Origin: Acidobacteriota bacterium
Lineage (GTDB): Bacteria; Acidobacteriota; Blastocatellia; RBC074
Length of the DNA: 64,000 nt
Direction of reading: 5' to 3'
Assembly: GCA_016196035.1 (NCBI GenBank)
Contig: JACPYM010000059.1
Location: forward strand, 52,528-116,527
Of the stretch, positions 1 through 64,000 are shown piece by piece; the stretch's first letter is position 1, and every line of letters starts with the position of its first letter. Position numbers and translations under genes: made by a program. Below the pieces are notes generated by a model. It did no database searches. It saw nothing but the letters and a program-made list of their open reading frames with translations, and was not told where the DNA came from.

Positions 1-509
1 CTTCTAACTGTGAAAGATTCTGGAAAGAAGAACCGGAGTGGGGGAAATGGAAAAATGACAATGTTGATAAAGTAACTAAATTTCTTAGCACATATAAAAA
101 GGGGCAATCTGTATCTGAACTCACCGTGAGTGAGTTCATAGAGATACTTGCTGGAGTAGATAGCTCGCTACTCAAACGTGAATTTGTCAATGCAGATTGT
201 AGAGAGATTGATGCGGGTTTGACGATAGGGTTTTGTTTGGCAGATGGCAAAATAGCAGTTTTTGTACTGAATCCCTTTATGGATAATAGTACCTCATATG
301 GGTTTATGACCTCAGATACTAAGCTGATTTCTGCACTTAACGAATTAAGCCATCGTCAACGCGGTATGCCTGATGTTACCCCGATTAAATTTACAAACAC
401 TGATTTATTTGAAAAAGAGTTTGGGCTTGATATCAGAGATTCCATTCGTATGCATTCAATTGACGGGAAAAACGATGAACTTCTTTCCGAGGATATTGAA
501 AAAACATGA
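1..509 (+). CDS. Hypothetical protein, 5'-partial (reading frame open to window start); located in low-GC segment
   Basis: Frame of ORF 126..509 has no stop back to position 3; AT-rich composition unlike the rest of the window; no recognisable motifs. Confidence 0.4.
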   Translation, partial: SNCERFWKEEPEWGKWKNDNVDKVTKFLSTYKKGQSVSELTVSEFIEILAGVDSSLLKREFVNADCREIDAGLTIGFCLADGKIAVFVLNPFMDNSTSYGFMTSDTKLISALNELSHRQRGMPDVTPIKFTNTDLFEKEFGLDIRDSIRMHSIDGKNDELLSEDIEKT

Positions 510-745
510 TTGTCACTTAACATCCGAAGAAACAAAGGATTTGCTTGCCTGCTGAGTTATACGAACTGCGGCTGTGCAACTCGCTACGTTTAGTTACTGC
601 ATTCGAGAATAGAACTGGCTCACTCGTAAGGCTAAAAGGTAAAACAACCCTTGTCGGAACAACGCGCACTGGTGTCGTCGCTCGCCGAGCCAGAGAAGGC
701 AATCGCACCCGGATTGTGTTCCTCAAGACGCAGTGATCGCAGTTA

Positions 746-1132
746 TCACCACAGCCTTTGGATGGGGTACGCATCGAGTACGGCATCAATGCTCACGAGT
801 GACAGTCCTTCAACCATTGCCTGCGCGACCAGCAAGCGGTCGAAGGGATCGCGGTGATGATAGGGTAGATTCGTCAAGGCCGCCGTGTGGCGCAGTTCAA
901 TCGGTAGGATGAGAAAGCCGTTTTGCCGGATGGCGCGATCAAAGAAGGTTTCATACGGCTGATGCAACACGTATTTGCCAATGCTGATCTTGATCGCAAT
1001 TTCCCAATAGGACGCGGGGCTGACGAATTTGGTGTTGGCAGGGTCTTCGATGAGTTGTCGCGCGGTGGCACTCAATTGCGCATTGCCTAATGCAAACCAC
1101 AGGAGCGTATGCGTATCCAGCAGCAAATTCAC
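746..1132 (-). CDS. vapC: PIN-domain ribonuclease toxin VapC (type II TA)
   Basis: N-terminal 'LLDTHTLLW' PIN signature, ~128 aa, 4-bp overlap with upstream small antitoxin-like ORF. Confidence 0.8.
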   Translation of the reverse strand: MNLLLDTHTLLWFALGNAQLSATARQLIEDPANTKFVSPASYWEIAIKISIGKYVLHQPYETFFDRAIRQNGFLILPIELRHTAALTNLPYHHRDPFDRLLVAQAMVEGLSLVSIDAVLDAYPIQRLW

Positions 1133-1359
1133 GGCAGATACTCCTGGAAGTCTTGCAGATGTTCGTCATCCTCCGCCACAATCGTCAACGCGCCCTGACA
1201 GCTTCCAAAACGTGGCTGCGGCAATGCGTTGCTGGGCGCGTGCAATGCGGCAACAGGCTGATGATTGCGGGTGATGACAATCTCCGTGCCGGGCTGCAAG
1301 CCTTCAATCAACGCCGGGAGATTAGTTTGCGCTTCTTCTATCGAAATGGTTTCGAGCAT
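1129..1359 (-). CDS. Type II antitoxin partner of VapC (small acidic protein)
   Basis: 76 aa from internal ATG at 1359 with AAGGAG RBS; 'MLETISIEEAQTNLPALIEGL' antitoxin-like N-terminus; stop overlaps vapC start (ATGA). Confidence 0.6.
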   Translation of the reverse strand: MLETISIEEAQTNLPALIEGLQPGTEIVITRNHQPVAALHAPSNALPQPRFGSCQGALTIVAEDDEHLQDFQEYLP

Positions 1360-1479
1360 AGTCGTAACTCCTTTGCCCCAGCATTCTAAAGCAGGCGCGG
1401 TGCAACCGAAAGGAAACTTTCTGTGAGACGGCATTGGAAAGAAATCGAATGAAACTTGCTCTATCGGAGGCGAATTTTC

Positions 1480-2505
1480 ATGAAGCTGTTACTTGCGCTC
1501 CTCGTTACCCTCTTCCTGACGACGGGTTGGGTGATCCAACAAAAATCCAAAGCGCCAGAGCAGGGCTACGTGCCCGCTGGCTGGCCGCCGCACCCAGGGG
1601 GCTTGCTCAAATATCGCGTTGTCATTCGTTTTGGCGAAGAGCCGGACACGATGCCGGACGGCTGGAAGTTCGGGCGCGTCTCTGCCGTGACGACCGATTC
1701 GCGCGGCGAGGTGTATGTCTTTCAGCGCAACAAGGAGGTGGATCCGATCATCGTCTTTGATGGCAAAGGAAATTATTTGCGTTCGTGGGGGCGGGGTTTC
1801 TTCGCCAATCCGCACGGCTTGCGCGCGGACCGCGAAGACAACATCTGGGCCGTAGATAACGAAAATCAGCAGGTCTACAAATTCACGCGCGAGGGCAGGC
1901 TGTTGCAAACCTGGGGCATCAAGGGGCAGATCGGAACGGATGAAAAAACTTTCAATCGCCCCACCGATATTGCGTTTGCGAGCAACGACGATTTTTATGT
2001 GGCGGACGGTTACGGCAATTCGCGCGTCGTGCAGTTCGATAAGAACGGCAAATACCTGCGCGCCTGGGGCAAGCCGGGCAGTGCGCCGGGTGAGTTTCAT
2101 ATCCCGCACACCATCGCCGTAGATTCCCAAGACCGCGTGTATGTGAGCGACCGCGAAAACAACCGCATCCAGATTTTCACCGCCGAGGGAAAGTTTCTGA
2201 AGCAGTGGACGCATCTCGGCTCTACGCAGGGCATGTTCATCACGCCGAGTGATGAAATGTGGATCATCACGCATCGCAATAACGTCGAAAACGTCGCCTA
2301 CGACGCGCTGGCGGGACAATTGATGAAGATTGAACTCGCCACCGGCAAAATTCTCGGCGCAGTGGAATGCCCCGGCCATCTGCTCACCGTGGCGAAAAAT
2401 GGCGAGCCTTTTGTCGCCAGCCTCACGGGCAATGTCTTTCGCTGGTATCGGGGCTGGCCTGAGACTGCCGGGCCATCACAGACTGAGAGGAGAGCGAAAC
2501 CATGA
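1480..2505 (+). CDS. NHL-repeat beta-propeller protein (peptidylglycine alpha-amidating lyase-like), secreted
   Basis: Signal peptide after ATG 1480 (GGAGG RBS); repeated 'YVADxxNxRVQxF / YVSDRENNRIQIF' NHL blades. Confidence 0.75.
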   Translation: MKLLLALLVTLFLTTGWVIQQKSKAPEQGYVPAGWPPHPGGLLKYRVVIRFGEEPDTMPDGWKFGRVSAVTTDSRGEVYVFQRNKEVDPIIVFDGKGNYLRSWGRGFFANPHGLRADREDNIWAVDNENQQVYKFTREGRLLQTWGIKGQIGTDEKTFNRPTDIAFASNDDFYVADGYGNSRVVQFDKNGKYLRAWGKPGSAPGEFHIPHTIAVDSQDRVYVSDRENNRIQIFTAEGKFLKQWTHLGSTQGMFITPSDEMWIITHRNNVENVAYDALAGQLMKIELATGKILGAVECPGHLLTVAKNGEPFVASLTGNVFRWYRGWPETAGPSQTERRAKP

Positions 2506-3221
2506 CGACATTCTGCCCGACAACATTCTGCCCAACAACATTCTGTTTGATGCACAGCAGCGGGCAAGGCCCCGCAGGCTGGCAGTTACTGGTAGACGAA
2601 CTTGAACGCCGAGGGCATCGCGCGCTCACACCCGCCTTTCGCTTGGACAAGACAGACGAGGGGCTGGCATTTCACGCTGAAACAATTGTACAGGCGCTCA
2701 ACGATGCGGGACACGATCCGGCAGACGTGGTGTGTGTCGCGCACTCTGCGGCAGGGATGTATCTTCCGCTGGTGGTCGAGCGTTGGCGACCGCGCCGGAT
2801 GGTGTTTTTGGCGGCGCTCGTTCCGCGTCCGGGTCTCAGCGTCCGAGAACAGTTTCAGTCCGACCCCACGATGTTCAATCCCGCGTGGGTCGGGCAAAAC
2901 CCGAATGATGATAATGTCGCCCTTGAGTTTGTCTTTCACGATTGCCCGCCGGAGCGCCTCGAATGGGCGATGTCAACGCGTGTCTTTTTCTATGCGAAAC
3001 GGGCAATGGGCGAACCGTGTCCGCTCACGGCGTGGCCGCAAGTGCCAGCCAGTTATATCGTCTGCACTGAAGACCGCACCATCACACCCGCGTGGCAGCG
3101 CAAGGCCGCGCGCGAGTGGTTAGGTGTAGAGCCAATCGAAATCCCAGGCGGGCATTGCCCAAATGTCAGCCGACCGGAACTGCTGGCAGACATCCTGGAC
3201 AAACTTTCGATGGAAGGTTGA
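2502..3221 (+). CDS. Alpha/beta-fold hydrolase
   Basis: 'AHSAAG' nucleophile elbow (GxSxG-like), C-terminal 'GGHCP' His region; ATGA overlap with upstream gene; N-terminus contains TTFCP x3 repeat. Confidence 0.7.
   Translation: MTTFCPTTFCPTTFCLMHSSGQGPAGWQLLVDELERRGHRALTPAFRLDKTDEGLAFHAETIVQALNDAGHDPADVVCVAHSAAGMYLPLVVERWRPRRMVFLAALVPRPGLSVREQFQSDPTMFNPAWVGQNPNDDNVALEFVFHDCPPERLEWAMSTRVFFYAKRAMGEPCPLTAWPQVPASYIVCTEDRTITPAWQRKAAREWLGVEPIEIPGGHCPNVSRPELLADILDKLSMEG
2505..2549 (+). repeat. 3 x 15-bp in-frame tandem repeat (GACAACATTCTGCCC-like) inside 5' end of hydrolase gene
   Basis: gacgacattctgccc / gacaacattctgccc / aacaacattctgttt directly after ATG 2502; encodes TTFCP-TTFCP-TTFCL. Confidence 0.8.
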
Positions 3222-3492
3222 ACGATGCAACCACTCACACCGGAACAACGCGAACTCATATCATCGCTCGCTGAGACGCTTGGTGCGATCAGCGGAATCA
3301 AGGCCGTTGTACTGGGCGGTGCGCGTAATGTGAGAGCGACTCAGCCTGTCACTGCCGGCATTGGCAGGTTGACAACCTGCCCAACGGGCGGCATCTCGCT
3401 AATCCAGTTCCATCCATCTTATATTCATCCAAGACGTCACTGTGCCAGGGCGTATACTGACTGTCAGCGTTTTTCAGGCTGGGAGAAAAGAG

Positions 3493-5055
3493 ATGAAAGA
3501 TTGGCTTACACAATTGAGATTTACTCCGCGCTATTTGGTCACAACGCTTATGCTGGCGATGTTGTTGTGTGCAGTGGCTCGCGCGGCTAAGCCGATTGTT
3601 TACACCATCAAATTCCCCGCGCCGGAAATACACATTGCCGAAGTGGAGGCCGTCTTTCCCACCAGTAAACACGCCACCATCGAATTGATGATGCCCGTCT
3701 GGTCGCCCGGTTTTTATCGCGTCGAAGAGTATGCCAGCCGCGTGCAAAACTTTTCTGCGCGCACTGCCGACGGTCAATCGCTCACGGTCGAACAGCCGCA
3801 AAAGAATCGCTGGCGTATCACGACGAACGGCGCAATGCGCGTGATCGTGAGGTACAAACTGCTTTGCACCGGGCGCTCGGTCACGACCAATTGGGTCGGC
3901 GAAGATTTGCTGGTGCTGAACGGCGCGGCGGCGTTTATCACATTGGCAGATAAACAACGTCGCCCGCATGAAATCAGGCTGGAATTGGCTTCGCAGTGGA
4001 AACGCGCGGCGAGCGGGCTTGACGCCGCACCCGACGGCAATCCGAATCATTTGCTGGCCGCTGATTACGACACGCTCGTGGATGCGCCGATTGTCGCGGG
4101 CGATTTGTCCGTCCGCGAGTTCACTGTGGCGGGCAGCAAACATCAGCTTGTGGACGCAGGCGATTACAAAAAATGGGATGGCCAACGCGGCGCGCAAGAC
4201 CTCGAAAAAATCGTGCGCGCGACCAGCGCGTATTGGGGTGGACTGCCTTTCAAACGCTACGTTTTTCTGAACGTCTTTCGGCAGGGCGGCGGCGGTTTGG
4301 AGCACAGCAATTCCACCTTGCTGACAAGTTCGCCGAATATGACGACGCCGACGTTGCGCTGGCTTTCATTCGTCAGTCACGAATACTTTCACGCCTTCAA
4401 CGTCAAACGGCTGCGCCCGGTTGAGTTGGGGCCGTTCGATTACGAGCGTCCGCCGAGCACAAGCAGTTTGTGGATTGCGGAGGGGCTAACGACATACGGC
4501 GCGGATTTGGTTATCGCGCGGGCAGGCTTATGCAACACGCAAGACTTTCTGTCGTTGCTTTCGTCGAACATCACGTCGCTGCAAAACTCGCCTGGACGGC
4601 TCAAACAAACGCTCGCACAGGCTTCGCTGGACGTGTGGAATTCCGGCACGTCGGGCGTAGGGCGCGACACGCAGAATCTGGTGAGCTATTACGTCAAAGG
4701 CCCGGTCGTGGGCTTCCTGCTGGACGCGACGATCCAACGCGCAACGAATGGCAGGAAAAGTCTGGATGACGTGATGCGGCTCGCACTCAAACGCTACGGC
4801 GGCGCGCGTGGTTTCACGCCGGAACAGTTTCGCAAAACCGCCGAAGACGTGGCCGGAGTTGACCTCAAAGAAACGTTCAGAAAATGGCTCGCTTCCACCG
4901 AAGAACTGGATTACACCGAAGCGCTCGACTGGTTCGGGCTGCGCTTTGCCGAAGCGGAGCAACCCGCCAAAGCCTGGCAACTCGCGGTGCGTGCGGATGC
5001 TTCGCCGCAACAAAAGAGCCGCTTGCAAAAATGGCTGGGACAGCCTGCGCATTGA
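3493..5055 (+). CDS. Peptidase M61 family (glycyl aminopeptidase-like) metalloprotease with C-terminal PDZ-like region, secreted
   Basis: HExxH motif 'HEYFHAFN', signal peptide, length and architecture typical of M61; ATG 3493 with GGGAGA RBS. Confidence 0.7.
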   Translation: MKDWLTQLRFTPRYLVTTLMLAMLLCAVARAAKPIVYTIKFPAPEIHIAEVEAVFPTSKHATIELMMPVWSPGFYRVEEYASRVQNFSARTADGQSLTVEQPQKNRWRITTNGAMRVIVRYKLLCTGRSVTTNWVGEDLLVLNGAAAFITLADKQRRPHEIRLELASQWKRAASGLDAAPDGNPNHLLAADYDTLVDAPIVAGDLSVREFTVAGSKHQLVDAGDYKKWDGQRGAQDLEKIVRATSAYWGGLPFKRYVFLNVFRQGGGGLEHSNSTLLTSSPNMTTPTLRWLSFVSHEYFHAFNVKRLRPVELGPFDYERPPSTSSLWIAEGLTTYGADLVIARAGLCNTQDFLSLLSSNITSLQNSPGRLKQTLAQASLDVWNSGTSGVGRDTQNLVSYYVKGPVVGFLLDATIQRATNGRKSLDDVMRLALKRYGGARGFTPEQFRKTAEDVAGVDLKETFRKWLASTEELDYTEALDWFGLRFAEAEQPAKAWQLAVRADASPQQKSRLQKWLGQPAH

Positions 5056-5064
5056 GAGGTAACA

Positions 5065-7674
5065 ATGATGATTCGCAAACATCGAAGATTAGCGCTGTGC
5101 ATAAGTACCCTGCCGCTGCTGATGTTCCTGACTTTTGGCACCAAAGCCAGACTGATACAGCAACCAACGCAAGCAGCGGCGCTTTCGCAACAAGCCTACA
5201 GAATCTTGCAACAAAACTGCTTCGGCTGTCACGGCGCGGCGCGCACGTCAGAGCTTGATCTACGCACGGCAGAAGGCATCCTTGCGGGCGGTGAAAATGG
5301 CAAAGTGATTGTCCCCGGCGATGCGCAAGCAAGCCGTTTGTTTCAATTCATCACGCAGCAGGAAAAGCCAACGATGCCGCCGGGCAAGAAGTTGAGCGAT
5401 GCCGACATCGAAGCGTTACGGCGTTGGATTGCCGCAGGCGCGCCGTTCGACGGCTTTGCGCCGATGGTGGCGGAAACAGCCAAAACAGAAAAGTTGCCGG
5501 AACGCCCGTTCACCGCAGCGGAACGCGGCTTCTGGGCATTTCAAGCACCAAAGCAAATCACACCACCGCGCGCCGCGCTTGCCAGTTGGAATCGCAATCC
5601 GCCGAATCCTATTGATGCGTTTCTGTTCGCCGCGATGAAAGCGAAAGGCGTGCAGCCTTCGCCACGCGCAGATCGCCGCACATTGATTCGCCGCGCGTAC
5701 CTTGATTTGACGGGCTTGCCGCCTGCGCCGGAAGAAGTAGAAGCGTTTGTGAATGATAAAGCGGCATCAGACGAAGCCGCTTACGAAAAGCTGATTGACC
5801 GTTTGCTTGCCAGTCCGCATTACGGCGAACGTTGGGCGCGCCATTGGCTTGATCTGGTGCGCTATGCTGATTCGGGCGGGTTTGAGTTTGATGTGGATCG
5901 GCCTGACGGCTGGCGCTATCGCGATTACGTCGTCAAGGCGTTCAATAACGACAAGCCTTACGATCAATTTATTCGTGAACAGTTGGCGGGCGATGAATAT
6001 GCACTGGATTCAGATGACGCGATGATTGCGACAGGTTTCCTGCGGCTCGGTCCCGAAGGCGGAGGCGGTGGCGAACGCGGACGGCAGGATGCGCTGGACG
6101 ATGTGATTACGACGAGTTCGCTGACCTTTATGGGGCTGACGGTGGGCTGTGCGCGCTGCCACGATCACAAGTTCGATCCGATTCGGCAAACGGATTTCTA
6201 TCGCATTCAAGCGGTGTTCGCGCCGACGCGTCCGGTTAATCATCCGCTGGTTGCAGCCGATGTCGTCGCCGCGCATCGCGCGGAAACGCAGCGCATCGAA
6301 GCGCAGCAACGACCGCTCAAGAAAGCCAAAGCCGAGCTTGAAGCGCCGTACTTAAAAATTCTTGTCGAAGAGTTTGTCAGCCGCTTGCCCGACTACATGC
6401 AAACTGCCTGGCGCACGCCGGATGACAAGCGCACACCGGGGCAGCGGCTTAATGTGCAACAAATTAAAAAGACGCTCGAAGATGATTCGCTCGCACAGAA
6501 ACTGACCGAGAAAGACATCGTCGCGCGGATGTCGGCGGTAGATAAACAAAAGCAGCAAGATTTAGTCGCGCAAATCAAAACGCTCGACAAACAAAAGCCG
6601 AAGCCATACGCAACCGCGCGCGCCATTGGTGAAGGTGGGCCAAATCCTGCGCCAACGTATTTCCTGCATCGTGGCAACTTCGATTCTAAAGGCCCCGCAA
6701 TGACGCCGGGCGTGTTGTCAATCGTGGGCGACTATGAATTCCCGGTGCCACCTGCCAATGCGAAATCAAGTTGGCGGCGGCGCGGCTTGGCCGAATGGCT
6801 GACGAACAAACAGAATCCGTTGACTGCGCGCGTAATGGTCAATCGGCTCTGGCAGCATCATTTTGGCGAAGGCATCGTGCGCACGCCCAGCAACTTCGGC
6901 AAGATGGGCGAATTACCTTCGCATCCTGAATTGCTGGATTGGCTGGCACTTGAATTTATGAATGCGGATTTCGGAATGCGGAATGCGGAATCCAAAACCA
7001 ATCCGCAATCGAAAGGCTGGAGCGTGAAGCAGATGCACCGCCTGATGATGACTTCGCAGGCTTATCAAATGGCGAGCAACGACATTGCCGCCAACGTGGT
7101 GCTTGATCCTGAGAACCGGTTGTTCTGGCGGATGCCGCGCGTGCGGCTCGAAGCTGAAATCATCCGTGATTCGATCTTGGCGGTGGCAGGCAATTTGGAT
7201 CGCACGTTGGGCGGCCCGTGCATTTATCCGTACATTGATCCGAAGCTGTTTCAATCGAGCACGAAACGCACGTGGCCGGGCAAGCCGGATGACGATCCGG
7301 CGACGTGGCGGCGCAGTTTGTACGTGTATTCCAAGCGCAGCATTCGCTATCCGTTGTTCGAGACGTTCGATCAACCGAACCTCATCAATTCGTGCGAACG
7401 CCGCAACCGCTCCACCATTGCGCCGCAAGCCTTGCTGCTGATGAATAACAGCTTTGTGTTGGTCGAAGCGCGGAAGTTTGCCGAACGCTTGCGCACGGAA
7501 GCGGGTGCGGATGTGCAACGCCAAGTCGAGCGCGCCTATCAATTGGCATTGGGCCGTGCGCCGAGCGAGTTTGAGCGCACGAAGTCCATCGCATTTATGC
7601 AAGGCAATCCGAATGGGTTGGCGGAATTTTGTCAGGCGTTATTCAACCTGAATGAGTTTGTATACTGGCAGTGA
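5065..7674 (+). CDS. PSCyt1 (planctomycete cytochrome c) / DUF1549 / DUF1553 (PSD1) domain protein
   Basis: N-terminal CxxCH 'CFGCHG' heme motif followed by DUF1549/DUF1553-type sequence; immediately upstream of DUF1501 partner. Confidence 0.8.
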   Translation: MMIRKHRRLALCISTLPLLMFLTFGTKARLIQQPTQAAALSQQAYRILQQNCFGCHGAARTSELDLRTAEGILAGGENGKVIVPGDAQASRLFQFITQQEKPTMPPGKKLSDADIEALRRWIAAGAPFDGFAPMVAETAKTEKLPERPFTAAERGFWAFQAPKQITPPRAALASWNRNPPNPIDAFLFAAMKAKGVQPSPRADRRTLIRRAYLDLTGLPPAPEEVEAFVNDKAASDEAAYEKLIDRLLASPHYGERWARHWLDLVRYADSGGFEFDVDRPDGWRYRDYVVKAFNNDKPYDQFIREQLAGDEYALDSDDAMIATGFLRLGPEGGGGGERGRQDALDDVITTSSLTFMGLTVGCARCHDHKFDPIRQTDFYRIQAVFAPTRPVNHPLVAADVVAAHRAETQRIEAQQRPLKKAKAELEAPYLKILVEEFVSRLPDYMQTAWRTPDDKRTPGQRLNVQQIKKTLEDDSLAQKLTEKDIVARMSAVDKQKQQDLVAQIKTLDKQKPKPYATARAIGEGGPNPAPTYFLHRGNFDSKGPAMTPGVLSIVGDYEFPVPPANAKSSWRRRGLAEWLTNKQNPLTARVMVNRLWQHHFGEGIVRTPSNFGKMGELPSHPELLDWLALEFMNADFGMRNAESKTNPQSKGWSVKQMHRLMMTSQAYQMASNDIAANVVLDPENRLFWRMPRVRLEAEIIRDSILAVAGNLDRTLGGPCIYPYIDPKLFQSSTKRTWPGKPDDDPATWRRSLYVYSKRSIRYPLFETFDQPNLINSCERRNRSTIAPQALLLMNNSFVLVEARKFAERLRTEAGADVQRQVERAYQLALGRAPSEFERTKSIAFMQGNPNGLAEFCQALFNLNEFVYWQ

Positions 7675-7689
7675 GCCGATGCGACTGAG

Positions 7690-7801
7690 AGGAGAGGAGA
7701 GAACGCGGAACACACGGAAATAACGGAAGACACAGAAAGATTCTTACGACTAGATTTTTCCGCTATTTCCGTTATTTCCGTGTGTTCCGCGTTCTCTCCT
7801 A
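7690..7801. repeat. Family C hairpin element (about 35-bp stem, ACGGAAATAACGGAA core), copy 1
   Basis: aggagagaacgcggaacacacggaaataacggaa ... ttccgttatttccgtgtgttccgcgttctctcct are reverse complements; related copy at 34628..34726. Confidence 0.7.
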
Positions 7802-7811
7802 AGGCACAAAT

Positions 7812-9237
7812 ATGAATCCGATTTGTTTTTCACGCAGAGAACTTTTATCTAAACTCGGCGGCGGCATCGCGGGCGTAGCCTTTGCCGATTTGCTCAATCG
7901 CAACGGCCTGTTGGCACAGACGCCTGCGCAATCCAAGTCGCCGCTTGCGCCGAAAGCCCCGCATTTTCCCACCAAAGTCAAAGCGGTCATCTCCATCTTT
8001 TGTTACGGCGGTGTCAGTCAGGTGGATACCTTCGATCCCAAACCGATGCTGCTCAAGCGACAAGGCGAAACGATGACGGGCGTGGGCGAAGTGCGCGCGT
8101 CAATGGGAACGCCGGGTGGCATAATGCCGTCGCCGTGGCAGTTCAAAAAGCACGGGCAATGCGGGATGGAGATTTCCGAACTGTTTCCGCACGTCGCCGA
8201 ACACGCCGATGATCTCGCGTTGATTCGTTCGATGACGGCGCTCAGCCCGGCGCACGGGCCTGCGCTCTTTCAAATGAACACGGGCAGCATTCTGGCCGGA
8301 CATCCCAGCGTGGGCAGTTGGGTGACGTATGGCCTCGGCAGCGAGAATGAAAACCTGCCGGGCTTTATCGTCTTCACCGATCATCGCGGTGGGCCGATCA
8401 ATGGCGCACCGAATTGGGGCAACGGTTACATGCCTGCGGCGTATCAAGGCACGCCGTTTCGTGACAGCGGCGATCCGATTGTGGACTTGCATCCGCCGCA
8501 AGGACGCACGCCGGAGCAACAACAAAAATGGCTGCGGCTCTTGCGCGAACTCAACGAAAAGCATCTTGATCACAATCCGGCAGACAGTGAATTGTCAGCG
8601 CGCATTCATTCGTATGAACTCGCCTTTCGCATGCAGACGCACGCGACCGATGCGATTGACATCAGCAAGGAATCCGCCGCGACGCAAAAGCTTTATGGCG
8701 TAGGCGAGCAGCCGACCGATTATTTCGGCAAACAAGCATTGATGGCGCGGCGCCTGGTCGAACGGGGGCGTGCGCTTCGTGCAAATCTTTTCGGGTGGCG
8801 GCAACTTCGAGCCGAGTTGGGACGCGCATTGGGATTTGAAAGGCAATCACGGTTTGCATTGCGCCGAGACGGACAAGCCGATTGCAGGCTTGATCAAAGA
8901 CCTCAAAAGTCGCGGCCTGTTCGATTCGACGCTGATTATTTGGCACGGCGAATTTGGACGTTTACCGATTTCAGAACGGATGGACGGGCGCGATCATAAT
9001 GCGCTAGGGTTCAGCGTGTGGCTCGCAGGCGGCGGCGTCAAAGGCGGCACGGTTGTCGGCGCGACCGATGATTACGGCTATCGCGCGATTGAAAACAAAA
9101 AGACGATTTACGAATTGCACGCGACGATTTTGCATTTGCTCGGCCTCGACTATGAACGGCTGACGTATCGGTTCAATGGCCGCGATATGCGTTTGACCGA
9201 TGTTCACGGGCGCGTCATCAACGAAGTGCTAGCCTAA
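7812..9237 (+). CDS. DUF1501 (sulfatase-like) protein with twin-arginine signal; reading frame broken by apparent +1 frameshift in a G5 run near 8764-8768
   Basis: 'RRELLSKLGGGIAGVAF' Tat motif; N-part ORF 7812.. and C-part ORF 8770..9237 are contiguous DUF1501 sequence if one G is removed ('LVERG|VRFVQIFSGGG'). Confidence 0.75.
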
Positions 9238-9513
9238 TGGCTGTCGTTATCCGGCTTTCATTCACTAACCCGATTCAACCATTCCTAAGCCGATACAAGA
9301 CCCTTGCGCCGGTAAATGATTTATTAACCACGCTACTCATTGAACTTCTAACTGAAAACGAAACGTGGCGTTATCCAAAAATTGAGCTTACCGAATCGAA
9401 GCCACACCAAAGCGGTTTTGCTGGGATCCATTAACGATAACGGGCTGTAACGATACAGCTCTGACGCGCAACATATCTAATCGGGGTGTTCTTGCCCCAC
9501 TTCGGATGGAGGT

Positions 9514-12500
9514 TTGGTTATGAAACCGCACGCGAAATCATCACAGACAGCTTTCATTTTGCTCAGAACCGTTGGGTTGCTGGCCATCTTGCTTTTGACT
9601 TCTTTCAACGCGCAGGCGCAGTTGCGCATTGTGGGGGCGATTTCTGGCACGGTGCAGGACCCGACCGGCGCGGTCGTCCCCAATGCCAAAGTGACACTGC
9701 GTGACGAAAAGACTGGCATCAGCCGCAATGTGACTTCGACCGAACGCGGGACATTTCTCTTTCCTGATTTGGCGGTGGGCACGTATGAGGTCAGCGTGGC
9801 GGCAGACGGCTTTCAAAAATCGGTCGTCCCCAACATCGGCGTTTCAACCAGCCAAACGACCGACGTGCGCGTCAATTTGACGGTGGGCGCGGCTTCGGAG
9901 ACTGTAACCATCGAAGGGGGCGGCTTCCAGGGCCTGGAAACCTCTTCGCAATTGGTGGCTAGTTCCATCAACAACGATACGATTACCAAGTTACCCGTCG
10001 CCAGTCGCAGCAATGTGTTGGCACTGGCCCGGCTGGCGCCTGGCATCTCGCCGGCTATCGGCGGTGGCAATTCGGGACGCTTCAACAATCTGTCGGGGGG
10101 CGCGGTCAACGTCACAGTGGACGGCATCAACGACGCCTCCAATGGTTTTAAGAGCGGCGGCACTGTCTTCTTTGCCACGGTGCCGGTGCGCTTGGGCGCG
10201 GTCGAAGAAGTCACGGTCGAAACGGGTGGCCTCGGTGCTGATTCGGGCGCGCAGAGCGGCGCGAATATCAAATTCACCACGCGACGCGGCGGCAGCCGCT
10301 ACCACGGCAGCGCTTTTTATGAACCGCGCAGCGAGCAGTTCAACGCCAATAGCTGGACGCGCAATGCGCAGGGGTTGCCGCGCGTTTACAACCGTAATCA
10401 CGATTACGGCGGCAATTTCGGCGGGCCGTTGGTGCCCTTTGGCCGACTGAAAGAGAAGCTCTTCTTCTTTGCCAATTTCGAGCGCAACTATGCGCCGATC
10501 ACCACCGCCCGCACGGTCACCGTGCTGACGCCGGACGCCCAGAAAGGCAATTACACTTACGTTGTCAGCGGCACGACCAACCAATTGCGCACAGTCAATG
10601 TGCTGGATTTGGCCGCCGCGCGCGGATTGCGCACGACGCTTGATCCGGTCGCGCAATCCATTCTCAACATCAACAATCAGATTCCGAAATATGCGAACGC
10701 GATTGCGGATACTGACCTCAATCGTGACACCTACACTTGGAACGCCGAGAATAACAATTACGCCTATTTTCCCGCCACACGCCTGGATTACTTCGTCACG
10801 CCCAAACAGCAAGTGACCTTTACCTGGAATTACCGGCATAACTGGCAGGCGGGCGAACGTCGCTTGCCCATTCCGGATATTCAAAGAACCAACCCGTTTC
10901 GCCTGGGTTACTTTGTTTACGCCGGGGCGCTGCAATCCACGTTTACGCCGCAAACCTTCAACGAATTCCGCTATGGCGTGCAGCACAGCGGCGACACCAA
11001 TGCGCGCGACGAATACGGGCCGTATTACACCTTCAGCAATAAACCGTTGCGCATCGGCGCGACGCTGCCCTTTGGCCCCACCGTCCCGTTTATTGACCAG
11101 GGGAATACGACGGGCCGCCATTTCATCACCACGATGTATGACACCATGACGATGAATCGCGGCCAGCACACGATCACCGTGGGCGGCAGTTATCGCAAGA
11201 CCACCTGGAATGACGTGGCCGTGATTTATCAGGTGCCGACATACGCCACCGGCACACCCAGTGGCGATCCGTTGGGGGTAGCCAATGCCTATACGACGAC
11301 GACCCTGCCGGGCATCAACAACACCGAGTTGGCGAATCCGTTGGCGCTTTACAACCTGCTGACTGGGCGTGTGGCCTCGTCCAGCTTCACACGCGTCGTC
11401 AACCCCGAAACGCTGCAATACGACGGCAAGCAAGAGCAGAATTACACCTGGACGAATTCGGCGATGGGCGGTTTTTATGGGCAGGATCGCTGGCGCATCC
11501 GGCCCAGCCTGACCTTGAATTACGGCTTGCGGTGGGAGATTCAAGGCCCGATGAAAGACGGCAAAGGCATTGTGGCGGTGCCCGATTTGGCGAGCGTTTA
11601 CGGGCCTTCGACCAAGCTCTTTACGCCGGGCGCGCTCAGCGGCAACAACAATCCGACGTTGGAAGCGGGCCGCCTGGCTTTCAAAACGGATTGGAAGAAT
11701 TTCGCGCCGAACCTCGGCTTTGCCTGGAACCCCAACAAGACCGAGGGACTATTGGGCAAACTCTTCGGCGGCCAGAAAACCGTCTTACGTGGTTCCTATT
11801 CGATGATCGTTTATGACGAAGGCACGCAGTTCTTCGCGCAAAACCTGGGCACGAATGCGGGCAAGACCATCGCGGCTACGCAATTGATTCCGGGCACGCC
11901 GGGCGCTACCAATCTGCCTGCGTTTTATACGCTCAACGACATCGTCAACAATCCGCTGACCGTCAATGCGTTCGCCTTCGCGACGACCGAATACAAGAAG
12001 ACCATCAATCAGGCCGATCAAACCTTCGCGCGCACGATTAGCGGCATTGATCCCAATCTGCGCGCGCCTTACACGGTCAATTGGTCGTTCGGCATCCAGC
12101 GCGAATTGTGGAAGAACAACGTGCTGGAGATTCGCTACGTCGGCAATCAATCCAAACTGGCCTGGCGCACCAGCAATCTGAATGAGGTGAACATCTTTGA
12201 GAACGGCTTCTTGAATGAGTTCAAGAATGCGCAGAAGAATCTGCAAATCAATCAAGCGGCGGGCGTCGCCAGTTTCCAAAACCTGAACCGCGCGGGCCAG
12301 GTGGCGCTGCCGATTTTCGACGCGGCCTTTGGCGCGCGGGGCGGCTTGGCGGCGATTGCCGCAGCGTCCGGCTATACCTCGACGGCCTTCATCACCAATT
12401 TGCAAAACGGCGAAGCGGGCGCGCTGGCGAACACGTTGGCGACGAGTCAAAATTATGTTTGCCGCATGTTCGGCAGCAGCTTCAGCCCCTGCGCGCGCGT

Positions 12501-13419
12501 GTTGCCGACGGCGAACACGCCAGGGCCTTATCCGATCAATTTCTTCCTGCTCAATCCCTTCGTCGCCGGACGCCTGAATTATGTGGATAACGGCGGCTGG
12601 CACAATTACAACGGTTTGCAGATTCAGTTCAAGCAACGGTTCGGGCAAAGCCTGAACTGGGCGACGAATTACACGTTCAGCAAGAGCCTGACCAACCTGG
12701 CTGCTGACAGTGCGAATCAGGGCCTCGATTACGTCACTTTGCGCGATCCCGGCCTGAGCCGCCGCTTGTCGCAATTCGATTTGCGCCACGTGATTCAAAC
12801 CTACGGCACTTACGATTTGCCGATTGGTCGCGGACGCCTGATTCCGCTCAACAATCGCTTGCTTGATACGCTCGTCGGCGGTTGGACGTTAGGCTCGGTC
12901 TTCGTCTTCAATACTGGCGCGCCCATTCAGTTGAGTGGTGGCACATTCCAGACCGTCAATCAAAATGGCGGGGCATCACCTAGCGCTATGTTAAATGGTG
13001 TCCGGCTCGCCCCCGGCGTCACGCTGGAGCAGATTCAAAAGCTGTTCAACGCCGAACGCACCCGCTTGACGGGCCGCGCGGGCACAACGGATTTGCAACG
13101 GCTCGCAGTTGACGCCAGCCTGATCGGCCCTGATGGCCGTGCCAATCCGCAATACCTGCTGCCGAACACCACGCCCGGCGAATTCGGGCAGTTGCTGTTC
13201 CTGCGCGACAAGAACACCTTCCAATGGGACGCCTCGATCACGAAGACCTTCAAGATTGTCGAGAAGGTGCGCTTCGAATTGTTCGGCGGCCTCAACAACG
13301 TGCTGAATCATCCGCGTTGGGGCTTCCCCGACACGAACGTGTTCAGCACGACCTTCGGCGTTGTGGGCGCGCCGGGCGGCAACCGCTCGATCAATTTGCG
13401 CGGTACGCTCAGTTTCTAG
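9514..13419 (+). CDS. TonB-dependent outer-membrane transporter with N-terminal carboxypeptidase-regulatory-like domain (Acidobacteria SusC-like)
   Basis: Signal peptide, CarboxypepD_reg-type N-domain, 1301 aa, C-terminal aromatic 'LSF'; paralog of 28631..32485; GGAGG RBS. Confidence 0.85.
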   Translation: MVMKPHAKSSQTAFILLRTVGLLAILLLTSFNAQAQLRIVGAISGTVQDPTGAVVPNAKVTLRDEKTGISRNVTSTERGTFLFPDLAVGTYEVSVAADGFQKSVVPNIGVSTSQTTDVRVNLTVGAASETVTIEGGGFQGLETSSQLVASSINNDTITKLPVASRSNVLALARLAPGISPAIGGGNSGRFNNLSGGAVNVTVDGINDASNGFKSGGTVFFATVPVRLGAVEEVTVETGGLGADSGAQSGANIKFTTRRGGSRYHGSAFYEPRSEQFNANSWTRNAQGLPRVYNRNHDYGGNFGGPLVPFGRLKEKLFFFANFERNYAPITTARTVTVLTPDAQKGNYTYVVSGTTNQLRTVNVLDLAAARGLRTTLDPVAQSILNINNQIPKYANAIADTDLNRDTYTWNAENNNYAYFPATRLDYFVTPKQQVTFTWNYRHNWQAGERRLPIPDIQRTNPFRLGYFVYAGALQSTFTPQTFNEFRYGVQHSGDTNARDEYGPYYTFSNKPLRIGATLPFGPTVPFIDQGNTTGRHFITTMYDTMTMNRGQHTITVGGSYRKTTWNDVAVIYQVPTYATGTPSGDPLGVANAYTTTTLPGINNTELANPLALYNLLTGRVASSSFTRVVNPETLQYDGKQEQNYTWTNSAMGGFYGQDRWRIRPSLTLNYGLRWEIQGPMKDGKGIVAVPDLASVYGPSTKLFTPGALSGNNNPTLEAGRLAFKTDWKNFAPNLGFAWNPNKTEGLLGKLFGGQKTVLRGSYSMIVYDEGTQFFAQNLGTNAGKTIAATQLIPGTPGATNLPAFYTLNDIVNNPLTVNAFAFATTEYKKTINQADQTFARTISGIDPNLRAPYTVNWSFGIQRELWKNNVLEIRYVGNQSKLAWRTSNLNEVNIFENGFLNEFKNAQKNLQINQAAGVASFQNLNRAGQVALPIFDAAFGARGGLAAIAAASGYTSTAFITNLQNGEAGALANTLATSQNYVCRMFGSSFSPCARVLPTANTPGPYPINFFLLNPFVAGRLNYVDNGGWHNYNGLQIQFKQRFGQSLNWATNYTFSKSLTNLAADSANQGLDYVTLRDPGLSRRLSQFDLRHVIQTYGTYDLPIGRGRLIPLNNRLLDTLVGGWTLGSVFVFNTGAPIQLSGGTFQTVNQNGGASPSAMLNGVRLAPGVTLEQIQKLFNAERTRLTGRAGTTDLQRLAVDASLIGPDGRANPQYLLPNTTPGEFGQLLFLRDKNTFQWDASITKTFKIVEKVRFELFGGLNNVLNHPRWGFPDTNVFSTTFGVVGAPGGNRSINLRGTLSF

Positions 13420-13428
13420 CTTTGGTAA

Positions 13429-13536
13429 CCCTGGGTACGCAGCGCTTCCAGCGTGCAGTTTCGGCGGCAGACGCCTTCCTGCCGGAAGGAAAAGGTCAAT
13501 TGCCGAGACTGCACGCTGGAAGCGCTGCGTACCCAG
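13429..13536. repeat. Family A palindromic element copy A1 (29-bp inverted arms CCTGGGTACGCAGCGCTTCCAGCGTGCAG)
   Basis: Perfect inverted arms flanking ~50-nt loop with inner CCTTCC..GGAAGG hairpin, immediately after transporter stop. Confidence 0.8.
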
Positions 13537-13553
13537 ATTTGTTTGGAGTCTGC

Positions 13554-15920
13554 ATGATACGCATCGCAAAGTTCATCAGCGCCGCGCTGCTCATCACGGC
13601 TCTTGCCCAAGCCCAACAAATCAGAAACGCCGTCCCCGATGTCGCGCGTCCGTTACCGCTGTCAGCCGTGCGCTTGACCGGCGGGCCGCTCAAAGTGGCG
13701 CAGGATTTGGATGCCGACTATCTGTTGAAACTCGAACCGGATCGGATGCTGGCGTTTTATCGCAAACGCGCGGGCTTGCAAGCCAAAGCCGAACCCTATG
13801 GCGGTTGGGACGGCGATGGCCGCAATCTGACGGGCCACATTGCCGGGCATTACCTTTCTGGCGTGAGCATGATGTACGCCGCGACGGGCGATGCGCGCTT
13901 CAAAGAGCGCGTTGAATATCTAGTCCGTGAAATGAAAGAAGTGCAGGACAAGCACGGCGACGGCTATCTGGGTGCGCTGGCGAACGGCAAGGAGCAGTTC
14001 ATCGAAGTCTCGAAAGGCAATATCCGCTCGGCGGGGTTTGATCTGAATGGCCTGTGGTCGCCCTGGTACGTCTTGCATAAAACCTACGCCGGCTTGCGCG
14101 ACGCCTATCGTTACGCGGGCAATCGCACGGCGCTCGATCTGGAAATCAAATTCGCCGCCTGGGCCGAAAGCATCGTCGGCAAGCTGGATGACGCCCAATT
14201 GCAGAAGATGCTCAACACCGAATTCGGCGGCATGCCCGAAGTGCTGGCTGACTTGTATGTCGACACCGGCGACAAGCGCTGGCTCGATCTTTCGCATCGC
14301 TTCGATCATCGCGCCGTGCTTGACCCGCTGGCGCGCAAAGAAGACATCCTGAACGGGCTGCACGGCAATACGCAGGTGCCGAAGATTCAAGGCTCGCTGA
14401 TGCGCTACGCCTACACGGGCGATAAGCGCGACGGCGACGCGGCGCAGTTCTTTTGGGAAGCCGTCGCCAAGCATCACAGCTTCGCCACCGGCGGCCACGG
14501 CAAGGATGAATACTTCGGCCCGCCGGACGTGTTGAGCGACCGTATTGACGGGCGCACGGCGGAAACCTGCAACGTCTACAACATGATCAAAATGTCGCGG
14601 AAGCTCTTCGCTCTGCATCCCGACAACCAATACGCCGAATTCCACGAACGCGCGCTCTTCAATCACATTCTCGGTTCGATAGACAATCAGGACGGGCGGA
14701 CGTGTTATATGGTGCCGGTCGGACGCGGCGTGCAACACGAATACGCCGACATGTTCCGCAGCTTCACCTGCTGTGTCGGTTCCGGCATGGAAAGCCACGC
14801 GCTGCACGGCGACGGCTTGTACTACGAATCGGGTGACAAGCTGTGGGTCAACCTTTACGCGCCCTCGACGGCGAAGTGGGAAGCGGCGGGCGTTGACCTG
14901 ACGATGGACACGGCCTTTCCCGAAGGCGAGGCGGCCACGCTGAAACTGACGCTCAAAGCGCCTAAACAATTCACGCTCGCCTTGCGCCGACCGTCGTGGG
15001 CAGATGCGGGCTTCGCCGTCAAGCTCAACGGCCAACCCGTCAAGCAACTCGCCCAGCCGGGCGCGTATGTCGAACTCAAACGCAACTGGAAGAGTGGCGA
15101 CACGGTGGCGCTGACGTTGCCGAAAAAGCTGCGCCTGGAACCGTTGCCAGATAACCCGCACGTGACGGCGATTATGTGGGGGCCGCTGGTGCTGGCCGGT
15201 GATCTAGGCCCCGAACGCGCGCGTGGCCGTGGCCCGCAAGCCGCTGGTGCAACGCAACCGCTCAGCATTCCCTCGTTGGTTGCCGCTGACCGTCAATTAA
15301 ACGATTGGATCAAAGCCGTCGCCGATAAACCGGGCGATTTCCGCACCACTGGCGTCGGGCGCGAACAGGATGTCGAACTCGTGCCGTTTTATCGCCTGCA
15401 TCGGCGCACCTATTCCATCTATTTCGATCTGTTCACGCCTGCCGAATGGGAAAAGAAGGCCGCCGACTTGCTCGCCGCCCGCGAACGCCAACGGAAGCTG
15501 GAAGCGGCGACACTGGGCTTCGTGCAACCCGGCGAAATGCAACCCGAACGCGACTTCAACCAACAGGGCGAAGAAACCCAACCCGTGCGCACCGCTGGCC
15601 GCGCCGGTCGCAGCGCCAAGAAATGGTTCTCCTTCGATCTGCCGGTTGAGCCGGCGCATCCGTTGAAACTGATTGCCACCTACCACGGCGAAGAGCGCGC
15701 CACGCGCACCTTCGAGATTTTGGTGGACGGCACGCGCATTGGCGAACAACGCATCGAACGCCATCGCCCCGGCAGCCCGACCAAGAGCTTTTTCGATGTT
15801 GAGTATGCTGTCCCGGCTGAGTTGGTGAAGGACAAACAAAAAGTCACGGTGCGCTTTCAGGCGATGGGGGGGAATGAAACGGCGGGGGTGTTTGGCGTCC
15901 GGCTGGTGCGCGCGGATTAG
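13554..15920 (+). CDS. Secreted glycoside hydrolase family 127-like (DUF1680, beta-L-arabinofuranosidase-like) protein
   Basis: Signal peptide, ~789 aa, DUF1680-like conserved Cys cluster 'FTCCVGSG'; family assignment from memory, not searched. Confidence 0.5.
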   Translation: MIRIAKFISAALLITALAQAQQIRNAVPDVARPLPLSAVRLTGGPLKVAQDLDADYLLKLEPDRMLAFYRKRAGLQAKAEPYGGWDGDGRNLTGHIAGHYLSGVSMMYAATGDARFKERVEYLVREMKEVQDKHGDGYLGALANGKEQFIEVSKGNIRSAGFDLNGLWSPWYVLHKTYAGLRDAYRYAGNRTALDLEIKFAAWAESIVGKLDDAQLQKMLNTEFGGMPEVLADLYVDTGDKRWLDLSHRFDHRAVLDPLARKEDILNGLHGNTQVPKIQGSLMRYAYTGDKRDGDAAQFFWEAVAKHHSFATGGHGKDEYFGPPDVLSDRIDGRTAETCNVYNMIKMSRKLFALHPDNQYAEFHERALFNHILGSIDNQDGRTCYMVPVGRGVQHEYADMFRSFTCCVGSGMESHALHGDGLYYESGDKLWVNLYAPSTAKWEAAGVDLTMDTAFPEGEAATLKLTLKAPKQFTLALRRPSWADAGFAVKLNGQPVKQLAQPGAYVELKRNWKSGDTVALTLPKKLRLEPLPDNPHVTAIMWGPLVLAGDLGPERARGRGPQAAGATQPLSIPSLVAADRQLNDWIKAVADKPGDFRTTGVGREQDVELVPFYRLHRRTYSIYFDLFTPAEWEKKAADLLAARERQRKLEAATLGFVQPGEMQPERDFNQQGEETQPVRTAGRAGRSAKKWFSFDLPVEPAHPLKLIATYHGEERATRTFEILVDGTRIGEQRIERHRPGSPTKSFFDVEYAVPAELVKDKQKVTVRFQAMGGNETAGVFGVRLVRAD

Positions 15921-16126
15921 CAGCGCTGAGTTGCTTAGACAGGCTTTTTCCAGCCGAGACGAAGTGGTGATTCGAATCTATGACCCGTGACAAACGAGTT
16001 GCTGATTTCGACAATCTCTATACGGCTGATTTCGAAGCGAGCGGCCAGCCGCGCAATTGTTCAACACGCTATTGGCTGCGCAGCCCGCGAGCTATTGCAG
16101 CGGCGGCGGGACAGCGTTTTCAGTTG

Positions 16127-16753
16127 TCACTCCCTGACACAGCGAACGGAAAATGCTCTCGGCTTCTCGCCACCGCTTTGACGATGGAGAGCTTGCCCGC
16201 CTTTACCAAAGTTGTAGTACCAGCCACTGGCCGGATCAATCTCTGATGCCGTCCAGTAGAATCCGTGGGCTTCCAATCGTGCATACTGGCCGTCAGCGGA
16301 GCGGCCACCGCCGAGCAAGGCCTTGAATCCCGCGCTGCCTCCGGCCAAGAGCGCCTGGTACGCTGCTTTACCCTTGTCCTCCGAATCCTCGCTCACGCCA
16401 CCGTAGGGCTTCGCCATCTGCCGCCATTCGTCGTCCGTCGGCAATCGCCAGCCATCACCCAATGCTTGACATCCGCGCCGCGCCGACTCCCACGTGTACA
16501 AACGGCCATACTGACGGCAATTCGGCTCCGCATCTTCGTAGCAGTAGGACGGGACAGTCTTGACGTTCAGATTGTCTGTCGTCCACTGTTTGCCGTCCGC
16601 CATCCGCTTGGCGGACGGTAGCGTGCCGGACGCTTGTGGGGCTTGCGCTGAAAAGCGCTCCAAGGACGCGTTCATAGATGCGAACGCAATACTCAGCGCG
16701 ATTGATACGGCACAAACTCGAATCAGCCTGGTTTTGCGATTAACGCTAATCAT
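16127..16753 (-). CDS. Fibrobacter succinogenes major paralogous (FISUMP, TIGR02145) domain protein, secreted
   Basis: 'CYEDAEPNCRQYGRLYTWESA ... GWRLPTDDEWRQM' hallmark motif; signal peptide. Confidence 0.7.
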   Translation of the reverse strand: MISVNRKTRLIRVCAVSIALSIAFASMNASLERFSAQAPQASGTLPSAKRMADGKQWTTDNLNVKTVPSYCYEDAEPNCRQYGRLYTWESARRGCQALGDGWRLPTDDEWRQMAKPYGGVSEDSEDKGKAAYQALLAGGSAGFKALLGGGRSADGQYARLEAHGFYWTASEIDPASGWYYNFGKGGQALHRQSGGEKPRAFSVRCVRE

Positions 16754-16871
16754 AAATAAGCCCCACCGCGTGCTGAACCATTCTACACACGGCGTTGGTC
16801 TGAAACATCACTAGCAAAAACTGCTTTCACGGCAAGCAACATGGGCTTCCGCTTGCTTCCACATCACCGCC

Positions 16872-19709
16872 TTAGTGAGCCGTCTTCAATTCAAGCCACG
16901 TCGTGCCTTGCTTGAGCGGAATCGTAAACGCCGCGCGCTCCTGGTTGAATTCCTGGTGCAGTTGATAGCTGCCGCTCCCAGCAACCTGCGCAGGCTGTTC
17001 GATGCGCAAGCGGGCTTGTGGCGTTTCCGGCGTTGCGTTTGCCAAGCCCACCCGCACCGCACCTGTTTTCGCATTCACCTCGATGGCTTCAAACTGTCCC
17101 GCATCCAGCGTCAGCCACAGTCCGCGCGGCGCAATGAATACGCGCATCCGGAACGAATCGAGCGGCTGCACTTTCACCCAATCGCCCGCGTGTTTGACGT
17201 TGCCGCCGAAAGCCTGCCAGCCGAATTCGGGATGGTTGATCAAATACGTTGCTGTGTTGAGCGCGTGGCCGAAGAAGTTCGGGCCGTAATCGCCGCTGTA
17301 GGCATCCCACTTGAGCGTGGAGGGGAAAGAATGAAAGGCGACCGACGCAAAACCTTCGCGGTCAATGTTCGTGAGCGCGCCCAGCGTGCCGCCGTAGCCG
17401 ATGCGCAACAGATAATCGTCTTCGGGATGTTCGCGGTAATGCGACAGCACCGGAATCGCGTTCAGGCCGGAACCGTAATGATGCAACTGCCGCTCGATGC
17501 GCCTCAGCTTGCCGCCGTAGAGGAAATCCCAATACCGGCGGGCGTTCCCGTTGTAGCCCCAATGCGGCACGGTCGGCATATAGCCGATGATGGAATTGAG
17601 CGAAACCAGCGCCTTGTCGTCGTAGCCGAAATAATCGCACCACGCATACACCTCTTCCTGCCCCGTCGAATCCCACGCCATCTCACTGCCGAATGGGTAG
17701 GCTTCTTTGCGCCAACGTTCGGTGCGCTCTTTCATCAGCGCTTCCACCTCGGCGGCTTTTTCCGTCCAGCCCTCGCGCTTCAGGTCTTGCAGCACCATTA
17801 AGAAAATGTCGCCTTCCATCAAACCGAGCTCGACATAACCGACGCGGCGGCGATTGCGATTGTCGGCGTTGCGGCTGAAGGTGAATTTGGTCGTCTGATA
17901 CGCCTGTTCCAAATACCAATCCCACGGATGATTGCTGACGAGACCAGTGTGATTGCGCGCGATGCGATACATTGACCAATACGCCGCGACGACATGCGGA
18001 TAGTTGTAGCCGCGTCCGATGGATTCGGCATCGGCTTTCTTCCAGCTTGTCCACGTCGTCCAATTCAGCGCTGGGTCATATTGAAAGCCCGGCACATCAG
18101 CAGGCGAGTAATAAAGCATGCTCTTGCGCACGCCGTATTTGTTCGGGCCGTCTTTGTATTGCAAGCCGCCCCACAGCACGTTGTCTATGAACTGTTCGTA
18201 CTTGGCCAATTCGTCGCGTTTGGGTTGGCCGAATTGTTTCATCGCGGCGGCCAGCCACGAACCGGAACCGCCTTCATCGCCCAAGCCCGCAATCCAGACG
18301 CGGCTGTCTTGCGACACGATCTTGTCGGCTTCGCGGTCGTAGCTCATCACGGAAGGGCTACGGCGAAAGGGATCATTCGGGTCTACGAACCATTGCTTCG
18401 TCATCAGGAAGTTGCCCATGTCGGCGACGGCTTGCGCGGCGGGTTTGATGACGTAGTAGCTAATGGATTGTTGATTGCCGTCGGCGTATTTGACCAGCAA
18501 CCGTGCGCGTCCCCACGCATTGCCGCGCAGTGTATAAGCGCGCCAGCCTTGCTTGGTCGGCTTGTCTTCACGAATCGTGATGGCGTTCGCGGGTTCGGCG
18601 GCGATGCTCGCAACTTTGCTTTTGGCATTCAGAAAAAGTTTGCCTTCGATGCCTTGCGGCAGCACGTAGCCGGGAATGCCTACGGCAACGGGGCGATTGT
18701 TGGCGGCGAGTGTTGATTCGATGTTGCGGATTTCATTCGAGACAAGAAAGCGCAGGCCATACGTGCGGCTCGCGTTCGGCGCAAGCGTCGCGCTGGTCGG
18801 CGCGTTCCATTGCTCGACACCTTTCCATTCGGTTTCGGCGTAAGCCTGCGAATGCGCCATCCAGGCAAATGTTCCCTCGAAGGTTTGGGCAGGGCGCGTC
18901 GGTTCGTTGAGCAATTGATACGCTTCAAACGGCGTCTTGCCTTCGGGGACTACGACAAGCGCCGGGCCTTTGCCGCTCAGGCGCGTGACCTGCAAATAGC
19001 CCGCGTCCTGCCCGATATAAGGATCAGAGAACGAACAGATTTCATGCGCTTGTTGCAGGTTGCGTCCGGTGATGTGGTTGTTGAAGGCCAGCGGAATGCC
19101 AAGTGCGCCGAGTTGCAATGGTTCCGAAGTTTTGTTTTTGAGTTCATAGCGCAGCGCGAGGCGGCCATTGTCTACGACCCAACTGCGCGTGATTTGCACG
19201 GGGCAATCTTCGGGTAGCGTCGGCGTGAGATCCGCCGCAGCGAGTGTTGCGCCTGAAGCTGCCAACGCATTCACCGGCTTGCGTGTTGCCGTGGTCGAAT
19301 ACTCTTTCCACTCGCCCGCATTGCCTTTGCGCACACGCATCGTCAAATCGCCCAGGTGGTAATGCCCATCGCTCGCACGGCGCTCCAATCGGTCAGCCGG
19401 CGTGAAATCAAATCCGTTGCCGCCTTTTGGTTGCAAGGCCGCGATGGTTTGCGAAGCCTTGACCAGCTTGAGCGTGAAATCCGGCGTATCGAATTCCAGA
19501 TAGCCTTGTTCCAATCCGAGCGTCGGTGTGGGCGTCGGAGTCGGTGTGGGTCTGCCGGGTTGGGCTTGTTGATTTTGCGCTTGCCGGGTGAAAGGAAAGA
19601 GCGCCCCTGCCAGTAACAGCGCGCTTGCTATGCCAATGACGTTCAACTTGATTTTGCTCAAGGATGCGGCGCGCAGGGCGGCGGTTTTGACGAAGTGAGA
19701 GCGGTTCAT
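16872..19709 (-). CDS. Large secreted hypothetical protein (945 aa) with (PT)n linker; possibly glycan-active
   Basis: Signal/anchor then 'PTPTPTPTPT' linker; no motif I can name; located in carbohydrate locus. Confidence 0.5.
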   Translation of the reverse strand: MNRSHFVKTAALRAASLSKIKLNVIGIASALLLAGALFPFTRQAQNQQAQPGRPTPTPTPTPTLGLEQGYLEFDTPDFTLKLVKASQTIAALQPKGGNGFDFTPADRLERRASDGHYHLGDLTMRVRKGNAGEWKEYSTTATRKPVNALAASGATLAAADLTPTLPEDCPVQITRSWVVDNGRLALRYELKNKTSEPLQLGALGIPLAFNNHITGRNLQQAHEICSFSDPYIGQDAGYLQVTRLSGKGPALVVVPEGKTPFEAYQLLNEPTRPAQTFEGTFAWMAHSQAYAETEWKGVEQWNAPTSATLAPNASRTYGLRFLVSNEIRNIESTLAANNRPVAVGIPGYVLPQGIEGKLFLNAKSKVASIAAEPANAITIREDKPTKQGWRAYTLRGNAWGRARLLVKYADGNQQSISYYVIKPAAQAVADMGNFLMTKQWFVDPNDPFRRSPSVMSYDREADKIVSQDSRVWIAGLGDEGGSGSWLAAAMKQFGQPKRDELAKYEQFIDNVLWGGLQYKDGPNKYGVRKSMLYYSPADVPGFQYDPALNWTTWTSWKKADAESIGRGYNYPHVVAAYWSMYRIARNHTGLVSNHPWDWYLEQAYQTTKFTFSRNADNRNRRRVGYVELGLMEGDIFLMVLQDLKREGWTEKAAEVEALMKERTERWRKEAYPFGSEMAWDSTGQEEVYAWCDYFGYDDKALVSLNSIIGYMPTVPHWGYNGNARRYWDFLYGGKLRRIERQLHHYGSGLNAIPVLSHYREHPEDDYLLRIGYGGTLGALTNIDREGFASVAFHSFPSTLKWDAYSGDYGPNFFGHALNTATYLINHPEFGWQAFGGNVKHAGDWVKVQPLDSFRMRVFIAPRGLWLTLDAGQFEAIEVNAKTGAVRVGLANATPETPQARLRIEQPAQVAGSGSYQLHQEFNQERAAFTIPLKQGTTWLELKTAH

Positions 19710-19774
19710 AGCGGATTGGTTTCCTCCTTCAAGTGCAGGGAAAACGATGTGTGCGATGCGGCGTACTAAGCTGG

Positions 19775-20128
19775 TTACAGGTGATAAATCACATCGGTAC
19801 GATTGATTTCGATGAAATCAAAAACATCAAAGCCTTCGACGATCTGCTCAAGATTGGCGTGAAAGATTGCCAGCAAGTCGGCATTGCGGATGTTGCCGGT
19901 TGAAACCAGTAACAGCTTCGGCGGTTCTTGGCGCAGCAAGAACGAGTCAACAAAATCGGAATCTTTCGTGATGACTACGCGCTGCTCTTGGGCGCAGATC
20001 AGGTTAATGGTCGAGTCAGGCGTGCGATTGCCCAGCGACAACTCCTTCGTGTGGATCGCATCGTGGCCTGCTTGATGTAGCAAGTAAGCCAACCGTCGCG
20101 GCAGATGGGCGTCAACGATGAACTTCAT
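19775..20128 (-). CDS. DUF5615 (PIN-like) toxin-type protein, partner of DUF433
   Basis: 117 aa, overlaps upstream DUF433 gene by 4 bp; typical pair. Confidence 0.65.
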   Translation of the reverse strand: MKFIVDAHLPRRLAYLLHQAGHDAIHTKELSLGNRTPDSTINLICAQEQRVVITKDSDFVDSFLLRQEPPKLLLVSTGNIRNADLLAIFHANLEQIVEGFDVFDFIEINRTDVIYHL

Positions 20129-20355
20129 ACCAGCACGGGTTCGATGCGCTTGATTTGGCTCAGCCGGGCGGCATACGCCAGCACCGCCAGGATGTCTTCG
20201 CGTTCCAGGTCGTCGTAATCATCCAAAATCTCTTCCGTCGTCATGCCAGAGCTAAGTAACTCCAGAATGACTTCCACCGGGTAACGTAAGCCGCGAATAA
20301 CGGGCTTGCCGTGGCAGATTTCAGGGTCAGTTGTAATGCGGTTTAGTAGTTCCAT
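20125..20355 (-). CDS. DUF433 domain protein (antitoxin-like partner)
   Basis: 76 aa 'ICHGKPVIRGLRYPVEVILELLSSGMTTEEIL' DUF433 signature. Confidence 0.75.
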   Translation of the reverse strand: MELLNRITTDPEICHGKPVIRGLRYPVEVILELLSSGMTTEEILDDYDDLEREDILAVLAYAARLSQIKRIEPVLV

Positions 20356-20528
20356 ATTGCACCTCGATTATAAACGGCAATCGCGGGCTGGCGAATCCAT
20401 TCCTGCAACCGCCGCAGGCTTTCGTCGCGGCGCTTTTCGATCTGCGCCCAGATGGGTTGCAACTCGGCGTCATCGGCGCGCGGGAAGGATGAAGTGGTGA
20501 AGGCGGCGGCGCTCAGGGCGCGGTTCAT
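20343..20528 (-). pseudogene. Possible N-terminal remnant of an M20-type peptidase gene truncated by the TA insertion
   Basis: 61-aa ORF 'LQEWIRQPAIAV' resembles M20 dipeptidase N-termini; ends where DUF433 gene begins. Confidence 0.3.
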
Positions 20529-20581
20529 ATTTGTTCCCTCAATGCTTGGAGCAATTGGAATCAGTACAACAGCAAATGTTA

Positions 20582-21040
20582 TTACCCATCCAGAAACATT
20601 TGTAGTGGTATGCATTTCTTGAATTCAGCACGGTCTGAGTTGATTATGTGCTGGCGGATAGCAGTTCCTTGTTTGTTAAGAATGTCGTGTCCTTGCGTCA
20701 GAAAATGGCGAATAAACCCCTTTTCCGCAATGTCCAAAGCTTTCGCAATTTTTTGCCCTCTTTTCAATTGTACTTCGGCACAGATCAGAATGCGTGCGCC
20801 TCTCGGAGCGTTCTCAATCGCCTTCATCAAGCGGGCATTGTTCAACTGCTGTTTGATACGTGCGCGTAAGTTCAAAGCCTTCCCGATGTAGAGAATATGA
20901 ACTGATTGACCATGTCGTCGCGCAAATAAATAAATGCCCGATGTTTCCGGCAATTCTCCCAAGTCCGTGGTGTAAATCAGATTCTCTCTCGACCCATTGT
21001 GTAGCGGCCTGAAACGGCGCCAACTGAGGTTCACTTCCAT
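20582..21040 (-). CDS. GIY-YIG nuclease-domain protein (stand-alone, low-GC)
   Basis: 'SGIYLFARRHGQSVHILYIGKALNLRARI' GIY...YIG motif; AAGGAA RBS; AT-rich relative to flanks. Confidence 0.65.
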   Translation of the reverse strand: MEVNLSWRRFRPLHNGSRENLIYTTDLGELPETSGIYLFARRHGQSVHILYIGKALNLRARIKQQLNNARLMKAIENAPRGARILICAEVQLKRGQKIAKALDIAEKGFIRHFLTQGHDILNKQGTAIRQHIINSDRAEFKKCIPLQMFLDG

Positions 21041-21208
21041 TTTTTGATTATTCCTTTTTGCTATTCCTGGTGCCACCTGTTTCCGCCACGGAAGCAAGTG
21101 AGCCGCCCGCGATGTACCACGCGAAGCTGCGGATTTCACGAAAGCGCTGACGACCACCTGAACGGCCTGAAGCCAAGCGTCTCCCGCGTAGCAAGCCAGT
21201 AATGACCG

Positions 21209-21607
21209 CTACCAACAAATTTCGACCAAGCCTGACTCAATGATGGCCGTATCGCGCGTGATGAGCGGCAAGTCTTTGATTTTGGCCGTGGCAATAATCG
21301 CCGCATCGAAAATGTCATTGTTGAAACCATAGTTCCTGGCCTCGGCGATAATTTCAGCGTCCAACGGAGCAACTTCAAAACCCGGTTGGGCGAGCAATTC
21401 GGCCAACCACGCGCGAAACGGCTGGCCTAAATTGATCTGCCCGGTTCTTTCCAGATTCGATATTTCCCAAAGCGCCACGGCTGGGATGTAGATCAAGGCT
21501 TGGCTCTGTGCCGCACTCTCAAACGCTGCCAGCGCGCGTTTTGATAAGTGGCGTTGGCTGGTCGAGTAATAAATCAGCGCGTTGGTGTCGGTCACATACA
21601 AAGACAT
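21209..21607 (-). CDS. vapC: PIN-domain toxin VapC
   Basis: 'LYVTDTNALIYY' PIN N-terminus, 132 aa, downstream of small antitoxin ORF. Confidence 0.8.
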   Translation of the reverse strand: MSLYVTDTNALIYYSTSQRHLSKRALAAFESAAQSQALIYIPAVALWEISNLERTGQINLGQPFRAWLAELLAQPGFEVAPLDAEIIAEARNYGFNNDIFDAAIIATAKIKDLPLITRDTAIIESGLVEICW

Positions 21608-21618
21608 GGCAGGCCTTT

Positions 21619-21852
21619 CTATTCGGCCAGTTCAGCACGCAGTTGCGCGCCTCTTGCTTCAAGCGTCGCCATCATGGCGGCGCGTTGCTGCTTAGTCATC
21701 TCGTCAATCTCACCATTGACAGTCATCGAGCCTGCCAGTTGAAATTGCTCTGTCTTGACCGCCTCGGCGAACAGTCGCCGGATAAGCTGAAGCCGTTCTT
21801 GCATGGGCAATAATTGAATCTGCTGATAGATTTGTTGCTGTGCTGTGCTCAT
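21619..21852 (-). CDS. Type II antitoxin (VapB-like)
   Basis: ~77 aa small ORF immediately upstream of vapC on same strand. Confidence 0.55.
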   Translation of the reverse strand: MSTAQQQIYQQIQLLPMQERLQLIRRLFAEAVKTEQFQLAGSMTVNGEIDEMTKQQRAAMMATLEARGAQLRAELAE

Positions 21853-22013
21853 AAGCCTCCAATGCAATCAGGTCGTTGTCCTTGCCGGGCAGCGCGATTC
21901 TAAATCAGGAGAAACGACAATGGAACACTGGTTGTCGGAGTTGTGCGCCTCTTTCTTCGAGCGCAGCCCGCACAGCGGCACGTTGCCAAAGAATAAGCCC
22001 GACAAGTGAGGGC

Positions 22014-23558
22014 TTACTGTAGCCGCAATCGCAGAATCGTCAGCGAGTGCGCCGGGAAGGTGTAGTTGAATCCATTGTTTTCAACCGTCGCCGTCAGGTT
22101 GCGCGTGACGGGGCGAACTTTCTTGTCGTCGCCAAACGTGTGCGTCGCTTTCAAATCGGGATGGTTCAACTCCCACACGCCGACGGCGTTCGTCAATTGG
22201 CCTTCCTGATTATCAATGCGCGTCGTCAGGTCTTTGTCCTTGCTGCGATTCAGCACGTTGACGAAGAGCGTTTTCTCAGCCGCGTTGTAGGTCGTCGAAA
22301 CATCCAGATATTTCAGTGGCGGGCGATTGCCGACTTTATAGGTCGGCGCCGACACCAACACATTGAGCGCTTGATTGCCTTTTTGTTTGGCGAATTCCGC
22401 CAGCGGGAAATAGATCGTCTGCAAAAACAGCCCTTGTTTATTGGTCGTAATCGGCGCGATGACGTTGACCATCTGCGCCAGGTTCGCCATCTTGACGACA
22501 TCGGCGCGGCGGAAAAACGAATTGAAAAACATGCCCATCGCCAGCGCGTCTTCAAAGTGGTAAACCTCTTCCAGCTTCTCGCGGTTGCCCGTGCGATACC
22601 AGACGTTCCATTCGTCGTAGGCAATGTAAAACGGGCGCGGATTCGGATTGCCCACTTGCGCCTGTTTGATCAGTCCGGCGGTGACTTCGATGTAATTGTC
22701 AAGCGTCTGCGACCAGGCCAGAAACCGCTCAAAATCGTTGTCGCGGTTGTTGATGTAAGTATGCAACGCGATGTAATCCGCCGTGTTCTTGAGCGTGTTG
22801 ATGACGGTGCGATTCCAGTGAATCCAATCCGCACCGTAATTGCTCGAACCGCTGGCAATCAACTTGATGCTTGAATCGGTCGAGCGCATGGCCTTGGCGG
22901 CTTCGAGCGCGAATTTGGAATACTCTTCGGCGCTCTTGTTGCCGAGTTGCCAGGGGCCGTCAATCTCATTGCCGAGCGCCCAGTATTTGACTTTGTATGG
23001 CTGCTCGCGCCCATTCTTGCGGCGCTGATCGGCCCAGTACGTATGGCGCGCTTCGTTGCAGTATTCGACCCAGTGCCGCGCGTCATCAATCGTGCCGAGA
23101 CCCGCGTTGATGCAGATGTATGGCTCGGTGCCGATCGTCTCGCAATACTTCAAAAACTCATCCGTGCCGAAGCGATTGCTTTCCAGATCGTCCCACGCCA
23201 AATCTTTGCGCACGGGGCGCTGATCTTTCGGGCCGATGCCGTCTTTCCAGTTATAACCCGAAGCGAAGTTGCCGCCCGGCCAGCGCAAAATCGAAACGTT
23301 CAATTGCTTGACGACCTCCATCACGTCTTTGCGATAGCCGTCTTTGTCGGCGAGCGGGCTGCCTTCTTCATAAACGCCGCCGTAAATCATCCGCCCCAGG
23401 TGCTCGGCGAAATTGCCGAAGAGCAGCGGGCTTACGTCGCCGATGGTGCGGTCAATGTCTATCTTGATGCGGGCCTGCGGCGCTTGCGCTTTGGCGGCAG
23501 GTAAACTGATCGTGACAAAGAGAAGGGCAAACAGGCATAGAGTAAGTAGCGTGCGCAT
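22014..23558 (-). CDS. abfA: GH51 alpha-L-arabinofuranosidase, secreted
   Basis: Signal peptide; '[16 protein letters not shown]', '[12 protein letters not shown]' catalytic-region motifs typical of GH51 AbfA. Confidence 0.85.
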
Positions 23559-23584
23559 AGTGATCTCCCAGTCAATTGGGCCAA

Positions 23585-23690
23585 CCTGGGTACGTAGCGC
23601 TCAGCGTGCAGTCTCGGCATGAGATATTTTCCTTCCGGTAGGAAGGCGTCCGATGCCGAGACCGCACGCTGGAAGCGCTGCGTACCCAGG
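23585..23690. repeat. Family A palindromic element copy A2
   Basis: cctgggtacgtagcgctcagcgtgcag ... cgcacgctggaagcgctgcgtacccagg. Confidence 0.8.
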
Positions 23691-23700
23691 TTGACCCATC

Positions 23701-26028
23701 TCACAATTTCACTTCAAGTGGGCGTCCGGCAAAAACAACCTGGTGCGCTGCCTTTTCGCCCGCAAGGCGGATTTCAAGTCTACGTTGTTGCGGCGTTGGC
23801 GGCTTCGAGCTATTTGCCAGCCGCAACGAAAGCGTGCGGCGCGCATTGTTCCAGTTGATTTGAATCTTTGTGAACTCGCCGCGCTGGTAATTGAAGGTCG
23901 CGCCGTCGTCTTCATACAGCGTGAACACGCCGTCTGCGCCGGGATAAACGACCAGCGTCAACGGGCCATCAACCTTTTCGCTGGTGTATTGCTTGACCGG
24001 GTCAAGTGGAAGGATCGCGCCGGCGCGCACATACAGGGGCATCGTCGCCAGATCAACGGCTTTGCTGATTTCGCGTCCGCCCGCGAGTTTTTCTTCCGTC
24101 CAGAAGTCGTACCAGTCGCCGCGCGGCAAATAGACGTTGCGTGAAGTCGCGCCTTTTTCGACGACGGGCGCAACCAACACATCGCGTCCCCACAAGTATT
24201 CATCGCCGCGCAACACCGCCGTCGCATCGTCGGGATAATGCAGCCAGAGCGCGCGCATCACCGGCAAGCCCGTTTCGTGCGTTTCGCGCACGGCGGAATA
24301 CAAGTACGGCATCATGCGATAGCGCAATTCCAAATACTTTTTGCAGATTGGCTCGACTTCGGCGTTGTGCAATTCGCTCAAATCGGGATTGGCCGCGCCG
24401 CCCGTGTAATTCGAGATTTCGTTATGCCCAAGCTCACCCGTATTCCAGCCCCACGGCAAGCGCAAATGCCACGTCCGCCCGTGCGCGCGAAAGAGCGGGC
24501 AGAACGCGCCGAATTGAAACCAGCGCACGTGCAATTCGCCCGTATATTCTTTGGTTGGGACGAAGCCGCCGATGTCTGTGCCCCACCACGGAATGCCTGT
24601 CAATCCGGTGTTCACGGCGATGGGGACGTGAACTTTCAAGGTTTCCCATGTCGAATAGACATCGCCTGACCAGAGGAATCCGGCGAAGCGTTGCATCCCC
24701 GCGTGGCCGTTGCGATGCAGCGCAAACACACGCTGATTCGGACGCAAGGCTTGCGAGCCGTCGTAATACATCCGAATGCGCGCCAGCCGTGATGTCGCAT
24801 CCAGTCCATCGCCCTGATCCGGCCACCAGCCGTCAATGCCCGCGTCGTAAAGCGTTTTGTGAACAGGCCAGTAACACGCGACCTGACGGTTGTCGGGCCA
24901 TTTGCCATCGGGCGTGCGACCGCTCGGCAACGGCGCAGCAGTGCAGGCGTCTTTGACCGTGCCAGTTAATTTTCGGCCTTCGATGACGGTGTGCAGCACG
25001 ACTTTGAAATGCTGGTCGTGTAATTCGTCAATCATCTTTTTCGGCTCAGGGAAGTTCTTCGGATGCCACGTGAATTCGCCGTTGTGTGTGTTCCAACCCG
25101 AAGGCGTGAAATCGGTGCCGAGATAGATCAACGCATCGCACGGCAATTTCTTTTCGCGCAGCGTGCGCGCCACCCATTTGATTTCGTCAGGCCCTGCGAG
25201 CGTGCGATGCGATTGCAAATAGCCGAACGACCACAGCGGCGGCAATTCGGGCTTGCCTGTCAGCCGCGCGTATTCGGCCAGCACTTGCGCGGGTTCGGTT
25301 GCGCCGACGATGAAAACGTCTATCGGCAACGCGCCCAATTCCGTGCCCGCCAACGCGCCGGAGACGCTGCTCTCAGGGCGATCCGGCACGCGCGGCGTGA
25401 GCTTGCCTTCTTTGCCAGTCAGGTCAAACGAAACGAGCGGATGCTGAATCAACAGCGCCCAACCGCCCGTGCCGATGAGCCATTGAATCGGCACGCGTCC
25501 GCCGTGCGTGCGCAAGCGATAGCCGCCCTGCCCGTTGCGGTTGGTATACGTTTCGCCGCGCCGGTCGAATTGTGGGCCGCCTTCGCCAAAACCGAGCACA
25601 GGTTTGTCGCCAATCTGAAACGTCAGCGCACCCGTTTGCACGTCGGGGCGTAACTCTTGCACCAACCGCCCGTCTTTGGCTTCGATGCGGATGGTGAGTG
25701 GTTCCGGTGACAGCTTCACACGCAAATCGCCACAGCGCACCGTGCGTTCGCGGGGGAGTGAGGTCAGCCGGGCAACAGGCGCAGGCCAGGTTTGCGGGGC
25801 CAGCGAACCGTCTTCGGGCAAGGGCAGTGGTCGGCCATTTTCGAGTGCCGCGATGGTTAGCCGCAGAGTCTGGGCGCTGACCGAAGTGAGCGCGATTTCG
25901 ACGGCCTTGCCGGCAAGGCGTAAGGCGGCGTCCTGCTCCGGCGCAGGCAGATGAGTGTTCAACAGCGCGCCAGCGCCTGCCGTGCTGAAACGCTTCAATG
26001 CTTCCCGGCGCGTGATAGGTTTTTTCAT
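23701..26028 (-). CDS. GH31 family glycoside hydrolase (alpha-xylosidase/alpha-glucosidase-like), Tat/Sec-exported
   Basis: 'GIDGWWPDQGDG' and 'WWGTDIGGF' GH31 catalytic-region motifs; start at MKKPITRREALK (ATG 26028). Confidence 0.75.
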   Translation of the reverse strand: MKKPITRREALKRFSTAGAGALLNTHLPAPEQDAALRLAGKAVEIALTSVSAQTLRLTIAALENGRPLPLPEDGSLAPQTWPAPVARLTSLPRERTVRCGDLRVKLSPEPLTIRIEAKDGRLVQELRPDVQTGALTFQIGDKPVLGFGEGGPQFDRRGETYTNRNGQGGYRLRTHGGRVPIQWLIGTGGWALLIQHPLVSFDLTGKEGKLTPRVPDRPESSVSGALAGTELGALPIDVFIVGATEPAQVLAEYARLTGKPELPPLWSFGYLQSHRTLAGPDEIKWVARTLREKKLPCDALIYLGTDFTPSGWNTHNGEFTWHPKNFPEPKKMIDELHDQHFKVVLHTVIEGRKLTGTVKDACTAAPLPSGRTPDGKWPDNRQVACYWPVHKTLYDAGIDGWWPDQGDGLDATSRLARIRMYYDGSQALRPNQRVFALHRNGHAGMQRFAGFLWSGDVYSTWETLKVHVPIAVNTGLTGIPWWGTDIGGFVPTKEYTGELHVRWFQFGAFCPLFRAHGRTWHLRLPWGWNTGELGHNEISNYTGGAANPDLSELHNAEVEPICKKYLELRYRMMPYLYSAVRETHETGLPVMRALWLHYPDDATAVLRGDEYLWGRDVLVAPVVEKGATSRNVYLPRGDWYDFWTEEKLAGGREISKAVDLATMPLYVRAGAILPLDPVKQYTSEKVDGPLTLVVYPGADGVFTLYEDDGATFNYQRGEFTKIQINWNNARRTLSLRLANSSKPPTPQQRRLEIRLAGEKAAHQVVFAGRPLEVKL

Positions 26029-26063
26029 GCGGGTGTCTCCTGACTGTGTGGTTCGCTCGCTGG

Positions 26064-26759
26064 TTATTGCCCCTGCTGCATAAACTCTTTCAGTTCGCGC
26101 CCGGCCTTGGCGATGTGTTCTTCCAATAACCGGCTGGCGGCGGCGGCCTTGCGTTGACGGCACAATTCCAGAATCGTGCGGTGCTCGTCCTTGGCATTGC
26201 GGTGGGCCGCGTGCGAGAACAGGATGTGCAGGCGAATATAACGGTCGGCGTTGTTGTTGACCGTTTGAATCAGCGCGAGGGAGCGCCCGCGGTTGGCCGC
26301 GGCATAGAGCGCCGAATGAAATTGCCAATGCAAATCGCCCCAGACATCGAAATCCGCTTCATGGTTGAGCGCGTGTTCATAGGCTTGCAACGCCGCTTCG
26401 GCGCGGGTCAGGTGGGCAGCGGTCAGATGCGGCACGGCGCGGCGCAGCGTCAGGCTTTCGAGCACAGCGCGAATCTCGAAGAGTTCTTGGATCTCCTCCG
26501 CCGAGAGCGCGGTCACCACCGCGCCGCGATGATCTTGAATTTCGATCAAGCCTTCGGCCTCTAATTGGCGCATGGCCTCGCGCAGGGGAATGCGGCTGAC
26601 GGCGAATTCCTCGGCAATGGCGTGTTGGCGCAACTGCGTGCCCTCGCGCAATTCGCCGCGCAAAATCTTGTTGCGCAAGCGGTCGGCCACGGCAGTGGTG
26701 AGCGTCTGGCGGGGTATCGCCTGGCGCGGGGTGAGACTTCCGTTGATTGGTTCACTCAT
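26064..26759 (-). CDS. GntR-family (FadR/FCD subfamily) transcriptional regulator
   Basis: N-terminal wHTH 'EEFAVSRIPLREAMRQLEAEGLIEI' plus FCD-type C-domain. Confidence 0.8.
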   Translation of the reverse strand: MSEPINGSLTPRQAIPRQTLTTAVADRLRNKILRGELREGTQLRQHAIAEEFAVSRIPLREAMRQLEAEGLIEIQDHRGAVVTALSAEEIQELFEIRAVLESLTLRRAVPHLTAAHLTRAEAALQAYEHALNHEADFDVWGDLHWQFHSALYAAANRGRSLALIQTVNNNADRYIRLHILFSHAAHRNAKDEHRTILELCRQRKAAAASRLLEEHIAKAGRELKEFMQQGQ

Positions 26760-26799
26760 GGTTGTTTCTCGCAGCAATGCTAGTGCTTTTCAAATTAGC

Positions 26800-27078
26800 T
26801 CGGCTTTCACTTCGGTGTATGGAAAAACCGCGCAGCGGACGGTACCGCGCGCGTGAGCAAGCGGAGCCTGGGCGGTTCGGCCAACGGCGTAAACTTGACG
26901 CGCCGCTTGCTCACGCGCGCGGTACCGTCCCGGCCGCCGCGCCGCTTGCTCACGCGCGCGGTACCGTCCCGGCCTCACGCGCGCGGTACCGTCCCGGCCG
27001 CCGCGCCGCTTGCTCACGCGCGCGGTACCGTCCCGGCCGCCGCGCTCCCGTAAACGCAATTGCAAACCGGTCTAAGAG
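26800..27078. repeat. Family B element copy B1: 27-bp inverted arms (GGACGGTACCGCGCGCGTGAGCAAGCGG) with ~3.7 tandem copies of a 37-40-bp unit
   Basis: Tandem units 26901..27045 (cgccgcttgctcacgcgcgcggtaccgtcccggccgc); conserved termini tttcacttcggtgtatgg / cgtaaacgcaattgcaaaccggtctaag shared with B2, B3. Confidence 0.75.
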
Positions 27079-27212
27079 CGATGACCGGTTGCCATCGTTC
27101 GGATTCAGAATCTGCCGATGCTTACACAATCAGTAAAGCAAGCGCCGAGACTGCTGGTCTTGCATCCCCGTAAGCCGGGTTGAACCCGATTAGGGTGGCA
27201 CGAGACAGCGAA

Positions 27213-28034
27213 TCACACCTCGCGCAGCGATTCGCGATATTGTGAAGGGGCGGCACCGAGGGCGCGTTTGAACGTGCGGGTGAAATGGCTCTGGTCGCAA
27301 AATCCCGCCGCCAGTGCGATGTCAACAATTGGGCTGGCCGATGTGGTCAACTCGTGGCAGGCATATTCAATCCGCAGTTTGCGCACATATTCGCCAATCG
27401 TGCATTGATAGGTTTTGCGGAACGTCTGGGCCAAGTAAACCGGATGCACGCCGACGTGCTGGGCGAGATCGGTGAGCGTGAGGTTTTCGGTGAAGCGCGC
27501 TTGCAGGAGTTCTTTGACCTGTTGCAACCAGAGTGGTGAGGCGGTGGGCTGATGCGCGCGGTTGCGCCGTAAGGTTTCGCCCACCAGTTCCATCATCAGC
27601 CCTTCGATGATGAGCGGCGAGATGCAATCTTCGTGGGTGAATTCCCGATAGAGTTTGTGCGCCAGCAATTCAAACACGCCGCCGTGAAAGTCGGCAGGCT
27701 CGTCGGTCAGCGGCACCTGCTCGCGCATCTTTTTCAGCCAGGCGGGCGCCAGCTCGACAATAAACGACCGCCCGCCCACAGCGTGGAAGCGCTCGGCGTG
27801 CACCTCACCCGGTGGATGAAACAAGAGGCTCGAAGACCGGCATTCGCGCGTTTGGCTGCCGTAACTTTCAGTGTATTGCCCCTGCATCACGAAGCAGAAC
27901 AAGGCTTGTTTGTGCGTGTGTTTCGGGGTCTGGTACCAGGGCGAATAAACGCGCTCCGATAACTCGAAGCATGGGAGCTTACGCAGCCGTAAGGTCTCGC
28001 CGTAATACTTTCCGGGTGGTAATTGCGGGGACAT
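27213..28034 (-). CDS. AraC-family transcriptional regulator (cupin sensor + HTH)
   Basis: C-terminal AraC HTH 'IGEYVRKLRIEYACHEL ... FCDQSHFTRTFKRALGAAPSQYR'; AAAGGA RBS. Confidence 0.8.
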   Translation of the reverse strand: MSPQLPPGKYYGETLRLRKLPCFELSERVYSPWYQTPKHTHKQALFCFVMQGQYTESYGSQTRECRSSSLLFHPPGEVHAERFHAVGGRSFIVELAPAWLKKMREQVPLTDEPADFHGGVFELLAHKLYREFTHEDCISPLIIEGLMMELVGETLRRNRAHQPTASPLWLQQVKELLQARFTENLTLTDLAQHVGVHPVYLAQTFRKTYQCTIGEYVRKLRIEYACHELTTSASPIVDIALAAGFCDQSHFTRTFKRALGAAPSQYRESLREV

Positions 28035-28630
28035 AGCAGTTCCTTTCGATTGCCGAATCGCGCGCCGCGCCTGGCGCGGATTGAGGATGACGAAGGGCCT
28101 CATCCGCGCCAGGCGAAATGCCTGCTCAATACAATGCCGGCGAGCTTCATTTTCGCTTTGATAAAACGCTTGGATCTGCGGTCAGTGGAAATTGTATACA
28201 GTATGCGCGCGGGCAGCGTCAAGAAATGTAACCCGGCTTTGACGTGTTCTTAAGCCGGTACAACCGCCCGCCTAAACGTTCAAGACGGGCGTGCCATCTT
28301 CCGCTATCTACAGTCGCAGTCACCGTTCGCACGATTTTCCCATGGCAATAAATTTGGACAGGGCTTAAGCAATATGGAACGCGGGTGCTTTACCCGTCCT
28401 GCAAATTACTCGCAAACCCGCTGCGGGTAAAAAAAACTGCCCCACACCTTCAGGTTTTTTGCGAAAGTGCTGTCGGGAAGCAATGCCGAAATGTGAAGCA
28501 AGCGGAATACGCCTTGGTCTGTGCGGGTTTTTGTTTTGCAGCAGTGCGGTCGTGGAGTTTTGTGACCAGAGATTTTCGCCAGAGATCAGAGGCGGCCACC
28601 TGAAATAACAGCAAGAATTTGGAGAACAAG

Positions 28631-31600
28631 ATGAAACTACAACTGCCGGTCAGACTTGTTGCTATAGCAATCGTTCACGCCGTTGTTTTGACGGTGCTCT
28701 CGCTCACCACGTTTGCGCAAATCACGACGACAGGCATTCGTGGCATCGTGCGCGACCCCAACGGCGCGGTGGTGCCCAATGCCACGGTCAAAGCCACCGA
28801 TAACGCCACCGGGGTTGAGCAAACCACCGTGACTTCCAGTGACGGCGGGTTCATCTTTCCGGCCTTGCAGTTCGGCTCTTATAAAATCGCCGTCACCGCC
28901 ACTGGCTTTCAAAATTCGGTGATTGCGGCGGTCGTGGTGGAATCGGGCCGCACCACCAACATCTCGGTGGATTTGAATGTCGGCGCGGCCACCGATACCG
29001 TCCAAATCGCCGCCAGCGCCGAACAACTCAACACCACCACCGCCGAAGTCGGCAGCACGATCAACAACAAGCTCGTCCAGAATCTGCCCTACGCCGGGCG
29101 CGACAGCTTGAATTTCGCCGTGCTAATCGCGGGCAGTTCGCGCAGCACCAGCGACCGCAACAGCACCTTTAACGGGTTGCCCAACGCCTCGCTCAACATC
29201 ACGCTCGACGGCATGAATAACAATTCGCAGCGCTTCAAGAGCGGTGGCACCAGCTTTTTCGCCTTCGCCCCGGCGCGCATTGACGCCATCGAGGAAGTCA
29301 GTGTTTCGACGACGGGCCTCGGCGCGGATGCGGGCGGCGAGGGCGCGATGCAGATTCGCATGACGACGCGGCGCGGCACCGAGCAATATCACGGCAAGAT
29401 TCTGTATCAGGGCATCAACGAAGCGCTCAACGCCAATACCTTTTTCCGTAATATGGCAAGCCTGCCGCGTAACAAAGCGCGCCAGCATAATCCGGTCGGC
29501 GCTATCGGCGGCCCGTTGGTGCCGTTTTCGAAGCGGCTCAAGAACAAGCTGTTTTTCTTTGCCTATTACGAAGCCCAGCCGCAACCCTTCACCCAGACCT
29601 ATTCGACGCCGGTGCTGACGACGGCGGCGCAGCAGGGCAACTTCACCTATCTGGGCACCGACGGCCAGGAGCGCACCGTGAACTTGCTGGACATCGCGCG
29701 CGTGGCGGGTCACACCGGCACGGTTGATCCCACGATGATGGGCATCCTGGGCAAGATCAACAGTTCGCAATCGGGTGCTTCAGGTTTCCAGGCCATCTCC
29801 GGCGTCTCGACGAAGTTCATGCAAAACATGCTCTGGGATCAAGCGCTCACGACGATGCAGGCTTTCCCCACGGCGCGCGTGGATTTCCAAATCAAGCCGT
29901 CCGTCGGCTGGCACGGCACGTGGAATTTGCGCCACAGCGATTTCACCAAAGGCTCGGTGCCGTATCCCGGCAGCCCCTATGATTTCGTCGGCCCGGCGGG
30001 CATCAACAGTCACTCTTCGGCGACGCCTTATATCGCCACCAATGCCGTGGATTGGACGATCAGACCGAACATCACCAACAACGCCAACCTCGGCATCCAG
30101 GGCACGAACGAATACTTCTTTATTGACGCCGATCCGAAACGCTTTGCCGAATACAACAACCGCATCATCAACACGCCGTTGGTCGGCCTTTACATCCCCA
30201 ACGTGAATACCGATGTGCGCAACAATCCTGTCTATCAATTCACCGACAATCTGAACTGGGTCAAGGGGCGGCACACGCTGACGATGGGCGGCACCTGGTT
30301 GCACACGACGTTCTATTCGCACACCTGGGGCACGGCGGGCGTGCCGCAATATAACTTTGGCGTCGTTACCGCCGACCCGATCAACAACGTGTTGCGCAAT
30401 GCGCTGACCAACGTCAACACCAACAACAACGACATCGCCAACGCGCTGAATCTCTACGCCTTGCTGACGGGCCGCATCACCAGTGTCTCGGTCGCGACGA
30501 ACGCGGATGAGAAGACCAAAGAATACCGCCCGTTTAGCGAGAGTATGCAGCGTTATGCCTTCACTACTTTCGGGCTTTACTTCCAAGACAGCTTCCGTAT
30601 GCGCCCGTCACTGACGTTGAATTACGGGTTGCGCTGGCAATTCGACGGCGACGTTCACAGCGGCAACGACTTGCTCTCGCAACCGAGCGGGTCGAATTTC
30701 TATGGGCCATCCACGGGCTTGTTCCAACCGGGCGTGCTGAGCAGCAATCAGAATCCGCAATTCGAGCAGGTGATTCACCCCTACAAACGCGATTACATGA
30801 ACCCCGCGCCGAATTTCGGCTTTGCCTGGAACCCGGCCTTTGAGAACGGCTGGCTCGGCAAGGTATTGGGCGAGCGTAAGTCGGTCATTCGCGGTGCGTA
30901 CTCGATCACCTTTTACAACGAAGGGCTGAACTCGATTTCCAATTCGCTGTCGGGCGGACGCGGTCTGACGCAAACCGGCACGGCGACCAACGGCGTCAAC
31001 TTTACGCCCGGCTCGCTCGAATTGCGCAGCCCCGCGCCGGCGATTCCGGTCTTCCCGGCGAAGTTCGGCTTCCCGATTGCGCAAAATTCATTTTCAGCGC
31101 CAGTCCCGGGCAATTACATCAACCCGGAATTGCGGTCGCCTTACGTGCAAAACTGGAGCCTGGGCATTCAACGCCAACTCACGAAAAGCACCGTGCTTGA
31201 ACTGCGCTACGTCGGCAACAAGTCCACGCATATGTGGCACCGCCAGAACATTCAGGAGGTCAACATCTTCGAGAATGGCTTCCTGAATGAATTCGTGCAG
31301 GCCAAGAAGAACCTCGACATCAACATTGCCAACGGGCGCGGGCAGACTTTTGCCAACAACAATCTGGCGGGGCAGGCGGCGCTACCGATCCTTCAGGCCG
31401 CGTTTGGCGCGCTGGGCAATCAGGCTGCGCTGACTGCCGCGCAAGGCTTCGGGAATGCGACTTTCATTCAGAATTTGAATCAAGGCGTGGCGGGCACGCT
31501 CGCGCAATCGCTGGCGACCAGCCCGACGAATTTCTGTCGGCTGGTCGGCAATAAAGTCGCTTCCTGCGTTACCGCCGGGTTCAATGTGGCGGGCGCCTAT

Positions 31601-32485
31601 CCGATCAACCTATTCCAGGCCAATCCGTACCTGAGCAGCCTGACCTATCAGGACTCGAACGGCGACAACAACTACAACGCACTGCAAGTTGACGTGAAGC
31701 AGCAATACAGCCACGGCCTGTTGCTGGGCGGCAATTATGTTTGGAGCCACGCGCTGGGCGACATCCAGAACGAAACCGATCAGGCTGCTGGTTACACGTG
31801 GTACACCTACCGCAATGCCCGGCTCAATTACGGCCCGTCGCCGTTTGACCGGCGGCACGTGTTCAACGCCTATTGGTCGTATGACCTGCCGTTCGGCAAG
31901 GGGCGGCGCTTCCTGAGCAACAACGCCTGGCTGGATCGCGCCGTGGGCGGCTGGACGATTGGCGGACGTGAGACCATTGCTTCCGGCGATCCGGTCTTGC
32001 TCAATGGCGGGCGCAACACGGTCAACAACCTGACGCAAGCGGGCGTGGTGTTCGGCGGCGGCTTCACGCCGGAGCAATTGCAGAAGGCGCTGAGCAAGGT
32101 GAAAGGCGGCTTCTCCTCCACGGCGCTGATCTCCGACATTGCGAGCATCGCCACGATCACGCAAACCGCCACCGCCAGCACCAGCGTGGTGAATTCGTCG
32201 TTGTATGCGCCCGCTTCCACGCCGGGGCAATACGCGGGGTTTGTGTACCTGCGCAACAACAACCTCTACACCTTCGACATGAGCATCAATAAAGAGGTGC
32301 GCTTTACCGAACGTTGGCGCTTGACGTTGCGGCTGGTGGCCTTGAACTTCCTGAATCACCCCTACTTTGAAATCGGGAATACCAGCCCGACGGCGACGAC
32401 GTTTGGTCAGATCACCGCGCCGGCGGCCGGTACCAGAAATCAAGGCAACCGCACGATGCAGTTCCGCGCGAGTTTGGATTGGTAG
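28631..32485 (+). CDS. TonB-dependent outer-membrane transporter with CarboxypepD_reg N-domain (paralog of 9514..13419)
   Basis: Signal peptide, 1284 aa, conserved blocks shared with first transporter (e.g. 'DGxNxxSxxFKSGGTxFFAxxPxRxxAxEEVxVxTxGLGAD'). Confidence 0.85.
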   Translation: MKLQLPVRLVAIAIVHAVVLTVLSLTTFAQITTTGIRGIVRDPNGAVVPNATVKATDNATGVEQTTVTSSDGGFIFPALQFGSYKIAVTATGFQNSVIAAVVVESGRTTNISVDLNVGAATDTVQIAASAEQLNTTTAEVGSTINNKLVQNLPYAGRDSLNFAVLIAGSSRSTSDRNSTFNGLPNASLNITLDGMNNNSQRFKSGGTSFFAFAPARIDAIEEVSVSTTGLGADAGGEGAMQIRMTTRRGTEQYHGKILYQGINEALNANTFFRNMASLPRNKARQHNPVGAIGGPLVPFSKRLKNKLFFFAYYEAQPQPFTQTYSTPVLTTAAQQGNFTYLGTDGQERTVNLLDIARVAGHTGTVDPTMMGILGKINSSQSGASGFQAISGVSTKFMQNMLWDQALTTMQAFPTARVDFQIKPSVGWHGTWNLRHSDFTKGSVPYPGSPYDFVGPAGINSHSSATPYIATNAVDWTIRPNITNNANLGIQGTNEYFFIDADPKRFAEYNNRIINTPLVGLYIPNVNTDVRNNPVYQFTDNLNWVKGRHTLTMGGTWLHTTFYSHTWGTAGVPQYNFGVVTADPINNVLRNALTNVNTNNNDIANALNLYALLTGRITSVSVATNADEKTKEYRPFSESMQRYAFTTFGLYFQDSFRMRPSLTLNYGLRWQFDGDVHSGNDLLSQPSGSNFYGPSTGLFQPGVLSSNQNPQFEQVIHPYKRDYMNPAPNFGFAWNPAFENGWLGKVLGERKSVIRGAYSITFYNEGLNSISNSLSGGRGLTQTGTATNGVNFTPGSLELRSPAPAIPVFPAKFGFPIAQNSFSAPVPGNYINPELRSPYVQNWSLGIQRQLTKSTVLELRYVGNKSTHMWHRQNIQEVNIFENGFLNEFVQAKKNLDINIANGRGQTFANNNLAGQAALPILQAAFGALGNQAALTAAQGFGNATFIQNLNQGVAGTLAQSLATSPTNFCRLVGNKVASCVTAGFNVAGAYPINLFQANPYLSSLTYQDSNGDNNYNALQVDVKQQYSHGLLLGGNYVWSHALGDIQNETDQAAGYTWYTYRNARLNYGPSPFDRRHVFNAYWSYDLPFGKGRRFLSNNAWLDRAVGGWTIGGRETIASGDPVLLNGGRNTVNNLTQAGVVFGGGFTPEQLQKALSKVKGGFSSTALISDIASIATITQTATASTSVVNSSLYAPASTPGQYAGFVYLRNNNLYTFDMSINKEVRFTERWRLTLRLVALNFLNHPYFEIGNTSPTATTFGQITAPAAGTRNQGNRTMQFRASLDW

Positions 32486-32490
32486 CTCTA

Positions 32491-32614
32491 CCTGGGTACG
32501 CACCGCTTCCAGCGTGCAGGCTTGGCATAAGACCGGCTGCGGCTGAAAGGAAATCCCTGCGGCCTTCATCCGTCTCTCGCCAAATCTGCACGCTGGAAGC
32601 GCTGCGTACCCAGG
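32491..32614. repeat. Family A palindromic element copy A3
   Basis: cctgggtacgcaccgcttccagcgtgcagg ... ctgcacgctggaagcgctgcgtacccagg directly after transporter stop. Confidence 0.8.
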
Positions 32615-32633
32615 CTGTTCACGAGGACCTTGC

Positions 32634-34337
32634 ATGAACCCGACCCGACCTTGGCCGAAAGCCATCGCAATTGCATTGACCCTTGCCCTTGGCGCGGCCC
32701 TTGCTCATTTCGGCGCTGCTCACTTCACGGGGAACGCACAACAGAATCCTCCGGCACCCATCACGCCACCCGCGATCACCGTTCCACCCGGCGCAGCCAA
32801 AGTCGAACAAACCACACCAGGCGCTTTGCCTGCCGCCACCATTGCTGCCAGCTTTGACGGCCTGGGCGTGGGTTTTAACGGGCCGCAAGGCACCGCCACG
32901 TTGCGCAATCCTTCGGACAACAGTCTGGCCGTTGGGCCGCAGCACATCATGCAAACGGTCAACACACGGATGGCCGTTTTCGACATGCAAGGCAAGGTGC
33001 TTTACGGCCCAGTGCCGAACAACACCGTCTTCAAAGGCTTCGGCGGCGCGTGCGAAGCGATGAATAACGGCGACACCGTGGTGCGGTACGATCAATTGGC
33101 TGGTCGCTGGCTGATCGTGATGCCCACCTTTCGGCGTGGCGCGCCGCGGCCCGACCAACCCGAACCGCCGCGCGCGGGCGAGCCAACGTTGAGCGTGCCC
33201 GGACAGCCCAATCAACCGGGCGCAGCCGCGCCGCTGTTTGTGCCGCCACGGCAAGTCGAACAGCCGCCGCAACCGCGTGGGCAGGCGGGCCAACGTCCGC
33301 CCGAACAAAAGGGCGTCTATTCGATGTGCTATGCGGTCAGCACCAGTTCCGATCCGCTGGGTTCGTATTATCGCTACGAATTCCTGCGCCCGCTCTTTCC
33401 CGATTATCCGCGCCCGGCGGTTTGGCCCGATGGCTATTACACACCGACCAGCACGGGCGATGATGTGATTCAAAAACACACCTGCGTGGCCGAACGCGAC
33501 AAGATGCTCAAAGGCGAACCCGCGCGCGAGCAATGCGTCATCGTGGATGGCGTGAACTTTCTGAACAACGCCGATCTCGACGGCCAGGCGTTGCCGCCCA
33601 AGGGCGCGCCCAACATCGTGCTGGCGGCGGGCGGCACGCAGTTGAAAAAGGTCTTTGAAGACGACGGCATCTATTTCTGGAAGTTCAAAGTGGATTGGCA
33701 AAATCCCGCCAACACCAAACTGAGCGGGCCTGAGAAAATCGCGGTCGCGCCCTATCACTACCTCTGCGACGGACAATTGACCAATTGCGTGCCGCAACCC
33801 GGCACCGAGCGGCGGCTGGATGCGCAAGGCGACAAGCTGATGGCGCGGCTGGTCTATCGCCGCATCGGCAGCCGCGAATCGGTGGTCGCGGTGCATTCGG
33901 TCAACACTGCGGCGGGTGGCGGCGGCGTGCGTTGGTATGAATTCCGCGTGAACAAAGACCGTAGCGTGAAGCTGCATCAACAGGGCACCTACGCGCCCGC
34001 TGGGTTTTTCCGTTGGATGGCCAGCCCGGCCCTGGATCGCTTCGGCAATCTCGGCATTGGGTATTCCTTCGGCGGCACGCCCAATTTTGCCGGGCAGCGC
34101 TTTGCCGGGCGGCGTGCCAATGATCCGCCGGGACAACTGACGCTGCGCGAAACGGTCCTGGTCGAAGGCGCGGCGGCGCAGAATGTCATGCGCTGGGAGG
34201 ATTACACGCAAACCGCCGTTGACCCCAGCGACGATTGCACCGTCTGGTACGTCGGCGATTATCTCAAGCAAGGCGAAACGAATTACTCCACCCGCATCGG
34301 TGCATTCAGAATGCCGGGCTGTAAGGGCAAGCCCTAA
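32634..34337 (+). CDS. Secreted Cys-rich hypothetical protein (567 aa)
   Basis: Signal peptide, Pro-rich linker, many Cys; no family recognised. Confidence 0.5.
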   Translation: MNPTRPWPKAIAIALTLALGAALAHFGAAHFTGNAQQNPPAPITPPAITVPPGAAKVEQTTPGALPAATIAASFDGLGVGFNGPQGTATLRNPSDNSLAVGPQHIMQTVNTRMAVFDMQGKVLYGPVPNNTVFKGFGGACEAMNNGDTVVRYDQLAGRWLIVMPTFRRGAPRPDQPEPPRAGEPTLSVPGQPNQPGAAAPLFVPPRQVEQPPQPRGQAGQRPPEQKGVYSMCYAVSTSSDPLGSYYRYEFLRPLFPDYPRPAVWPDGYYTPTSTGDDVIQKHTCVAERDKMLKGEPAREQCVIVDGVNFLNNADLDGQALPPKGAPNIVLAAGGTQLKKVFEDDGIYFWKFKVDWQNPANTKLSGPEKIAVAPYHYLCDGQLTNCVPQPGTERRLDAQGDKLMARLVYRRIGSRESVVAVHSVNTAAGGGGVRWYEFRVNKDRSVKLHQQGTYAPAGFFRWMASPALDRFGNLGIGYSFGGTPNFAGQRFAGRRANDPPGQLTLRETVLVEGAAAQNVMRWEDYTQTAVDPSDDCTVWYVGDYLKQGETNYSTRIGAFRMPGCKGKP

Positions 34338-34389
34338 TTCCAAGCGCTAAATCAGAGCAATCAAGCTTGGTGCAGAACCGGGAGCGCTA

Positions 34390-34590
34390 GCGACTGGGTG
34401 TGGTCGAGAGTTCTTTCTTTGGTAGTGGCTCAAAGAGGAGAGGTCTGGCCGCAGATCAACGCTGGAAAACGCGGATCAGACCTATTAACCAATTGAATTG
34501 GTCTGCGTTGGTCGGCGTTGATCTGCGGCGTGGCTCTCTCCCCATTGAGCCACTACCCTTTCTTTTAGCGTTTACCCGGTCGCTATACCA
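34390..34590. repeat. ~200-bp imperfect palindrome (MITE-like), centre ccaattgaattgg
   Basis: Blocks ggtagtggctca/tgagccactacc, gccgcagatcaacgc/gcgttgatctgcggc, agcgactggg/cccggtcgct symmetric about 34496. Confidence 0.5.
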
Positions 34591-34627
34591 TACACGGGCA
34601 TAGGTTGAGCTTTTTCGGAGGGCAGAA

Positions 34628-34726
34628 GAGAGATTACGGAACTGACGGAAATAACGGAACAGACAGAAGTCTTTCAGGTTTTCTTTTCCGTGTGTTCCGT
34701 TATTTCCGTCTGTTCCGTAATCTCAA
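34628..34726. repeat. Family C hairpin element copy C2
   Basis: gagattacggaactgacggaaataacggaacagac ... ttccgtgtgttccgttatttccgtctgttccgtaatctc. Confidence 0.7.
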
Positions 34727-34840
34727 AAAAGTCCTGGCTGAAAAGCTCAATCTATGACCGTGCGCGGTATCGCGCTCCCGGTTCTGTACTTGCACTCGTT
34801 TCAAACCTTCAATCACAAACCTGCCAGAAAATTCCCGCCC

Positions 34841-34861
34841 GATGACTTAAGTCACTGCCAA
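34841..34861. promoter_or_regulatory. Candidate operator: GATGACTTAAGTCACTGCCAA (perfect 12-bp palindrome TGACTTAAGTCA) ~90 bp upstream of ric
   Basis: 23-nt stretch identical to 38256..38278 upstream of flavoprotein-Rieske operon. Confidence 0.45.
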
Positions 34862-34940
34862 GCCGTGCCCTGCCGCCTACACTGCACGCATCGTCAAACT
34901 ATCTCAATACTTCTTGGTGAATCACTTGCAGGAGGCATTT

Positions 34941-35714
34941 ATGCAGATCAATACACAGGAAACCGTCGGACAACTGGCCGTGCATCTGCCCAGCGCGCCG
35001 CGCGTCTTTGAGCAATTCGGCATTGATTATTGTTGCGGCGGACAGCAGACGCTCGCCGCAGCGTGCGCGCAACGCCACGTGCCGCTCGACCGCGTGCTCG
35101 ATTCGCTGGCCGAAGCCGCCGAATGGCAGCAACTGGCCGGCGCGCCGCGCGATTGGCGCGGCGCGACGCTGACCGCGTTGCAGCAATTCATCGTGGACAC
35201 GCATCACGTCTTCACGCGGCAGGAATTAGCCCGGCTGGAAAAACTCGCGGCCAAAGTCTATGCCGCGCACGGCAGCCGCCACCCTGAATTGGCGCGCTTG
35301 CAAGAACTGTTTTTGCAACTGAAGGAAGAATTGTTGCCGCACATGCTGAAAGAAGAGCAGGTGCTTTTCCCGTATGTGGCGCGCTTGGAAGAAGCCGCGC
35401 AGGCAGGCCAGCCCGCGCCGCCAGCCTTTTTCGGCACAGTCAATCAGCCGGTGCGGATGATGATGCGCGAACACGACACGGCGGGCGACTTGCTCAAGGC
35501 ATTGCGCCAGACGGCGGGCGATTATGTCGTGCCTGCCGATGCTTGCCCAAGTTTCCGCGCGTTGTATCAGGCTCTGCCCGAACTCGAAGCCGACCTGCAT
35601 CAGCACATTCATTTGGAAAACAATTTGCATTTCCCGCGCGCGGTCGAACTCGAAGCGCAACTCGCACCTGAATTGCAAAGCATGACGCAAGCGTTCCGCT
35701 GTCTGGGGCATTGA
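34941..35714 (+). CDS. ytfE: Iron-sulfur cluster repair di-iron protein (RIC / YtfE / ScdA family)
   Basis: N-terminal ScdA_N 'FGIDYCCGG' motif followed by hemerythrin-like His/Glu-rich repeats; GGAGG RBS. Confidence 0.8.
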   Translation: MQINTQETVGQLAVHLPSAPRVFEQFGIDYCCGGQQTLAAACAQRHVPLDRVLDSLAEAAEWQQLAGAPRDWRGATLTALQQFIVDTHHVFTRQELARLEKLAAKVYAAHGSRHPELARLQELFLQLKEELLPHMLKEEQVLFPYVARLEEAAQAGQPAPPAFFGTVNQPVRMMMREHDTAGDLLKALRQTAGDYVVPADACPSFRALYQALPELEADLHQHIHLENNLHFPRAVELEAQLAPELQSMTQAFRCLGH

Positions 35715-35741
35715 ACGCCAGACAGCGGAATCGAGGTAACT

Positions 35742-36572
35742 ATGGACATCAACGCCGTTCGCACCATCGCGCGGCAAGAGCTGGTCATCAACATCCGCAA
35801 CAAATGGACGTTAATTTTCGCCTGTGTCTTCGGCGGCTTGGTGCTCACCATTTCCTATTTCGGGATGTTGACGGCGGGTGCGATTGGCTTTCAGAGCTTC
35901 GCGCGCACCTCGGCCAGCTTGCTCAATCTGGTGTTGTATATCGTGCCCCTCGTCGCGTTGACGATGGGCACGCTCAGTTTTACCAGCGAGAAAAGCCTGA
36001 GCGAGATGCTCTTTGCCCAACCCGTCACGCGCACCGAAATCCTGTTGGGGAAACTGGCTGGGTTGTTCGCTTCGATTCTGACGGCAACGCTAATCGGTTT
36101 CGGGCTGGCGGGTTTCATCATCGCGTCGAAAGCGGGCACGCAAGGGTTGCTGCGCTATCCGGTGTTCGTCGCGTTGTCGTTGCTGCTGGCCTTGGTCTTT
36201 CTGACGCTGGCGGCGCTGGTGTCGTCGTTGTGCCAGCGCAAGACCAAGGCGTTCGGCGTGGTGATGTTCCTCTGGTTCTTCTTCGTTTTGTTTTATGACC
36301 TGCTGGTGATCGGCGTGACGTTTTTGCTGAAAGAACACGCGGCCAATCAATTTATCTTCGCCTCGCTGTTTGGCAATCCGGTGGACATGGTGCGCGTCGC
36401 CAGCCTGATGGTGCTGGATGGGAAGGAAGTCTTTGGCGCGGCGGGCGCGGCGCTCACCAGGTTTTTGGGTGGTGAAACGGCGAGCCTGTCCTTATTGATC
36501 GGGGGCTTGGTTGTTTGGACAGTCGTGCCGTTTCTGGCCGCGCGGCGTTTGCTGCAACGGCAGGATATTTAA
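35742..36572 (+). CDS. nosY: ABC-2 type permease, NosY-like (nitrous oxide reductase maturation transporter permease)
   Basis: 6-TM ABC-2 permease whose pattern ('IARQEL..IRNKW', 'TEILLGKLAG') matches NosY as I remember it; the only nosY candidate near nosDFL. Confidence 0.65.
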   Translation: MDINAVRTIARQELVINIRNKWTLIFACVFGGLVLTISYFGMLTAGAIGFQSFARTSASLLNLVLYIVPLVALTMGTLSFTSEKSLSEMLFAQPVTRTEILLGKLAGLFASILTATLIGFGLAGFIIASKAGTQGLLRYPVFVALSLLLALVFLTLAALVSSLCQRKTKAFGVVMFLWFFFVLFYDLLVIGVTFLLKEHAANQFIFASLFGNPVDMVRVASLMVLDGKEVFGAAGAALTRFLGGETASLSLLIGGLVVWTVVPFLAARRLLQRQDI

Positions 36573-36665
36573 CGCTGATGTTTTGATGCGCCGCGTCTTT
36601 GGAGCGCGTGCGGCACCGGCTGCCGCTTTGGCATCTCTTTGATCGTTCATACATCAAGGAAATAC

Positions 36666-36840
36666 TAGAGCGGTTTGCAGTTGCGTTTACGGGAGTCAGT
36701 TGACATTGGGACAGTACCGCGCGCGTGAGCAAGTGGCGCGTCAAGCTTGCCCCCTTGGCTGAATTGCCAAAGCGCCGCTTGCTCACGCGCGCGGTACTGT
36801 CCCGCTGCGCGGTTTTCCCGTACACCGTAGTGAAAACCGC
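36666..36840. repeat. Family B element copy B2 (inverted orientation, no tandem expansion)
   Basis: Termini are reverse complements of B1 termini; internal gacagtaccgcgcgcgtgagcaagtgg / ccgcttgctcacgcgcgcggtactgtc inverted arms. Confidence 0.7.
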
Positions 36841-36922
36841 TCTGAAGCGGCAGCCGGTGCCGCACGCACTCCAAAGGCTGCGCCTAGCCGATTTGCCCTC
36901 ATGGAATCGCGGGTAAATAACA

Positions 36923-38113
36923 ATGAAGCGTTGGCATAGCATCCTGGCAATCCTCTTCGTCCCGCTCCTCGTCGCGGGCGGCGGATTGCTAGTGCGGCAT
37001 CTCGCGCGCGAACGCACCGAACGCGGCCATTTCGAGCGTAGCGAAACCGAGTTGATGGTGACCAATCTGGCGCGCGTGCCGGTGCAGTTGTTCAAAGCGG
37101 GCCGTAACTTGGCCGAGGCGCAACTGCTCAATGATTTCGACGGCGCGCGCCGCTGGCTGTCAGGGGGCAATCACTTTCTGAAAGCCAACTTCCCCCACCG
37201 CGAAGTTTTTTATCCTATTCCTCTCATCGGTTATCGGCGCGGCCCCGATGCCGAAGGTGCATTCATCATCACAATTCGTTCGCTGAATGAGATGGAACCG
37301 CCAAGCGCAGCCAACGGGCAACACGGCTGGGCGTTCATCCCGAATGGCAGCTTCCTGTTGGGCGACCGGCAAAACCCGCGCGAGCCGCATTATGTCTGGC
37401 TGCCAGGCTTTTTCATCGGCAAGTTTGAAGTGAGCAATGCCGAATACACCGAGTTTCTACGCGCTCCGCAGGGCTACGCTGACGATGCGCAGTGGACGGA
37501 AGCCGGGCGCGTATGGAAGGCCGCGAATACTTCGCAAAGCAGCGCCTTGCTCAAATCGGTTGCGGCGGAATTCGAACGCTTCGGCCAACCCGATCAGCCG
37601 GTGACGGGGGTAACGTGGTTCGAGGCGCAAGCCTATTGCCGCTGGCTGACCAGTCGCTTTGGCGAACGGAAATGGCTTTACGCGCTGCCTTCAGAAGCCG
37701 AATGGGAAAAGGCTGCACGCGGGCCAGATGGTTTTGATTTTGCGCTTAGCCAGACGCTCAGCGATCAAGAGGTACAGCTTTACAATTGGAGGAAGAACCC
37801 CGACGCGCCCGTCACAGTCGTCGGAGCAGCCGAAACGCCCGCGCTTTATCTACCAAACCGCTTCGGCATTTTTCACCTCGGCGGCAATGTCGTCGAGTGG
37901 ACGAGTTCGATCACCAACCCCTTTAATCGCGAACATCTTTACCTCGATGAAGAGCGCAACCGCCTCGAAGGCGGTGAAGAGCGCGTGGCGCGTGGCGGTT
38001 CGTGGTATAGCGCGAGCATCGCCTTGCTGGGTGTGGCCTATCGCGACTCGTTTCGGCCTGAGATCACGCATCACGATTTGGGCTTTCGCATCGTGGCGCG
38101 ACCGCTGCCCTAA
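36923..38113 (+). CDS. FGE-sulfatase (SUMF1/formylglycine-generating enzyme) domain protein with N-terminal membrane anchor; NirV-like
   Basis: 'GVTWFEAQAYCRWL', 'LPSEAEWEKAARG', 'RGGSWYS' FGE-domain motifs. Confidence 0.75.
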   Translation: MKRWHSILAILFVPLLVAGGGLLVRHLARERTERGHFERSETELMVTNLARVPVQLFKAGRNLAEAQLLNDFDGARRWLSGGNHFLKANFPHREVFYPIPLIGYRRGPDAEGAFIITIRSLNEMEPPSAANGQHGWAFIPNGSFLLGDRQNPREPHYVWLPGFFIGKFEVSNAEYTEFLRAPQGYADDAQWTEAGRVWKAANTSQSSALLKSVAAEFERFGQPDQPVTGVTWFEAQAYCRWLTSRFGERKWLYALPSEAEWEKAARGPDGFDFALSQTLSDQEVQLYNWRKNPDAPVTVVGAAETPALYLPNRFGIFHLGGNVVEWTSSITNPFNREHLYLDEERNRLEGGEERVARGGSWYSASIALLGVAYRDSFRPEITHHDLGFRIVARPLP

Positions 38114-38257
38114 CCTGGGAGCGCAGGCATCCCGCCTGCCGTCAAACAAAGCCGCGTAGCATCCTTATCTTGACGAAAAGGGTAAGGATGCTGCGCGCTT
38201 TTCTTATTTGCAGGCGGGACGCCTGCGCCCCCAGGAAATGCAAATAAATTTCGCACC

Positions 38258-38278
38258 GATGACTTAAGTCACTGCCAA
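38258..38278. promoter_or_regulatory. Candidate operator copy 2: GATGACTTAAGTCACTGCCAA ~150 bp upstream of flavoprotein gene
   Basis: Identical to 34841..34861. Confidence 0.45.
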
Positions 38279-38423
38279 CCGCCGCCCACCCGCGTAATTT
38301 ACGCTTTGACCAAGACCAACAATCCGGTCAGTTCCCTTCGACCCACTCGCGGAAGTCAGTGCGAGCCGAGCCGAATTTACGCAATCCAGGTAGCCCGAAA
38401 TTGGGCGGTTTGAGGCTGGCGCT

Positions 38424-40355
38424 ATGAGCGACTTCAAGTACAAGACCATCCTTCCCGACATTGAATTTTGGAAAGCTATGGTGCCTTGCCAGGCGGCGTG
38501 CCCGGTCAATACCGATGCGGGCCGCTATGTGCAACTGATCGCGCAGGGCAAATTTGAAGACGCCTATTTCGTCGCGCGTTCGCCCAATCCGTTGGCTTCG
38601 GTGTGCGGGCGCATCTGTGCCGCGCCGTGTGAAGACCGTTGCCGACGCGGCAAGATAGACGCGCCCGTCAGCATTCGCGCGTTGAAGCGCTTCGTCACCG
38701 AACGTTACGGCGTCGAATCGCTCGCGCCCGATACGCAGGATCAATTGCGCGTGGGCCACGGCGATTTGGGCAACAAGGTGCGCGGGCATTTGCCGATCTT
38801 GCAAGCCAATCGCCGCCAGACGCCGCGCGGGCAAAAAGTCGCCGTCATCGGCGCGGGGCCTGCCGGGCTGGCTTGCGCGCACGATCTGGCGTTGATGGGT
38901 TATCGCGTGACGATTTTTGAAGCCACCGAACAAGCGGGCGGGATGATGTTTCATGGCATTCCCGAATTCCGCTTGCCGCGCGCCGTCATTGCCAAAGAGA
39001 TAGACAAGATCGAACAGCTCGGCGTCGAGATTCGCTACGGCACGCCGCTGACGGCTGAGTTCGGGTTGCAGGAATTGAAAGCGGATGGCTACGTCGCCGT
39101 CTTCCTCAGCGTCGGCGTGCAAAAAGGCCGCGACCTCAATATCGAAGGGGCCGAACTCGACGGCGTCATCAAAGCCGTGGATTACCTGATCAACATCAAC
39201 AACGGTTACCGCATGCAGTTGGGCAAGAAGGTGCTCGTCATCGGCGGCGGCTTCGTCGCCTTTGACGCCGCGCGGCTGGCGTTGCGCGCAGGGTTGGAGG
39301 CAGGAGGTGAACAGGATGAAGGCGCAGGTGAATTGAAAACCGCCCTCGACGCTGCGCGCGCCGCCGTCAGAGCAGGTGCGACCGAAGTACATATGGTCAG
39401 TTTGGAATCCTTTGACGAATTGCCGGTGATGCGCACGACGCAGGGCAAGGAAGAGTTTGAAGAGGCGCACCGCGAAGGCATCGTCTTTCATCCGCAACGC
39501 AGCGCGCGCCGCTTCGTCAGCCGCAATGGCCGCGTGCAGGCAGCGGAATTCAAAGGCGTCAAACGCACCTATGACGAACAGGGCCGCTTCAGTCCGCAAT
39601 TCGACGAAGACTTTAGCGAAACGCTGGAAGCCGATTCGGTGATTCTCGCCATCGGCCAGCAAGCCGATCTCTCGTTCATCAAACCCGCCGACGGCGTCGA
39701 GCTTACGCCGCAAGGCACGATCAAGGTGGAGCGCGCGACGCTAGCGACGAGTGCGCCCGGCCTCTTCGCGGGCGGCGACGTGGCGTTTGGCCCGCGCAAC
39801 TTGATCGAAGCCGTGGCGAACGGCAAACGCGCGGCGCTCTCGATTGACGATTACTTGCACAGCGCCGAGACGCACACGGTTTTCAACCTGACGGTCGAAC
39901 GACTGCCCAATCGCACCTATACGATGCCGGAAGAGTATGAGCAACTGGCGCGGCATACCCCGCCGACCATCGCGCTCGACCGCCGCACCGGCATCTCGGA
40001 AGTCGAGACCGGCTACAACGAAGCGCAGGCGCGTGAGCAGGCTGAACGCTGTTTGTCGTGTCACATCCAAACCATCTATGACCCGGCGAAATGCGTGCTG
40101 TGCAACCGCTGTGTGGACGTGTGCCCGGAATACTGTTTGAAGCTGGTGCCGCTGGATGAGCTTGATCTGGATGAACCGACGAAGGAACGCATCGTGGCTG
40201 ATTCGGGCATCACGGTCGAGTTGGGGCAACCCTTATCAGCAATGATCAAAGACGATGACAAGTGCATCCGTTGTGGTTTGTGCGCGCTGCGCTGCCCGAC
40301 GGACGCGATGACGATGGAGGTCTTCTACTATGAAGAGCAAGCAGTCGTGGCTTAA
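38424..40355 (+). CDS. GltD/NfnB/SudA-like NAD(P)H-dependent FeS flavoprotein oxidoreductase with C-terminal 2x[4Fe-4S] ferredoxin domain
   Basis: N-terminal Cys-cluster domain, 'VAVIGAGPAGLACA' FAD and 'VLVIGGGFVAFDAA' NAD(P) Rossmann motifs, C-terminal 'CVLCNRCVDVCP' and 'CIRCGLCALRCP'; 3' end overlaps Rieske gene. Confidence 0.75.
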   Translation: MSDFKYKTILPDIEFWKAMVPCQAACPVNTDAGRYVQLIAQGKFEDAYFVARSPNPLASVCGRICAAPCEDRCRRGKIDAPVSIRALKRFVTERYGVESLAPDTQDQLRVGHGDLGNKVRGHLPILQANRRQTPRGQKVAVIGAGPAGLACAHDLALMGYRVTIFEATEQAGGMMFHGIPEFRLPRAVIAKEIDKIEQLGVEIRYGTPLTAEFGLQELKADGYVAVFLSVGVQKGRDLNIEGAELDGVIKAVDYLININNGYRMQLGKKVLVIGGGFVAFDAARLALRAGLEAGGEQDEGAGELKTALDAARAAVRAGATEVHMVSLESFDELPVMRTTQGKEEFEEAHREGIVFHPQRSARRFVSRNGRVQAAEFKGVKRTYDEQGRFSPQFDEDFSETLEADSVILAIGQQADLSFIKPADGVELTPQGTIKVERATLATSAPGLFAGGDVAFGPRNLIEAVANGKRAALSIDDYLHSAETHTVFNLTVERLPNRTYTMPEEYEQLARHTPPTIALDRRTGISEVETGYNEAQAREQAERCLSCHIQTIYDPAKCVLCNRCVDVCPEYCLKLVPLDELDLDEPTKERIVADSGITVELGQPLSAMIKDDDKCIRCGLCALRCPTDAMTMEVFYYEEQAVVA

Positions 40356-40947
40356 CGCGCGAATTTCAAATTTGAGAGCGAAGACAGAAACCGAGCAACA
40401 GCGGCTGGAGCGCCTCAAGCAGGAAGTTCTGGGCGAAGGCGAAGCCGCCAGCCGGCCCACGCGGCGCTCCTTTCTCACGCGGCTCGGGTTCGGCGCGACG
40501 CTGCTGGCGCTCGCTGGGCAGGCCTACGCCTTCCTGCGCTCGCTCAAACCGAATGTGCTGTACGAAGCGCCGCAACGCTTCAAGGTCGGCACACCCGATC
40601 AATTCGGCGAAGGCGGCAAATTCCTCGAAGACAAACGCCTGTTTGTGTTTCGGCAAGGCAAGACGTTTTACGCCATCTCGGCAAGCTGCACGCATCTGGG
40701 CTGCACGGTCAAAATGGAGAAGCTCAACCAGCCGAAGAAGGTCAAGACGCGCCAGCGCGAATTCGAGGAGCAATACGAATTTCATTGCCCTTGCCACGGC
40801 TCGAAGTATTACGGCGACGGGACGAATTACGCCGGCCCCGCGCCGCGCCCGCTCGATTATTTCAAACTCGAACTGGCGGCAGAGGACGGGCAATTGATCG
40901 TGGATATGGAGCAGAAGGTCGGGCAGGACTTTCGCTTGACAGTGTAG
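40330..40947 (+). CDS. Rieske [2Fe-2S] protein with Tat signal
   Basis: 'RRSFLTRLG' Tat motif; 'CTHLGCTV' and 'CPCHGSKY' Rieske boxes. Confidence 0.8.
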   Translation: MKSKQSWLNARISNLRAKTETEQQRLERLKQEVLGEGEAASRPTRRSFLTRLGFGATLLALAGQAYAFLRSLKPNVLYEAPQRFKVGTPDQFGEGGKFLEDKRLFVFRQGKTFYAISASCTHLGCTVKMEKLNQPKKVKTRQREFEEQYEFHCPCHGSKYYGDGTNYAGPAPRPLDYFKLELAAEDGQLIVDMEQKVGQDFRLTV

Positions 40948-41032
40948 CCGGGGACTAGCGGCTAGGGACTAGGGGCTGGAATTAAGCCACTGTCGCTAGC
41001 CCCTAGCCCCTGGCCTCTAACCCCTAAAAATT
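40948..41032. repeat. Intergenic CTAGGGG/CCCCTAG repeat hairpin (Rieske-cyt b spacer)
   Basis: gggactagcggctagggactaggggctgg ... gctagcccctagcccctggcc. Confidence 0.5.
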
Positions 41033-42349
41033 ATGGCAGCGAGAAAATCAACTTGGGAAAAGATCACGTGGACGTGGCAGCCCGCGAGCGAGCGCGAAGC
41101 CGGGGATTCCATCGTGCGCAACTTTTTGCTGCATTGGTTTCCGGCCAAGGTCGCGCGCGAAAGCCTGTCGTGGGGCTACTCGTTCTGGCTCGGTACGGTG
41201 TCGGCGGTGCTCTTTCTGATCCTGACGATCACGGGCGGCGTGCTGATGTTTCTGTACGTGCCGTCGGTCGAACGTGCCTATTTGTCGGTCAAGGATTTGG
41301 AATTCACCGTCTCGTTCGGCTGGTTCCTGCGCGGGCTGCATCGCATCGGCGCGCACCTGATGGTGGCGTTTGTGTTTGTGCATATGGTGCGCGTCTTCCT
41401 GACCGGCGCGTACAAGAACGGCACGGCGACGCAGCAGAACCGTCCGTTGAACTGGGTGATTGGCGTCGTGCTGTTGTTGGCGACGTTGCTGCTCTCATTC
41501 ACCGGTTATCTATTGCCGTGGGATCAACTGGCCTATTGGGCGATCACCGTCGGCACGAATATCGCCAGCGCCGCGCCCGTCGTGGGCGAGGCAATGCGCT
41601 TCATTTTGCTGGGCGGCAACACGATCGAGCAAGGCACGCTGATTCGTTTTTACGTGCTGCATTGTTTCTTCCTGCCGCTGCTGGTGCTGGCGTTGTTCTC
41701 GTATCACATGTGGCGCGTGCGCAAAGACGGCGGCTTGGCTTGCGTAGACAAACAGGCGCTCGACCAAAAGCGCGAAAAGGTCGTGCCGAGCAAGAGCAAG
41801 ACCTATTCGCTGCTGGGCATTGCGAGCGGCGCGTCCGTGCACGTTGAGACTTCGCTGGTGGATGAAGTCCAGCACACGGTGCCGTCATCGCCCACGCTGA
41901 CGCGGCGTTTGGCGTTGGTGACGATGGTGACGCTCGCGCTCTCTTCGGTGTTGACACTGCTCTTCCATGCGCCGCTCGAAGCCGCCGCCAACCCTGCCGT
42001 CACGCCAAATCCGGCCAAAGCGCCTTGGTACTTTCTCTGGTTGCAAGAACTGGTCACGATCACCACCTTTACCGTGGGTGGTTACACCATCAATGGCGCG
42101 TTGATCGGCGGCATCATTATTCCAGGCTTGTTGGTCGCGGCGGCCATCGCGTGGCCCTACTTCGACAAGAGTTCGGTGCGCTCGGTGGGCGTGTGGTTTG
42201 CGCCGGAGCGCCGCAAGCAGAATTTGATTTTCTTGCTGGTGGTCGCGGGGATTTTGCTCTTCACCATCATCGGCACGTATCTGCGCGGGCCGTATTGGAA
42301 TTGGTATTGGCCGTGGCAAAGCTGGCCGGTGATGCCGCGTAAGTTTTGA
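41033..42349 (+). CDS. Cytochrome b (b6/bc-type, quinol-oxidising subunit)
   Basis: Polytopic; 'HRIGAHLMVAFVFVHMVRVF' bis-His heme-ligand helix typical of cytochrome b. Confidence 0.8.
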   Translation: MAARKSTWEKITWTWQPASEREAGDSIVRNFLLHWFPAKVARESLSWGYSFWLGTVSAVLFLILTITGGVLMFLYVPSVERAYLSVKDLEFTVSFGWFLRGLHRIGAHLMVAFVFVHMVRVFLTGAYKNGTATQQNRPLNWVIGVVLLLATLLLSFTGYLLPWDQLAYWAITVGTNIASAAPVVGEAMRFILLGGNTIEQGTLIRFYVLHCFFLPLLVLALFSYHMWRVRKDGGLACVDKQALDQKREKVVPSKSKTYSLLGIASGASVHVETSLVDEVQHTVPSSPTLTRRLALVTMVTLALSSVLTLLFHAPLEAAANPAVTPNPAKAPWYFLWLQELVTITTFTVGGYTINGALIGGIIIPGLLVAAAIAWPYFDKSSVRSVGVWFAPERRKQNLIFLLVVAGILLFTIIGTYLRGPYWNWYWPWQSWPVMPRKF

Positions 42350-42436
42350 AGATGGGGGGCAGGGGGGCCAGGGGCCAGTGAATTCAAGCCCCAGCCCCCA
42401 GTCCCTAGACCCCAGCCCCCAAGATCGGAGGTTTTA
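42350..42436. repeat. Intergenic G-tract/C-tract hairpin (cyt b-cyt c spacer)
   Basis: ggggggcaggggggccaggggccag ... ccccagcccccagtccctagaccccagccccc. Confidence 0.5.
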
Positions 42437-43660
42437 GTGTTCAGCAAAGACGCCATCAAAATTTACCTGCTCGGTGTGGTGATGCTGGCCGTGACGGGGT
42501 TCATTTTCTGGGACAACGTGCTGCCTGAATGGAGCGGCTATCAGAGCGATTTCCGCGCGCTGGTCGCCAAGAAATTCGGCGCGGCGCGCGCGGCGGCGGT
42601 GCCCAGCGGCCTGCATCAGATTTGGGTGAAAGACCTCGACCGCGTAGACCGTTGCACGACCTGTCATCAGGGCATGGAATGGAAAGGCCTGGAAAGCGCC
42701 GCGCAACCGTTTCGTTCGCACCCCACCGAAATTCTGAAAGCGCATCCGCTGAATCAATTCGGCTGCACGGCCTGTCACGGCGGGCAAGGTTATGCCACTG
42801 ATCTCGCCGGCGCGCACGGGCAGGTCGAACATTGGGAAGAGCCGCTGCTCGGCAAAAAAGTCAGCGACACCTATCTGGTCAAAGACAAGAAAGCGCTGAT
42901 GCAGGTCAATTGCAATTCCTGTCATCGCTATGAACGCGAAACCAAAGGCGCCGATTACATCAACGAAGCCAAGCAAATCGTGCAGGAAAAAAACTGCCGC
43001 GCCTGCCACACCATCAACGGACGCGGCGGCACCATCGGCCCCGACCTCACCAACGTCGGCGACAAAGCGCCGGAGCAATACGATTACGGTCACGTGTCGG
43101 GGGTGAAAACAGCGTTCGCCTGGCATGTCGCACATTTGCAAAAACCGAAAGCGATGACGCCGGATACGGTCATGCCCGATTTCAATTTCTCTACGCGGCA
43201 GGCGCAGGCGTTGTCCTTGCTTGTCATGAGTTGGAAACGCGCGACGGTGCCGACGCGCTACATCCCCGGCGCGACGCCCAAGGATGTGCCGACGGCGGAA
43301 GAGATCGCCAAAGAGAAACGCATGCTCGAAGGCGAAGGCGCTTTCTTCGTCAAGAAGGGCTGCTTTATCTGCCATTCCGTGGATTCGCTGGGTATTGAGA
43401 ATTCGGCCAAGATCGGGCCGGATTTGTCCGAGGCTGTAACGGACGTGCAGAGCCGCTTTGGCCGCACGCTGGAAGATTTTTTGAAAGCGCCCAACGGTAC
43501 GATGGCCGTGGTGTTGGCGACACAGATTCATTTGACTGACGACGAGAAACGCGAGGCGGTCGAACGTTTGAAGATCGCTTATCAACGCAAGCAGGAGGGC
43601 GCGAAGCCGAACGCTGCGCCCACGCCTGCGGCCTCGCCGTCACCGGTAGCGAAGAAATAA
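42437..43660 (+). CDS. Membrane-anchored pentaheme c-type cytochrome
   Basis: Five CxxCH motifs (CTTCH, CTACH, CNSCH, CRACH, CFICH); N-terminal TM helix. Confidence 0.75.
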   Translation: MFSKDAIKIYLLGVVMLAVTGFIFWDNVLPEWSGYQSDFRALVAKKFGAARAAAVPSGLHQIWVKDLDRVDRCTTCHQGMEWKGLESAAQPFRSHPTEILKAHPLNQFGCTACHGGQGYATDLAGAHGQVEHWEEPLLGKKVSDTYLVKDKKALMQVNCNSCHRYERETKGADYINEAKQIVQEKNCRACHTINGRGGTIGPDLTNVGDKAPEQYDYGHVSGVKTAFAWHVAHLQKPKAMTPDTVMPDFNFSTRQAQALSLLVMSWKRATVPTRYIPGATPKDVPTAEEIAKEKRMLEGEGAFFVKKGCFICHSVDSLGIENSAKIGPDLSEAVTDVQSRFGRTLEDFLKAPNGTMAVVLATQIHLTDDEKREAVERLKIAYQRKQEGAKPNAAPTPAASPSPVAKK

Positions 43661-43803
43661 CCTGGGTTCGCACGCTTCCCAGCGTGCTGTAAAAAAGTCG
43701 CGCAGCGTTCCGAATAAATTCAATTGGGTCGCACGCGATTTAGGGAAAAGGAAGGCTGCGCCGCTTCTTTCATAGCACGCAAGGATGCGTGCGTACCCAG
43801 GGA
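43661..43803. repeat. Family A palindromic element, degenerate copy A4
   Basis: cctgggttcgcacgcttcccagcgtgctg ... gcgtgcgtacccaggg. Confidence 0.6.
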
Positions 43804-43878
43804 AAGGCTGCAACTCCGCGCCGCTCACGGGTTGAAGCTTGACCATCAACCACCGTTCCCATTTGGGGAGGAACCACC

Positions 43879-45744
43879 ATGGAATTACAAACAACAAAAC
43901 TTGATCGCAAGAAAATGAAATGGCTCGGCGCAGGAGCGGTCTGCGTCGCGCTGCTCGGCTTTGCTTTGACCAGTTGCGGCAAGCAACCAAGCACTGCTGA
44001 ATTGGGCGGCACTGCGGAAGCTGCTGCGGCCACTTATGTCGCGCCGGGCGACACCGATGAATATTACCTGTTCTATTCGGGCGGCCATTCGGGCAACGTC
44101 TATGTTGCGGGCGTGCCTTCGATGCGGCACATCTCGACGATTCCCGTGTTTGCGCCTTACCCGGCGACGGGGTATGGCTTTGACGAAGAGTCGAAGAAGA
44201 TGCTGGGCGGGTTCACATGGGGCGACGTGCACCACCCGGCCATCAGCGAGACCAAGGGCGATTACGACGGGCGTTGGCTCTTCGTGAATGACAACGCCAA
44301 CAATCGGCTGGCGCGCATTGACCTGCGCGATTTCAAAACCAAACAGATCCTGGGGCCGATGCCGAATATCTCCGGCTATCACGGCGGTTCGTTCGTGACG
44401 CCTAATACGGAATACGTGTTGGCGGCCTCGCGCTTCTCGGTGCCGTTGCCGAAAGGGACCGTCGAACCGATTGAAAGTTATGCGACGAAATACCACGGGG
44501 TCGTGGCGGGCGTAAAAATTGATCCGACCTCGGGCGAGATGAGCGTCGGTTTTCAAATCCTGATGCCGCCCTTCAATTTTGATTTAGGCGACGCGGGCAA
44601 AGGGCCGAGCGAGGGCTGGGCCTTCTGGACGTGCTACAACTCAGAACGCGCGACCGGCAAGCTCGAAGTGACTTCGACACAAAAAGACCGCGACTACATT
44701 GCAGCGGTGAATTGGAAAGAAGCTGAGAAAGCCGTCGCCGCAGGCAAAGCCAAAATGATCAGCGGCGTGCCGGTGCTTGATCCCAAAGAAGTGCCGGGCA
44801 TCGTTTATTTCGTGCCGTGCAGCAAATCGCCGCACGGCGTGGATGTCACGCCCGATGGCAAATACTTCATCGGCAGCGGCAAGCTGCAATCCATCACGAC
44901 GGCGTTCAACGTCGAGAAGATGCTGACCACGATTCAGAACAAAGATTTCACCGGCAACGAAGACGGCATCCCGGTGCTGAATTACGACAAGGTCAAAGAC
45001 GCCGAAGTCAACGTCGGCCTCGGCCCGCTGCATACGCAATTCGACAATGAGGGCAATGCGTATACCAGCCTCTTTGTCGAGAGCGCCGTGGCGAAATGGA
45101 AGCTTGGCACGTGGGAAGTGCTCGACAAGATTCCAGTTACGTACAACATCGGCCACCTCTGCGCGGCGGAAGGCGACACAGTTCATCCCGCTGGCAAATA
45201 TCTGGTCGCGCTCAATAAGCTTTCGCACGGACGCCACCTGAACGTCGGCCCCTCGCAGCCGGAATGCTCGCAACTCATCAACATCGGCGGCGAAAAGATG
45301 AAGCTGCTCTACGACGCCTTCACCGAACCCGAACCGCATTACGCCCAGATGATCAAGGCCGACAAGCTGAAACCCTTCGAGGTTTATCCCAAAGAAAGCA
45401 ACAAGAACCCGAACGCGATCTGGGACGTGAAGGACGCCAGCGTGGTGCGCAGCGGCAACAACGTCACGGTCAAGCTGGTCGCGGTGCGCAGCAGCTTCGA
45501 GCCCAACAAGATCGAGGTCAACAAAGGTGACACAGTGACGATTCACATCACCAACATCGAACAGACCACCGATGAGCTGCATGGCTTTGGGCTGCTCGAT
45601 TACAACATCAACGTGGTGATAGACCCCGGCGAGACCAAGACGATCAAGTTCGTGGCCGATAAACCGGGTGTTTTCGCCTACTATTGCACCAACTTCTGCT
45701 CGGCGTTGCATCAAGAGATGCAGGGCTATTTGTTGGTGAAGTAG
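43879..45744 (+). CDS. nosZ: Nitrous oxide reductase NosZ (clade II/Sec-dependent, lipoprotein-type signal)
   Basis: C-terminal CuA motif 'CTNFCSALHQEMQGY'; 'LTSC' lipobox rather than Tat motif; size ~620 aa. Confidence 0.9.
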   Translation: MELQTTKLDRKKMKWLGAGAVCVALLGFALTSCGKQPSTAELGGTAEAAAATYVAPGDTDEYYLFYSGGHSGNVYVAGVPSMRHISTIPVFAPYPATGYGFDEESKKMLGGFTWGDVHHPAISETKGDYDGRWLFVNDNANNRLARIDLRDFKTKQILGPMPNISGYHGGSFVTPNTEYVLAASRFSVPLPKGTVEPIESYATKYHGVVAGVKIDPTSGEMSVGFQILMPPFNFDLGDAGKGPSEGWAFWTCYNSERATGKLEVTSTQKDRDYIAAVNWKEAEKAVAAGKAKMISGVPVLDPKEVPGIVYFVPCSKSPHGVDVTPDGKYFIGSGKLQSITTAFNVEKMLTTIQNKDFTGNEDGIPVLNYDKVKDAEVNVGLGPLHTQFDNEGNAYTSLFVESAVAKWKLGTWEVLDKIPVTYNIGHLCAAEGDTVHPAGKYLVALNKLSHGRHLNVGPSQPECSQLINIGGEKMKLLYDAFTEPEPHYAQMIKADKLKPFEVYPKESNKNPNAIWDVKDASVVRSGNNVTVKLVAVRSSFEPNKIEVNKGDTVTIHITNIEQTTDELHGFGLLDYNINVVIDPGETKTIKFVADKPGVFAYYCTNFCSALHQEMQGYLLVK

Positions 45745-45750
45745 TGAGGA

Positions 45751-45884
45751 GACCTCAGACCTCAGACTTCAGACCACAGACCTCAGACCTGTCTTGGATC
45801 GGCGGCCACAGGCGAATTGAGATCGTAGGTCTGAAGTCTGAAGTCTGAGGTCTGAGGTCTGAAGTCTGAGGTCTGAGGTCTGTG
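45751..45884. repeat. Heptamer-repeat hairpin: (CAGACCT)n arm, ~35-nt loop, (AGGTCTG/AAGTCTG)n arm ending at nosB-like start codon
   Basis: gacctcagacctcagacttcagaccacagacctcagacctg ... aggtctgaagtctgaagtctgaggtctgaggtctgaagtctgaggtctgaggtctg. Confidence 0.8.
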
Positions 45885-46517
45885 ATGAAAAGCTGGCTCG
45901 ACAACGCGAACCATTTTTTTGAACTGCCGCTCACGCTGCGCAGCCGCGTGCTGATTCTGGTGGGTGTAGTGCTGTTGACGCCGGTCTTTCTGTTCCCCTT
46001 GTGGAATATGACCTTCAAGTCGAATCAGTATCTCGACGGACTGACGCTCAACATTTACGCCTATCAACTCAAAGGCGGCATGACGCCGAACCGCGATGAT
46101 TTGCGCGAGATCAACTCGCTCAATCATTACATCGGTATGCGTCCGCTGTTGGAAAGCGATTTCGGCGAATTCGTCTGGATTCCCTTTGTCATCGGGGTGC
46201 TGGGCGTGCTGGCGTTGCGCGCTCTGGTCATCGGCAAGATGGCCGGGCTGGTGGATGTCTTTGTGATCTTCACCTATTTCGGGCTGTTCTCGTTCTGGGG
46301 CTTTTACAACAAGCTCTATGCGTATGGACACCATCTTGATCCGACGGCGGCGATCAAGGTGCCGCCGTTCACCCCGCCGCTGCTGGGGACGCAAGTCGTC
46401 GGCAACTTTACGGTGTCGAGCTATCCGGGCGTCGCGTCGTTTGCGCTGGTGTCGTTTGCCGTGTTGTTGCTGGCGGCCATCTTTCTGTCGCGCAAGCAGA
46501 CGAACGAGGCGGCGTGA
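45885..46517 (+). CDS. Polytopic membrane protein, NosB-like (clade II nos accessory)
   Basis: 4-5 TM helices, position directly downstream of nosZ and 4-bp overlap with nosD; assignment by synteny. Confidence 0.5.
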   Translation: MKSWLDNANHFFELPLTLRSRVLILVGVVLLTPVFLFPLWNMTFKSNQYLDGLTLNIYAYQLKGGMTPNRDDLREINSLNHYIGMRPLLESDFGEFVWIPFVIGVLGVLALRALVIGKMAGLVDVFVIFTYFGLFSFWGFYNKLYAYGHHLDPTAAIKVPPFTPPLLGTQVVGNFTVSSYPGVASFALVSFAVLLLAAIFLSRKQTNEAA

Positions 46518-47914
46518 TGTGGCGCAATGTCATCGGGCTGGTTTTGCTGGGAACACTGAGCGCGTTGGCAGTGCGGGCCGACACCTTCACGGTTGGCCTG
46601 CCGCCCGCGCGCTTTCAAGCTTTGACTGACGCCCTTATTGCCGCTCAGCCCGGCGATATTGTGCAAGTTCAACCCGGCACTTACACCGGACAATTCCGGC
46701 TCGACAAACCGCTGACCTTGGTTGGCATTGGCAAACCCGTGTTGCACGGTACAGGCCAGGGCAGCGTCGTAATCATCACGGCTGATCATTGCACCGTGCG
46801 CGGGTTCGTTATCGAACACAGCGGCGGTGATCTGACCGCCGAAGATTCCGGCCTGCTGCTCAAAGCGGATGACAATCTGATCGAAGCGAACGAATTGCGC
46901 GATGTGCTTTACGGCATTTACCTATACCACGCCAGCCGCAACACGCTGCGCGGCAATACGGTGCGCGGGCGGCGCGAACTTGAATTGGGCGAACGTGGCG
47001 CGGCGCTGCACCTCTGGGATTCGCCCGACAACATCATCGAAGACAACACCATCGGTGATGCGCGCGATGGGCTGTACATCCAGGCTTGTTCGGGCACGCT
47101 GGTGCGGCATAACCGTGTGCGCGACGTGCGCTACGGCCTGCATTACATGAACTCGGACGACAATCGGTTTGAGGACAATCTGTTTGAACACAACGTGGCG
47201 GGCGCGGCGATTATGTATTCGCGGCGCATCACGCTGCGACGCAATGCCTTCGCACACAATCGCGGCTTCAGTTCATTCGGCATTCTCTTTCAGGATTGTG
47301 ACGAGATCGTGGCCGAAGAGAATTTCATCATTGATAACGCGACGGGCATTTTTATCGAGGCCCTGCGTAAGAGCAGCTTTCGCCGCAACGTGATCGCCGA
47401 GAATGATCTGGCCTTGCAAATGTTCAGCAACGCCGATCAAACGCTGTTTGCCGCGAATAACTTCGTCGAAAATCTCAGTCCATTGCAGGTCGTCGGCAAA
47501 CGCACCAACGCTGTTTGGCAGGTCAACGGGCAGGGCAATTATTGGAGCGATTACGCCGGTTACGACCTGGACGGCAACGGCATCGGCGATGTGCCGCACA
47601 AGGTGCAAAACGTTTTTGAATACCTCGAAGGCAACTATCCGCGCTTGCGGCTTTACCTGAACAGCCCCGCCGCGCAGGCGTTGGCTGCGGCTGAACAGAG
47701 CTTCCCGATTCTCAAAGGCGCAAACGAAGCCGATACCGCGCCGTTGATGCAGGCCGTCAAGTTGCAGTTCCCGTTGGAAGTGGTGCCGCTGCAAACCGCG
47801 CCACGTCGCGCGACGCAATGGCTGCTGAGTCTCTGCTCATTGCTTAGCGCCAGTGGAGCGTTGTTTGTCATGTGGAAACATCGCCAGCCGCGCGGCGCCA
47901 AGGCAGGAGCCTGA
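46514..47914 (+). CDS. nosD: Periplasmic copper-binding right-handed beta-helix protein NosD
   Basis: Signal peptide, parallel beta-helix repeats ('NxIxxN' ladders), operon position before nosF. Confidence 0.85.
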   Translation: MMWRNVIGLVLLGTLSALAVRADTFTVGLPPARFQALTDALIAAQPGDIVQVQPGTYTGQFRLDKPLTLVGIGKPVLHGTGQGSVVIITADHCTVRGFVIEHSGGDLTAEDSGLLLKADDNLIEANELRDVLYGIYLYHASRNTLRGNTVRGRRELELGERGAALHLWDSPDNIIEDNTIGDARDGLYIQACSGTLVRHNRVRDVRYGLHYMNSDDNRFEDNLFEHNVAGAAIMYSRRITLRRNAFAHNRGFSSFGILFQDCDEIVAEENFIIDNATGIFIEALRKSSFRRNVIAENDLALQMFSNADQTLFAANNFVENLSPLQVVGKRTNAVWQVNGQGNYWSDYAGYDLDGNGIGDVPHKVQNVFEYLEGNYPRLRLYLNSPAAQALAAAEQSFPILKGANEADTAPLMQAVKLQFPLEVVPLQTAPRRATQWLLSLCSLLSASGALFVMWKHRQPRGAKAGA

Positions 47915-47915
47915 A

Positions 47916-48836
47916 ATGAGTATTCACGTAAACCATCTGACCCGCCGGTTTGGCGAACACGTTGCCGTCAACGATGTCTCGTTTGAGATCAAACCGGGCG
48001 AAACCTTTGCGCTGCTCGGGCCGAATGGCAGCGGCAAAACCACCACGTTGAAATGCATCGTGGGCTTGCTCGAACCGACGGCGGGACAAATCCAGATCAA
48101 CCAACTCGATGTTTGGAAAGACCCGCATCAGGCGCGGCGGTTATTCAGTTACTTGCCGCAGCGCGTCGCGTTCCCCGACGGCTTGACGGCGCGCGAAGTG
48201 CTGCAATTTTATGCTGATCTGCGCCAGCTCGCGCCGCAACGCGTAGACACAATCCTCAGCGGCGAACGCTTCCACTTCAACGGCTTCACCGACAAACCGG
48301 TCGGCAAGTTTTCGGGCGGCATGGTGCAACGCCTGGGCCTCGCCGTCGCCTGCCTGCCCGATGCGCCCGTGCTGTTGCTGGATGAGCCGACGGTGAGTCT
48401 TGATCCCGAAGGCGCGCTACGCTTCCGCGCCTTTCTGCAAGCGCTCAAAGCAGAAGGCAAGACGATTGTGTTCACTTCGCACGTGCTGGCCGATGTCGAA
48501 CAACTGGCCGACCGCGTGGCGATTCTGGTGGGCGGCAAACTGGTCGCCATCGAATCCATCACCGCTTTGCGCGAAGGGCTGATGCGCAGCAGCCGCATGC
48601 GCGTCGTCTTGCGCGCGCCGCAGCCATCCTTGCAAACGGCCGCGCTGACGGCAGGCGCGAGCGAAGTTTTGGTTGAAGGCGAATCCTTGCTGATTGTTTC
48701 GCGCCCGGAAGACCGGTTGGAGATTTTGCGGGCGCTCGAAAACAACGGCGGGCACGTCGAGCGCTTTGCCACTGAAGAGCTTTCGCTGGAAGACATCTAT
48801 CTGCGCTACATCGAGGAATCAGCAACACACGTGTGA
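47916..48836 (+). CDS. nosF: ABC transporter ATP-binding protein NosF
   Basis: Walker A 'GPNGSGKTT', signature 'FSGGMVQRLGLA', Walker B 'LLLDEPT'. Confidence 0.85.
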   Translation: MSIHVNHLTRRFGEHVAVNDVSFEIKPGETFALLGPNGSGKTTTLKCIVGLLEPTAGQIQINQLDVWKDPHQARRLFSYLPQRVAFPDGLTAREVLQFYADLRQLAPQRVDTILSGERFHFNGFTDKPVGKFSGGMVQRLGLAVACLPDAPVLLLDEPTVSLDPEGALRFRAFLQALKAEGKTIVFTSHVLADVEQLADRVAILVGGKLVAIESITALREGLMRSSRMRVVLRAPQPSLQTAALTAGASEVLVEGESLLIVSRPEDRLEILRALENNGGHVERFATEELSLEDIYLRYIEESATHV

Positions 48837-48839
48837 ATT

Positions 48840-49298
48840 ATGCCGAGACCGTTTGAGAGAAAACACTGCGTCATTCTTTTTGCCGCAGCCCTCTGGCTGC
48901 TCGCGGCTTGCCAAAGCCACAAACTGGAACCCGCCGCCCTGTCGCCTGAAGATATGTGCACCGATTGCAAGATGGCGATTTCAGAAAAGCAATTCGCCGC
49001 GCAATACCTGACCAAAGATGGCGAGGCCGTTAAATTCGATGACCTCGGCTGTCTGGCGCGTTATCTGAAAAGTCACCCGCAACAACGCGCCGAAAGCGCG
49101 GCCTTTTTCGTGATGGATTACGAAACGAAACAATGGCTCAACGCCGAGTCCGCGTTTTACGTCAACTCCGATAAATTCCAAACGCCAATGCGTGGCGGCT
49201 TTGCGGCCTTCAGTACACGTCAACGCGCCGAGGCCGCTGCTGCTGCCAAACAAGGCCGCTTGTTCACTTGGCAGGCAGTGCTGACCAACGCCAAATAG
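48840..49298 (+). CDS. nosL: Copper chaperone lipoprotein NosL
   Basis: Lipobox 'LLAAC', 'CTDCKMAIS' Cu-binding region, ~150 aa, follows nosF with 3-bp gap. Confidence 0.8.
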   Translation: MPRPFERKHCVILFAAALWLLAACQSHKLEPAALSPEDMCTDCKMAISEKQFAAQYLTKDGEAVKFDDLGCLARYLKSHPQQRAESAAFFVMDYETKQWLNAESAFYVNSDKFQTPMRGGFAAFSTRQRAEAAAAAKQGRLFTWQAVLTNAK

Positions 49299-49470
49299 TC
49301 TCTAGGGTTGCGCAAAATGGCCGCGCGAAAATCCTGGCCGGAATGACATCTGAAATCCCGCAACTTCCCGTAGTTAAAAGCGAGCTAGGCAGTTGTCTCT
49401 AGTCGCGCCGGTGGCGGCGGTCGGAATCGCGGCAGAAAAAAATAGTTAAATTGAGTGGGGAGAAGGATTT

Positions 49471-50271
49471 GTGATGACGCAAATGGAGGCAAAAGAATTA
49501 GTCCCTTTGCACGCGCTCGGCGCGCTCGATGCCGTCACGGCGGGCGAAGTGGAACGCTATCTGCGCCAAGCCTCGCTGGAAGAGCAGCGCGAGGCGGCGG
49601 AGTTTCGCGAAGTAGCCGCGCTCTTGCCCTTCGCTTTGCTGTCGCCCGCCGTGCGGCCCGCCTTAAAAGGCCAATTGCTCGGACGAATTAATGAGGGAAT
49701 GCTGGCGTCGAGCCGTCCCGCAACAGTCACAGGCGGCCAGGTCTTGGAATTCAAGCTGCGCGCGCGCGCTGAACGCTCCTGGTCGCAAAATTTTTCGCAG
49801 TGGCTGGCAGTCGCGGCTTCATTGATATTGGCGGCAGCGAGCGCGCTGTTTTTTTGGCAGAACCGCCAGCTCAAGAACGAACGCGCTCAGCTTGCGCAGC
49901 GCTTGCAGAGCGCGCAACAGACCATCGAACAGATGCAAGCGCCCACCACGCGCGTCCTCGCGTTAAAAGGCCAGGAAGCACCCCAGGCCAGCGCCAAAGT
50001 GTTTTGGGATACGACACGCCACGAATGGGTGATGCAGGTATTCAATCTGCCCGACGCGCCGCTGGCCATGGACTATCAGCTTTGGTACGTGACCAAAGAC
50101 GCCAAACTGAGCGCCGCCGTCTTTCGCCCCGATACGCAAGGGCGGGCCGAATTGCGCTTGTCGTTGCCGGGCGGCGTCGCCGAGAAACTGGCGGCGACGG
50201 CTGTGACGCTTGAACCGCGCGGCGGCTCGCCGCAACCGACCGGCAAATTCTATTTGCTGGCCCAGATTTAA
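49471..50271 (+). CDS. Anti-sigma factor (RskA-like), single TM, no adjacent sigma gene
   Basis: N-terminal 'ELVPLHALGALD..EVERYL' anti-sigma motif, central TM helix, C-terminal RskA-like periplasmic domain. Confidence 0.55.
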   Translation: MMTQMEAKELVPLHALGALDAVTAGEVERYLRQASLEEQREAAEFREVAALLPFALLSPAVRPALKGQLLGRINEGMLASSRPATVTGGQVLEFKLRARAERSWSQNFSQWLAVAASLILAAASALFFWQNRQLKNERAQLAQRLQSAQQTIEQMQAPTTRVLALKGQEAPQASAKVFWDTTRHEWVMQVFNLPDAPLAMDYQLWYVTKDAKLSAAVFRPDTQGRAELRLSLPGGVAEKLAATAVTLEPRGGSPQPTGKFYLLAQI

Positions 50272-50305
50272 GCTGGCTATGCACGCGGAGAAGCGTGCGT
50301 AGCCA
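50272..50305. terminator. Bidirectional terminator-like hairpin between convergent genes
   Basis: ctggctatgcacgc ggagaa gcgtgcgtagccag near-perfect 14-bp stem; arms resemble family A core. Confidence 0.55.
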
Positions 50306-51008
50306 GGAAATCCCGCAAGCGGTCAGGATGGTTGGTGACGATGCCGTCTACGTTGCGGTTTACCATCCGCGCAAACTGCCGTTCGCGATCCGCTGTCCAA
50401 ACGTAGAGCCGCTTGCCGCTGGCTTTGACGCGCCGCGCCAGATAGCCATAACAAAGCTCAACCTGCATACACAGCACCTGATAGTTGAGCGTGCGCAAGG
50501 CCAGCCAGGGAAACGCCTCACGATAGCGCGCCAGCGGGTTCAGGCTTTCGCTGCCCAGAATCACACCCAGTTCGACATCGCGCACCTCGTTGCCCAACTG
50601 CCGCATCAATTCGAGGTCGAATGAAGCCAGCAGCATTTCACCCTGGCAATGTCGCGCCCGAATCGTTTGCAACGTGGGCACAGCGGCGCGCGGGTCTTTG
50701 ATTTCCAGATAGAGCCGCAGCTTGCCGCTAGTCAGGTCGAGCACTTCATCCAGCGTCGGCACGCGTTCGCCCTGGCCGGCATCGGCGCGTTTGATTTCGG
50801 CCAGCGTCAATCTGTCTACGCGGCCTTTGAAGTTGGTGGTGTGGTCGAGCGTCTCGTCGTGAATGACGACGACCTGACCGTCGCGCGTCGTGTGCAGATC
50901 GAGTTCGATCATCTGCGCGCCCTGTTCGATGGCAAGTTGAAAAGCGCGCAGCGTGTTTTCGGGTGCGTAAGCGGAGGCGCCGCGATGGGCGATGATGAGT
51001 GGCGGCAT
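50277..51008 (-). CDS. ugpQ: Glycerophosphodiester phosphodiesterase
   Basis: 'IIAHRGASAYAPENTLRAF ... ELDLHTTRDGQVVVIHDETL' GDPD motifs. Confidence 0.85.
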   Translation of the reverse strand: MPPLIIAHRGASAYAPENTLRAFQLAIEQGAQMIELDLHTTRDGQVVVIHDETLDHTTNFKGRVDRLTLAEIKRADAGQGERVPTLDEVLDLTSGKLRLYLEIKDPRAAVPTLQTIRARHCQGEMLLASFDLELMRQLGNEVRDVELGVILGSESLNPLARYREAFPWLALRTLNYQVLCMQVELCYGYLARRVKASGKRLYVWTADRERQFARMVNRNVDGIVTNHPDRLRDFLATHASPRA

Positions 51009-51019
51009 GAGAAGTTGCT

Positions 51020-51376
51020 TTAGGCGAAGTCGCGCGGTTCGGTAATGAGTTTGAGGCCGTCGAAAATTTGACGGATGCGTTTGGATGACAGGGTGCCGAT
51101 GTATTCATCTAAGCGTGTTTTGTCTATGGTGAATAGCTGCGAAACAACGATGACACTTTGCTTGACTAGACCAGCCTCACCTTTCCCCAGCAATACGTTG
51201 CCTGTTGCCCCTGCACGTTTGAGATTGGAAGTGAGCGCACAAATCACGACAGTGTTAATTTGACTGTGGTTTATCGCGTTGTTCTGAATGATGACAAACG
51301 GACGCCTATAGCCAGGAGCGGAGCCAAGCGGGGTGCCGAGATCAAGCCAATAAACATCGCCTTGGTTGATTACCAT
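51020..51376 (-). CDS. MazF/PemK-family toxin
   Basis: 118 aa, 'GDVYWLDLGTPLGSAPGYRRPFVIIQNN' PemK-like; overlaps upstream antitoxin ORF. Confidence 0.7.
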   Translation of the reverse strand: MVINQGDVYWLDLGTPLGSAPGYRRPFVIIQNNAINHSQINTVVICALTSNLKRAGATGNVLLGKGEAGLVKQSVIVVSQLFTIDKTRLDEYIGTLSSKRIRQIFDGLKLITEPRDFA

Positions 51377-51624
51377 TCATCCTCCTTCTCCAACACCTCG
51401 CGGTAGAATGGCAGCATACGCCTTAACAGCTCACGCTCCTCTTCATCCGGCCCATCCTTGTATGCCTGATTGACTTGCTCGACCAGCCGTTGGGTTTGGC
51501 GGCGGCGGAAAAACTCTTCCAGCGCCAGCGCCACCACATGGCTTTGCGAGACTTTCATCTCGCGGGACGCTTCCCGGGTTTGCTCCTTCAAAGCGTCATT
51601 CAACGTGATTGTATCTTCAGTCAT
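51370..51624 (-). CDS. Antitoxin partner of MazF-like toxin
   Basis: 84-aa acidic protein immediately upstream, 7-bp overlap. Confidence 0.55.
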   Translation of the reverse strand: MTEDTITLNDALKEQTREASREMKVSQSHVVALALEEFFRRRQTQRLVEQVNQAYKDGPDEEERELLRRMLPFYREVLEKEDEW

Positions 51625-51661
51625 AGCTATACCTCAGTAACTGTCGTCAGCGATAGGGGGT

Positions 51662-53848
51662 TCATTTTACCTGAAACTCCTGCGAACCAAGAATCAGCGC
51701 CGCCACACCGCCAATCAACTGCTCCGCGTTTTTGGTTGCAGTCCGTTCATCGAATTTCGCGGGCATGGCTTTCGTGCGCATGTCGCCCAGCGCGCGTTGC
51801 AAATTGGCGCGCGTCTCCGCCGAAACATCGCTGTGCACCAGCAAGGCCAGCAACTGATCTATCAATTGCGCTGGCACCTGCGACGGCTCGTTGACTGTAT
51901 TTGGTGCGACGAAGCGCGCCAACTCCACGCGCGTGCCATTGACGCGTTGTTGCATCAGCGCCAACGCGAAGTTCAGCCGTTCGAGCAACGCGGCGTTGTT
52001 CAACCAGCGGGCGGACTCTTCGGAATAGCCGGTCGGCGGGACGCATTGATAGAGGGGTTCGCCCATGCGATTGACCCATTGAATGAGCGCGAAGCCTTCG
52101 CTGGCCGCGCCCGTCGCACGCAACATCGAAGCCGTCAGCTCCAGCGGCGATTTGATTTTGCTGCGATAGTTTTTCGGCGCGTAAAACTCCGGCGAAGTCA
52201 GAATCGCCCGTACCACGGCGCGGATGTCGCCGTCGGTTTTGGTGAAGACGGCGGCGATCTGATCAACCAACGCGGCGGGCGGTTCATCAGCGACGAAACG
52301 CTGGCAGAGTTTGCGCGCGATGAATTTCGCGGTCGCCGGATGATGCGCCAGCAGATCAATCACGCGCAGGCCGTCTTCAATACCGCCGCCAGGCGCGAGG
52401 CGCGTGCCCAGCACGATCTTTTCGCCTTTGTCATGCATGCGTGGGCGAAAGACGAAGCCGACATTGGGCGGTTGTGTAAGCGTCCAACCAGTGAAGCTGC
52501 GCGCGACGGCGATCACGTCCTGTTGCGTGTAGCCGCCATCCACGCCCAGCGTGTGCAATTCCAGCAACTCGCGCCCGTAATTTTCATTCAAGCCCGGCCG
52601 GCGCGCGGGCGGCGGCGGCGTGGTGTCGCCTTCTTTGCGCGCCAACGGTGGTTGTGGTGGCAGTGGTGGTTCGACCTGGCTTTGGAAGTTGTCGAGGTAA
52701 TAAAGCATCGCCGGGCTTTGCGCCGTCGCGGTCAGCAATTCTTTGAATTTGCCTAGCGCGTGCGGACGCAGCACATCGCGTTCGTAGGGCGTGAGCATCC
52801 ACCGCACATTGTCTTTGCCCGCAAAGACGTTGAAGTGATTGAACCAGAAATCAACCATCACCTCTTGCAACTGGCGTTCGCTGAAGACGGCGCGCAGCAG
52901 CTTGGCCTGTTGCAATTCGATGACGGCCTGTTGCGGATTGCGCTGTGGCGGCGTGGGTGTGGGGCGCGGCGTGGGCTGAACAGGCGCGGCCATTTTCTCG
53001 CTTTCACCTTGTTTCGCCATTTCTCCCTCTTTGGCCGCAACTGGCGTTGGCGAAGGGCGCGGCGGTGGCGGCGGCATAAACGTTTGCACGATTTCCGGCC
53101 CAGCCATTTGCAACGTATTCAGTGCTTGCAGCGGGCGCGCCAACAATTCATCGCTGAGGTCTTCGGGATGCAGTTGCTGGTCGAGATATTTTTCAAGTCC
53201 CATCTGCCGCACGCGCTCGACATCGCCGGGGCGCGGGCCAAAACCGGCGCGGTTGAGCAGATGCAAAATCTTTTGCTCTTCAGTCAGTGGCGGCGCGGCG
53301 ACAGCACGGCGGCTGCGTGTCGGGTTGGGATTGGCAACCGCGGGCTGGGCAATCAGTCGTTCGCCCGCCGCCAACGCGCCGCTGGGCAGCGCTGGTTTGA
53401 TAGGCGCAATCGTTGGCCCTTGCGGCAATTGCGGCTGGGCGAGCATGCCACGCGCGCGGCTTTGTTGTTCGGGATTGAGCGCGGACAGCAACTCTTGCAG
53501 CACGGCGCGCCGCTCGCGTTCAAACTGCGCCCGCAATTCGCCTGCGCGAGGATTGCCGGGTTGCAAGCCATTCGCCTCTTGTTGCAATTGCTGGATGCGT
53601 GGGCGGTGCGCGGCGATCAATTCGCGGAGCTTGCCGGCCTGTTCCGGCGCAAGCTGCAACGTGCGGGTCAGATCTTCCACGGTGCGGGCTTCGTCATAAA
53701 GCGGCAGTCCTTGTTGGGCAGTGACCCGTTGTGAGTTGAAAGGTTGGGCAACAAACAGGGCAAATGCGAACAAGCCCAGGGAAACGAGTGTTAGGCGGAA
53801 GGTTGGATGCAGGCTCATCTCAAATCTCCTTCGAGTTAGGTAGGGCAA
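51662..53848 (-). CDS. DUF1800 family protein with long Pro/Gln-rich N-terminal extension, secreted
   Basis: C-terminal half carries DUF1800-type blocks ('YGRELLELHTLGVDGGYTQQDV'). Confidence 0.65.
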   Translation of the reverse strand: MPYLTRRRFEMSLHPTFRLTLVSLGLFAFALFVAQPFNSQRVTAQQGLPLYDEARTVEDLTRTLQLAPEQAGKLRELIAAHRPRIQQLQQEANGLQPGNPRAGELRAQFERERRAVLQELLSALNPEQQSRARGMLAQPQLPQGPTIAPIKPALPSGALAAGERLIAQPAVANPNPTRSRRAVAAPPLTEEQKILHLLNRAGFGPRPGDVERVRQMGLEKYLDQQLHPEDLSDELLARPLQALNTLQMAGPEIVQTFMPPPPPRPSPTPVAAKEGEMAKQGESEKMAAPVQPTPRPTPTPPQRNPQQAVIELQQAKLLRAVFSERQLQEVMVDFWFNHFNVFAGKDNVRWMLTPYERDVLRPHALGKFKELLTATAQSPAMLYYLDNFQSQVEPPLPPQPPLARKEGDTTPPPPARRPGLNENYGRELLELHTLGVDGGYTQQDVIAVARSFTGWTLTQPPNVGFVFRPRMHDKGEKIVLGTRLAPGGGIEDGLRVIDLLAHHPATAKFIARKLCQRFVADEPPAALVDQIAAVFTKTDGDIRAVVRAILTSPEFYAPKNYRSKIKSPLELTASMLRATGAASEGFALIQWVNRMGEPLYQCVPPTGYSEESARWLNNAALLERLNFALALMQQRVNGTRVELARFVAPNTVNEPSQVPAQLIDQLLALLVHSDVSAETRANLQRALGDMRTKAMPAKFDERTATKNAEQLIGGVAALILGSQEFQVK

Positions 53849-54076
53849 CCTGCCAAGGTTGCCCAGTCATTGCCCAGGACGTCTTTGGCCCAAGCCGGAC
53901 AACCTCGGCAGATTGTCCTACCAGTGCGGCGCGCTTGTGTCGGGGCAAAGGCGACAGGGGCGAAGCCTTTGCAGTAATACGCAAGGGCAGTCTGAAATTG
54001 GGAGCAGGCTGCATCTTAGCACTGTCAGCGCGGCGTGGTAAGCTATGCCGCGCCGTCCGGCGGCGTCACCGAAATC

Positions 54077-54808
54077 ATGTCTACCTTGCCACCTGTCCAA
54101 TCTGAAACGAGCCTTGCGCGCGAGGCCGAAGCGTTCGACAAGCTTTATGCCTTCACCACGCTTGAGCAATACACGCTCAAACAGCGCCTCATCATTCGCA
54201 CGGCGGGGCTGGCGCTTTACTGGCTGATTCGCGCCATCGGGGCGACGCTGAAATTTGAAGTGCAGGGTTGGGAGCATCACACCGAAAGCGAGCCGCTCGT
54301 GTATAGCTTCTGGCACAACCGCATCCCGATTGCGACCTATTTCTGGCGGCGGCGCGGCATTCTTGTGATGTCCTCGCAAAGCTTCGATTCCGAATACATA
54401 GCGCGATTCATTCAACGCTTTGGCTACGGCGCGGCCAAGGGCAGTTCGACGCGGGGCGCGCGAGCCGGGCTGATTCAGATGATTCGCGCGGTTAGGGCGG
54501 GGAAGAGCGCCGCCTTTACGGTGGATGGGCCGCGCGGGCCGCTTTATGAAGCCAAGCCTGGCGCCATTATGCTGGCGGCCAAAGCGGGGGCAGCAATTTT
54601 GCCGTTCTCAATCTCGCTCTCGCGTTGCTGGCGTTTGCCGAGTTGGGACGGGCTGGAAATTCCGCAGCCCTTCGCGCGTGTCGTGGTCGTATTGGGTGAA
54701 CGGATTTATGTGCCGGAAGACCAAGGCAATGACGAGCAGCAGCGGACGCGCTTGCAACGTGTGCTAGAGGATCTGCGCGCGCAGAGCGATAAGCTGGTTC
54801 GGGCCTGA
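54077..54808 (+). CDS. DUF374 / lysophospholipid acyltransferase-like protein
   Basis: 'FWHNRIP' (HxxxxD-like) acyltransferase region; family assignment from memory. Confidence 0.5.
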   Translation: MSTLPPVQSETSLAREAEAFDKLYAFTTLEQYTLKQRLIIRTAGLALYWLIRAIGATLKFEVQGWEHHTESEPLVYSFWHNRIPIATYFWRRRGILVMSSQSFDSEYIARFIQRFGYGAAKGSSTRGARAGLIQMIRAVRAGKSAAFTVDGPRGPLYEAKPGAIMLAAKAGAAILPFSISLSRCWRLPSWDGLEIPQPFARVVVVLGERIYVPEDQGNDEQQRTRLQRVLEDLRAQSDKLVRA

Positions 54809-54951
54809 AAGCTGGTTCGCCTTTTCATCAATACATTTTTCCACCTGCATCCGAAACCATTGAAAACCCTGTGTCCTGCCGCTACTCTTAGCGCCACTCT
54901 TTCGCCTTCAAGATCGAAAAACCAAATTTCAACTCGTAGGAGACACCAGCA

Positions 54952-56580
54952 ATGACGACGATGATGAATACTCCGCTGACGATGAGTGTGTTGATGGATC
55001 GCGGGCCGCTGTTCGCCGCCGACACCGAAATCGTCTCGAAGATGCGCGATGTGACGCATCGCTATACCTATGCCGACCTGGGCCGCCGCGCTAGGCAATT
55101 GGCGAATGCGCTAGCCAAACTCGGCATCAAACAGGGCGATCGCGTAGCGACGCTCGCCTGGAACAGTTACCGCCACCTGGAAATCTATTACGCCGTGCCG
55201 TGCATGGGCGCAGTGCTGCACACCCTGAACCTGCGCCTGTCGGCGGAACACCTGAGTTACATTATCAATCACGCCGAAGACAGCGTGATTTGTGTGGACG
55301 ATGAGTTGCTGCCGCTGCTCGAACGCATCGCCGATCAAATCACGGGCGTCAAGCATTTCATCGTGATGAGCAACACGGGTGCCTACACCACACAACTCGC
55401 GCCCGTGCACGATTACGAAGAACTGATTGCGGGTGAAAGCCCCGAATTCACCTGGCCCGAACTCGACGAGAACGCGCCGATGGGGCTGTGTTACACCAGC
55501 GGCACGACCGGCAATCCCAAAGGCGCGATGTATACGCATCGCTCGAATTACCTGCATACCGTCACGCAATGCATGGCCGACACCTTGGGCATCAGCAGCG
55601 CCGACACGGTCATGGCGGTTGTGCCGATGTTTCATGCCAACGCCTGGGGGCTGCCCTATTCCGGCTGTATGCTCGGTTTCAAGCAGGTCTTTCCCGGCCC
55701 GACGATGGATGGCGCGACGATCTGCCAGTTGCTGCACGACGAACAAGTCACCGTCACGGCGGGCGTGCCGACCATCTGGATGGGCGTCAAAAACGAACTG
55801 GAAGCCAATCCCGGCAAATACGATCTGTCGCATTTGCGCACGATGACTTGTGGCGGCTCGGCCCCGCCGCGCGCGTTGATTGACTGGTTTGAAACGCAAC
55901 TCGGCATCACCTTCCTGCAAGCCTGGGGTATGACCGAGACCAGCCCGGTTGGCACCGTCGCCCGCATCAAACCGAAGATGAAAAACTGGCCGCGCGAACG
56001 CATTCTAGATGTCAAACAGCGTTGCGGCGTCATTGCGCCCGGCCTGCAAGCCCGCGTCGTCAGCCCGGATGGCAACGAAGTCGCCCACGATGGCGTCGCG
56101 ATGGGCAGTCTGTTGGTGCGCGGCCCCTGGATCGTTAGCCAGTATTACAAAGCCGACGCGCCGGAACGCTTCCCCGATGGCTGGTTCGACACCGGCGACA
56201 TCGCCACGATTGACGAAGAGGGCTACATCGCCATCGCCGACCGCGCCAAAGACGTCATCAAGAGCGGCGGCGAATGGATTTCGTCGGTGGATTTAGAGAA
56301 CGCCATCATGGCCATCCCCGGCGTCGCCGAAGCCGCCGTCATTGGCGTCAATCATCCCCGCTGGCAGGAACGCCCGCTGGCCTGCGTCGTGCTCAAAGCG
56401 GGCGCGGAACTCACCAAAGAACAGATCAACGAACATCTGGTGACGAAAGGCGGCATCGCCAAATGGTGGTTGCCGGATGAGGTGCTGTTTGTGGAGGCGA
56501 TCCCCAAAACCAGCGTCGGCAAGTTCGACAAGAAGGTGTTGCGCGTGCAGCTTGAGCATTACGAACTGCCCAACGCCTGA
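54952..56580 (+). CDS. Long-chain fatty-acid-CoA ligase (AMP-dependent synthetase)
   Basis: AMP-binding motif '[18 protein letters not shown]', 'TGD' and C-terminal 'GKFDKK'. Confidence 0.85.
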
Positions 56581-56722
56581 TTTGACTGTACAGCAGGCTG
56601 CCAGCCTGTTGCCGACATGGCGTAGGGCGAGGTCAACTCGATTCTGACACTGGCTCAGCCGCAGCAGGCTGGCAGCCTGCTGTGCAGCGCTGGCGCTTCA
56701 AACTTCACGACGCAAGACCAAA

Positions 56723-57502
56723 ATGCTAAAGGTGCTAGACATGTCAGCCACTACCCTAGACGAAGTCATTGCCCAACTCACGGCCATCCTTGACCATGCG
56801 CGCCAAGCGCAAAGCCGTCTCGGTTATTTTGCCGCGTTGTATTTACTGGTCACACTCAATGTGAAAGCGGGGATTCAGGCAGGGCGGTTTGAAGATGGCG
56901 TGCGGATGGAGCAGTTCGTGGTCACCTTCGCCAATCGTTATCTCGCGGCACTGGAGGCGTATCAACAACAGCAACCATGCTCAGAATGCTGGCGGGTAGC
57001 GTTTGCGCAAGCGACGGCGTGGCGGCCTTTGATCTTGCAGCATCTGTTGCTGGGGATGAACGCGCACATCAATTACGATTTGGGGATTGCGGCGGCGACG
57101 GTGGCGCCCGGCGCGAAGTTGGTGACGTTAGAACACGATTTCAACGAGATCAACAAAATCCTGGCGGGGCTGGTCAAGCACGTGCAAACCGAAATCGGCG
57201 CGCTCTCGCCCTGGCTGTGGTTGCTCGACAAAGTCAGCGGGCGGGCCGATGAGGTGCTCATCAATTTCAGCATGCAACGCGCCCGCGACGCGGCTTGGAA
57301 ACAGGCGCAACGGCTGGCGCCTTTGCCGCAGGCGGAATGGGCGGCGGAACTCCAGCGATTGGATCGCACCGTGACGGCGCTGGGCCGCCTGATTCGGCAT
57401 CCGGGCTGGGTGATGAGTTTGCGCTTGCTGGTCATTCGCTTGCGGGAGAGCAGCGATGTCGGTAAGGTGATTGAGGCGCTGCGCCGTGCCCCTAGCGTCT
57501 GA
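56723..57502 (+). CDS. Hypothetical protein, DUF5995-like ('GMNAHINYDL' motif)
   Basis: Motif recalled from memory only. Confidence 0.4.
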   Translation: MLKVLDMSATTLDEVIAQLTAILDHARQAQSRLGYFAALYLLVTLNVKAGIQAGRFEDGVRMEQFVVTFANRYLAALEAYQQQQPCSECWRVAFAQATAWRPLILQHLLLGMNAHINYDLGIAAATVAPGAKLVTLEHDFNEINKILAGLVKHVQTEIGALSPWLWLLDKVSGRADEVLINFSMQRARDAAWKQAQRLAPLPQAEWAAELQRLDRTVTALGRLIRHPGWVMSLRLLVIRLRESSDVGKVIEALRRAPSV

Positions 57503-57555
57503 GCCTTTGGGCGAGCGCTGCTGGTAGATCAAATTTGTTTGGAGAGTTAAGCGGA

Positions 57556-57888
57556 ATGCAGTTATCCGATACGCGCGATTTTTATGTCATCCCCAACGAA
57601 GATGGGAAGGGCGCAGGCTTATTTGCCACCCACGCCTTTGCCGCAGGCGAGGATTTATACCGGATGGATTATTGGTCGGAAGTCGTGATGCCGATGCACG
57701 CGACCAACCATTCGTGCGCGCCGAATGCGGCCTTTGACAATGGCGGAATGCTGGTGGCGTTGCGCGACATCGGGGCGGATCGAGAGATTACCTATGATTA
57801 CCGGCGGACGCCGACGCCCGCTTCGCCGTGGAATTTTGCATGCCTGTGCCAGTCGGCGGATTGCGTCGGCTGGTTACGTTCGGGTTGA
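57556..57888 (+). CDS. Bacterial SET-domain protein (putative lysine methyltransferase)
   Basis: 'NHSCAPN' SET motif and C-terminal 'CLCQSADC' post-SET Cys cluster. Confidence 0.7.
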   Translation: MQLSDTRDFYVIPNEDGKGAGLFATHAFAAGEDLYRMDYWSEVVMPMHATNHSCAPNAAFDNGGMLVALRDIGADREITYDYRRTPTPASPWNFACLCQSADCVGWLRSG

Positions 57889-57893
57889 TGCCT

Positions 57894-58499
57894 TCACTTT
57901 GGCTGCAACTCGGCTTGTCGCAGCCAATCTTTCACCTGCTTCAAGGCCTGGCCGCGATGGCTGAGGGCGGCTTTTTCCGCGCGCGTGAGTTCGGCGAATG
58001 TGCGCTTGGATGACGGTTCGATGAAAACTGGGTCGTAGCCGAAGCCGTTTGTCCCGCGTGGTGCGTCGGCGATTACGCCTGCGCAGGCGCCGGTAAAGGT
58101 TTCGCGCACGCCCGGCCCCGTCAATGCGATCACACAAACGAAACGCGCAGTGCGTTGATCCGCAGGCACGTCGCGTAATTCTTCCAACAGCTTGGCCACT
58201 TTCGCGGCATCGCCTGCGCCCGCACCGGCATAACGCGCCGAGTACACGCCGGGGCGTCCGCCTAAAGCGTCCACTTCCAAGCCAGAATCATCCGCCAGCG
58301 TCAGCCAGCCGGTTTGCGCGTGATAATACTCCGCCTTGAGCATGGCGTTGGCGGCGAAGGTCTCACCGGTCTCTTCGACATCGGGTAAAGGCTGCGGCAG
58401 GTCAGCGAGGCCGAGCACTTCGTAATTTAAGTCAGTCAGCAGGGCCATAATCTCGGCCACTTTGCCGGCATTGGTGGTGGCGATGAGTAATTTGGTCAT
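57894..58499 (-). CDS. rdgB: Non-canonical purine NTP pyrophosphatase (RdgB/HAM1)
   Basis: 'LLIATTNAGKVAEI', 'EETGETFAANA', 'FGYDPVF' family motifs. Confidence 0.85.
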   Translation of the reverse strand: MTKLLIATTNAGKVAEIMALLTDLNYEVLGLADLPQPLPDVEETGETFAANAMLKAEYYHAQTGWLTLADDSGLEVDALGGRPGVYSARYAGAGAGDAAKVAKLLEELRDVPADQRTARFVCVIALTGPGVRETFTGACAGVIADAPRGTNGFGYDPVFIEPSSKRTFAELTRAEKAALSHRGQALKQVKDWLRQAELQPK

Positions 58500-58541
58500 T
58501 GAGCGATTCAACGTTGCGACCGGGGGTAGGACGTCTGAAAT

Positions 58542-59342
58542 TTAGAAGGCGCTGGTGACGTCGTCGCCGATGCGCGCGATGGCGACGGTAATGTTGTCGT
58601 GGCCGCCCCGCTGTTTGGCCAAGGCGACCAGGGTGTGACAAGCCTGTTTGGCAGGGGCGTTGAGCACAATGCTGAAAAGCTCTTCATCGTGCACCAGACT
58701 GCTCAAGCCATCGGAGCAGAGCAGGAACGAATCGCCTTCGATCAGTTTGAGGGGATCGGGCCGCACTTCCGGGCGGACGATTTCGCGCGGGCCGAGGGCG
58801 CGTTCGATGCGGCTGCGGTCAGGATGCGTGAGCGCTTCTTCTTCGCTGATGAGGCCGCCATCCACCAGGCGCTGGACGTGGGAATGATCGCGGGTGCACC
58901 GCACGATCTTGCTGGGCGAAACGTGGTAAATGCGGCTGTCGCCGACGTGCGCCAGCCAGGCTTGGTCGTGCAGCAAAGCCAGCACGACGCAGGTCGCGCC
59001 CATCCCGCGACAATTCGGCACGCCGGGCAGACTGTTGCCGGTGACGCTATCCAAGCCAAAATGCGCTTCGCTCCAGATGCGGTGATTGGCGGCAATCATG
59101 GCGCGGTTGAGGCGTTGCGTGACGGCCAGCGTGCCGCTGGCGTGATCGAAGAAATTTTCGGCAATTGTCTTGACGGCCAACTGGCTGGCGCGGCTGCCAC
59201 ACGCTGCCCCGCCCATGCCGTCAGCGACGATAAGCAAGTGGGTGTCGCTGCGTTCATCGTAAACGCATTCGACCGAATCCTGATTTTCTTTGCGCTCGAG
59301 TCCGATGTCGGTCAAGTGAGCAGTGATCACCTGGTGGCGCAT
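58542..59342 (-). CDS. PP2C-family Ser/Thr protein phosphatase
   Basis: 'TDIGLERKENQDS', 'VADGMGG', 'DGLS' PP2C motifs. Confidence 0.85.
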   Translation of the reverse strand: MRHQVITAHLTDIGLERKENQDSVECVYDERSDTHLLIVADGMGGAACGSRASQLAVKTIAENFFDHASGTLAVTQRLNRAMIAANHRIWSEAHFGLDSVTGNSLPGVPNCRGMGATCVVLALLHDQAWLAHVGDSRIYHVSPSKIVRCTRDHSHVQRLVDGGLISEEEALTHPDRSRIERALGPREIVRPEVRPDPLKLIEGDSFLLCSDGLSSLVHDEELFSIVLNAPAKQACHTLVALAKQRGGHDNITVAIARIGDDVTSAF

Positions 59343-59455
59343 ATGACGCGTTGAAAAGCCACGTCTGTTCGTAGGCTTAATTGGTGTGTAGCAGGTGTCT
59401 GTGGTTTGCGTTCACGCCCGTCTCCGGACGTGAACGCCGGTCTCGAAATAAGCAG

Positions 59456-60436
59456 TTAGCCCTGTTGGGCGGCCACGTAGGTAAACGTCGTATTGCCCAC
59501 GCGGACTTGATCGTAGTTCTGTAAAGGATGCGCTTCGGTAATTTCTTTGCCATTGACGAAAGTGCCGTTGCGCGAGAGGTCGTCTTTGATCAAACAGCGG
59601 CCATCGCGGAACACCAGGATCGCGTGTGAACCGCTCACGGTTTCATCCTCGACCACGATGTCACAGGCCGGATTCGCGCCCAAGCGGTTATAACCGGCGC
59701 GCAATTTGTAATCTTCGCCATCCGGGTTGCGGCCATAATTGACCAGCCAGCCGACCAGCTTGCCTTTGGAGCTGATGGCGCGTTTGACGTCTTCCGCCGC
59801 CATTACCGACGTATGTCGTCCGCCGCCCGGCGGCGCGCCCGCCGGCGGCAGATTGGCCCCAGGCATAGGCGGCGGCGCTAGCGGTGGCGGCGCGACTTGT
59901 GGCGGCGGCGGTTGTGGCGGCGGTGCGGGCGGATTGAACGGCGCATTCTCAATCTTCGTTTCAAACAGCGAAGGCGGCGGCGTATCACTTAACAATTCGG
60001 TGCCGGGCAGCGGGCTGCCGCTTGAAACCGGACGCATCTCGTTGCTTCCCGGAAGGCGGCCCAATAAATCATCTGTACGTCCGGGCGGCGCTTCAATGCG
60101 AGTGACAAACTCGGTTGGGATGGGCGACTCCATGCGCGTGGCCAAGTCGCCGGTGGGAAATGCTGGCGACTCAATGCGCGTCACGAAATCTCCGGCCTTG
60201 GGCGCTGGGGCCAGTTCGGGCGGTTCTTCAATCTGCGTTTCAAAACTGGGGTTGCTCAAACCCTCTGACCCCGGACAGTAGGGGCAGGTTTGATAGACTG
60301 CGCTGTAGATGTGTCCCTGCTCGCATTTCAAAAGAGAAGAGGTTGATTCCGAAGTACGCGGGAAGGGATTGCCGCAGTTGCCGCAAAATTTGGCGGTTTC
60401 CATATTTTGACTACGGCAGACAGGACAGATGGGCAT
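59456..60436 (-). CDS. FHA-domain protein with N-terminal double zinc-ribbon and Pro-rich/TRIESP-repeat linker
   Basis: 'CPVCRSQN..CGNCGNP' zinc ribbons; C-terminal FHA ('GSHAILVFRDGRCLIKDLSRNGTFVNG'). Confidence 0.8.
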   Translation of the reverse strand: MPICPVCRSQNMETAKFCGNCGNPFPRTSESTSSLLKCEQGHIYSAVYQTCPYCPGSEGLSNPSFETQIEEPPELAPAPKAGDFVTRIESPAFPTGDLATRMESPIPTEFVTRIEAPPGRTDDLLGRLPGSNEMRPVSSGSPLPGTELLSDTPPPSLFETKIENAPFNPPAPPPQPPPPQVAPPPLAPPPMPGANLPPAGAPPGGGRHTSVMAAEDVKRAISSKGKLVGWLVNYGRNPDGEDYKLRAGYNRLGANPACDIVVEDETVSGSHAILVFRDGRCLIKDDLSRNGTFVNGKEITEAHPLQNYDQVRVGNTTFTYVAAQQG

Positions 60437-60635
60437 AAGCGTTTCACCTCAACAAATGTTTTTGGACTCGATGTGTTCGTCAGAATGGAAGGCCATTGGC
60501 GTTGCGAATGATCCCGCACCACAACCAACCCATTCAACCTATAACATCACTGCATCGGCACGCCAACGCGCGCCATACTAGCACCACTATTGGCCAGAGG
60601 GAAGAATCGGCTGCGAACGCTGATGAACCGGGCAT

Positions 60636-61403
60636 TCAGCGTTTAATGAACAAGGAAACCGCCATCGCCAGGCCAATCACGATGACGCAACGGCGCACCG
60701 CCCGTTGCCCCATACGTTGTGCCAGACCTGCCGCGCCGTAGCCGCCGACGATGGCGCCCACTGCCATTAAAATCGCTTCGGGCCAATGAATAAGTCCGGC
60801 GTAGATGAAATACAGCGCCGCCACCAAATTGATCGTCCCGGCGAAAATGTTTTTCAGTCCGTTCATTTGATGGATGTTTTCCAGCCCCAAGACGCCCAGC
60901 ACCGCCAGTGTCAGGATGCCGATGCCCGCGCCGAAATAGCCACCGTAAATGCCGACCAGGAATTGATAAAACAACGCCCCCGCCATCCAATTGGGGGATT
61001 TATGAACTTCGTGCGTCTCGCCCAGGTGTAGCCAACGTTTGAGCGGGTCTTGCGCCATAAACAGCAAGGTGGCGAACAGAATCAGAAAGGGCACCAGCAC
61101 CTCGAAGGTTTTGGCGGGCGTTAGCTTGAGCAACACCGCCCCGACGATGCCGCCGATAAAACTGGGGATGAGCAAGACAAAAAAATGCTGCGGCGTGTCT
61201 TTCAATTCACCGCGATAGCCCCAGAGGCTGCTGAGCGCGCCCGGCGCGAGCGCCAGCGTATTGGTGGCATTGGCGGAAATTTGCGGATAACCCAGCCAAA
61301 CCAGCGCCGGGTAACTGACCAACGTGCCGCCACCCGCCACCGAATTGATCATCCCGGCCACCAACGCGGCGCTAAAGAGCAACGAGCCGTTCACGAAAGT
61401 CAT
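60636..61403 (-). CDS. TauE/SafE-family sulfite/anion exporter membrane protein
   Basis: 256 aa, duplicated 4-TM pattern with 'GGGT' / 'GAGIG' motifs. Confidence 0.7.
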
Positions 61404-61525
61404 GCCCGCATCATCCACGGCAATGCCCAGTGTGGCAACGGCAGAGCCGCGCGCTACCCAAACAAAAATGCTTCCTCTATACTCCGCGCGTCGCAAACAG
61501 CACCACCCGTTGCAAGGAGGCATCC

Positions 61526-62424
61526 ATGTTCAACCGAATTTATCTGCGCACCACTTTCGCTGCATTCATCTGCGCGCTCGCTCTCGTCAGCATTCACGCC
61601 CAAGCGCCCGCCGTCGCCGACAAACAAGTCGAAGTCTTCGGACAAAAGATTCACTACGTCGAAGCCGGTTCTGGCCCGACCGTTATCTTGCTGCACGGGT
61701 TGGGCGGCGAGGTCAGCAACTGGGCCATGACCATTCCCGCCTTGTCCAAACAGTTTCACGTCATTGCCATTGATCAGATCGGCTTTGGCCAATCCGATAA
61801 GCCCTTGCTGAATTATCGCATCGGCACGATGGTGGATTTCCTGGCGGGGTTCTATAAACAAGCCGGGATTGCCAAAGCCACCCTGGTCGGCAATTCGCTG
61901 GGCGGCTGGATCGCGGCGGCTTTCGCGCTGGCCCATCCTGACAAAGTCGAAAAGTTGGTGCTGGTGGATGCGGCAGGTTATTCGCCCGCCCGCACTGGTG
62001 CGCCCAAACTGACGCGCGAGCAACTGGCCCCGCTCAACGCCGCGACGCTGGCCGAACTAAAACAGGTGATGAGCCTGGTGTTTTACAACAAAGCTCTGTT
62101 GACTGACGCCTTCATCGAAACGGCCTTTGCCGCCAAGTTGAGACGCGGTGATGGCTACACGATCAGCCAGTTCACCGAGATGGCCTTACGCGGCGACGAT
62201 ATGCTGGATGGCAAAACCAAAGCGATCAAGACGCCGACGCTGGTGGTGTGGGGGCCGCGAAGACGGGCTGACGCCGCTGGCAATTGGCGAGGCTTATGCC
62301 CAGGACATCGCCGGGGCGGAGAAAGTCATTCTGGACAAATGCGGGCACGTGCCGCAGCTCGAATGCGCGGCGGCTTTCAATACGGCGTTAGTGAAGTTTT
62401 TGAGCGCGTCAACATCCGGTAAGT
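61526..62424 (+). CDS. Secreted alpha/beta hydrolase; reading frame broken by apparent +1 frameshift in G5 run at 62250..62254
   Basis: 'GNSLGG' nucleophile elbow; C-terminal catalytic His segment '[10 protein letters not shown]' is in ORF 62148..62426 (+1 frame); frames join if one G is removed ('LVVWG|REDGL'). Confidence 0.7.
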
Positions 62425-62525
62425 AAAATTATCTCTCCCACGAAGCCACACGCAGAAACCGAGAGACGACTTTTTCTTCGTGCTCCTTCGTGCAACTTCG
62501 TGGGAGGTTCTCCGAAAGCTTGCGT

Positions 62526-63230
62526 ATGAAAACGACCCCACTCGCCAAACCTTCTCTCCCGGAATTGAGTCAACTCGCGCCCTTTCGTCAAGTGCCCGAA
62601 GAGCAATTGGCGCAGCTTGCCGAATTGATTTCCCGCAAGCAATTTCCCGCCAACACCCCGCTGATGATGGCCGAGCAAACGGGCGAGGTCGTCTATTTCA
62701 TTCTTGCTGGCACTGTCAAAATCCATCTCGAACAAGCCGATGGCAGCGAAGTCATCATCTCGATTTTGGGCCGGGGCGAAATTGTCGGCGAAATGAGCGC
62801 GCTGGGCATCGTCTACCGTTCGGCCAGCGTGCTGACGCTCGAAGCCTCGACCTTGCTCTGGTTGGATCGCGCGACCTTTCAACGTTGTCTGATGAACATG
62901 CCGATGCTGGCTTACAACCTGGCAGGCATTTTGTCGCTGCGCCTGCGCCACGCCAACGAAAAGATTCGCGCGCTGGCGACGCAATCCGTTGAAGCCCGGC
63001 TGGCCCAACAGGTGCTGCTCTTCGCCGATCAATACGGCCAAACCCAACCGAACGGCGACATTTACATTCCGCTGCGCCTGACCCAAAGCGATCTGGCCGC
63101 CATGACTGGCTGTTCGCGCGAGCACGTCAACAAAGTCATCGTCTCTTACAAAGAGCGCAACTACCTTTCGGTTGATCGCCACTACCATCTGACCGTGCAT
63201 AACCAAGCCGCCCTGGAACGCCGCGCCTGA
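62526..63230 (+). CDS. Crp/Fnr-family transcriptional regulator
   Basis: cNMP-binding-like beta-roll plus C-terminal HTH 'RLTQSDLAAMTGCSREHVNKVI'. Confidence 0.8.
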   Translation: MKTTPLAKPSLPELSQLAPFRQVPEEQLAQLAELISRKQFPANTPLMMAEQTGEVVYFILAGTVKIHLEQADGSEVIISILGRGEIVGEMSALGIVYRSASVLTLEASTLLWLDRATFQRCLMNMPMLAYNLAGILSLRLRHANEKIRALATQSVEARLAQQVLLFADQYGQTQPNGDIYIPLRLTQSDLAAMTGCSREHVNKVIVSYKERNYLSVDRHYHLTVHNQAALERRA

Positions 63231-63564
63231 TGTTCTTCGCTTGAAAAAAAAATAAAGGCGCAGACGCGCTGTCGAAGCCAAGCTCCAACATTGCGCCTGC
63301 GCCAAAGGGGGCCGAGGCAGAGAGGGTAGCAGAGAAGAACTTCACGTCACATTGACCTGAACTCTCGTGACCACGTGTGCAGAATAGCCGCGCTTCCTTC
63401 CTCAGGCTGCGACGCGGGTCACAACGCCCGCGTGATGTTTGTCACGGCGCTGGCAGTTGGAATGAAAGCGTTGCAATGAACGCTTGCCGGGCAAAGTTGA
63501 CGCATTGTTGTCACTGTCGTTAGGCTGCCACCGCAAATTCGCGCTTCACTCCAATTCCATTAGA

Positions 63565-63660
63565 TCGGTTTTCACTTCAGTGTGCGGGAAAGCTGCGCTG
63601 CGGTACCGCACCGGTGCCAACTGCTTTTGTAAACGCAATGGCAAACTGATCTAAGAAAGG
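63565..63660. repeat. Family B element, short deletion-derivative copy B3
   Basis: ttttcacttcagtgtgcgggaaagctgcgctgcggtaccgc ... ttgtaaacgcaatggcaaactgatctaag matches both B1 termini. Confidence 0.55.
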
Positions 63661-63667
63661 CATGTTT

Positions 63668-64000
63668 ATGAAAACCGTCGCTTTGCTCGTGACCCTGCTG
63701 GGCCTGTCAGTCTCGTCGTTCGCGCAATCGGTGAACCCGCCGCACAACTTGATGCCCGTGCCTGCCGCGTTGAAATTTCAGCCGGGGCGTCTGCCCGTCA
63801 CCGAACAATTCACCGTGGCCGTGCGCGGGCACAGCGATGCGCGCTTGCAAGCAGCGCTCGCGCGCATGATGGCGCGGTTGGGCGCGCGCACGGGTTTCAC
63901 CTTTACGCGCGGATTGGCGAGCGACGCTGACAAAGCGTCACTGATGATCGCCTGTCAGGGGCCGGGCAAGGCAATTCCCGCCGTGGACGAAGACGAAACG
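63668..64000 (+). CDS. Secreted protein, 3'-partial (possibly glycoside hydrolase N-domain)
   Basis: Signal peptide 'MKTVALLVTLLGLSVSSFAQS'; open to window end. Confidence 0.35.
   Translation, partial: MKTVALLVTLLGLSVSSFAQSVNPPHNLMPVPAALKFQPGRLPVTEQFTVAVRGHSDARLQAALARMMARLGARTGFTFTRGLASDADKASLMIACQGPGKAIPAVDEDET

Follow-up and report, generated by a model that had tools for sequence, protein, structure and literature searches.

A paired heptamer-array hairpin fills the spacer downstream of clade II nosZ in a Blastocatellia-type acidobacterium

Paired heptamer arrays have already been described in Xanthomonas and in cyanobacteria, and the hairpin between nosZ and a nosB-like gene that we analyze here joins this known kind. 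The GGGAATC arrays of Xanthomonas and the GGGGA(C/T)T arrays of Nostoc consist of tandem 7-nt intergenic units (Rehm et al. 2015, PMC4692102), keep the same gene neighbors in related species, and vary in length and sequence; 70 to 75 of the Xanthomonas cases are pairs of convergent arrays, one per strand, capable of forming a stem-loop, and one Nostoc array lies inside an operon (pecE-pecF) (PMC4692102). The same study mentions the cyanobacterial STRR repeats, which are heptanucleotide tandem arrays in noncoding DNA (PMC4692102). A posttranscriptional role has been proposed for the TAACTGA arrays that precede start codons in Beggiatoaceae, Cyanobacteria, and Bacteroidetes (MacGregor 2015, PMC4679880), as has a translational role for Beggiatoa-type arrays that end 1 nt before start codons (PMC4679880). 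Our search of the literature returned no description of such heptamer arrays for acidobacteria.

Several other classes of element bear on the comparison. REP and BIME elements form stable stem-loops in 3' untranslated regions or between cistrons, where they shield the preceding message from attack by 3' exonucleases and fix how much of an abundant periplasmic protein is made relative to its scarce membrane partners; the intercistronic REP of the enterobacterial malE-malF pair was reportedly described by Newbury et al. in 1987. A REP family consists of scattered copies of a single palindrome, which RAYT transposases have probably disseminated. STRR units, by comparison, occupy hundreds of loci per genome, mostly as direct arrays and not as hairpin pairs. 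Intrinsic terminators usually have a stem of 5 to 12 bp with a U run within 0 to 2 nt, and RNase III sites are stretches of almost continuous RNA duplex some 20 bp or more in length.

To our knowledge, the greenhouse gas N2O has no biological sink other than its reduction by organisms carrying clade II NosZ, and the expression of clade II nos clusters is poorly known. A hairpin that set the ratio of NosZ to its accessory proteins would contribute to this control in Acidobacteria of soil and groundwater. We describe the hairpin in a 64-kb stretch of DNA from an uncultured acidobacterium (here, the window), its counterparts in the window and in related loci, and the explanations that could account for it.

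The hairpin between nosZ and its downstream neighbor

The features discussed are collected in Table 1. NosZ matches the Pfam nos_propeller and Cupredoxin_1 models and scores 905 bits against NCBIfam TIGR04246 (cutoff, 625). Its gene ends in TAG (45742-45744), followed by an in-frame TGA (45745-45747), and the gap of 137 bases to the next gene is filled by the hairpin, whose stem begins 6 nt past the nosZ stop and ends 3 nt before the ATG of that gene. The downstream gene may start at this ATG (45885-45887) or at an alternative GTG (45882-45884) and no farther upstream, because an in-frame TGA lies at 45867-45869; exactly the same product is also called in NCBI and Logan assemblies. It fits NosB in lying right behind a clade II nosZ and in having about four hydrophobic stretches. 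The label "nosB-like," given by the first-pass annotation, agrees with position and membrane topology, but the protein matches no Pfam or NCBIfam model and is annotated as hypothetical or, by JGI, mislabeled as NosL.

Table 1. Coordinates of the nosZ-downstream hairpin, its flanking genes, and neighboring hairpins in the window
Feature	Position	Strand	Description	Basis
Heptamer-array hairpin, Rieske | cytochrome b spacer	40951..41026	+	GGGACTA/GCGGCTA vs CTAGCCC; -48.5 kcal/mol, z = -4.9	
G-rich/C-rich heptamer arrays, cytochrome b | cytochrome c spacer	42354..42421	+	GGGGCCA vs CCCCAGC	
REP-like long palindrome, cytochrome c | nosZ spacer	43661..43805	+	CCTGGGT...ACCCAGG family; begins 1 nt past stop codon	
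nosZ	43879..45744	+	Sec-dependent (clade II) nitrous-oxide reductase	Pfam, NCBIfam, sequence
Left arm	45750..45790	+	5.9 tandem units AGACCTC (= CAGACCT)	Tandem Repeats Finder, sequence, pattern search
Central nonrepeat segment	45791..45826	+	Apical region of hairpin	Sequence, fold, arm pairing
Right arm	45827..45882	+	8.0 tandem units AGGTCTG/AAGTCTG	Tandem Repeats Finder, sequence
Paired part of right arm	45843..45881	+	Partner 45750-45788 in most stable register	Inverted-repeat search, MFE structures
SD-like GAGG	45875..45878	+	From last repeat unit, 6 nt before ATG	Sequence, partition function
Downstream gene, nosB-like by position	45885..46517	+	210 aa, about four hydrophobic segments; no profile match	

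Both arms carry at least three head-to-tail 7-nt copies, above chance, in the manner of heptamer simple-sequence repeats; their consensus units are exactly reverse-complementary, and the arrays are convergent, intergenic, and 36 nt apart at their edges. By Tandem Repeats Finder, the left array shows 88% matches to AGACCTC, with variant units AGACTTC (unit 3) and AGACCAC (unit 4), and the right array shows 91% matches to AGGTCTG or, read alternatively, comprises 2.7 copies of a 21-nt three-unit block with 97% matches. The best pairing of the arms spans 39 nt, 38 of them complementary (97%), with 54 nt between the paired segments, and leaves right-arm units 1 and 2 (45827-45842) outside the main stem. 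This stem runs for 26 uninterrupted pairs and for 12 to 13 more beyond its single mismatch, a length at which the predicted duplex exceeds the roughly 20 bp of RNase III sites. The variant left unit 3 (ACTT) pairs with the variant right unit 6 (AAGT), and registers shifted by 7 nt still give 88 to 91% pairing.

Folding of 45735-45900 as RNA returned a minimum free energy (MFE) of -92.8 kcal/mol, against -56.2 ± 4.0 for shuffled sequences (z = -9.1), and none of 200 shuffles was as good; as single-stranded DNA, the hairpin reaches -48.4 kcal/mol (z = -9.8), and its pairs are almost all Watson-Crick, as would equally be expected of a DNA-level palindrome. Like REP and BIME elements, it is an imperfect palindrome that forms a stable stem-loop in transcribed extragenic DNA, here between codirectional nos genes. 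The first-pass annotation had placed the hairpin, counted its units, given it a stem of more than 35 bp, and run it up to the start codon; sequence, repeat finding, and arm pairing confirm all of this, and the fold upholds the very stable hairpin.

The heptamer is private to this locus. With up to two mismatches allowed, the 14-mer AGGTCTGAGGTCTG has 12 matches in the window versus 0.12 expected, five on the minus strand and seven on the plus strand, all of them within the two arrays. AGGTCTG arrays occur nowhere else in the 64-kb window and, among 107 fetched loci, only in other assemblies of the same locus, to which a 94% relative was later added, again at that locus. The lag-7 score of the spacer, 26 of 28, was equaled by none of 200 shuffles. 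A CRISPR array was rejected, as the units are contiguous and lack spacers; a coding repeat or small open reading frame (ORF) was rejected, as the right arm contains a TGA in each of its three frames; and two minus-strand ORFs (45755-46018 and 45783-46394) were set aside, as they run through the repeat into the complement of the nosB-like gene.

An independent metagenome-assembled (MAG) contig from NCBI differs from the window by 2 mismatches in 19,331 bp and carries an identical repeat, and three Logan short-read assemblies contain both repeat ends and confirm the unit variants, so an artifact of a single assembly can be rejected. Five assemblies include at least some of the repeat and are consistent throughout their overlaps, and the two that span it have the same copy numbers; all represent one site and one population, the only one that exact-protein look-ups returned (2 single-nucleotide polymorphisms in 19 kb). 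The source metagenomes are SRR12113389, SRR12113414, and SRR12113415, and the 94% relatives are represented by SRR19905787 and SRR12816580. The arrays are longer than k = 31 and their arms are mutually reverse-complementary, so the Logan contigs stop within them; assembly of the 94% relative is likewise interrupted inside the array. Because of the repeat, short-read (k = 31) assemblies break exactly where nosZ ends, and metagenome surveys will recover such nos clusters in pieces.

The downstream gene has a single Shine-Dalgarno (SD)-like motif, GAGG, which comes from the last repeat unit and is always paired in the predicted ensemble (P[unpaired] = 0.0). Opening the stretch from SD to ATG is predicted to cost 13.6 kcal/mol, and opening a ribosome-sized footprint 20 to 24 kcal/mol; when the SD is forced open in the model, the stem re-registers by 7 nt and does not melt. 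These values bear out the earlier suggestion that the downstream ribosome-binding region is sequestered. The start codon itself is predicted to be about 64% unpaired. At the base of the stem, 45750-45756 pairs with 45875-45881, and its left side lies within reach of a ribosome at the nosZ stop codon.

No U-tract follows the stem, where the sequence reads GTGATGAAAAGC, so the hairpin is not a canonical intrinsic terminator; scans of 45745-45884 found no terminator-like site on the plus strand and no sigma-70-like promoter. An Rfam scan at E ≤ 1 placed no family at its gathering threshold, the subthreshold matches being to animal miRNA precursor models (42 bits versus 57 and 41 versus 90), as expected of any long hairpin.

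Hairpins elsewhere in the window and in related nos loci

Hairpins with z ≤ -7 occupy 14 of the 31 spacers in the window, nearly half, and comprise heptamer, nonamer, and REP-like types from at least four unrelated families. The hairpin is therefore not nos specific, which qualifies the first-pass annotation. All four spacers from the Rieske gene to nosB hold hairpins: that between the Rieske and cytochrome b genes fills its whole spacer, and that between cytochromes b and c is weaker (z = -1.5 with dinucleotide shuffles and -2.8 with mononucleotide shuffles). The REP-like palindrome ahead of nosZ belongs to a family, CCTGGG(T/A)(A/G)CGCA, with five or more sites in the window. By our reading of the spacer data, 10 of 13 strong hairpins start 1 to 21 nt past the upstream stop codon, and one of the five divergent spacers holds a strong hairpin. 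Long hairpins lacking a U run also lie between convergent genes (32491-32614 and 13431-13536), where they may serve as terminators. When plus- and minus-strand RNA folding energies were compared, 9 of 15 spacers favored the plus strand; this is no consistent sense-strand advantage and is uninformative on RNA-level selection.

Nearly all Blastocatellia-type relatives carry a strong hairpin in the nosZ-downstream spacer, and the sequences of these hairpins are unrelated. Significant folds were obtained for L006 (z = -7.7), L007 (-5.5), L009 (-3.4), L010 (-4.2), L011 (-11.8), L088 (-4.2), and L112 (-8.7); strong hairpins also occur in L087, L090, and L092/93, and inverted repeats are visible in L086, L089, L095, and L103. 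The exceptions are L008, with a weak fold (z = -0.65), L108, in which a gene has been inserted in this spacer instead, and one 95% relative that lacks the hairpin and whose nosZ has been destroyed by a cytochrome b-nosZ fusion deletion. In 12 relatives whose genes were mapped crudely, 32 spacers of at least 60 nt were scored; ten reach z ≤ -5, and six of these ten are nosZ-downstream; among the other spacers, strong hairpins number 4 of 25. Across 76 clade II nosZ loci, the 140 nt past the stop codon are more structured than shuffles (median z = -1.5, with 21% below -3), and the spacer of the window is the extreme of the set.

Heptamer arrays with different units were found in eight spacers, the units of the relatives being AGTGGTT, CAGCnGT, CATTGGC, GTCATTG, CACGCTT, CAATTGn, and TAAGACC. 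In about 900 kb of related loci, there are 18 lag-7 arrays, against 0 to 5 each for lags of 4, 5, 8, 10, and 11. Between the window (TCAGACC/GGTCTGA) and L088 (TAAGACC/GGTCTTG), a complementary change, C to A and G to T, is seen in both arms; in L088 and in L028, one array has expanded without its partner. Two relatives whose neighboring protein is 93 to 94% identical carry other elements at the same spot, a nonrepetitive 26-bp palindrome in L112 and a REP-like CCTGGG element in L113. The 94% relative has the same unit abutting the same GTGATG and differs in at least one unit variant, the third unit back from the start codon having AGG where the window has AAG. Burial of the ribosome-binding site is not the conserved feature, because the SD lies outside the stem in L006, L007, L009, L010, L011, L088, and L112; it is peculiar to the window strain and its 94% relative.

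Interpretation and comparison with known systems

We consider it an even chance that the element acts as a REP-like intercistronic RNA hairpin, serving as a barrier to 3'-end decay, a processing site, or an attenuator that would favor NosZ over its accessory proteins. Its structure is best read as built from a locally generated, slippage-prone heptamer simple-sequence repeat, in place of a palindrome dispersed through the genome. Transcription of the nos genes runs along the plus strand, and the spacer of their mRNA would fold into a duplex of about 39 bp directly behind the nosZ stop. Such a stem would block 3'-to-5' exonucleases, and a long, nearly perfect duplex is a likely RNase III substrate; we propose that, because of both effects, the nosZ part of the mRNA persists longer than the nosB-D-F-L part. 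The stem may also cause some polymerases to terminate or pause, and in the window strain burial of the GAGG would further reduce synthesis of the downstream membrane protein. Folding places the stop and start codons within some 10 nt of one another, so that a ribosome finishing nosZ would briefly unpair exactly the bases that bury the GAGG. Together, these effects would leave periplasmic NosZ abundant and the accessory proteins scarce. Replication slippage probably lengthens the arms, the right arm showing what looks like a recent 21-nt duplication of three units, and their complementarity may be maintained by selection or by hairpin-templated correction. RNA sequencing (RNA-seq) of Nitrosophilus labii places nosZ and nosB in separate transcript units with low coverage between them (PMC11539149). 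The earlier proposal of an intra-operon attenuator or processing site thus stands as plausible, though not as a nos-specific device, and it gains indirect support because the nosZ-downstream spacer is hairpin occupied in almost every Blastocatellia-type relative despite complete sequence turnover.

A neutral or selfish origin, in which slippage makes arrays and template switching makes or homogenizes palindromic pairs that accumulate, as REP-type palindromes do, where they are tolerated, with no regulatory role, is possible but in our judgment rather unlikely. An intercistronic spacer would tolerate such inserts because the insert folds back and leaves stop and start adjacent, and spacer occupancy could instead reflect a high rate of insertion or genesis combined with tolerance, because nearly half of the spacers carry giant hairpins. 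The four or more unrelated families in 14 window spacers, the turnover of nosZ-downstream elements even among 93 to 95% relatives, which resembles insertion and replacement and not conservation, the lack of strand asymmetry in folding energy, the unpartnered expansions in L088 and L028, and the excess of lag-7 arrays all point this way, as does the overrepresentation of heptamer simple-sequence repeats in many bacteria whatever the gene context (PMC4692102). Yet the relatives' nosZ-downstream spacer is occupied far more often than their other spacers, hairpins begin within a few nucleotides of stop codons, both arms share the complementary unit change between the window and L088, and an mRNA duplex of this length cannot be physically inert, whatever its origin. 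A dedicated translational device, in which the stem hides SD and start so that NosB is made only when the ribosome terminating on nosZ unzips the base or when the register slides by 7 nt, seems to us improbable: the predicted cost of opening GAGG, the re-registering on forced opening, the reach of a ribosome at the nosZ stop, and the retention of the same unit against GTGATG in the 94% relative favor it, and in a Beggiatoa-type genome the most frequent heptamer arrays are those that stop 1 nt short of a start codon (PMC4679880), but seven relatives keep the SD outside the stem and the start codon is itself largely unpaired.

We think it more doubtful again that the hairpin is a full transcription terminator, with nosZ and the upstream cytochrome genes in one transcript and nosB-D-F-L served by their own promoter. 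The separate nosZ and nosB units of Nitrosophilus and the possible terminators lacking U runs between convergent genes would suit such an arrangement, which is opposed by the missing T-run and terminator-like call, by the lack of a sigma-70-like promoter in a spacer where only the 36-nt apical segment offers room for one, and by similar hairpins between the Rieske, cytochrome b, and cytochrome c genes, which need coexpression. The first-pass annotation had also raised phase variation, a contingency locus (VNTR) in which changes in unit number would switch or tune nos accessory expression between cells. Tandem 7-nt units are prone to slippage, the right arm carries a 21-nt block duplication, and the 94% relative differs in a unit variant, but the array is confined to the interval from the nosZ stop (45744) to the next start (45885), outside any ORF and any recognizable promoter spacer, the distance from GAGG to ATG is the same at any copy number because the terminal unit supplies GAGG, and within one population two full assemblies are identical and three partial ones match in their overlaps; we regard the idea as very unlikely. 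Least credible of all is a DNA-level element, whether it works as a cruciform, through slipped strands, or as a row of sites bound by a protein that reads in 7-nt steps: the stability of the single-stranded DNA fold agrees with it, but the 36 to 54 nt between the arms disfavor cruciform extrusion, AGGTCTG lacks a G3 tract, the unit differs in every relative, and no candidate binding protein is known. CspB-type proteins do bind one heptamer each (cited in PMC4679880), and the neighboring G-rich arrays resemble the G-quadruplex (G4)-forming GGGNNTN repeats (PMC4692102).

More generally, the nosZ-downstream spacer is a clean natural series, in which heptamer arrays with different units, a nonamer array, unique palindromes, and REP-like elements alternate by lineage, and it could address whether any stable hairpin suffices after an abundant cistron and why 7-nt repeats are favored in bacteria. 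A bolder extension of the preferred RNA-hairpin reading, to which we give only slight credence, is that nosZ and other abundant cistrons of Blastocatellia-type acidobacteria carry at their 3' ends a structural RNA that is "self-renewing": slippage would expand the arms, hairpin-templated correction would copy changes between them, and sliding of the 7-nt register would provide a graded, evolvable setting of downstream translation. A near-perfect stem with freely drifting sequence would then follow from slippage together with arm-to-arm correction. Were this true, it would be a distinct way to build and maintain regulatory hairpins, separate from dispersed REPs, and could explain the overrepresentation of heptamer repeats across many bacterial phyla.

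Set against the known systems, the hairpin resembles an intrinsic terminator in being a G+C-containing stem-loop directly after a stop codon and departs from one in its stem of about 39 bp, which is followed by no U-tract and draws no terminator-like call. It is like a REP in that different elements are interchangeable at one site, the CCTGGG family filling the same spacer in L113; unlike a REP, it is a private tandem repeat, about twice as long, with no second copy in 64 kb. With the TAACTGA arrays it shares an end a few nucleotides before a start codon and a stop codon in the unit, in all frames, but those arrays are direct and predicted to be unstructured, with one inverted case among 170 (PMC4679880), whereas this array is a hairpin arm. 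The neighboring units GGGACTA and CCCCAGC differ from the STRR-type CCCCAGT at one or two bases, whereas the nosZ-nosB unit is private to its locus (in the window and the 107 loci searched), forms paired hairpin arms, and has an acidobacterial host. The Xanthomonas and Nostoc arrays repeat a single G-rich unit family across about 180 loci and have been studied as G-quadruplex formers, unlike AGGTCTG, which has no G3 tract and a single locus in the window, although the neighboring GGGACTA and GGGGCCA hairpins do have G tracts. As in the Xanthomonas pairs, the nosZ-nosB arms are built of the same unit, convergent, one per strand, close together, and intergenic.

A heptamer duplex between nosZ and the nosB-like gene

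The nosZ gene (43879-45744) codes for a nitrous-oxide reductase of the Sec-dependent, clade II type, which scores 905 bits with TIGR04246 (cutoff 625). Genes for an Fe-S flavoprotein, a Rieske protein, a cytochrome b, and a c-type cytochrome lie on its 5' side, and genes for a 210-aa protein (45885-46517), NosD, an ABC ATPase, and NosL on its 3' side. The 210-aa protein, nosB-like by position and topology, has about four hydrophobic segments and returned no match in profile searches. It is the sole membrane component of the window's nos cluster: in 46514-49298, which encodes NosD, the NosF-like ATPase, and NosL, the NosF-NosL gap holds no recognizable NosY permease. JGI annotates homologues of this protein as 'copper chaperone NosL', a mislabel.

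The 137-nt spacer between the two genes holds two arrays whose consensus units are exact reverse complements (see the table; AGACCTC is the CAGACCT of the first-pass annotation in another phase). Tandem Repeats Finder alternatively reads the right array as a 21-nt block of three units repeated 2.7 times at 97% identity, a form that points to a recent duplication of several units. A two-unit 14-nt probe (up to two mismatches) gave 12 matches against 0.12 expected, all of them inside the two arrays. The optimal pairing joins 45750-45788 with 45843-45881 over 39 nt with one mismatch, in a register that is fixed because variant unit 3 of the left arm (ACTT) faces variant unit 6 of the right arm (AAGT); registers shifted by 7 nt are still 88-91% paired. 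Folded as RNA, 45735-45900 reaches -92.8 kcal/mol, where dinucleotide shuffles give -56.2 +/- 4.0 (z = -9.1); as DNA, the hairpin reaches -48.4 kcal/mol (z = -9.8). The first-pass annotation had described a repeat hairpin with a stem of more than 35 bp and named folding as a check; sequence, Tandem Repeats Finder, pairing, and folding bear that description out in every particular.

nosZ ends in TAG (45742-45744) with a TGA behind it, and the stem begins 6 nt past the stop. At its other end, the right array runs into a GTG at 45882 and the ATG at 45885, exactly where the recorded 210-aa product starts; an in-frame TGA at 45867 makes a start upstream of the array's end impossible. The only Shine-Dalgarno (SD)-like motif before this ATG is a GAGG (45875-45878), contributed by the last repeat unit 6 nt from the ATG and paired with probability 1.0 in the predicted ensemble. 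Opening the stretch from SD to ATG is predicted to cost 13.6 kcal/mol, and a ribosome-sized footprint 20-24 kcal/mol; when the SD region is forced open in the model, the stem shifts by one or two 7-nt registers and does not melt. These predictions agree with the earlier proposal that the hairpin hides the downstream ribosome-binding region. There is no T-run 3' of the stem, a scan of the spacer found no terminator-like or sigma-70-like site, and Rfam offered the hairpin no family, only sub-threshold miRNA-precursor look-alikes.

Repeat arrays and hairpins in the window and in related nos loci (L numbers; the left and right arrays are from the window sequence and Tandem Repeats Finder)
Feature	Locus	Position	Unit or sequence	Folding
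Left array	window	45750-45790	AGACCTC x 5.9	
Right array	window	45827-45882	AGGTCTG/AAGTCTG x 8.0	
Rieske-cytochrome b spacer hairpin	window	40951-41026	GGGACTA/CTAGCCC	
Cytochrome b-cytochrome c spacer hairpin	window	42354-42421	GGGGCCA/CCCCAGC	
Nonamer hairpin	window	7695-7800	ACGGAA(A/C)nn	-70.7 kcal/mol, z about -11
Nonamer hairpin	window	34630-34724	ACGGAA(A/C)nn	-62.7 kcal/mol, z about -11
Hairpin in divergent spacer	window	34421-34557		
Hairpin enclosed by the preceding	window	34448-34529	10-nt period	
REP-like palindromes	window	13431-13536, 23577-23698, 32491-32614, 38114-38235, 43661-43805	CCTGGGTACGC...	
GC-rich palindromes	window	26837-27045, 36708-36803	GGACGGTACCGCGCGCGTGAGCAAGCGG	
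Heptamer array in ORF	window	6954-7002	GAATGCG x 4.6	
nosZ-downstream hairpin	L006		AGTGGTT	z = -7.7
nosZ-downstream hairpin	L007		CAGCnGT	z = -5.5
nosZ-downstream hairpin	L009		CATTGGC	z = -3.4
nosZ-downstream hairpin	L010		GTCATTG	z = -4.2
nosZ-downstream hairpin	L011		CACGCTT	z = -11.8
nosZ-downstream hairpin	L086		CAATTGn	hairpin; no shuffle-based z
nosZ-downstream hairpin	L088		TAAGACC/GGTCTTG	z = -4.2
nosZ-downstream direct array	L028	7848-7949	(GGGACTA)x10-(GCGGCTA)x2	
Tandem-unit hairpins, nos region	L056	3583-3697, 6480-6566		
Tandem-unit hairpin, nos region	L073	12174-12287		
Tandem-unit hairpin, nos region	L077	183-270		
Tandem-unit hairpin, nos region	L016	6680-6830		

The same spacer in relatives and other assemblies

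We retrieved 80 clade II nosZ loci of species representatives and 22 metagenome loci via the neighbour (210-aa) protein; closer relatives came from a protein search and contig look-ups. Among the species representatives, NosZ comes closest in Blastocatellia and Pyrinomonadaceae MAGs (82-88% identity). The nosZ-downstream spacers of the window and of seven relatives show a significant 7-nt periodicity (reached by no more than 2 of 200 shuffles), and the unit is a different one in each. The spacers of all seven relatives form hairpins, and the six of these that were folded against shuffles are significant. Compared with the window's TCAGACC/GGTCTGA, the L088 unit pair has C>A on the left and the complementary G>T on the right, a coordinated change running through both arrays. 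Elsewhere the spacer forms strong hairpins that lack the 7-nt period, from a nonamer array (CACGGGnnA, L087), from long unique palindromes (L089-L094, L095, L103), or from a REP-like CCTGGG palindrome (L090); L008 has the sole weak structure (z = -0.65).

Turnover extends to loci whose neighbour proteins match the window's at 93-95%. L110 and L111 (94%) have the AGGTCTG unit abutting GTGATG as in the window, with AGG where the window's third unit from the start codon has AAG. L112 (93%) has a 26-bp palindrome of unrelated sequence (-50.4 kcal/mol, z = -8.7), and L113 (94%) a REP-like CCTGGGAGCGCAGGCATCC element with window copies at 38114 and 43783. L108 and L109 (95%) have no hairpin in the gap, which is filled by a 153-aa F420H2-quinone-reductase-like gene. 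In both (L108 1484-3004), a 348-aa ORF joins cytochrome b to the C-terminal third of NosZ and nosZ is destroyed; this implies a deletion of ~3.3 kb that would have removed cytochrome c and most of nosZ. The arrangement is probably real, since an ENA scaffold and a Logan contig both show it.

On crude maps, 12 relatives have 32 spacers measuring 60 nt or more, ten of them strong (z <= -5); six of these ten are nosZ-downstream, and 4 of 25 other spacers are strong. Over 76 loci, the 140 nt past nosZ show a mild excess of structure over shuffles (median z = -1.5, with 21% of loci below -3), with the window at the extreme. The SD motifs of the relatives (AGGAG, GAGG) lie outside the stem. In these sequences, what is conserved is the order stop codon, a few nucleotides, hairpin, SD, and start codon; burial of the ribosome-binding site is not conserved. 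Most relatives carry an N-terminal extension of the NosB-like protein of ~22-25 aa (products of 228-235 aa; L086, L087, L089-L094, including L090), which is missing in the window, L088, and L110-L112, where the hairpin or repeat extends to the conserved (G)TGATGAAAA start region.

The nos regions of MAGs from Salinivenus, Gemmatimonadota, and 'Ca. Coneutiohabitans' (L016, L056, L073, L077) contain tandem-unit hairpins as well, with periods of 6, 7, and 8, so this architecture is not restricted to Acidobacteria; two lie directly after nosZ (a hexamer in L016, an octamer in L056). Another acidobacterial MAG, L028, has a post-nosZ array from which the complementary arm is absent; because GGGACTA/GCGGCTA occur both there and in the window's Rieske-cytochrome b hairpin, some heptamer units are common to different genomes and positions. 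Across ~900 kb of related loci there are 18 lag-7 arrays; counts for other lags that are not multiples of three are 2 (lag 4), 4 (5), 5 (8), 0 (10), and 1 (11).

The neighbour protein is on record in two NCBI 'Acidobacteria bacterium' MAGs. The second contig of this population, L004 (GCA_016179065.1), differs from the window at 2 of 19,331 bp, and its repeat is the same. Three Logan short-read assemblies (SRR12113389, SRR12113414, SRR12113415) have nosZ and nosB genes identical to the window's; their contigs break within the left or right array because a k=31 de Bruijn graph meets a tandem, self-complementary repeat, and the breaks are no evidence of repeat variation. The arrays are the same in both repeat-spanning assemblies and agree with the three partial ones where they overlap, all within one population. 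The first-pass annotation had suggested phase variation, which looks mechanistically weak: the array lies outside every ORF and recognizable promoter, and its spacing to the start is independent of copy number because the start-adjacent unit supplies the GAGG. Arrays differ among relatives over evolutionary time, as expected of any simple sequence repeat (SSR). The k=31 Logan contigs of L001-L003, L005, L110, and L111 end exactly within heptamer arrays, on both sides; such arrays can be expected to cut the accessory genes off from nosZ systematically when metagenomes are assembled from short reads.

Hairpins across the window

On a crude gene map, the window has 31 spacers of 50 nt or more, 14 of them with strong hairpins (z <= -7), and each of the four between Rieske and nosB is occupied; the hairpin after nosZ is therefore not a nos-specific invention. 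By our reading, 10 of 13 strong hairpins start 1-21 nt past the upstream stop codon, and occupancy is 2/2 for convergent and 1/5 for divergent spacers. The REP-like family comprises long palindromes that open with CCTGGG(T/A)(A/G)CGCA and close with its complement, usually starting 1-12 nt past a stop codon; one copy lies in the cytochrome c-nosZ spacer, and members of this family fill the nosZ-nosB spacer of L113 and L090. The two nonamer hairpins have units in common.

The only occupied divergent spacer (34344-34913, 570 nt) holds three hairpins. The GC-rich family is tandemly multiplied at 26898-27045 with periods of 25, 39, and 64. The GAATGCG array, which has a short inverted partner, lies inside an 870-aa ORF (5065-7674), by eye in a DUF1553/PSD1-like C-terminal region, and is a candidate repeat insertion in coding sequence.

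Possible role and known heptamer repeats

The nosZ 3' end retains a hairpin across relatives as the sequence and even the kind of element turn over, and the hairpins of this genome hug stop codons and avoid divergent, promoter-bearing spacers. REP-type 3'-UTR and intercistronic stem-loops behave in this way. We give roughly even odds to a model in which the hairpin at the nosZ 3' end acts on RNA as a decay barrier or processing site, perhaps also as a partial attenuator, and in this strain also occludes the nosB SD. That occlusion would be lifted transiently whenever a ribosome terminates at the nosZ stop, since the ribosome would cover the stem base that pairs with GAGG. We infer every RNA-level step of this model. 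Near-perfect duplexes of this length (~39 bp) are textbook RNase III substrates. The classical analogue, the malE-malF REP, stabilizes the upstream message, yielding abundant periplasmic protein and scarce membrane partners; NosZ, a periplasmic enzyme, stands in the same relation to the membrane and assembly proteins NosB, NosD, NosF, and NosL. In Nitrosophilus labii, the only clade II organism we found with relevant data, RNA-seq coverage falls between nosZ and nosB, which were called separate units (PMC11539149). The interpretation in the first-pass annotation is partly right: its attenuator or processing role is kept as a proposal, alongside the predicted SD occlusion, for an element that is not peculiar to nos genes.

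The main rival, to which we assign a distinctly smaller chance, holds that slippage and palindrome homogenization, or insertion, generate the hairpins as by-products that the genome tolerates. The great abundance of hairpins in the window is in keeping with it, as are the replacement of one element by an unrelated one among 93-95% relatives, array expansion on one side only in L088 and L028, and a folding energy with no sense-strand advantage.

Many bacterial genomes show an over-representation of heptamer SSRs (Mrazek 2007, cited in PMC4692102). Xanthomonas has ~185 GGGAATC arrays, 70-75 of them in convergent pairs able to form stem-loops, with the same flanking genes in related species and varying length, and Nostoc has a 26-unit array inside its pec operon (PMC4692102). 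TAACTGA arrays of Beggiatoaceae usually stop 1 nt short of a start codon and were suggested to act in translation (PMC4679880). Our literature searches turned up no account of such elements in Acidobacteria or nos clusters. Paired heptamer hairpins are a known kind, and the nosZ-nosB hairpin belongs to it: the structure is real and striking, and its novelty is modest. It is set apart by its private, non-G-rich unit, its unusually long, perfect stem, and a nosZ-downstream spacer that provides a natural series of interchangeable hairpins.
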